Shown here: one piece after another, positions 1-28,574 of the stretch
How the letters are laid out: every line of letters begins with the position of its first letter
Numbering within the stretch: position 1 is the first letter of the stretch
Source of the DNA: Alphaproteobacteria bacterium
GTDB taxonomy: Bacteria; Pseudomonadota; Alphaproteobacteria; Zavarziniales; Zavarziniaceae
Reading direction: 5' to 3'
Assembly (NCBI GenBank): GCA_021774355.1
Contig: JAJFJE010000154.1
Coordinates: 1-28,574, forward strand
DNA: 28,574 nt
Translations under genes and position numbers: made by a program
Notes under the pieces: model-generated
The model's database searches: none
What the model was told of the DNA's origin: nothing
Seen by the model: the letters and a program-made list of their open reading frames with translations, nothing else

Positions 1-1
1 C

Positions 2-355
2 AGCCTGCCGGCCGAGTTCGCCGCCCTGGTCGCGGGCTGCCGCGCCGCCCATGCCGCGACCGGCCGGGTGGCCTATGGCCCGACCCCGCGGGAGGCCGGC
101 TCGATCGTCTTCCGCCGCTCGCTGTTCGTCACCGCCCCGATCGCCCGGGGCGACAGCTTCAGCCGGGCCAACCTGCGGGTGGTCCGGCCCGGTCACGGCC
201 TGGCGCCGCGGCACCTGCCGGCAATCCTCGGGCGGCGCGCCGCCCGCGCCATTGCGCCGGGCGAGCCCCTGTCCTGGGACCTGATCGATCCCGCCGGGGC
301 GGCCCCGGCCGAGACGGAGGAGATCGATGCGCGTCGTCGCCCTGCTCGCTCGTAG
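2..355 (+). CDS. pseI: Pseudaminic acid synthase PseI (NeuB family), C-terminal part with SAF domain; 5' end outside window
   Basis: Frame from nt 2 reads SLPAEFAAL...YGPTPREAGSIVFRRSLF...VRPGHGLAPRHL..ILGRRAAR.I..GEPLSWDLI, typical of the PseI C-terminus. TAG at 353-355; pseB/pseC nearby. Confidence 0.88.
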   Translation, partial: SLPAEFAALVAGCRAAHAATGRVAYGPTPREAGSIVFRRSLFVTAPIARGDSFSRANLRVVRPGHGLAPRHLPAILGRRAARAIAPGEPLSWDLIDPAGAAPAETEEIDARRRPARS

Positions 356-989
356 GCCCGGCCTGCTGGTCCTGCACGATGCCCTGCTGGCCGATCCCGG
401 GCTGGAGGTCGCTGCGGTCTTCACCCACGGCATGCTGCCCCGGGCCGCCGGCGGCGGCGCCCGCGACGAGGTCGCGGAGTTCGCCGCCCTGTGCCGGCGC
501 CGCGCCGTGCCCCTCCACGTGCTCGACTTCCCCCAGGCCCGGGACATCGGCCCGCGCCTGCCCGGCGGCCCGCTGGACCTGCTGGTCTCCCTGTCCTGGC
601 GTGCCCTGGTGCCGCAGGCCGTGCTCGACCGCTTCGCCCGGGGGACCGTTAACCTCCATCGCGGCGCCCTGCCCGCCTATGGCGGGGCCGAGCCGGTGCG
701 CCGGGCGATCGAGGCCGGCGAGCGCCGGGCGGCGATCACGGCCCATGCCATGACCGCGGAAATCGACGCCGGGGCGATCCTGGCCGAGACCTGGTACGAC
801 CTGCCGCCCTGCCCCCCGGCGGATGCGACGGCGGCCCATGCGGAACGGGTCAAGACCATGATCGAGCCGCTTTATGCGCCGCTCTGCCGGCTGGTCCTGG
901 CCGGGCAACGCCTGACCGGACACCCGGTGGCCGGACACCCACCGGCCGGACAACGCCTGGCCGGGCAGCACCTGACCGGCCAGGCGTGA
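327..989 (+). CDS. Stand-alone formyltransferase (Formyl_trans_N fold), candidate sugar N-formyltransferase
   Basis: Catalytic N-x-H in TVNLHRGALPAYGG and the Asp in TAHAMTAEIDAGAIL. About 190 aa catalytic domain with no Fmt C-terminal domain; start overlaps the pseI 3' end. Confidence 0.8.
   Translation: MRVVALLARRPGLLVLHDALLADPGLEVAAVFTHGMLPRAAGGGARDEVAEFAALCRRRAVPLHVLDFPQARDIGPRLPGGPLDLLVSLSWRALVPQAVLDRFARGTVNLHRGALPAYGGAEPVRRAIEAGERRAAITAHAMTAEIDAGAILAETWYDLPPCPPADATAAHAERVKTMIEPLYAPLCRLVLAGQRLTGHPVAGHPPAGQRLAGQHLTGQA
900..989 (+). repeat. Six degenerate 15-bp tandem repeats encoding pentapeptides at the formyltransferase C-terminus
   Basis: Units: gccgggcaacgcctg / accggacacccggtg / gccggacacccaccg / gccggacaacgcctg / gccgggcagcacctg / accggccaggcgtga = AGQRL TGHPV AGHPP AGQRL AGQHL TGQA*. 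Confidence 0.9.
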
Positions 990-1615
990 TGGCGCCGGCC
1001 CTGCTGCTGGATTTCGACGGCACCCTGTGCGCCAGCCTGGATGCCCTGCGCGCGGCCTATCACGGTTTCCTGGCGGGCCACGGCCGGACCGGCAGCGACC
1101 GCGAATTCGACCGCCTGAACGGCCCGCCCCTGGCAATTATCGCCCGCCTGCTGGCCCGCCGCCACGGCCTGACCGAACCGCCGGAAATTCTGCTGGGCCG
1201 CTACCGGGCCCTGGCCCGCCGGGCCCAGGACGGGGCCCGGCCGGCGGCCGGGGCCGGCCGCCTGCTGGCCGCCGCCCGCGGCCGCTATGCCGTGGCCGTG
1301 GTCACCTCGGCGGACGGGCCGACGGTCGCCGCCTGGCTGGCCCGCCACGCCCTGGCGGTCGATCTGGTGGTCGGGGGCGGCGAGACCACGGCGGGCAAGC
1401 CCGATCCCGCGCCCTATCGCCTGGCCCTGGCACGCCTGGGGGCCGACGCCGCAACCAGCCTGGCGGTCGAAGACAGCGTCCAGGGCGCCCGCTCGGCGCT
1501 CGGCGCCGGGGTCGCGACGGCCTATCTGGGGCGGGTCCTGCCGGCCGGCCTGGCCGGCCACCCCCTGATCCGGGGGCCGGTCGACGGGCTCGACGCCGTT
1601 ATTCCGCTGCTTTGA
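989..1615 (+). CDS. HAD-superfamily phosphatase (subfamily IA)
   Basis: Motifs DFDGT (I), VVTS (II), KPDP (III), VEDS (IV). ATG at 989 overlaps the upstream TGA (GTG at 986 is an alternative start). Confidence 0.85.
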   Translation: MAPALLLDFDGTLCASLDALRAAYHGFLAGHGRTGSDREFDRLNGPPLAIIARLLARRHGLTEPPEILLGRYRALARRAQDGARPAAGAGRLLAAARGRYAVAVVTSADGPTVAAWLARHALAVDLVVGGGETTAGKPDPAPYRLALARLGADAATSLAVEDSVQGARSALGAGVATAYLGRVLPAGLAGHPLIRGPVDGLDAVIPLL

Positions 1616-2762
1616 CCGCTTGGCACAGGGCGCCCAGTTGGGCGATCACAAAGCCCTGCTCGTCGTCGGACAGGCGCGGATAAAGGGGCAGCGACAAGGC
1701 CCCGGCATAATGCCGTTCAGCCACCGGAAACTGCCCGGGCGCAAAGCCCCGGGCCCGCCAGAAGGGCTGCAGGTGGATCGGGATATAGTGGACGTTGACC
1801 CCGATCCCGGCCTGGCGCAGGGCGACCAGGGCCTCGGCCCGGCTGGCCGGCGGCCAATCGACCACATAGAGATGCCAGGCCGAGGCAAGGCCGGCGGGAA
1901 CCCGGGGTAGGCCCAGGCCAAGCCCCGCCAGGGCCCGGTCATAGCGGGCGGCCAGCGCCGTCCGGCGGGCGACAAAGGCGCCCAGCCGGCCGATCTGGGA
2001 CAGGCCCAGGGCCGCCTGGATATCGGTCAGGCGGTAATTGAAGCCCAATGCCTGCTGTTCGTAGAACCACGGACCGTCGCAGGGCAGGGTCATCTCGGCA
2101 GGGTCGCGGGTGATGCCGTGACTGCGCAGCAGGCGCAGGCGCGCCGCCAGCCGGGCATCGTTGGTGGCGACCAGTCCGCCTTCGCCGGCGGTGATAATCT
2201 TGACCGGGTGCAGGCTGAAGACGGTCATGGCCGAGTAGCTGCAGGCGCCGACCGGCGCCGCGCCGTCATGCGCCCCCAGGGCGTGACAGGCGTCCTCGAC
2301 CACCGTGGCGCCGTAGCGCGCGGCGAGCGCCGCAATCTCGGCCATGGCCGCGGGCAGGCCGGCGAAATGGACCGGCACGATCAGGTCGGGCAGGCAACCA
2401 TCCCGTTCCGCCTGCTCCAGCTTGAGCGCCAGGGCGGCCGGCGCCATGGTCCGGGTAACCGGATCGATATCGACGAAATCGACCGTCGCGCCGCAATAAA
2501 GCGCCGCATTGGCTGTGGCGACGAAGCTGTTGGGCACGGTCCAGACCCGCGACCCGGGGCCGATCCCGGCGGCGAGATAAGCGAGATGGAGGGCGGCGGT
2601 GCCGCTGCTGACGGCCACCCCATGGGCTGCGCCCGTGGCAGCCGCGGCCGCTGCCTCGAAGCGCGGACCCACCGGGCCCTGGGTCAGGACGTCGGAGCGC
2701 AGCACCGCCACCACGGCGGCAATATCCGCCTCCGCGATATCCTGACGTCCATAGGGGATCAT
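1599..2762 (-). CDS. pseC: UDP-4-amino-4,6-dideoxy-N-acetyl-beta-L-altrosamine transaminase PseC (DegT/DnrJ family)
   Basis: N-terminus MIPYGRQDI...LTQGP, PLP lysine in FSLHPVKIITAGEGG, WFYEQQALGFNYRLTDIQAALG. ATGA overlap with pseB. Confidence 0.93.
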   Translation of the reverse strand: MIPYGRQDIAEADIAAVVAVLRSDVLTQGPVGPRFEAAAAAATGAAHGVAVSSGTAALHLAYLAAGIGPGSRVWTVPNSFVATANAALYCGATVDFVDIDPVTRTMAPAALALKLEQAERDGCLPDLIVPVHFAGLPAAMAEIAALAARYGATVVEDACHALGAHDGAAPVGACSYSAMTVFSLHPVKIITAGEGGLVATNDARLAARLRLLRSHGITRDPAEMTLPCDGPWFYEQQALGFNYRLTDIQAALGLSQIGRLGAFVARRTALAARYDRALAGLGLGLPRVPAGLASAWHLYVVDWPPASRAEALVALRQAGIGVNVHYIPIHLQPFWRARGFAPGQFPVAERHYAGALSLPLYPRLSDDEQGFVIAQLGALCQAVKAAE

Positions 2763-3841
2763 GCGCAGGCTCTCATGCCCCGGTCGGCAAGGGCCGCGGC
2801 GGCGGTGATCGCCGCCAGTCCATAGGCGGCGAAGCTGTCATTGGCCAGGGCGTGCCGGTTATAGGCCAGGATCTCCGCCTCGCTCAGGAAATAGCCGTTA
2901 TTGTCCGAACGGTAGTCGAAACTGTCCTCGACCGGACGGCCCGTCTCGCCCAGCCGGTTATGGCTGTAGTCGAACTCGCGGCCGTAATATTTGATGGTCG
3001 GCTGGATCACGAAATGGTCGTCGAATTCCAGGGTCAAACGGGAATCGTCGACCGGGCACATCACCTCGTGGAGCTTCTCGCCGGGGCGGATACCCACCCC
3101 CTTGCGCGGCAGGTGGGGCGCCATCGCATGGGCCAGGTCGTCGATGCGCACCGACGGGATCTTGGGCACGAAGATCTCGCCGCCATGCATGCGGGCGAAA
3201 TTGCGCAGCACGAAATCGACCCCCTGCTGCAGGGTGATCCAGAACCGGGTCATGCGCACGTCGGTCACCGGCAGGTGATCGCTGCCTTCACGGATCAGGC
3301 GTTCGAAGAACGGCACCACCGAACCGGCCGAGGCCACCACATTGCCGTAGCGGACCACCGAGAACCGGGTGCCGCCGGCGCCCGACAGGTTGTTGGCCGC
3401 GACGAACAGCTTGTCCGAGGCGAGCTTGGAGGCACCGTAAAGATTGACCGGGTTGGCCGCCTTGTCGGTCGACAGGGCGATGACCTGCTTGACCCCCTCC
3501 TCGATGGCGGCGCGGATCAGGTTTTCCGCCCCGTAGATATTGGTCTTCAGGCATTCGAACGGATTATATTCAGCCAGCGGCACATGCTTCATGGCCGCCG
3601 CGTGGATCACATAATCCACCTTGCGCATGGCCATCTTCAGCCGTTCGTAGTCGCGCACGTCGCCGACGAAGAAGCGCAGGCGCGGATCGGGCCGGTCGAG
3701 GCTCAACTGGTAGTGCTTCTGCTCGTCGCGGGAGAAAACGATGACGCTGTGGCAGTCGTAGCGCTTCAGCAATGTATCGACATAGCGGCGCCCGAACGAG
3801 CCGGTACCGCCGGTGATGAGAAGCCTAGCGCCATCGAACAT
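2759..3841 (-). CDS. pseB: UDP-N-acetylglucosamine 4,6-dehydratase (inverting) PseB
   Basis: TGGTGSFG Rossmann motif, LSTDKA and YGASK catalytic motifs, MTRFWITL, GIRPGEKLHEVM; coupled to pseC. Confidence 0.95.
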   Translation of the reverse strand: MFDGARLLITGGTGSFGRRYVDTLLKRYDCHSVIVFSRDEQKHYQLSLDRPDPRLRFFVGDVRDYERLKMAMRKVDYVIHAAAMKHVPLAEYNPFECLKTNIYGAENLIRAAIEEGVKQVIALSTDKAANPVNLYGASKLASDKLFVAANNLSGAGGTRFSVVRYGNVVASAGSVVPFFERLIREGSDHLPVTDVRMTRFWITLQQGVDFVLRNFARMHGGEIFVPKIPSVRIDDLAHAMAPHLPRKGVGIRPGEKLHEVMCPVDDSRLTLEFDDHFVIQPTIKYYGREFDYSHNRLGETGRPVEDSFDYRSDNNGYFLSEAEILAYNRHALANDSFAAYGLAAITAAAALADRGMRACA

Positions 3842-3899
3842 GGTGGGACCCTTGCTTGATCAGGACCCCATTGGACCCCCTCCATCGTTAACAAATCGG

Positions 3900-5732
3900 T
3901 TATGGCGACAAGGGTTCGGCCGCGACCTGTGGCAGAGCGCGCAGGTGATGGCGTAATAACGCGCCCAGCCGGTCCCGCCCGAACCCCCGGCGATGAACCT
4001 GCTGCAGGAACATCACGTCGAGATTAGTATTGCCTTCGAGCAGCAGCGCCCCCCGGTCGGTCACCGCAATGTCCCAGCCGACCAGCAGGCGATGGGCGAA
4101 GGCGGCGTGGGCGGCCAGCGCCAGCGCCTTGACCTCGGGCCATTGGTCGAGCCGGCCGCCGGCCACCGGCCGGCCGGTCACCGGGTGCCGGCTGAACCGT
4201 TCGGCGCAGCGCGCCAGGCGGTCGCTGGCAACCATCCCGAGGCGGCCATCGGCCAGGTCGATCGGCGTGCCGAATTCGTCGTTGCACGGCCATTCCGGCT
4301 CGAGCTTCGACAGCACCCGCAGCATTGCATGGGTGACCTCCGGCACGCCCTCGGGGTCGAGGCAGGTGACCACCCGGATCGTGACCAGAGAGGCGTCGGC
4401 AAAGCCGGCCAGGTCGGCATGATTGCGCAGACAGGGCTGGACCAGGACCGGCACGGCGGCGGCCCGCAGCCGCTCGACAAGCTGGTCGAGCGACAGCTCC
4501 CGGCCCGCATTGTCCTGGTAGCGTTCCGGGGCGACCCGGCGAAACCGCGCGGCGCCCCGCGCCCCCAGGCCGCGCCGCGGCTTGCAGAACAGGTCCTGGT
4601 CGAGGGTGGCGCGCGGCACCCGGCGCAGCACCGCGCCGGCCCCGGCCACCATCAGCACCGGCGCGGCGGCCAGGCCGTGCTGCTCGCAGCATTCGGCGAA
4701 GAGCAGCTTGTCGTTCATCTCGTGGCCCGCAAAGGGCTGCGGCCGGGCAGTGTTCAGGGCATAGAGCAGGCCGTTCTTGGTCTCGTAGCGGGTCAGGTAA
4801 TGGACCGCCTCGGCCCGCCGCTGGGGGAGATAGAGCTCGTGGGCGTAATAGCTGGGCGGGTCGACGCCGTCGTTGAATCCCAGCACCATCAGGTCGGCCA
4901 CTTGTCCGAACCGCGACCGGCCGCCGGCACGGCGGGCAATGCCGCCCAGCCGTGCCGCCAGGCCCAGGCAGACCACGACCAGCAGCAATTCCTTCAGCAC
5001 CGGGTAGAAGGCGGCGCGTACCGGCGGATATTTGGCGCTGCGGAACAGCCCGGCCGTGCGAAACAGCCGCCTGGCCTCGCTGCCGACAGCCAGGCCGCCA
5101 AAGCGGGGAAACGCCTGGGTTCCGGCGGCCACCGGGACCAGGGTGGCCGCCCGCAGCACCAGGGCCGCGACATAGGCCTCGATACACAGCAATTCCATCA
5201 TCTCGGTCAGCGCGGAAAAGCGCTCGGCAGAGACGGGCCAGTCCGCGGGCAGCAGGCCTTCGGCCACGTCCAGGGCCATCGACGCCAATTGCAGCGCCAG
5301 CCCGGCCGTCCAGCACCGGGACGCCCAGGGTCGACGGCGGTGGCCGCCGAGGGCGCCACGGAGCAGCAAGGCGACCGTCAGCCACAGGGGCAGATTGAGG
5401 ATCAGATCGACGTCCGGCAGGTCGTCGATGCCGTCGAACCAGTCGGTTGCCTGGATCAGGGTCAGCGCAACCATGGCAAAACTCGCCATCCACCAGCGCC
5501 GGCGGTCGTCGCTGCCCAGCGCCGCGGTGACGGCGTGGGCAAGGCTCCAGGCCAGGCCCGCAAGGACCGCCGCGGCGGAACCCAGCTCGACCGGCGAATC
5601 GATTCGCCAGGCGGGAATGGGGGTGGCGAACTGCACTAATCCGGTCGCCAGGCCATAGGCGGCGGCGATCACCAGGACCATCCCGGCACTGCCCGGCGGG
5701 AATTTCGGCCAACGGCCGATAGAATGAGTCAT
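3900..5732 (-). CDS. Membrane domain fused to a sugar-transfer-associated ATP-grasp domain (ATPgrasp_ST-like)
   Basis: First ~190 aa contain several hydrophobic helices. C-terminal ~300 aa carry ATP-grasp motifs NDKLLF, DLFCKPRRGLGARG, VLVQPCLRNH, TIRVVT, GWDIAVT..GALLLEGN. GGAG RBS upstream. Confidence 0.75.
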   Translation of the reverse strand: MTHSIGRWPKFPPGSAGMVLVIAAAYGLATGLVQFATPIPAWRIDSPVELGSAAAVLAGLAWSLAHAVTAALGSDDRRRWWMASFAMVALTLIQATDWFDGIDDLPDVDLILNLPLWLTVALLLRGALGGHRRRPWASRCWTAGLALQLASMALDVAEGLLPADWPVSAERFSALTEMMELLCIEAYVAALVLRAATLVPVAAGTQAFPRFGGLAVGSEARRLFRTAGLFRSAKYPPVRAAFYPVLKELLLVVVCLGLAARLGGIARRAGGRSRFGQVADLMVLGFNDGVDPPSYYAHELYLPQRRAEAVHYLTRYETKNGLLYALNTARPQPFAGHEMNDKLLFAECCEQHGLAAAPVLMVAGAGAVLRRVPRATLDQDLFCKPRRGLGARGAARFRRVAPERYQDNAGRELSLDQLVERLRAAAVPVLVQPCLRNHADLAGFADASLVTIRVVTCLDPEGVPEVTHAMLRVLSKLEPEWPCNDEFGTPIDLADGRLGMVASDRLARCAERFSRHPVTGRPVAGGRLDQWPEVKALALAAHAAFAHRLLVGWDIAVTDRGALLLEGNTNLDVMFLQQVHRRGFGRDRLGALLRHHLRALPQVAAEPLSP

Positions 5733-5790
5733 GGCAAGCTCCCGGCCGCCGCGAAGATCAGGCGCCGTGGCGCAGTGTCACGCAGAGCGG

Positions 5791-5808
5791 CTGACAGCAG
5801 GCTGACAG
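5791..5808 (-). promoter_or_regulatory. Pho-box-like 11-bp-period direct repeat (OmpR/PhoB-family site) upstream of the ATP-grasp gene
   Basis: Minus strand CTGTCAG-CCTG-CTGTCAG (TGTCA-N6-TGTCA); a -10-like GACACT lies 11 nt downstream (5779-5774). Confidence 0.5.
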
Positions 5809-5918
5809 CAGCGCGCCGGGCGCATGGACCCGGCCGCCCAAACGGGGTTCCCGCAGCGGCGCGATCCTCGCCATAATCGAGCCCCACAGCGCCGCCGGCG
5901 CGTCGAGACGAGGCAGGA

Positions 5919-6434
5919 ATGGCAGAAACCGCAACGGCGCAGGATCACGGGCCCCTGGACCCGCGCGTCTTCCGCGATGTCGCCGGGCGCTTCGCCACGG
6001 GCATCGCCGTGGTGACAATGGTAACCGAGGCGGGCGCCAAGCTCGGCGTCACGGTCAATTCCTTCAACACCGTATCCCTCGATCCGCCGCTCGTTCTGTT
6101 TTCCCTGCGCAACGAGGCCAGCTGCTACGAGGCCTTCACCACGGCCGGCGCCTATGCCGTGAACATCCTCGCGGCCGACCAGGTCGAGGTCTCCCGCGCC
6201 TTCGCCCGCTTTGCCGGCGACGGCTGGGCAGTGACGCCGCATCAGGTGAGCGCCCGTGGCTGCCCGGTGTTCGACGGCGCCCTGGCGGTCTTCGAATGCG
6301 TGCCCTGGCAGCGTTACGAAGGCGGCGACCATGTCATCATGGTGGGCCGTGTGGTCCGCGCCACCGCACCCCGCAACGGCGAGCCGCTGATGTATTATTG
6401 CGGCGCCTACCATAACGCCATCGTCAAGGCGTGA
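5919..6434 (+). CDS. Flavin reductase family protein (HpaC/RutF-like)
   Basis: FRDVAGRFATGIAVVT, GVTVNSFNTVSLDPPLVLFS, GGDHVIMVGRV. AGGA RBS. Confidence 0.92.
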   Translation: MAETATAQDHGPLDPRVFRDVAGRFATGIAVVTMVTEAGAKLGVTVNSFNTVSLDPPLVLFSLRNEASCYEAFTTAGAYAVNILAADQVEVSRAFARFAGDGWAVTPHQVSARGCPVFDGALAVFECVPWQRYEGGDHVIMVGRVVRATAPRNGEPLMYYCGAYHNAIVKA

Positions 6435-6459
6435 GCGGCGCCCGGGAACGCCGCCGCCG

Positions 6460-7422
6460 TCAGAGCGACAGGGCGGCCGCCTGGGCCAGCGCCGCCCGGT
6501 AGTCGGCGAACAGCCGTGCCGAGAGGTCGGCGACGGTCGGGACATCGGTGATCGAGCCGACCCCCTGGCCGGCCGACCAGACATCCTTCCAGGCCCGCGC
6601 CTCCTTGCCCATGTCGAGCTTTTCCGGGCGCTTCAGCTGGTCGGGGTCGAGCCCTGCAGCGGCAATCGACGGGCGCAGGAAATTGGCGTCCACGCCGCTG
6701 ATGCCGGGGGTATAGACGATGTCCCCGGCATGGGCATCGACGATCATCTGCTTGTAGCCGGGGTCTGACAGGGCTTCCCGGGTGGCGATGAAGCGGGTGC
6801 CCAGATAGGCCAGATCGGCCCCCAGCAGGCGTGCGGCGGCGATCTGGGCGCCGGTCGAGATCGCCCCCGACAGGATGATCGTCTTGTCGAAAAAGCTGCG
6901 CAGTTCGGGGATCAGGGCAAAGGGGCTCAAGGTCCCGGCATGGCCGCCCGCACCGGCGCAGACCGCGATCAGGCCGTCGACCCCGGCGCCGGCGGCCTTG
7001 CGGCCATGGCGGATGTTGATCACGTCGTGGAACACCAGGCCGCCATAGGCGTGGACCGCATCGACCACCTCCTTGACCGCCCCGAGGGAGGTGATGACCA
7101 GGGGCACCTTGCGGGCGACGGTCAGGCGCAGATCGGCCTCCAGCCGGGTATTTGACGGATGGACGATCAGGTTGACGCCGAACGGCGCCGGCCGCGCGCC
7201 CTCCGCGGCAAGGGCGGCGAGGCGGCCTTCGATCTCGTCGAGCCAGGCGCCATAGGCTTCGGTGCTGCGCTGGTTGAGCGCCGGGAAGGTGCCCAGTATG
7301 CCGGCCCGGCAGGCTTCGACCACCAGATCGGGGCCGGACACCAGGAACATCGGCGCGGCGATCGCCGGGAGGGCCAGGCGGCCCTTGAGGGTGGCTGGAA
7401 GCGGCACGGCTGGTTCCCCCAT
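6460..7422 (-). CDS. Nitronate monooxygenase-family flavoprotein (NAD(P)H-dependent flavin oxidoreductase)
   Basis: APMFLVSG, FGVNLIVH, AGAGGHAG, AYLGTRFIAT, WSAGQGVG. Confidence 0.9.
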   Translation of the reverse strand: MGEPAVPLPATLKGRLALPAIAAPMFLVSGPDLVVEACRAGILGTFPALNQRSTEAYGAWLDEIEGRLAALAAEGARPAPFGVNLIVHPSNTRLEADLRLTVARKVPLVITSLGAVKEVVDAVHAYGGLVFHDVINIRHGRKAAGAGVDGLIAVCAGAGGHAGTLSPFALIPELRSFFDKTIILSGAISTGAQIAAARLLGADLAYLGTRFIATREALSDPGYKQMIVDAHAGDIVYTPGISGVDANFLRPSIAAAGLDPDQLKRPEKLDMGKEARAWKDVWSAGQGVGSITDVPTVADLSARLFADYRAALAQAAALSL

Positions 7423-7489
7423 ACAAGACGGTCATTTCGAATAGCCGATCGTGGCGTGAAGGACCAGGAAGCCGTTAGGATCGGCTGCC

Positions 7490-8995
7490 ATGTCCTATCT
7501 GTTCGACCAGATCCGCCAATCCATGCCGGCTGCCGGGCGGCCGGCGATCGAAACCGCCGACGGATGCCACCTCAGCTATGGCGACATCGTCGCCCAATCG
7601 GCCGCCTGGGCCCGCGCCCTGGTCGCCCTGGGGGTCCGGCCGGGCGACCGCGTCGCCGTCCAGGTGGAAAAAAGCGTGGCGGCGCTGCTGCTCTATCTGG
7701 GCAGCCTGCGCGCCGGCGCCGTGTTCCTGCCGCTGAATCCCGCCTACACGACGAGCGAGGTCGGCTATTTCATCGCCGACGCCGAGCCCCGCCTGCTGGT
7801 GGTCGACCCGGGCCGGGCCGCCGCCGCCGCCGCCCTGCCCTGCCCGGTGGCGACCCTCGACGCCGACGGCCGGGGCAGCCTGGCCGACCTGGCCCAGGCC
7901 GCTGCCGGCGGCTTCGCCGACATCCCCCGGGGACCGGACGAGCTTGCCGCGATCCTCTACACTTCGGGAACCACCGGGCGGGCAAAGGGCGCCATGCTCA
8001 GCCCTGGCAACCTGGCCGCCAATGCCCGCACCCTGGTCGATCTGTGGCGCTTCACCGCCGGCGACGTGCTGCTCCATGCCCTGCCCGTGTTCCATGTCCA
8101 TGGCCTGTTCATCGCCTGCCACGTCGCCCTGCTGGCCGGGGCCCGATTGCTCTGGCTGCCCCGCTTCGACCCGGCCGCGATCCTCCGCCTGATGCCCCGG
8201 GCAACCACCCTGATGGGCGTGCCGACCTTCTATACCCGCCTGCTCGACCAGCCGGGCCTGGCCGCGGCGGCGGCCGGCATGCGCCTGTTCATCTCGGGCT
8301 CGGCCCCCCTGCTGGCCGACAGCCACCGGGCCTTCGCCGCGGCGACCGGCCATCAGATCCTGGAGCGCTATGGCATGACCGAGACCGGCATGATCACCTC
8401 CAACCCCTATGACGGGCCGCGCCGGCCCGGCTGGGTCGGCCCGGCCCTGCCCGACGTGGTCCTGCGGGTGAGCGACCCGGAGACCGGCCGGCCGGTGCCG
8501 CCGGGGCAGACCGGCATGGTCGAACTGCGCGGCCCCAATGTCTTCAAGGGCTATTGGCGCCAGCCGGACAAGACCGCCGAAGCCTTCCGTCCCGACGGCT
8601 TCTTCATCACCGGCGACCTGGGCCGGTGCGACGACACGGGCTGCCTGCAGATCGTCGGCCGGGCCCGGGACCTGATCATCTCCGGCGGCCTGAATATCTA
8701 TCCCAAGGAGGTCGAGGAGGCGATCGACGCCCTGCCCGGGGTACTGGAGAGCGCGGTAATCGGCCTGCCCGACCCGGATCTGGGCGAGCAGGTCGCCGCC
8801 GTGGTGGTACCCCGCCCCGGCGCCACCCTCGACCCGGCGACACTCCTCGCCGGCCTGCATGACCGCCTTGCCCGCTTCAAGCAGCCCCGCCGCATCGTCA
8901 TCGCCGACCGCCTGCCGCGCAACACCATGGGCAAGGTCCAGAAGGCCGTGCTGCGCGCAGCCTGGGGCAAAGTCGCCGATTATAGCGACGTGTAG
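7490..8995 (+). CDS. matB: Malonyl-CoA synthetase (MatB-like acyl-CoA ligase)
   Basis: YTSGTTGRAKG AMP-binding loop, HALPVFHVHGLF, ERYGMTET, RLFISGSAPL, LPRNTMGKVQK. Confidence 0.82.
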   Translation: MSYLFDQIRQSMPAAGRPAIETADGCHLSYGDIVAQSAAWARALVALGVRPGDRVAVQVEKSVAALLLYLGSLRAGAVFLPLNPAYTTSEVGYFIADAEPRLLVVDPGRAAAAAALPCPVATLDADGRGSLADLAQAAAGGFADIPRGPDELAAILYTSGTTGRAKGAMLSPGNLAANARTLVDLWRFTAGDVLLHALPVFHVHGLFIACHVALLAGARLLWLPRFDPAAILRLMPRATTLMGVPTFYTRLLDQPGLAAAAAGMRLFISGSAPLLADSHRAFAAATGHQILERYGMTETGMITSNPYDGPRRPGWVGPALPDVVLRVSDPETGRPVPPGQTGMVELRGPNVFKGYWRQPDKTAEAFRPDGFFITGDLGRCDDTGCLQIVGRARDLIISGGLNIYPKEVEEAIDALPGVLESAVIGLPDPDLGEQVAAVVVPRPGATLDPATLLAGLHDRLARFKQPRRIVIADRLPRNTMGKVQKAVLRAAWGKVADYSDV

Positions 8996-9002
8996 CCCAG
9001 GA

Positions 9003-9653
9003 TCAGATCGCGGCTTCGCGCGTGGCGTTCAGAAGTTGTGTCGCGAGCATGGTTTCCAGCATCGCTTCCATTTCCGAAAGGGCCAGTATTTCCCCCTTCC
9101 AGGAGGCGTCAGACTTTTCCAATGCTGCGTAATAGGGGGTTTTATCGGCGGCGATCTGATCCGGGATGGTCGGCGTGCCCGGCAAAAGGCTTTTCAGTTT
9201 AACATTGAGCACGATGTAAAGCAGGGCCCTGGCGGTCCGGCCATTGCCGTCGGCAATCGGGTGTATCCAGCACATCCTCCAGAGGACATAGGCAGCGAGG
9301 TGAATGGCGCCCCGCTCGTCCCAATGTCGATTGACATAGTCGCACATCTCCGCGACCAGGTCGGGGACCTCCACATGAAGGGGTGGGGAATGGCCGCTAT
9401 TGCTGATGGAAACCGGCGAATTCCGGTAGGTGCCCGCCAGAGGATGGATCCCGTCCAGGGCCTCCCGATGCAGGCTCAGTATGAGTGCCTGATTGAGGCG
9501 GAAGGCCTTATCCGGATTTGAGATATAATTGCGGATCACGGTCAGCGCAGCATTGAATTGCCGGATGCCGTTTTCGGCTTCCCGGCGAGCCTTTTCCTCC
9601 GGGTCCGTTATCAACTCGATCGGATCGGCGCTGCTGTGCCTGTCGGCATTCAT
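9003..9653 (-). CDS. Fic-domain protein (putative AMPylating toxin)
   Basis: Fic motif HPIADGNGRTAR (canonical HPFxDGNGRxxR). Sampled lines are ~48-60% GC versus ~70% in flanks. Confidence 0.9.
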   Translation of the reverse strand: MNADRHSSADPIELITDPEEKARREAENGIRQFNAALTVIRNYISNPDKAFRLNQALILSLHREALDGIHPLAGTYRNSPVSISNSGHSPPLHVEVPDLVAEMCDYVNRHWDERGAIHLAAYVLWRMCWIHPIADGNGRTARALLYIVLNVKLKSLLPGTPTIPDQIAADKTPYYAALEKSDASWKGEILALSEMEAMLETMLATQLLNATREAAI

Positions 9654-9847
9654 TTGCCCCTTCGACCCCCAAGAGCCTCGTCGTCCGCGACCTTCCGGTC
9701 GGCCTCCGCCACCATCTGACGGGTAATCCGCTCGTTTTCGATGTGTGTGTTGCCGTAAACGAAGCTCAGGCGCTGCTCACGCAACTGCGTATCCGTCATC
9801 TGAACCTTACGGGCTTTCGCGATCAGGGCCTCCAGCGCTCCGGTCAT
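9650..9847 (-). CDS. 65-aa protein upstream of Fic gene, putative FicA/VbhA-like antitoxin
   Basis: ATG at 9847 after GAGGAT RBS; MTGALEALIAKARKVQMTDTQLREQRLSFVYGNTHIENERITRQMV. NTHIEN resembles the (S/T)xxxE(G/N) inhibitory motif; ATGA overlap with fic. Confidence 0.7.
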   Translation of the reverse strand: MTGALEALIAKARKVQMTDTQLREQRLSFVYGNTHIENERITRQMVAEADRKVADDEALGGRRGK

Positions 9848-10177
9848 TTCATCCTCATCCTTGCCGACACGTGCGAATATATTGCCCCGCGCCCAACAGC
9901 AACAGTCCCGAAAGGTACCCTTTGCAGCCGCCCGGCGGCCGGTGGGCATCGCACACCGACGCCATGGTGCGCCTCGCGCGCCCGAAATTCAAAACCAACC
10001 AGCACGGGCACTTATCGCCAACCGCACGCCGCGGACCAACGGCCGCCTTGCGCGAGCGCCATACCGGGCTGCGCTCTTGAGCAGCCGAATCACGGGTGCG
10101 GAAGGCATCCGCACGCCCGACGCCCGTGCCCGGTCACTCGGTACGCCGGCGCTCCTGCCGGGTCTCGTGCCCACGGC

Positions 10178-10206
10178 TTGACCTGCGCCGCCGGGCCGCC
10201 TAAGGT
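10178..10206 (+). promoter_or_regulatory. Sigma70-type promoter for carAB
   Basis: TTGACC-N17-TAAGGT, about 45 nt upstream of the carA ATG at 10252. Confidence 0.6.
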
Positions 10207-10251
10207 CCGGCCGATTTGACCGGCGGGGGTCTCTCGCCGCGGAGTTTTCGC

Positions 10252-11449
10252 ATGCCCTTGACGCCAGCAGACGTGCCCCCAGCCAAGCCAGGGGGCGCCG
10301 TTACCGCAGACGCGCGCCCGGCCCAGGGGACCGGCGTGCTGGTCCTCGCCGATGGTAGCGTTTTTTCCGGGGCCGGGCTCGGTGCCACCGGCGAAGCGGT
10401 CGGCGAGGTCTGTTTCAACACCTCGATGACCGGCTATCAGGAGATCATGACCGATCCCTCCTATGCCGGGCAGATCATCACCTTCACCTTCCCCCATATC
10501 GGCATCGTCGGGGCCAATCTCGACGATATCGAAGCGGTGGTTCCGGCGGCCCGCGGCTGCATCCTGCGCATGGGCCTGACCGAGCCGTCCAACTGGCGCG
10601 CCGCCGAGCCCCTGTCCCGCTGGCTGGCCAAGCGCAATCTGGTTGGCCTTTCCGGCATCGACACCCGGCAACTGACCCGGCTGATCCGGGCGGCGGGTGC
10701 GCCCAGCGGGGTGATCGCCCATGCCCCGGACGGCGTCTTCGACATCCCCGCGCTGCAGGCCAAGGCGGCGGCCTGGCCGGGGCTGGAAGGGATGGACCTG
10801 GCCGCCGAGGTGTCGTGCACCCAGAGCTATGGCTGGGACGAGACGGCCTGGACGATCGGCGCCGGCTTCGGTCGCCAGACCGCCCCCCGATGCCATGTCG
10901 TCGCCATCGACTACGGCTGCAAGCGCAACATCCTGCGCTGCCTGGCCGCGGCCCGCGCCCGGGTCACGGTGGTGCCGGCCAGCGCCAGCGCCGCGGACGT
11001 GCTGCGCCTGGAGCCCGACGGCATCTTCCTGTCCAACGGCCCGGGCGACCCCGCGGCGACCGGCGCCTATGCGGTGCCGACCATCCGCGCCCTGGTCGAC
11101 AGCGGCAAGCCCCTGTTCGGGATTTGCCTGGGCCACCAGATGCTGGCCCTGGCGCTGGGCGGGCGGACCGCCAAGATGGCCCAGGGCCACCGCGGCGCCA
11201 ATCACCCGGTCAAGGACCTGGCCACCGGCCGGGTCGAGATCACCAGCCAGAATCACGGCTTCGTGGTCGTCGCCGAAAGCCTGCCCGACGACGCCGAAGT
11301 CACCCATGTCTCGCTGTTCGACGGCAGCAATGAAGGCTTCCGCCTGAAGCATCGCCCGGTGTTTTCCGTGCAGTACCACCCGGAAGCCTCGCCCGGGCCG
11401 GAAGACAGCCATTATCTGTTCGACCGCTTTCTCGAGTTGATCCGCACCC

Positions 11450-11457
<8 letters not shown>
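10252..11457 (+). CDS. carA: Carbamoyl-phosphate synthase small subunit
   Basis: [35 protein letters not shown] (catalytic Cys), SQNHGF, QYHPE. ATG 10252 preferred over TTG 10216. Confidence 0.97.
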
Positions 11458-14671
<3,214 letters not shown>

Positions 14672-14758
14672 TTTTCACTGCGGGCCGGCGGCCCGGCTTG
14701 AGAATGTTGCGGGCGGCGCCGGCCGCCCGACGGATCACGGTTTTCTGGATCGAGGGCG

Positions 14759-15232
14759 ATGGAAAAAGTGCCCATGACGGCTGCAGGCTTCGAATCACTG
14801 GAAGCCGAGCTGAAGAAATTGAAGAGCGTCGACCGCCCGTCTGTCATCCAGGCGATCGCGGAAGCGCGGGCGCATGGTGATTTGTCCGAAAACGCCGAAT
14901 ATCATGCGGCGAAGGAACGGCAGAGCTTTATCGAGACCCGGGTCATCGAGCTGGAGGACAAGCTGTCCCGGGCCCAGGTGATCGACCTGTCGAAACTGTC
15001 CGGCGCGATCATCAAATTCGGCGCCACGGTCACCCTGGTGGATACTGAGTCCGACGAGGAGCAGGTGTTTCAGATCGTCGGTGTCGACGAGGCCGACGTA
15101 AAGGCCGGACGCCTGTCGATTTCGTCGCCGCTGGCCCGGGCGCTGATCAACAAGACTGTCGGCGACGAGGTCGAGGTAACCACTCCCGGCGGGCACAAAT
15201 CCTACGAGATCCTCAAGGTCTATTTCGCCTGA
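14759..15232 (+). CDS. greA: Transcription elongation factor GreA
   Basis: [41 protein letters not shown]; usual position after carB. Confidence 0.97.
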
Positions 15233-15238
15233 AGGCGG

Positions 15239-15296
15239 GCCCTTCCCGTTCCGTCATGGCCGGCCCCCCCGTACCGGCCATCCACGGGCGAAGGGC
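15239..15296. repeat. CGTC-tagged REP-like palindrome in a larger hairpin between convergent greA and lrp
   Basis: cgtcATGGCCGG-ccccccgta-CCGGCCATccac (15252-15285) resembles the alphaproteobacterial repeat GTCATGGCCGGGCTTGACCCGGCCATCCAC. Outer arms gcccttc/gaagggc. Confidence 0.6.
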
Positions 15297-15304
15297 GCGC
15301 GCGG

Positions 15305-15799
15305 TCACCGCCGATGGGGCCGGGCCGCCAGGTCGAAGGGCACGCCCGGCGCGTGCTTGCCGTTGCGGATGGTGAAGCTGGTCTTGACGCTGGCAACATT
15401 CGGCGCCGGGGTCAGGTCGCGGGTCAGGAAGGCCTGGAATTCGGCCAGATCCCGGGCCACGACCTTCAGGATGAAGTCGATCTCGCCGTTCAGCATCCAG
15501 CATTCCCTGACCAGCGGCCAGGAGCGGACCCGTTCCTCGAAGGCCACCAGGTCGGCCTCGGCCTGGCTGGCCAGGCCGACCAGGGCGAATACCGTGACCT
15601 CGAAGCCGAGCGCCGCGCCGTCGACTTCGGCGTGATAGCCGCGGATATAGCCGGCCTCCTCCAGGCCCCGCATGCGCCGCAGGCAGGGCGGCGCGGAGAT
15701 CCCCACGGCGCGCGCCAGATCGACATTGCTCATCCGCCCATCCCGCTGCAAGTGATCGAGGATTTGCAAATCGATCGCGTCGAGCTTGGATTTCGTCAT
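15305..15799 (-). CDS. Lrp/AsnC-family transcriptional regulator
   Basis: LDAIDLQILDHLQRDGRMSNVDLARAVGISAPPCLRR HTH; ECWMLNGEIDFILK. Start taken at ATG 15799. Confidence 0.93.
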   Translation of the reverse strand: MTKSKLDAIDLQILDHLQRDGRMSNVDLARAVGISAPPCLRRMRGLEEAGYIRGYHAEVDGAALGFEVTVFALVGLASQAEADLVAFEERVRSWPLVRECWMLNGEIDFILKVVARDLAEFQAFLTRDLTPAPNVASVKTSFTIRNGKHAPGVPFDLAARPHRR

Positions 15800-15815
15800 G
15801 AAAGCCCCCGGAATC

Positions 15816-15830
15816 CGCAAGATTATTGCG
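15816..15830. promoter_or_regulatory. 15-bp palindrome just upstream of lrp, candidate Lrp-type autoregulatory site
   Basis: CGCAA-GATTA-TTGCG with an AT-rich centre, 16 nt upstream of the lrp ATG. Confidence 0.35.
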
Positions 15831-15911
15831 TGCGCCCCCTTTGCCCGGTCGCGCGGGGAAGGTCAAGCGCCGCCCGCCCCCGGCAAACACGAAATTGACC
15901 ACCGCCGCCTA

Positions 15912-15937
15912 TTGAAACACGGTCTCCGGACCCCCAT
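15912..15937 (+). promoter_or_regulatory. RpoH (sigma32)-like promoter upstream of trxB
   Basis: TTGAAA-N14-CCCCAT matches the classical sigma32 consensus. Confidence 0.45.
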
Positions 15938-16052
15938 CCATGGAGGCGCGATCCTGTTGGCGTGCAGCCCCCGGGCCGCCTAACATGACCCCAAGCGCGT
16001 GGTCCGGCGAATCGGACCCGAGGCGTCCCTGGGGCGGGCGCGGAGAGATAAG

Positions 16053-17021
16053 ATGTCCGAGAGTCGTCACGCCAAGGTCCTGATCATCGGCTCCGGCCCC
16101 GCCGGCTGCACCGCCGCGATCTAAGCGGCGCGCGCTTGCCTCGACCCGGTGATGGTCCGTGGCCTCCAGCCGGGCGGCCAATTGACCATCACCACCGAGG
16201 TCGAGAACTATCCGGGCTTTGCCACCGCCATCCAGGGACCGTTCCTGATGGAGCAGATGGAGGCCCAGGCGGCCCATGTCGGGACCACCCTGATCGACGA
16301 TATCATCACCGCGGTCGATCTTTCCCGGCGGCCCTTCGTGGCCCGCGGCGATTCCGGCGCGCGCTATGTCGCCGAGACCCTGATCATCGCCACCGGGGCC
16401 AGCGCCAAGTGGCTGGGGCTGCCGTCGGAACAGCGGTTCCAGGGCTTTGGCGTGTCGGCCTGCGCCACCTGCGACGGCTTCTTCTACCGCGGCAAGCAGG
16501 TGGTCGTGGTCGGTGGCGGCAATTCCGCGGTGGAGGAGGCCCTCTATCTGACCAATCACGCGACCAAGGTGACGCTGATCCACCGGCGCGACCATTTGCG
16601 GGCCGACAAGACCAACCAGAACCGCCTGCTGGCCCACCCGAAGATCGCGGTGGAATGGCATGCCGAGATTGCCGAGATCCTGGGCGAAGACGATCCGCCC
16701 GGGGTCACCGGGGTGCGCCTGCGCGATGTCCGGACGGGCCAGACCCGCGACCTCGCCTGCGACGGCGTGTTCGTGGCCATCGGCCACAGCCCGGCGACCG
16801 AATTGTTCAAAGGCCAGTTGCCGATGGACGACAGCGGCTATCTGCTCACCGCGCCGGATTCGACGGCGACCAGCGTCCCCGGGGTGTTCGCCGCCGGGGA
16901 TGTCAAGGACAAGGTCTTTCGCCAGGCAGTGACGGCAGCCGGCATGGGCTGCATGGCGGCCCTGGAGGCGGAACGCTTCCTGGCCGCCCATGCGGACGGC
17001 CAGGCGGAAGCCGCGGAGTAG
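16053..17021 (+). pseudogene. trxB: Thioredoxin-disulfide reductase, interrupted as written by in-frame TAA at codon 24 (may be a sequence error)
   Basis: ATG 16053 reads [31 protein letters not shown] (consensus GSGPAGYTAAIYAARANL); TAA at 16122-16124. Downstream [19 protein letters not shown] and FAAGDV are intact. Confidence 0.9.
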
Positions 17022-17068
17022 GGACGAGCGCCGTAAGCACGGCCGGGCGCGATGGGGGCGCGCGCAGC

Positions 17069-17962
17069 ATGATGGACTGGGACAAACTGCGTATTTTTCA
17101 CGCTGTCGCCGAGGCCGGCAGCTTTACCCATGCGGGGGACGTGCTGAACCTGTCGCAATCGGCGGTCAGCCGGCAGATCAGTGCCCTCGAGGAAAGCCTG
17201 AAGGTTTCGCTGTTTCACCGCCATGCCCGGGGCCTGATCCTGACCGAACAGGGCGAACTGCTGTTCCGGACCGCCCATGACGTCTTCGCCAAGCTGTCCA
17301 TGGCCGAGGCCATGCTGGCAGACTCCAAGGACAAGCCGCGCGGCCATCTGCGGGTCACCACCACCGTCAGCTTCGGCATGGTCTGGTTGACGCCGCGGAT
17401 TCGCGAGTTCTCCGAGCTTTACCCCGACATTCAGGTCCATCTGATCCTGGACGATGACGAACTCGACCTGGGCATGCGCGAGGCCGATATCGCCATCCGG
17501 TTCCGCGCACCCACCCAAGGCGACCTGATCCAGCGCCGCCTGGTCCAGGTGACGCACCACATCTACAGCTCGCCCGCCTATCTCAAGCGTTACGGGACAC
17601 CGGCAAGCGCCGAAGACCTGGATCATCACGCCCTGCTGATCTATGGGCCGGAGGTGCCGCAGCCCATCTCGACGGTCAATTGGCTGCTCACCAAGGGGGC
17701 AAACCCGGCCAAGCCGCGGACCCCGGTCTTCACCGTCAACAACCTCTACGCCGTGATGCTGGCCGTTGAGTCCGGGTTCGGCGTGGCGTCCCTGCCGGAC
17801 TATCTGGCGCGGGGCAACCCCAAGCTGACCCAGGTCCTGCCCGAGGTTTCGGGCCCCGCCTTCGACACTTATTTCGTCTATCCGGAAGAACTGCGCGACA
17901 CCAAGCGGATCGCCGTGTTCCGCGATTTCATGCTGCGCAAGGTTGCAGAATGGGGCTTCTAG
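17069..17962 (+). CDS. LysR-family regulator, VtlR/LsrB-like
   Basis: MDWDKLRIFHAVAEAGSFTHAG..LNLSQSAVSRQISALE...FHRHARGLILTEQGE. Position directly after trxB and near lrp matches the rhizobial lsrB/vtlR locus. Confidence 0.88.
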   Translation: MMDWDKLRIFHAVAEAGSFTHAGDVLNLSQSAVSRQISALEESLKVSLFHRHARGLILTEQGELLFRTAHDVFAKLSMAEAMLADSKDKPRGHLRVTTTVSFGMVWLTPRIREFSELYPDIQVHLILDDDELDLGMREADIAIRFRAPTQGDLIQRRLVQVTHHIYSSPAYLKRYGTPASAEDLDHHALLIYGPEVPQPISTVNWLLTKGANPAKPRTPVFTVNNLYAVMLAVESGFGVASLPDYLARGNPKLTQVLPEVSGPAFDTYFVYPEELRDTKRIAVFRDFMLRKVAEWGF

Positions 17963-18186
17963 GGGCCGGATCCGGCATCGGATACCCGCTCCGGGGGCGG
18001 CGCCACCGGGGGCGGGGCGCCAGAACCCCGTCCGTTTCGGCGCGGTGCAGCGTAATGCCGCAGCCGCGAGGGCCCGGTTCCGCCCCCCTCAACTGCCCAT
18101 AACCGCTTGTAGTTAATAAAGTATTTCCAGGTTCCCGCATTGCCTATGCAAAGGCCGCAATGCCCGCTTTTGTCAATAGCGATGGT

Positions 18187-18238
18187 GGCAGCGCAGCAAA
18201 CACCCTAATTTACCGCTCAGTGCTGCTGCGTTGCGGCA
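18187..18238. promoter_or_regulatory. Two PhaR/AniA-like boxes
   Basis: GGCAGCGCAGCA (18187-18198) and TGCGTTGCGGCA (18227-18238) each match the recalled PhaR consensus TGCRNYGCASMA at 11/12. Confidence 0.4.
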
Positions 18239-18239
18239 G

Positions 18240-18378
18240 CCCGAACGCCCCCCTACCTCCCCCGGTCGGTGGCGTTCCGGCCGGAAGGATTGCCCCCCAG
18301 TCCGTTTCGGCCACCTTCACGTTTCGGCGTGAAGCCTCCCTGTTGGACTTGCCGGGCCCTCGTGGCCCGGCTTTTTTT
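18240..18378 (+). ncRNA. Putative trans-acting small RNA with two CCUCCC anti-SD motifs (alpha-r8/suhB/MmgR-like 3' end); 5' end uncertain
   Basis: No credible ORF. Stems gaacgcc/ggcgttc around a C-rich loop, agtcc/ggact enclosing a cttcacg-(UUCG)-cgtgaag hairpin; CCTCCC at 18256 and 18335; intrinsic terminator; AT-rich upstream region. Confidence 0.65.
18351..18378 (+). terminator. Rho-independent terminator
   Basis: GCCGGGCC-ctcgt-GGCCCGGC followed by T7. Confidence 0.88.
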
Positions 18379-18389
18379 GCCCGTGCCGG

Positions 18390-19148
18390 CTATTCGCCGT
18401 CGCCCGGCTGCGCCCGGCGTTTTCGGCGGGCGTTGCGCGAGACCATGTTCAGCATCTCGATGCCGGCGGAAAAGGCCATGGCCGCATAGATATAGCCTTT
18501 CGGCACATGGGCGCCGAAGCCTTCGGCAATCAGCGTGGTCCCGATCAGCAGGAGGAAGCCCAGCGCCAGCATGACGATGGTCGGGTTGCGCTGGATGAAA
18601 TTGGCCAGGGGATCGGCCGCCAGCAACATGGCGAGGACCGCCACCACCACGGCGATGACCATGACCGGGATGTGGTCCGTCATGCCGACGGCCGTGATGA
18701 TGCTGTCGATGGAAAATACCAGGTCGAGCACCAGGATCTGCACGATGGCGGCGCCGAAGCCCAGGACCGCGGCACCCGATTGCGCCGCGCCCGGTTCGGG
18801 ATCGGCGTCGACATTGTGATGAATTTCCTTGGTCGCCTTCCACACCAGGAACAGGCCGCCCGCGATCAGGATCAGGTCGCGCCAGGAAAAGCCCTGGCCG
18901 AACACGACGAACAGCGGCGCGGTCAACTGGACGATGAAGGCGACGGTGCTGACCAGGCCCAGGCGCAGGATCAAGGCGAGGCTTATGCCGATGCGGCGGC
19001 CGCGGGTCCGCTGGTCCGGCGGCAGCTTATTGGTCAGGATCGAAATGAAGATCAGATTGTCGATCCCCAGGACGATCTCCATGGCGATCAGGGTGGCAAG
19101 GGCCGCCCAGATCGCGGGGTCCACAGCGAGGCCGATCAGATAGTCCAT
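18390..19148 (-). CDS. TerC-family integral membrane protein
   Basis: [62 protein letters not shown]. Confidence 0.93.
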
Positions 19149-19152
19149 GGAG

Positions 19153-19242
19153 GCTCCGGAAGCAGAGGAAAGGCGGCAAGCCGCCGCTCCTATGTGAGGA
19201 CCGCGGGCCTCGAAACAAGGTGCCGCGAAGCCCTTCCGGAGC
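19153..19242 (-). promoter_or_regulatory. Structured 5' leader of terC occluding the RBS (candidate cis-regulatory RNA)
   Basis: Perfect 10-bp arms GCTCCGGAAG/CTTCCGGAGC (19233-19242 and 19153-19162) enclose three hairpins; the 3' arm contains the GGAG SD. Confidence 0.45.
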
Positions 19243-19250
19243 GTGCCGGG

Positions 19251-20228
19251 CTACATATAGAGGGGTTCCGCCCCCAGGCCCTTGTACAGGTCGGCCACCG
19301 CCTCGGCATAGCCGTTGAACAGCAGGGTCGGAACCCGCTCGCCGGTCGCCAGCACGCGCTCGCTGGCCTGGGACCAGCGGGGATGGTCGACATTCGGATT
19401 CACATTGGCCCAGAAGCCGTATTCGCTGGGCCCGATGGCCTGCCAGAAATTGACCGGCCGTTCGTCCGTCAGGGTGACCTTGACGATCGATTTGATCGAT
19501 TTGAAGCCGTATTTCCAAGGCAGGGCAAGGCGCAGCGGGGTACCGAACTGGGCCGCCAGGGGCTGGCCGTAAATGCCCGTGACCAGGAAGGCCAGGTCAT
19601 TTGCCGCCTCGGCCAGGGTCATCCCCTCGACATAGGGCCAGGGATAGAAGGGCTGCTCCTGCAGCGGCGCGACAGCGGGATCCATAAAGGTCTCGAAGCG
19701 GACATAGCGGGCATCGGCCTGGGGGCCGACCAGGTCGAGCAGGGCTTTGAGCGGAAAGCCGGTCCAGGGCACCGCCATCGACCAGGCCTCGACACAGCGA
19801 TGGCGATAGAGCCGTTCCTCGAACTGGACCTTGGCGAACAGATCGTCGATCTCGAACCGGGTCGGCCGGTCGACCAGCCCGTCCACCGTCACCGTCCACG
19901 GGCGCGGCTGCAGCGCCGCCGCACGGCGCGAAATGCTCTTGCTGGTGCCGAATTCGTAGAAATTATTATAGTCCCAGACCGCATCCTTCGGCGTCACCGG
20001 GCGGTCGAGGAGATAGGCGTCGTTGCGCGTGGCCGGGTAGCGGCCAAGGCTGGGATCGGGCACCGCTTGGCCGTCCTCGGCCCGGGCGGCCGCGGCAAAG
20101 GGCCCCGATGCGGCCAGGGCACTGCCCGCCGCCAGGGCGCCGATCAGGCTGCGCCGGTTGAGATAGATCGCTTCGGGCGTCGCCGCCCGCTCGGGCAGGT
20201 GCCAGCTTGGGACATTCTTGATCAGCAT
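19251..20228 (-). CDS. msrP: Periplasmic methionine-sulfoxide reductase catalytic subunit MsrP (YedY)
   Basis: Start MLIKNVPSWHLPE; Tat-like NRRSLI; YNNFYEFG, RHRCVEAWSM, PWKYGFKSIKSI, YGFWANVNP, HPRWSQASER. Confidence 0.93.
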   Translation of the reverse strand: MLIKNVPSWHLPERAATPEAIYLNRRSLIGALAAGSALAASGPFAAAARAEDGQAVPDPSLGRYPATRNDAYLLDRPVTPKDAVWDYNNFYEFGTSKSISRRAAALQPRPWTVTVDGLVDRPTRFEIDDLFAKVQFEERLYRHRCVEAWSMAVPWTGFPLKALLDLVGPQADARYVRFETFMDPAVAPLQEQPFYPWPYVEGMTLAEAANDLAFLVTGIYGQPLAAQFGTPLRLALPWKYGFKSIKSIVKVTLTDERPVNFWQAIGPSEYGFWANVNPNVDHPRWSQASERVLATGERVPTLLFNGYAEAVADLYKGLGAEPLYM

Positions 20229-20280
20229 GCGCGCCGCTCCTCGGGTGACCTTCAGGGGTTCGTCGCAATCCGCCCTGGGG

Positions 20281-20880
20281 TTACGGCGCGGCCTGTCCCG
20301 GGCGGCGGCGCGCCGCCGCATCACCGCTCGCGCCGCCGCCCGGCGACCGGGAACCCGCATGCCGCCCGGAACAGCCGACCGTGGCGCGCAGCATCCAGGC
20401 GTGCTTTTCGCTGGCGCCGATGCGTTCGACCATCAGGTCCGCCGACACCACGTCGCCCAGTTCGCCAAGCTCCGACTCGGCCTTGCGCAGGCTGCGCACC
20501 AAGGCCTGCTGGCTGTCCAGAAGGTCGCGCACCATGTCTTCGCCGGTCAGCCCGCCCTGGGCTTCCTTGACCGTCGCCAGCTTGAGAAACTCGGCCAGGG
20601 TGCCGGGGGCCGTGTGGCCCAGGGCGCGGATCCGTTCGGCAAGGCCGTCGATCGCCCCGTGCATCTCGTCATACTGGCCCTCGAACAGGGTGTGGAGCTG
20701 GGAGAAATTCATCCCGCCGACGTTCCAGTGGTAATTATGGGTCTTCAGATAGACGGCGAAGCTGTCCGCCAGAGCCTTGCTCAAGAGGGTCGCCGCCGCC
20801 TTGCGGGCCGCATCGCTGAGGCCGAGATCGACCCCTATGTGATTGCCGTCGCGGCCCGCACCCTTGGTCGCCTTTTTCAT
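20281..20880 (-). CDS. dps: Dps/ferritin-like DNA protection protein with atypical 30-aa C-terminal tail
   Basis: YLKTHNYHWNV, LHTLFE.QY, D..AERIR.LG, EKHAWMLRA; AAGGAG RBS. Confidence 0.92.
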   Translation of the reverse strand: MKKATKGAGRDGNHIGVDLGLSDAARKAAATLLSKALADSFAVYLKTHNYHWNVGGMNFSQLHTLFEGQYDEMHGAIDGLAERIRALGHTAPGTLAEFLKLATVKEAQGGLTGEDMVRDLLDSQQALVRSLRKAESELGELGDVVSADLMVERIGASEKHAWMLRATVGCSGRHAGSRSPGGGASGDAAARRRPGQAAP

Positions 20881-20927
20881 TTCCGTCTCCTTGTTTAGCC
20901 AATTATATCTAGGCTATTGCCAAGATT

Positions 20928-25305
<4,378 letters not shown>

Positions 25306-25309
<4 letters not shown>

Positions 25310-26418
25310 CGGCCCTTCTCCGCCACCGGCGCGCCGTTGGTCAGGCGCCCCTGGCCTTCCACCACGACCGCCTCGCCAGCCGCGACGCCGGCCCCGACGG
25401 CACTGCGGGCGCCGTCCTCGCCGAGCACGGTGACGGCGCGGATGGCCGCCGTCTTGGCGGCCGAGACGACATAGACGAAAGCGCCGCCCGGGCCCTGCTG
25501 AATCGCCGCAGTCGGAATGACCGGCACCACCGGGTGCTGGCCGAGTTCGGCCGTCACCCGGACATATTGGCCCGGCCACAGGGCCAGGTCGCCATTCGCC
25601 ACCGTTGCCTTGACGGTCAGGGTGCCGCTGGCACCGTCGATCGTCGAATCGATGAAGTCGAGCCGGCCCTGCGCCAGCAGCCGGCCATCTTCCGCCGAAT
25701 GGACCGCGACCGGCGCCTGGGCCGCAAGCGCCCGGCGGACCTGGTCGACGAAACGGTCGGCGACGGTAAAGCGCACCCGCACCGGCGCCATCTGGGTCAG
25801 GGTGACCAGGGCCGCCGCGCCATTGGCCGATTTCGCCAGATTGCCCGGGGTGACCGCCACGGCGCCGGCGCGCCCTGCGATAGGCGCCCGGATCTCGCTA
25901 TAGCTGAGTTCGATCCGGTCGGCCTCGACCGTCGCCCGGCTGGCCTCGACCGTCGCCTCGGCCACCTTGGCCGCGGCAACCGCCGCGTCATAGAGCTGGC
26001 GGCTGCCCGCCCGATTGGCCAGCAGGGCGGTCGCCCGCTTCAATTCCGCGGGGGCCTGCACCGCGGCCGCCTGATCCCGGGCGAGGATCGCCTGGTCCCG
26101 GGCCAGGGCCGCCTTCAGGCTGCGATCGTCCAGGCGAAACAACAGCGCGTCCTTGTCGACCATCTGGCCGTCCTGGACCCTTTGCTCGACCACCTGGGCG
26201 TCGAGGCGGGCCTGCACCGCCACGGTCGCAACCGGCTCGACCCAGCCGACCGCTTCGAGCCGGATCGGCAGGGCCGCCATGGTCGCCTCGACGGTGACCA
26301 CCGGGGTGGGCGGCGGCGGCTTGGCCGCCAGGCCGGCGGTGGCGGTCTCTTCGGCGCGCAACTGCCACAGGGTGGCCAGCACGACCACAACCAGCATGGC
26401 AAGCACCAGGCGCCTCAT
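25306..26418 (-). CDS. RND efflux periplasmic adaptor (MFP, MdtA-like)
   Basis: N-terminal anchor, biotinyl-lipoyl segment, IRAPIAGRAG, LWPGQYV. Confidence 0.93.
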
Positions 26419-27038
26419 CCCAGCACCCCCGGCGCAGCAAGGCCCCGCACCAGCAGGCCGACCAGGCCGCTGGCGGCGGTCGCTGGATCGCCCGCGTTCT
26501 CGCGCAGCCCGGCCGCGACCATCCGGGCGGCACCGACAATCGCCCCGGCCGCCAGGGCCGGGTCGACCGGGCTGAACACGCCCTTGGCGATGCCGTCGGC
26601 GACCACGCCGGCCAGGGCCGCGCGCAGCCTGCGGGCGTGGCGGCGGATGATGGCGCGGCCGCGATCATCCAGGCCCTGGCCATTCTCGTCGACCGCCTTG
26701 ACCAGGGCGGCACAGCGTCCCATGACCCCGAGGATTTCCCCGATCGCCTGGGCAATGGCGGTGAGCGGCCGGCCCGCCGCCGTGTCGCGCGCCTGGGCCA
26801 CCCGGTTCACCAGGTCGCCCATCATGTCCTCCAGAACCTCGAGAAACAGCCCCTCCTTGGTCGCGAAATAGCGGTACAGGGTGGGCTTGGCCACGCCGGC
26901 GGCATGGGCAACATCCGACATATGGACCTGGCCATAGGGGCGCTCGGCGAACAGGCGGGTGGCGGCGTCGACAATCCGGTCGCGCCGTTCGGCCGACGCC
27001 GGCGCCTGATCGCCACAAACTGAACTCGCGAGTTTCAT
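26415..27038 (-). CDS. TetR/AcrR-family regulator leading the efflux operon
   Basis: RIVDAATRLFAERPY...VAHAAGVAKPTLYRYFATKEGLF. Start taken at ATG 27038; ATGA overlap with the MFP gene. Confidence 0.9.
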   Translation of the reverse strand: MKLASSVCGDQAPASAERRDRIVDAATRLFAERPYGQVHMSDVAHAAGVAKPTLYRYFATKEGLFLEVLEDMMGDLVNRVAQARDTAAGRPLTAIAQAIGEILGVMGRCAALVKAVDENGQGLDDRGRAIIRRHARRLRAALAGVVADGIAKGVFSPVDPALAAGAIVGAARMVAAGLRENAGDPATAASGLVGLLVRGLAAPGVLG

Positions 27039-27116
27039 CGACTCCACTGATAGTCCCGGCACCGCTTCCGATGCAATGGTGATTTGCACGGGCCGCGGCC
27101 CGGACCGCTGCGGCGC

Positions 27117-27145
27117 TGGCGACGGCGGCGACGGCGGCCTATAAC
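27117..27145 (+). promoter_or_regulatory. Putative uvrB promoter giving a leaderless mRNA
   Basis: TGGCGA-N17-TATAAC, then 6 nt to ATG 27152; no SD. Confidence 0.5.
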
Positions 27146-27151
27146 TCGGCC

Positions 27152-28574
27152 ATGGACGAGGCCAGCGCAACAACACCGGGCGAGCACGGGGCGGCGGCGG
27201 GGACTGCCCCCGCCCCCCTGTTCGTGCCCCATCGTCCGGCCCGGCCGGAAAAGAGCGAAGGCGGCCGACGCTTCGAACTGGTCTCGGCGTTTCAGCCCGC
27301 GGGCGACCAGCCGACTGCCATCGCCCAGCTGTTGACCGGTCTGGAAGAGGGCGAACGCAACCAGGTCCTGCTCGGGGTGACCGGATCGGGCAAGACCTTC
27401 ACGGTCGCCCAGGTGGTCGCCACGGTGCAGCGCCCGACCCTGGTGCTGGCACCCAACAAGACGCTGGCGGCGCAGCTCTATGGCGAGATGAAATCATTCT
27501 TCCCGAACAACGCCGTCGAGTATTTCGTCTCGTATTACGACTACTACCAGCCCGAGGCCTACGTCCCCCGCACCGACACCTATGTCGAGAAGGAATCGTC
27601 GATCAACGCCCAGATCGACCGCATGCGCCATTCCGCGACCCGGGCGCTGCTGGAGCGGGACGACGTGATCATCGTGGCGTCGGTCAGTTGCATCTACGGC
27701 ATCGGCTCGGTCGAGACCTATTCGGCCATGACCCTGTCGCTCGAGCGCGGCCAGACCGTCGACCGGGCGGCGCTGCTGCGCGACCTTGTCGCCCTGCAGT
27801 ACAAGCGCAACGACATGGCCTTTGCCCGCGGCGCCTTCCGGGCCCGGGGCGATGTCGTCGAGATCTTCCCGGCCCATTATGAAGACCGCGCCTGGCGCCT
27901 CTCCCTGTTCGGCGACGAGATCGAGAGCATTGCCGAATTCGACCCGCTGACCGGCGAGAAGGCGGCGGATCTCGATTTCGTCAAGCTCTACCCCAACAGC
28001 CACTATGTCACGCCCCGGCCGACCCTGCGCCAGGCGGGCAAGCTGATCCGCCGGGAACTGGACCAGCGCCTGGCCGAGTTCCGCCGGGACGGCAAGCTGC
28101 TGGAGGCGGAACGGCTGGAGCAGCGGACCAATTTCGATCTGGAAATGCTCGAGGCGACCGGATCCTGCGCCGGGATCGAGAATTATTCCCGCTACCTGAC
28201 CGGGCGCCGCCCGGGCGAGCCGCCGCCCACCCTGTTCGAATATCTGCCCGATAATGCGCTGGTCGTGATCGACGAGAGCCATGTCACCGTGCCCCAGATC
28301 GGCGGCATGGAGCGGGGCGACAACCGGCCGCTCAACATTGCCGAATGGGATGCCACGCGGCCGGACACCATTCTCGTTTCGGCCACGCCGGGCCAATGGG
28401 AGCTGGACCAGGCCGGCGGCGTCTTCGTCGAACAGGTGATCCGCCCGACCGGGCTGATCGATCCCCCCTGTTTCATCCGGCCGGTCGCCCACCAGGTCGA
28501 CGACCTGGTGGCGGAATGCCGGGCGGTGGCGGCCCAGGGCTACCGCGTCCTGGTCACCACTTTGACCAAGCGGA
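27152..28574 (+). CDS. uvrB: Excinuclease ABC subunit UvrB, 5' part (runs off window; not in ORF track); internal in-frame deletion
   Basis: Hand translation: [40 protein letters not shown] beta-hairpin, [17 protein letters not shown]; open to the window end. Confidence 0.96.

What the first reader, a model, noticed from the sequence alone, without database searches (positions are those of the whole stretch)
2..5732. Pse glycosylation locus with an unusual tailoring set: formyltransferase, HAD phosphatase and membrane ATP-grasp ligase
Seen: pseI, pseC and pseB interleaved with three enzymes outside the canonical PseB-C-H-G-I-F route. Known: PseC makes a free amine that becomes N7 of Pse and is normally acetylated by PseH; N7-formyl and other N-acyl Pse variants exist. 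Inference: this locus may make a formylated and/or amino-acylated nonulosonate, with the ATP-grasp protein ligating a carboxylate to a sugar amine at the membrane. That would be an undescribed Pse-tailoring system. pseH/G/F are not in the window and may lie upstream.
Basis: partly seen in the sequence, partly recalled or inferred. Interest (0 to 1): 0.75.

Follow-up and report, generated by a model that had tools for sequence, protein, structure and literature searches.

The report
Pseudaminic acid locus lacking PseG/PseH
This is the cut-off end of a gene cluster for the sialic-acid-like sugar pseudaminic acid, in which a small formyltransferase and a HAD phosphatase (working with a NUDT22-like Nudix enzyme that lies just off the contig) most likely stand in for the textbook enzymes PseH and PseG; the neighbouring membrane ATP-grasp gene is probably unrelated.

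Summary
The window is a whole contig, so the cluster is cut at base 1.

The three "extra" genes are not one tailoring set.
- The formyltransferase and the HAD belong to a conserved module whose third member is a NUDT22-like Nudix hydrolase. That gene is missing from this assembly but lies directly upstream of pseI in the closest relative.
- All 12 genomes with this formyltransferase also have the HAD and the Nudix. None has an equivalog-level PseH and 10 lack PseG.
- HAD-Nudix fusion proteins exist, and the pair sits beside pseI in most metagenome loci.
- Most likely route: formyltransferase in place of PseH, giving Pse5Ac7Fo; Nudix (UDP-sugar to UMP + sugar-1-P) plus HAD (dephosphorylation) in place of PseG.
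- Caveat: three genomes carry both PseG and the Nudix, in one as a single fused protein.

The ATP-grasp gene is never linked to pse genes elsewhere.

A Pse N-formyltransferase (PseJ) is already known. I found no paper on the Nudix+HAD route, but this scan had already noted the module on other DNA.

The parts
2..355 (+). 3' end of pseI (pseudaminic acid synthase), 117 aa, cut by the contig end
   Evidence: SAF domain. TIGR03586 PseI 75 bits over model positions 240-327, better than NeuB at 43 bits. The full-length orthologue in relative L032 scores 393.8 bits against a cut-off of 340.25.
327..989 (+). Single-domain formyltransferase (220 aa), candidate N-formyltransferase acting in place of PseH
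   Evidence: PF00551 at 56.7 bits. N109, H111 and D147 are invariant in 20 family members. The start ATG follows GGAGGAG and overlaps pseI by 29 bases. It lies adjacent to pseI and/or HAD/Nudix in 12 genome loci and in L032.
986..1615 (+). HAD-IA phosphatase (209 aa), candidate sugar-1-phosphate phosphatase working after the Nudix
   Evidence: HAD_2/Hydrolase Pfam hits. DxDGT, Ser108, Lys138 and Glu162-Asp are invariant. The start overlaps the formyltransferase stop (GTGATG). Nearest solved relatives are sugar-phosphate phosphatases and beta-phosphoglucomutase. It is fused to the Nudix in five family representatives.
1599..2762 (-). pseC, UDP-4-amino-4,6-dideoxy-AltNAc transaminase
   Evidence: TIGR03588 489 bits against a cut-off of 423.5.
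2759..3841 (-). pseB, inverting UDP-GlcNAc 4,6-dehydratase
   Evidence: TIGR03589 501 bits against a cut-off of 407.75. It overlaps pseC by 4 bases.
3900..5732 (-). Membrane-anchored ATPgrasp_ST protein (610 aa); a neighbour, probably not part of the Pse pathway
   Evidence: PF14397 at 100.4 bits, residues 339-583. About seven N-terminal helices and a confident ATP-grasp fold resembling D-Ala:D-Ala ligase and LysX. No conserved linkage with pse genes.

Best explanation
The window holds the right-hand part of a pseudaminic acid (Pse) locus of a Zavarzinia-related alphaproteobacterial MAG: [Nudix, lost in an assembly gap] | pseI-formyltransferase-HAD | pseC-pseB. Shown: pseB, pseC and pseI are orthologue-grade. 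The formyltransferase, the HAD and a NUDT22-like Nudix form a conserved gene set that travels with pseI/pseB/pseC. The HAD and the Nudix occur as fused proteins. PseG and PseH are mostly missing where this set is present. Inferred mechanism: PseB and PseC make UDP-4-amino-4,6-dideoxy-beta-L-AltNAc. The formyltransferase (N10-formyl-THF dependent, intact Asn-His-Asp triad) formylates the 4-amine instead of PseH acetylating it. The Nudix cleaves the pyrophosphate to give UMP + sugar-1-phosphate, as NUDT22 does with UDP-glucose. The HAD removes the 1-phosphate to give the free hexose. PseI condenses the hexose with PEP to give Pse5Ac7Fo, and the unlinked PseF (contig C257) activates it. A Maf glycosyltransferase beside flagellin (contig C55) is the likely user. 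The ATP-grasp gene upstream of pseB is a lineage-specific neighbour of unknown substrate, not a Pse enzyme.
For: Gene identities. Module conservation: of 12 genomes found with the formyltransferase family, all have the HAD and the Nudix-like gene (the Nudix match is weak and short in G418), clustered with each other or with pse genes. Relative L032 is colinear with the window at 79.5% DNA identity and has the Nudix directly upstream of pseI. PseG: no match in 10 of those 12 genomes or in the window's own genome. PseH: none above cut-off in any of the 12 or in the window's own genome. Nudix identity: AlphaFold model pLDDT 95; the top six PDB matches are all human NUDT22 (E about 1e-13, TM 0.79-0.80) against TM 0.48 for the next protein; the Nudix-box glutamates are invariant. 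NUDT22 converts UDP-glucose to UMP + glucose-1-phosphate (PMC10101856 abstract). Anchoring on the Nudix instead: in 19 metagenome loci with at least 6 kb of flank, the HAD is within 3 kb in 15, pseI in 14 and PseG in 0. Fusions: five HAD-Nudix fusion proteins among the top 150 family representatives. Baseline: 55 of 70 high-quality PseB-positive genomes of the class have a PseG-like gene. ATP-grasp.
Against: There is no biochemistry; everything rests on gene context and fold. The Nudix gene is not in this assembly, so its presence here is inferred from a relative. Three of 14 Nudix-bearing genomes also have a PseG with its catalytic His motif. In G350 the Nudix is fused to PseF-PseG-GNAT in one 1008-aa protein, so the pair cannot simply be a substitute for PseG everywhere. 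Most Nudix/HAD loci lack this formyltransferase (3 of 19 have it), so its step and substrate are not fixed by context. The HAD also resembles a HAD-type inorganic pyrophosphatase. The genome is 93% complete, so a pseG or pseH in a gap cannot be excluded. The ATP-grasp gene is co-directional with pseB, 58 bases upstream, with no detected terminator between them, so co-transcription is possible.
Confidence: 0.6

Rival explanations
1. One reading: formyltransferase, HAD and ATP-grasp form one Pse-tailoring set, with the membrane ATP-grasp ligating a carboxylate (for example an amino acid) to a sugar amine, while canonical pseH/G/F lie upstream.
For: The ATP-grasp gene lies 58 bases upstream of pseB on the same strand, with no terminator-like site between them. 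Its Pfam family is named for association with sugar-transfer genes. One distant family member (28% identity) sits next to a DegT-type aminotransferase.
Against: No ATP-grasp hit in 13 formyltransferase-anchored and 72 Nudix-anchored loci. Full-length homologues at about 40% identity sit in four unrelated contexts without pse genes. Not found in 10 genomes of the same family. pseF is on another contig, and the relative has the Nudix, not pseG/H, upstream of pseI.
Confidence: 0.08
2. The Nudix+HAD pair is an accessory or parallel branch rather than a PseG replacement. It would release free sugar only from UDP intermediates that PseG does not take (N4-formyl, unacylated or methylated variants), or it would clear surplus UDP intermediates, while a PseG-type hydrolase (canonical, divergent or unassembled) still does the main step.
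For: The Nudix co-exists with an apparently active PseG in G350 (fused), G414 and G417. A methyltransferase is the commonest extra neighbour of the pair. Six PseB+PseI+ genomes have neither PseG nor the Nudix, so other unrecognised solutions exist. The window's own genome is only 93% complete.
Against: No PseG match in 11 of 14 Nudix-bearing genomes, against 15 of 70 in the PseB-positive baseline. The pair is most tightly linked to pseI, the consumer of the free sugar.
Confidence: 0.22
3. The HAD is not a sugar-1-phosphatase. It would be a pyrophosphatase that pulls the PseF reaction, or a housekeeping phosphoglycolate-type phosphatase that happens to sit here.
For: The second-best solved relatives are the HAD-type inorganic pyrophosphatase BT2127, and there are weak NCBIfam hits to PpaX and phosphoglycolate phosphatase.
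Against: The HAD is fused to the Nudix, or lies immediately upstream of it, in many lineages (23 of 51 loci with room upstream; five fusion proteins). It is rarely near pseF, and in this genome pseF is on another contig.
Confidence: 0.07

Closest known systems
Canonical CMP-pseudaminic acid pathway PseB-PseC-PseH-PseG-PseI-PseF (Campylobacter jejuni, Helicobacter pylori; FlmA/B/H/D, NeuB, FlmC in Caulobacter, PMC7591256)
   Same: PseB, PseC and PseI (in the relative) score above the equivalog cut-offs, and a PseF above cut-off is present in the genome. A Maf glycosyltransferase beside flagellin suggests the usual target.
   Different: No PseG match and no PseH above cut-off in the genome. A formyltransferase and a HAD lie between pseI and pseC. 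pseF is unlinked, among housekeeping genes.
PseJ, the Pse-pathway N-formyltransferase (PDB 6ci2/6ci4; credited with Pse5Ac7Fo biosynthesis in PMC11040635)
   Same: A single-domain formyltransferase of about 200 aa, encoded in a Pse locus in place of PseH. The expected reaction and product (7-N-formyl Pse) are the same.
   Different: Only a remote sequence relative: profile E 8e-8 (35 bits), against 6e-22 for Met-tRNA formyltransferase and about 1e-16 for the ArnA N-domain. It is therefore an independent recruitment within the superfamily. From memory only, not checked here: PseJ was studied together with a canonical PseG.
Human NUDT22, UDP-glucose/galactose pyrophosphatase (PDB 5lor, 5lf9)
   Same: The Nudix partner of the module shares the whole two-domain fold (TM 0.79-0.80) and the Nudix-box glutamates. 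The proposed reaction is the same: UDP-sugar to UMP + sugar-1-phosphate.
   Different: 18-19% sequence identity, bacterial, about 240 aa, and encoded beside or fused to a HAD phosphatase and pseI. The substrate is presumed to be a UDP-2,4-diamino-2,4,6-trideoxyhexose. The gene is not present in this window or assembly.
HAD-IA sugar-phosphate phosphatases and beta-phosphoglucomutase (for example TM1254, PDB 3kbb)
   Same: All four HAD motifs and a C1-cap architecture. Best profile match is 6e-29 to a phosphorylated-carbohydrate phosphatase.
   Different: No equivalog match in NCBIfam. It forms a distinct clade defined by linkage or fusion to the NUDT22-like Nudix.

Membership tests
PseB (TIGR03589) | Full-length score above the curated equivalog cut-off | tested here: met
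   501.1 bits against 407.75
PseC (TIGR03588) | Full-length score above the curated equivalog cut-off | tested here: met
   489 bits against 423.5
PseI (TIGR03586) | Full-length score above the curated cut-off, and better than NeuB | tested here: inconclusive
   Only the last 88 model positions are in the window: 75 bits, against 43 bits for NeuB. The colinear relative L032 scores 393.8 bits against 340.25.
Formyltransferase superfamily (PF00551) | Domain match plus the catalytic Asn-His-Asp triad | tested here: met
   56.7 bits against 26.1. N109, H111 and D147 are invariant in 20 sequences.
PseJ family | Close sequence relationship to PseJ (PDB 6ci2/6ci4) | tested here: not met
   Profile E 8e-8, 35 bits, ranked below Fmt, ArnA, PurU and PurN
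PseJ family | Formylates UDP-4-amino-4,6-dideoxy-AltNAc | not testable with these tools
   Needs an enzyme assay
HAD-IA phosphatase | Motifs I-IV (DxDGT, S/T, K, E/D-D) | tested here: met
   D9, D11, G12, T13, S108, K138 and E162 are invariant in 9 sequences
NUDT22-like Nudix partner | Present in this genome | tested here: not met
   No match in the 93%-complete assembly. Present directly upstream of pseI in L032. The matching 1.65 kb is missing from the assembly.
NUDT22-like Nudix partner | Two-domain NUDT22 fold and Nudix-box glutamates (tested on relatives) | tested here: met
   Foldseek top six hits are NUDT22, TM 0.79-0.80. E137, E140 and E141 are invariant.
PseG (TIGR03590) | Any match in the genome | tested here: not met
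   0 matches at E <= 0.001. Also none in 10 of 12 module genomes.
PseH (TIGR03585) | Score above the curated cut-off (93.1 bits) | tested here: not met
   Best 33 bits in the window's own genome. None of 12 module genomes is above the cut-off.
ATPgrasp_ST (PF14397) | Domain match above the gathering score | tested here: met
   100.4 bits against 31.4. The modelled ATP-grasp fold resembles Ddl/LysX.
ATPgrasp_ST as a Pse enzyme | Conserved linkage with pse genes | tested here: not met
   0 of 85 module loci, and 0 of 6 full-length homologue loci

The most novel reading that the evidence does not exclude
Many bacteria make pseudaminic acids without PseG. A bacterial NUDT22-type Nudix pyrophosphatase and a dedicated HAD phosphatase (often fused) release the free hexose in two steps, UDP-sugar to sugar-1-P to sugar. 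In a subset, including this organism, a small Fmt/ArnA-like formyltransferase unrelated to PseJ replaces PseH, giving Pse5Ac7Fo for flagellin glycosylation.
Probability: 0.5. Interest if true: 0.7.

Novelty: new variant of a known kind. Interest (0 to 1): 0.6.

Why it matters
Pse is needed for flagellar assembly and for capsule and LPS structure in many bacteria, and PseG is treated as a universal step and as a drug and annotation marker. A two-enzyme Nudix+HAD route would matter in four ways. It would explain why many genomes with pseB/C/I appear to lack pseG. It would give the first bacterial role to the NUDT22 fold. It would supply new enzymes for chemoenzymatic synthesis of N-variant Pse sugars such as Pse5Ac7Fo. 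It would improve pathway calling in metagenomes. The Nudix family has about 925 representative clusters at E <= 1e-30.

Tried and rejected
- ATP-grasp protein against genome contigs: no close relatives found.
- Formyltransferase in a 400-genome class sample: only one other genome was positive, so it was of no use for statistics.
- The first Nudix alignment was too diverse for the metagenome scan, so a 5-sequence alignment was used instead.
- The Nudix in the window's own genome: not found by tblastn, by profile, or by DNA from the relative.
- Strict complementarity of PseG and the Nudix was tested and rejected as a rule. G350, G414 and G417 have both, and six PseB+PseI+ genomes have neither.
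- The unassigned neighbours in those six genomes gave no Pfam hit that explains the PseG step.
- Promoter/terminator scan of bases 1-6600: uninformative.
- Fold search of the ATP-grasp model gave only generic ATP-grasp ligases, and its membrane half was modelled with low confidence.
- Literature: 'pseudaminic acid' + Nudix returned three irrelevant papers, and 'nonulosonic' + Nudix returned none. The rkp genes of Sinorhizobium proved to be canonical, with RkpO = PseG. The original PseJ paper is not in the library.
- No complex prediction was run, because no binding claim is made.
Full report
**1. What is in the window**

The window is the entire contig C62 (28,574 bases) of a MAG with 442 contigs, 2.85 Mb, 68% G+C and 93% completeness.
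- A 117-aa C-terminal fragment of a NeuB-type synthase at 2-355 (+). It has a SAF domain and fits the last 88 positions of the PseI model better than those of NeuB.
- A 220-aa Formyl_trans_N protein at 327-989 (+).
- A 209-aa HAD-IA hydrolase at 986-1615 (+).
- pseC at 1599-2762 (-), 489 bits against a cut-off of 423.5.
- pseB at 2759-3841 (-), 501 bits against 407.75.
- A 610-aa ATPgrasp_ST protein at 3900-5732 (-).

The formyltransferase start follows a GGAGGAG box inside the end of pseI. Its stop overlaps the HAD start (GTGATG), so pseI, the formyltransferase and the HAD look translationally coupled. Genes beyond 5778 are unrelated: flavin reductase, nitronate monooxygenase, acyl-AMP ligase.

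**2. The rest of the pathway in this genome**

- A PseF above cut-off lies on contig C257, between purA and cyaY.
- PseG gives no match at all, and PseH gives nothing above 33 bits.
- Contig C55 carries flagellin, FlbT, a GT41-like protein and a Maf glycosyltransferase. Flagellin is therefore the likely recipient of the sugar.

**3. The ATP-grasp gene**

- Full-length homologues exist at about 40% identity. They sit in four unrelated neighbourhoods with no pse genes: beside an aldolase in the rlpA-dacC-tmk-holB-metG block (three loci), beside DUF347/CoxG genes, beside rimP, and beside rlmL.
- The gene was not found in 10 genomes of the same family, nor in any of 85 loci holding the module described below.
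- Its model shows a confident ATP-grasp domain resembling D-Ala:D-Ala ligase and LysX, behind about seven poorly modelled helices.
- I read it as a membrane-anchored carboxylate-amine ligase of unknown substrate that happens to lie upstream of pseB. Co-transcription cannot be excluded: the spacer is 58 bases and no terminator was found.

**4. The formyltransferase and the HAD belong to a three-gene module**

- The formyltransferase defines a family of proteins of about 200 aa with an invariant Asn-His-Asp triad.
- In the closest relative, L032, the order is Nudix-like (-) | pseI, formyltransferase, HAD (+) | pseC, pseB (-). L032 is colinear with window 3-3094 at 79.5% DNA identity.
- Twelve genomes found with the family profile carry the same set in various orders: two Zavarzinia, two Magnetospirillum, a Magnetococcales MAG, Rickettsiales-, Hyphomicrobiales- and Rhodobacterales-labelled MAGs, a Chlamydiae MAG and others. 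All 12 have the HAD and the Nudix-like gene, next to each other or next to pseB or pseI. The Nudix match is weak and short in G418.
- Eleven of the 12 have an equivalog-grade PseB. Ten have no PseG match, and none has a PseH above cut-off.
- The Nudix-like gene is absent from the window's own assembly. The 1.65 kb that holds it in L032 has no counterpart on any contig, so it most likely fell into the gap at the contig end.

**5. What the partners are**

- The Nudix-like protein hits Pfam NUDIX only weakly, but its Nudix-box glutamates are invariant.
- Its best sequence match in the PDB is human NUDT22, over nearly its full length.
- Its AlphaFold model has pLDDT 95. The top six fold matches are all NUDT22 (E about 1e-13, TM 0.79-0.80), against TM 0.48 for the next protein. 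NUDT22 hydrolyses UDP-glucose to UMP and glucose-1-phosphate (PMC10101856).
- The HAD has all four catalytic motifs. Its closest solved relatives are sugar-phosphate phosphatases and beta-phosphoglucomutases, with a HAD-type pyrophosphatase second.

**6. Independent tests of the link**

- *Anchoring on the Nudix.* A metagenome scan returned 72 loci. Among the 19 with at least 6 kb of flank, the HAD lay within 3 kb in 15, pseI in 14, this formyltransferase in 3, PseG in 0 and the ATP-grasp in 0. The HAD was the immediately upstream co-directional gene in 23 of 51 loci with room for it.
- *Family size and fusions.* The Nudix family has 925 representative clusters at E <= 1e-30. Five of the top 150 representatives are HAD-Nudix fusion proteins of 449-489 aa.
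- *Baseline.* Among 70 high-quality PseB-positive genomes of the class, 55 have a PseG-like gene, whereas 11 of 14 Nudix-bearing genomes have none.

**7. Complications**

- Three Nudix-bearing genomes also have PseG. In G350 a single 1008-aa protein carries Nudix, PseF, PseG (catalytic GTGHAMR motif kept) and a GNAT, with the HAD upstream and pseI downstream.
- G414 and G417 have a separate PseG-GNAT-formyltransferase fusion next to a PIG-L deacetylase.
- Six PseB+PseI+ genomes have neither PseG nor the Nudix.
- The Nudix+HAD pair is therefore firmly a Pse-pathway component. Whether it replaces PseG or serves intermediates that PseG does not accept (for example non-acetyl N4 variants) is open.
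- Most Nudix/HAD loci carry other accessory genes instead of this formyltransferase: a methyltransferase, a FemAB-like GNAT with a class-III aminotransferase.

**8. Most likely mechanism here (inferred)**

1. PseB and PseC make the UDP-4-amino sugar.
2. The formyltransferase formylates N4.
3. The Nudix gives UMP + sugar-1-phosphate.
4. The HAD gives the free sugar.
5. PseI gives Pse5Ac7Fo.
6. PseF activates it, and Maf transfers it to flagellin.

**9. Comparison with what is known**

- Pse5Ac7Fo is a known sugar, and a Pse formyltransferase, PseJ, has been described (cited in PMC11040635; PDB 6ci2/6ci4).
- The family here matches PseJ only at 8e-8, against 6e-22 for Fmt and about 1e-16 for ArnA. 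It is a functional analogue, not a family member.
- I found no paper linking Nudix enzymes to pseudaminic or nonulosonic acids. The library lacks most subscription journals.
- This scan had already noted the same Nudix+HAD+formyltransferase module on other DNA, with the same reading, and a DUF218 alternative elsewhere. I saw those notes only after reaching the reading above from my own.

**10. Verdict**

- Observation: confirmed.
- Interpretation: partly supported. Formyl-Pse is plausible. The ATP-grasp role is not supported. The HAD is re-read as part of a UDP-release pair, and pseG/H are probably absent rather than upstream.
- Novelty: a new variant of a known pathway. The evidence is genomic and structural only, and the key Nudix gene lies off the end of this contig.

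Noticed in passing
own genome contig C55 (L199:3-5669): A flagellin gene, flbT, a 761-aa GT41-like protein and a Maf glycosyltransferase (Maf_flag10_N + MptE-like, running off the contig) lie in a row. This is the likely user of CMP-Pse.
   Followed up: partly
own genome contig C257 (L014:2745-3446): pseF (285 bits, above cut-off) stands alone between purA and cyaY, away from the other pse genes.
   Followed up: partly
own genome contigs C329 (L006) and C396 (L015): A second NeuB-type synthase (190 bits on the PseI model) and a second CMP-sugar cytidylyltransferase (115 bits on PseF) are present. They may belong to a second nonulosonate pathway.
   Followed up: no
L196:8279-11305 (genome G350): A 1008-aa open frame fuses the NUDT22-like Nudix, PseF, PseG and a GNAT. 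A HAD and a methyltransferase lie upstream, and pseI and an SHMT-like gene lie downstream.
   Followed up: partly
L118:6086-8997 and L119:5593-7772 (genomes G414, G417): PseG-GNAT fused or adjacent to a formyltransferase of another type (with Formyl_trans_C_2), next to a PIG-L deacetylase in G414. This looks like a deacetylate-and-reformylate tailoring set.
   Followed up: no
L200:4959-7118 (genome G187); L203:14209-15198 (genome G249): Six PseB+PseI+ genomes have neither PseG nor the Nudix. In G187, PseI carries an unassigned N-terminal half of about 400 aa. In G249, a 329-aa ORF without a Pfam hit lies between pseI and pseC. These may be further stand-ins for PseG.
   Followed up: partly
genome G046 (L017, L022-L026): One alphaproteobacterial genome has six ATPgrasp_ST paralogues, three of them in tandem. 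The family expands locally, and its function is unknown.
   Followed up: no
window 3842-3899: The 58-base spacer between the ATP-grasp stop and the pseB start holds the repeated words GGGGTCC, GGGGTCC and GGGTCCC. No Shine-Dalgarno-like box is obvious before pseB.
   Followed up: no

Follow-up and report, generated by a model that had tools for sequence, protein, structure and literature searches.

Throughout this report, the window denotes the whole stretch of 28,574 nt of DNA that was analysed. In it, a gene for thioredoxin-disulfide reductase, trxB (16149–17021, + strand; TIGR01292, 345.6 bits against a cut-off of 343.45, and Pyr_redox_2), is followed by a gene for a LysR-type regulator with HTH_1 and LysR_substrate domains (17069–17962, + strand). 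The true start of trxB may lie upstream of the open reading frame called at 16149. The trxB-lysR order is conserved among relatives and matches the order known for lsrB/vtlR (PMC7486931), and we treat the regulator as the positional ortholog of LsrB/VtlR. The preliminary description of this DNA, which had been made from the letters alone, was right on this point when it called the regulator VtlR/LsrB-like and placed a small RNA beside it. The protein is 58% identical to the LysR protein of Pleomorphomonas that precedes a bona fide ar15 RNA.

Convergent with these genes, on the − strand, lies a gene for a terC-family membrane protein (18390–19148; PF03741, 161.8 bits). It is found at the window's own locus only, other genes holding the downstream place in relatives, and it is outside the small RNA unit. 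The leader of this terC-family gene (19149–19250) stayed below the threshold for the yybP-ykoY Mn riboswitch in a whole-window Rfam scan at curated cut-offs. Between the regulator gene and the terC-family gene, at 18218–18378 on the + strand, we place a predicted small RNA of ~161 nt, the 5′ end of which is estimated to within ±3 nt. Most of the 10 genomes of the same family show the order trxB-lysR-small RNA, as do genomes from several further families.

Fold and conservation of the RNA unit

The RNA is composed of four hairpins and a terminator, with three C-rich motifs and a free seed, CCUCCCUGUUGGAC; all of its elements are given here on the + strand. The first hairpin, SL1 (18222–18240), has 8 bp, four of which show compensatory change within the family, and a 5′ hairpin like it is present in distant lineages too. 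SL2 (18243–18277) carries the first anti-Shine-Dalgarno (anti-SD) motif, CCUCCCCC (18256–18263), in its apical region, and every member of the family retains its C/U-rich loop. SL3 (18279–18312) has the loop motif UUGCCCCCCA (18290–18299), which is nearly invariant in the family, and its helix shows 4 compensatory pairs, with 92.5% of the alignment cells paired. SL4 (18315–18334) is an 8-bp hairpin closed by a UUCG loop in the fold, and it is followed by the seed, CCUCCCUGUUGGACUU (18335–18350), which contains the second anti-SD motif and is unpaired in the fold. The unit ends in an intrinsic terminator (18351–18378) with 8 GC pairs (hairpin 18351–18371) and then U7.

The features read from the letters in the preliminary description, namely an AT-rich tract, an inverted repeat, two CCUCCC motifs (CCTCCC at 18256–18261 and 18335–18340 of the DNA), a UUCG hairpin and a strong terminator, are all present in the sequence. 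The length given there, ~140 nt, was too short by our count of ~161 nt from the predicted start. The idea of two seeds holds to the extent that there is more than one C-rich motif, but the third C-rich loop, that of SL3, had been overlooked.

Folding of 18100–18378 gave −114.5 kcal/mol with z = −4.86, and none of 200 dinucleotide shuffles was as good. Covariation across relatives, which had been suggested earlier as a check, was assessed in an alignment of the window with ten same-family genomes (11 in total). In this alignment, conservation starts ~185 nt upstream of the seed, and 91.6% of the cells in the five helices pair, a proportion that drops to 32–46% when the 3′ partners are slid by 1–3 columns. 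Twelve pairs have changed on both sides, a number reached by 0 of 500 shuffles, and these pair counts are to be read with the knowledge that the consensus structure was built from the same alignment. Most of the compensatory changes fall in SL1, SL2 and SL3; SL4 and the terminator are nearly constant within the family. When 55 loci from many lineages were aligned, CCUCCCUG within the seed was invariant or nearly so and was always adjoined by a hairpin. The sequence of this hairpin differs outside the window's family; across lineages it is mostly ACGUCU-CCC-AGACGU, unlike the window stem. The region of the RNA appears not to be coding, because the overlapping open reading frames (18160–18486 on the + strand, 17931–18140 on the − strand and 17943–18113 on the + strand) matched no Pfam family and every frame is interrupted by single-base indels when the family is aligned.

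The hairpin at 18351–18371 is the sole terminator-like site in 17800–18600, and hence the sole terminator after lysR in the window. The whole unit might on this ground be taken for a structured 3′ end only, which terminates or stabilises lysR and perhaps shields terC but has no role in trans. We give this very little credence, since dozens of distant genomes share the 15-nt seed letter for letter and differ in the stems that flank it, and a terminator needs no such seed. The C-rich loops are also conserved, the downstream gene varies between relatives, and a U run follows the hairpin on the + strand only, there being none after it on the − strand. The unit is better read as a small RNA gene, and it is so treated in what follows.

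Family assignment and distribution

At curated cut-offs, the whole window gave a single Rfam match, to SorX (RF02784), at 18310–18377 on the + strand (51.0 bits against a gathering score of 46.6; full model, positions 1–73; E of 8e-10 for the whole window). The match takes in SL4, the seed and the terminator, which amount to only the 3′ third (68 nt) of the ~161-nt RNA. The seed, CCUCCCUGUUGGA, lies unpaired between hairpin and terminator and matches the SorX consensus at every position; the cmscan alignment shows the window seed to be the same as in the consensus of SorX and of SorY alike. The RNA had been called unannotated, and this is true of its greater part, which carries no label, but a standard Rfam scan does label the 3′ 68 nt as SorX.

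SorX had not been among the families proposed earlier, and those that had been, suhB/MmgR and alpha-r15/AbcR, did not fit. In a permissive Rfam scan of 17900–18450, suhB/MmgR (RF00519) scored 18.5 bits against a cut-off of 41, and ar15/AbcR (RF02345, cut-off 40 bits) gave no match at E ≤ 10; both were rejected. As a control, the same search method detected ar15 in another locus, L084, at 44.3 bits. SorY (RF02651) was also rejected, at 29.6 bits against a cut-off of 111, as were several Burkholderia and Xanthomonas sRNA families that lay far under their cut-offs or gave no match. The weak scores of the rejected families arise from the terminator and the seed.

A SorX-like match is present in 10 of 10 same-family genomes, mostly at 40–46 bits, just below the cut-off. 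An even sample of the class, with one genome per family and the window's own included, contained a SorX-like match at E ≤ 0.001 in 47 of 151 genomes. Weaker second SorX-like matches in related genomes (L022, L023, L025 and L027) were without the seed and were dropped. Two further arrangements were noticed. At L123 and L124 of the class sample, a SorX-like RNA stands directly after trxB, with no lysR between them and no operator box (see below) detected. At L049 (Thalassospira australica), two tandem SorX-type RNAs (3039–3119 and 3412–3486) lie downstream of lsrB, each with its own box ~195 nt upstream, an arrangement that recalls the rhizobial abcR1-abcR2 tandem.

Predicted promoter and operator, and linkage to lsrB

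Upstream of the operator region there is an AT-rich tract (~18108–18128, + strand), at the place where relatives have a lysR terminator and the window has none. The inverted repeat pointed out in the preliminary description, GCATTGC (18137–18143), 13 nt and GCAATGC (18157–18163), was considered as the operator and rejected, as its left arm falls in 10 nt absent from all relatives. The conserved box is instead ATGC-N7-GCAa at 18146–18160, ATGCAAAGGCCGCAA, a putative operator for a LysR-type transcriptional regulator (LTTR) that agrees with the class consensus ATGC-N7-GCAT at 7 of 8 positions, overlaps the right arm of the repeat and stands in register in 11 family genomes. The ten bases that the window has in excess of all relatives, CGCATTGCCT (18137–18146), supply one more GCAT half-site and may have arisen when part of the box was duplicated, and the GCATTGC arm may act as an extra half-site.

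Downstream of the operator, a weak −35, ATGGTG (18182–18187, + strand), and a −10, CTAATT (18205–18210, + strand), can be recognised. All members of the family have an ATGCA-N5-TGCA palindrome, then GCAATAGCAATGGTG, then TAAATA, upstream of SL1. For a profile of the promoter across the class, we took loci with a seed and, 100–260 nt upstream of it, a box with one mismatch allowed; these gave 71 distinct fragments, which were stacked ungapped and anchored on the box alone. In box positions, T38 and G40 are conserved and define the weak −35 at positions 37–42, while c59, t61, A62 and T65 define the −10 at positions 60–65. The window follows this class pattern at 7 of 8 palindrome positions and at T38, G40, A62 and T65.

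Past the palindrome, the 71-locus profile reads GCAT-ggc-TG-N3-T at positions 12–24. This is the published VtlR/LsrB box, GCAT-N3-TG-N3-T, which has been confirmed in Brucella abortus and proposed for Agrobacterium tumefaciens (PMC7486931, PMC8844928), and the right half of the window's operator is the counterpart of its GCAT. The window copy, GCAa-N3-cc-N3-T, agrees with the published box at 4 of its 7 specified positions and lies at the right distance from the −10, and a divergent right flank without TG is common to the window's whole genus-level group. In S. meliloti, the box lies at −61 to −49 of PabcR1 (PMC8844928). When the first base of the window's right half-site (GCAA) is likewise set at −61, the predicted start falls at 18218, 8 nt past the −10 and 4 nt before SL1. 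With 24.5 copies of the exact palindrome expected in the genome and 22 present, the motif alone is uninformative and cannot define a regulon by itself.

Alternatively, the RNA gene could be real and have a promoter that depends on a heat-shock-type sigma factor, RpoH, instead of the LysR protein, the palindrome serving another factor or the autoregulation of lsrB. The −10 consensus of the profile, c.tA..T.t, fits the RpoH consensus CCTATAT, and the −35 is at RpoH spacing; the window's own −10 fits RpoH and the alphaproteobacterial sigma-70 −10, CTATAT, equally well (PMC8844928). Moreover, SorY and SorX are RpoHI/HII-dependent (PMC4615379), and S. meliloti AbcR2 is RpoH1-dependent (PMC8844928). 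We nevertheless judge this explanation unlikely, as the class profile is that of an experimentally confirmed VtlR/LsrB box at the PabcR1 position and the −35 is weak. Promoters that depend on an activator typically have a weak −35. Control by RpoH and control by the LysR protein are, besides, not mutually exclusive.

The linkage of box, RNA and regulator was followed in 80 loci of the Rhodospirillales type and the Hyphomicrobiales type, picked by similarity of the LysR protein alone, 78 of which were evaluable. The box is found within ~400 nt after the lysR stop at 54 of the 78 loci, compared with 12 of 78 coding controls of the same size. A SorX-type seed is present at 38 of the 78 and the AbcR-type GUUCCCCUCUGG at 17, and a Pleomorphomonas locus in this set has a bona fide ar15 RNA (44.3 bits). 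Thus, with regulator, operator and position unchanged, the RNA is of the AbcR type in some lineages and of the SorX type in others. When 17 Hyphomicrobiales-type lsrB loci were compared with Rfam, one ar15 match alone was obtained (L084), and the other AbcR-looking RNAs in those loci were missed by both models at E ≤ 0.01.

SorX itself is cut from the 3′ UTR of ompR-1 (RSP_0847) as an RNA of 116 nt, from which a 75-nt form is made via RNase E (PMC9438474, PMC6238624). The 3′ module of the window RNA is SorX by Rfam, and a scan of 17800–18600 found no terminator of lysR's own, that is, none between the lysR stop and the RNA. The window RNA could thus be purely 3′-UTR-derived, transcribed from the trxB-lysR promoter only and cut from the lysR mRNA as SorX is from ompR-1. 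This seems improbable to us, because the box, −35 and −10 stand in fixed register in 71 loci and canonical SorX is found behind ompR without a box. In addition, a lysR terminator lies between the stop codon and the box in relatives (L003, L004, L005 and L011), and six loci (L008, L012, L119, L121, L122 and L125) have box and RNA with no lysR within 1.5 kb. Such terminators and lysR-less copies argue for a separate promoter. As a terminator belonging to lysR alone is absent from the window genome, read-through from trxB-lysR may also reach the U7 of the RNA gene and would probably end there; transcription of both kinds may thus occur side by side.

We regard it as probable that ~18218–18378 (+ strand) is an independently transcribed sRNA gene, activated by LsrB and anti-SD in function. 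The earlier proposal of an anti-SD sRNA longer than usual is favoured by the conserved structure with its compensatory changes and by the LTTR-box promoter in fixed register, both of which are features of sequence. In the mechanism that we propose, the LysR protein would bind the ATGC-N7-GCAa operator, at ~−72 to −58 from the predicted start, and would activate the promoter with its weak −35. An RNA of ~161 nt would then be made, ending at the U7 terminator, and the seed, together with the C-rich loop motifs of SL2 and SL3, would pair with the Shine-Dalgarno regions of targets, so that translation is blocked, as has been demonstrated for AbcR1/2, SorX and SorY. The SorX-like 3′ module may be released by processing.

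The window LysR protein contains zero Cys, and the same is true of 50 of 76 orthologs from other genomes. For A. tumefaciens LsrB, oxidant sensing via C144/C273 has been proposed, and resistance to H2O2 requires C273 (PMC11975290). With no Cys in the window LysR, this thiol redox switch cannot operate here and, judging from the protein sequences, the C144/C273 switch cannot be the general sensing mechanism of LsrB.

Comparable known RNAs, possible targets and significance

SorX of Rhodobacter sphaeroides and the window RNA share a hairpin, the free seed and a terminator, and for the window RNA, as for SorX, anti-SD repression of the Hfq type is expected. The two differ in size and setting: SorX goes from 116 to 75 nt, whereas the window RNA has ~161 nt with three extra hairpins and two further C-rich loops, and it follows lsrB with its own boxed promoter, whereas canonical SorX follows ompR and has no box. 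The top SorX match in the class sample (L116, 91.1 bits) lies ~60 nt after an OmpR-type gene, again without a box, and this context agrees with the published location of SorX.

AbcR1 (alpha-r15) of Sinorhizobium, Agrobacterium and Brucella occupies the same place as the window RNA, downstream of trxB-lsrB/vtlR, and the window's putative operator, which keeps part of the published box, would be of the same kind and at the same distance from the start. In AbcR1-like RNAs, a 5′ hairpin carries one anti-SD motif in its loop, and a second one is located in a single-stranded linker; in the window RNA, CCUCCCCC is placed atop SL2 and CCUCCCUG is unpaired before the terminator, and the third C-rich loop comes in addition. 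The sequences of these motifs differ from AbcR aSD1 and aSD2, the second seed being GCCUCCCUGUUGGAC in the window RNA and UUCCCCUC in AbcR1. The window RNA also has more hairpins than AbcR1, it is present as a single copy and not as a tandem pair, and its regulator lacks Cys, unlike that of the AbcR1 systems. With these differences, the window RNA is most likely the non-rhizobial counterpart of AbcR1.

The module of seed and terminator is the same in SorY (RF02651) and in the window RNA, and SorY has its own promoter; no LysR neighbour of SorY is mentioned in the report on its RpoHI/HII dependence (PMC4615379). The genome that contains L116, which is Rhodobacterales-like, has a second locus, L142 (G096:C40:8700–11900; match 1517–1597, − strand), with scores of 57.1 bits against the SorX model and 55.6 bits against the SorY model. 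This copy lies directly behind a gene for a LysR protein 49% identical to the window's and is preceded by the ATGC-N7-GCAT box; CCATGCAAAAACCGCATAGC is found 76 nt before the match and CCCTAAAT right at the match edge. The presence of L116 and L142 in one genome means that an lsrB-linked RNA and SorX can coexist, the lsrB-linked copy being the SorY-like one, and suggests that the place of AbcR1 is held in Rhodobacter by SorY and not by SorX. MmgR/suhB (alpha-r8, RF00519) has, as the window RNA does, a CCUCCCU-type motif just before the terminator, but its genomic context differs.

By analogy with AbcR1/2, SorX and SorY, the RNA is expected to base-pair with ribosome-binding sites and to repress translation. 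We looked for candidate targets by a crude scan for seed complements at ribosome-binding sites, the results of which are predictions only. The scan found a 13-nt perfect complement of the seed, TCCAACAGGGAGG (G000:C254:4041–4053), over the Shine-Dalgarno site of a gene for a luciferase-like monooxygenase (G000:C254:4054), with ~0.1 such 13-nt matches expected by chance genome-wide. Shorter complements stand before genes for a fatty-acid desaturase, frataxin, an FAD-linked oxidase and a flavin reductase, and transporters were not enriched among the targets predicted by the seed-complement scan. potA is a known target of SorX and takP one of SorY. In a crude RNAduplex comparison, the start region of potA (G000:C347:2506) ranked 1046 of 1750 for the seed, an unremarkable rank that does not support potA as a seed target; for the loop motifs of SL2 and SL3 the same region ranked 98 and 81 of 1750.

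The family of the 3′ module and the LsrB-driven anti-SD sRNAs of Rhizobiales were already known. What had not been described before is the combination of a SorX-type module, extra C-rich hairpins, a boxed promoter and linkage to lsrB outside Rhizobiales, and in the literature searched we found SorX named together neither with AbcR1 nor with LsrB. LsrB/VtlR and AbcR have been studied as a symbiosis and virulence feature of Rhizobiales, and SorX and SorY as oxidative-stress RNAs of Rhodobacter; the locus and its relatives join both, operator, gene order and promoter register being shared by loci whose RNA is of the AbcR type or the SorX type according to lineage. The Rfam SorX model describes only the 3′ third of these RNAs, most of which score just under its cut-off. 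It may be worth re-examining the SorY promoter and the 116-nt pre-SorX, and for many alphaproteobacteria that have not been studied the locus offers a testable prediction of regulation and start site. We also put forward, tentatively and with rather more doubt than confidence, that SorX, SorY, AbcR1 and the window RNA go back to one ancestral anti-SD sRNA gene, activated by LsrB and placed behind trxB-lsrB in early Alphaproteobacteria, SorX being a copy of its 3′ module that was taken up into the 3′ UTR of ompR and the circuit being class-wide with a mostly cysteine-free LsrB. If such common ancestry is true, the LsrB-sRNA circuit would be a property of the class as a whole, and in most of its lineages a cysteine-free LsrB would sense a non-thiol signal.
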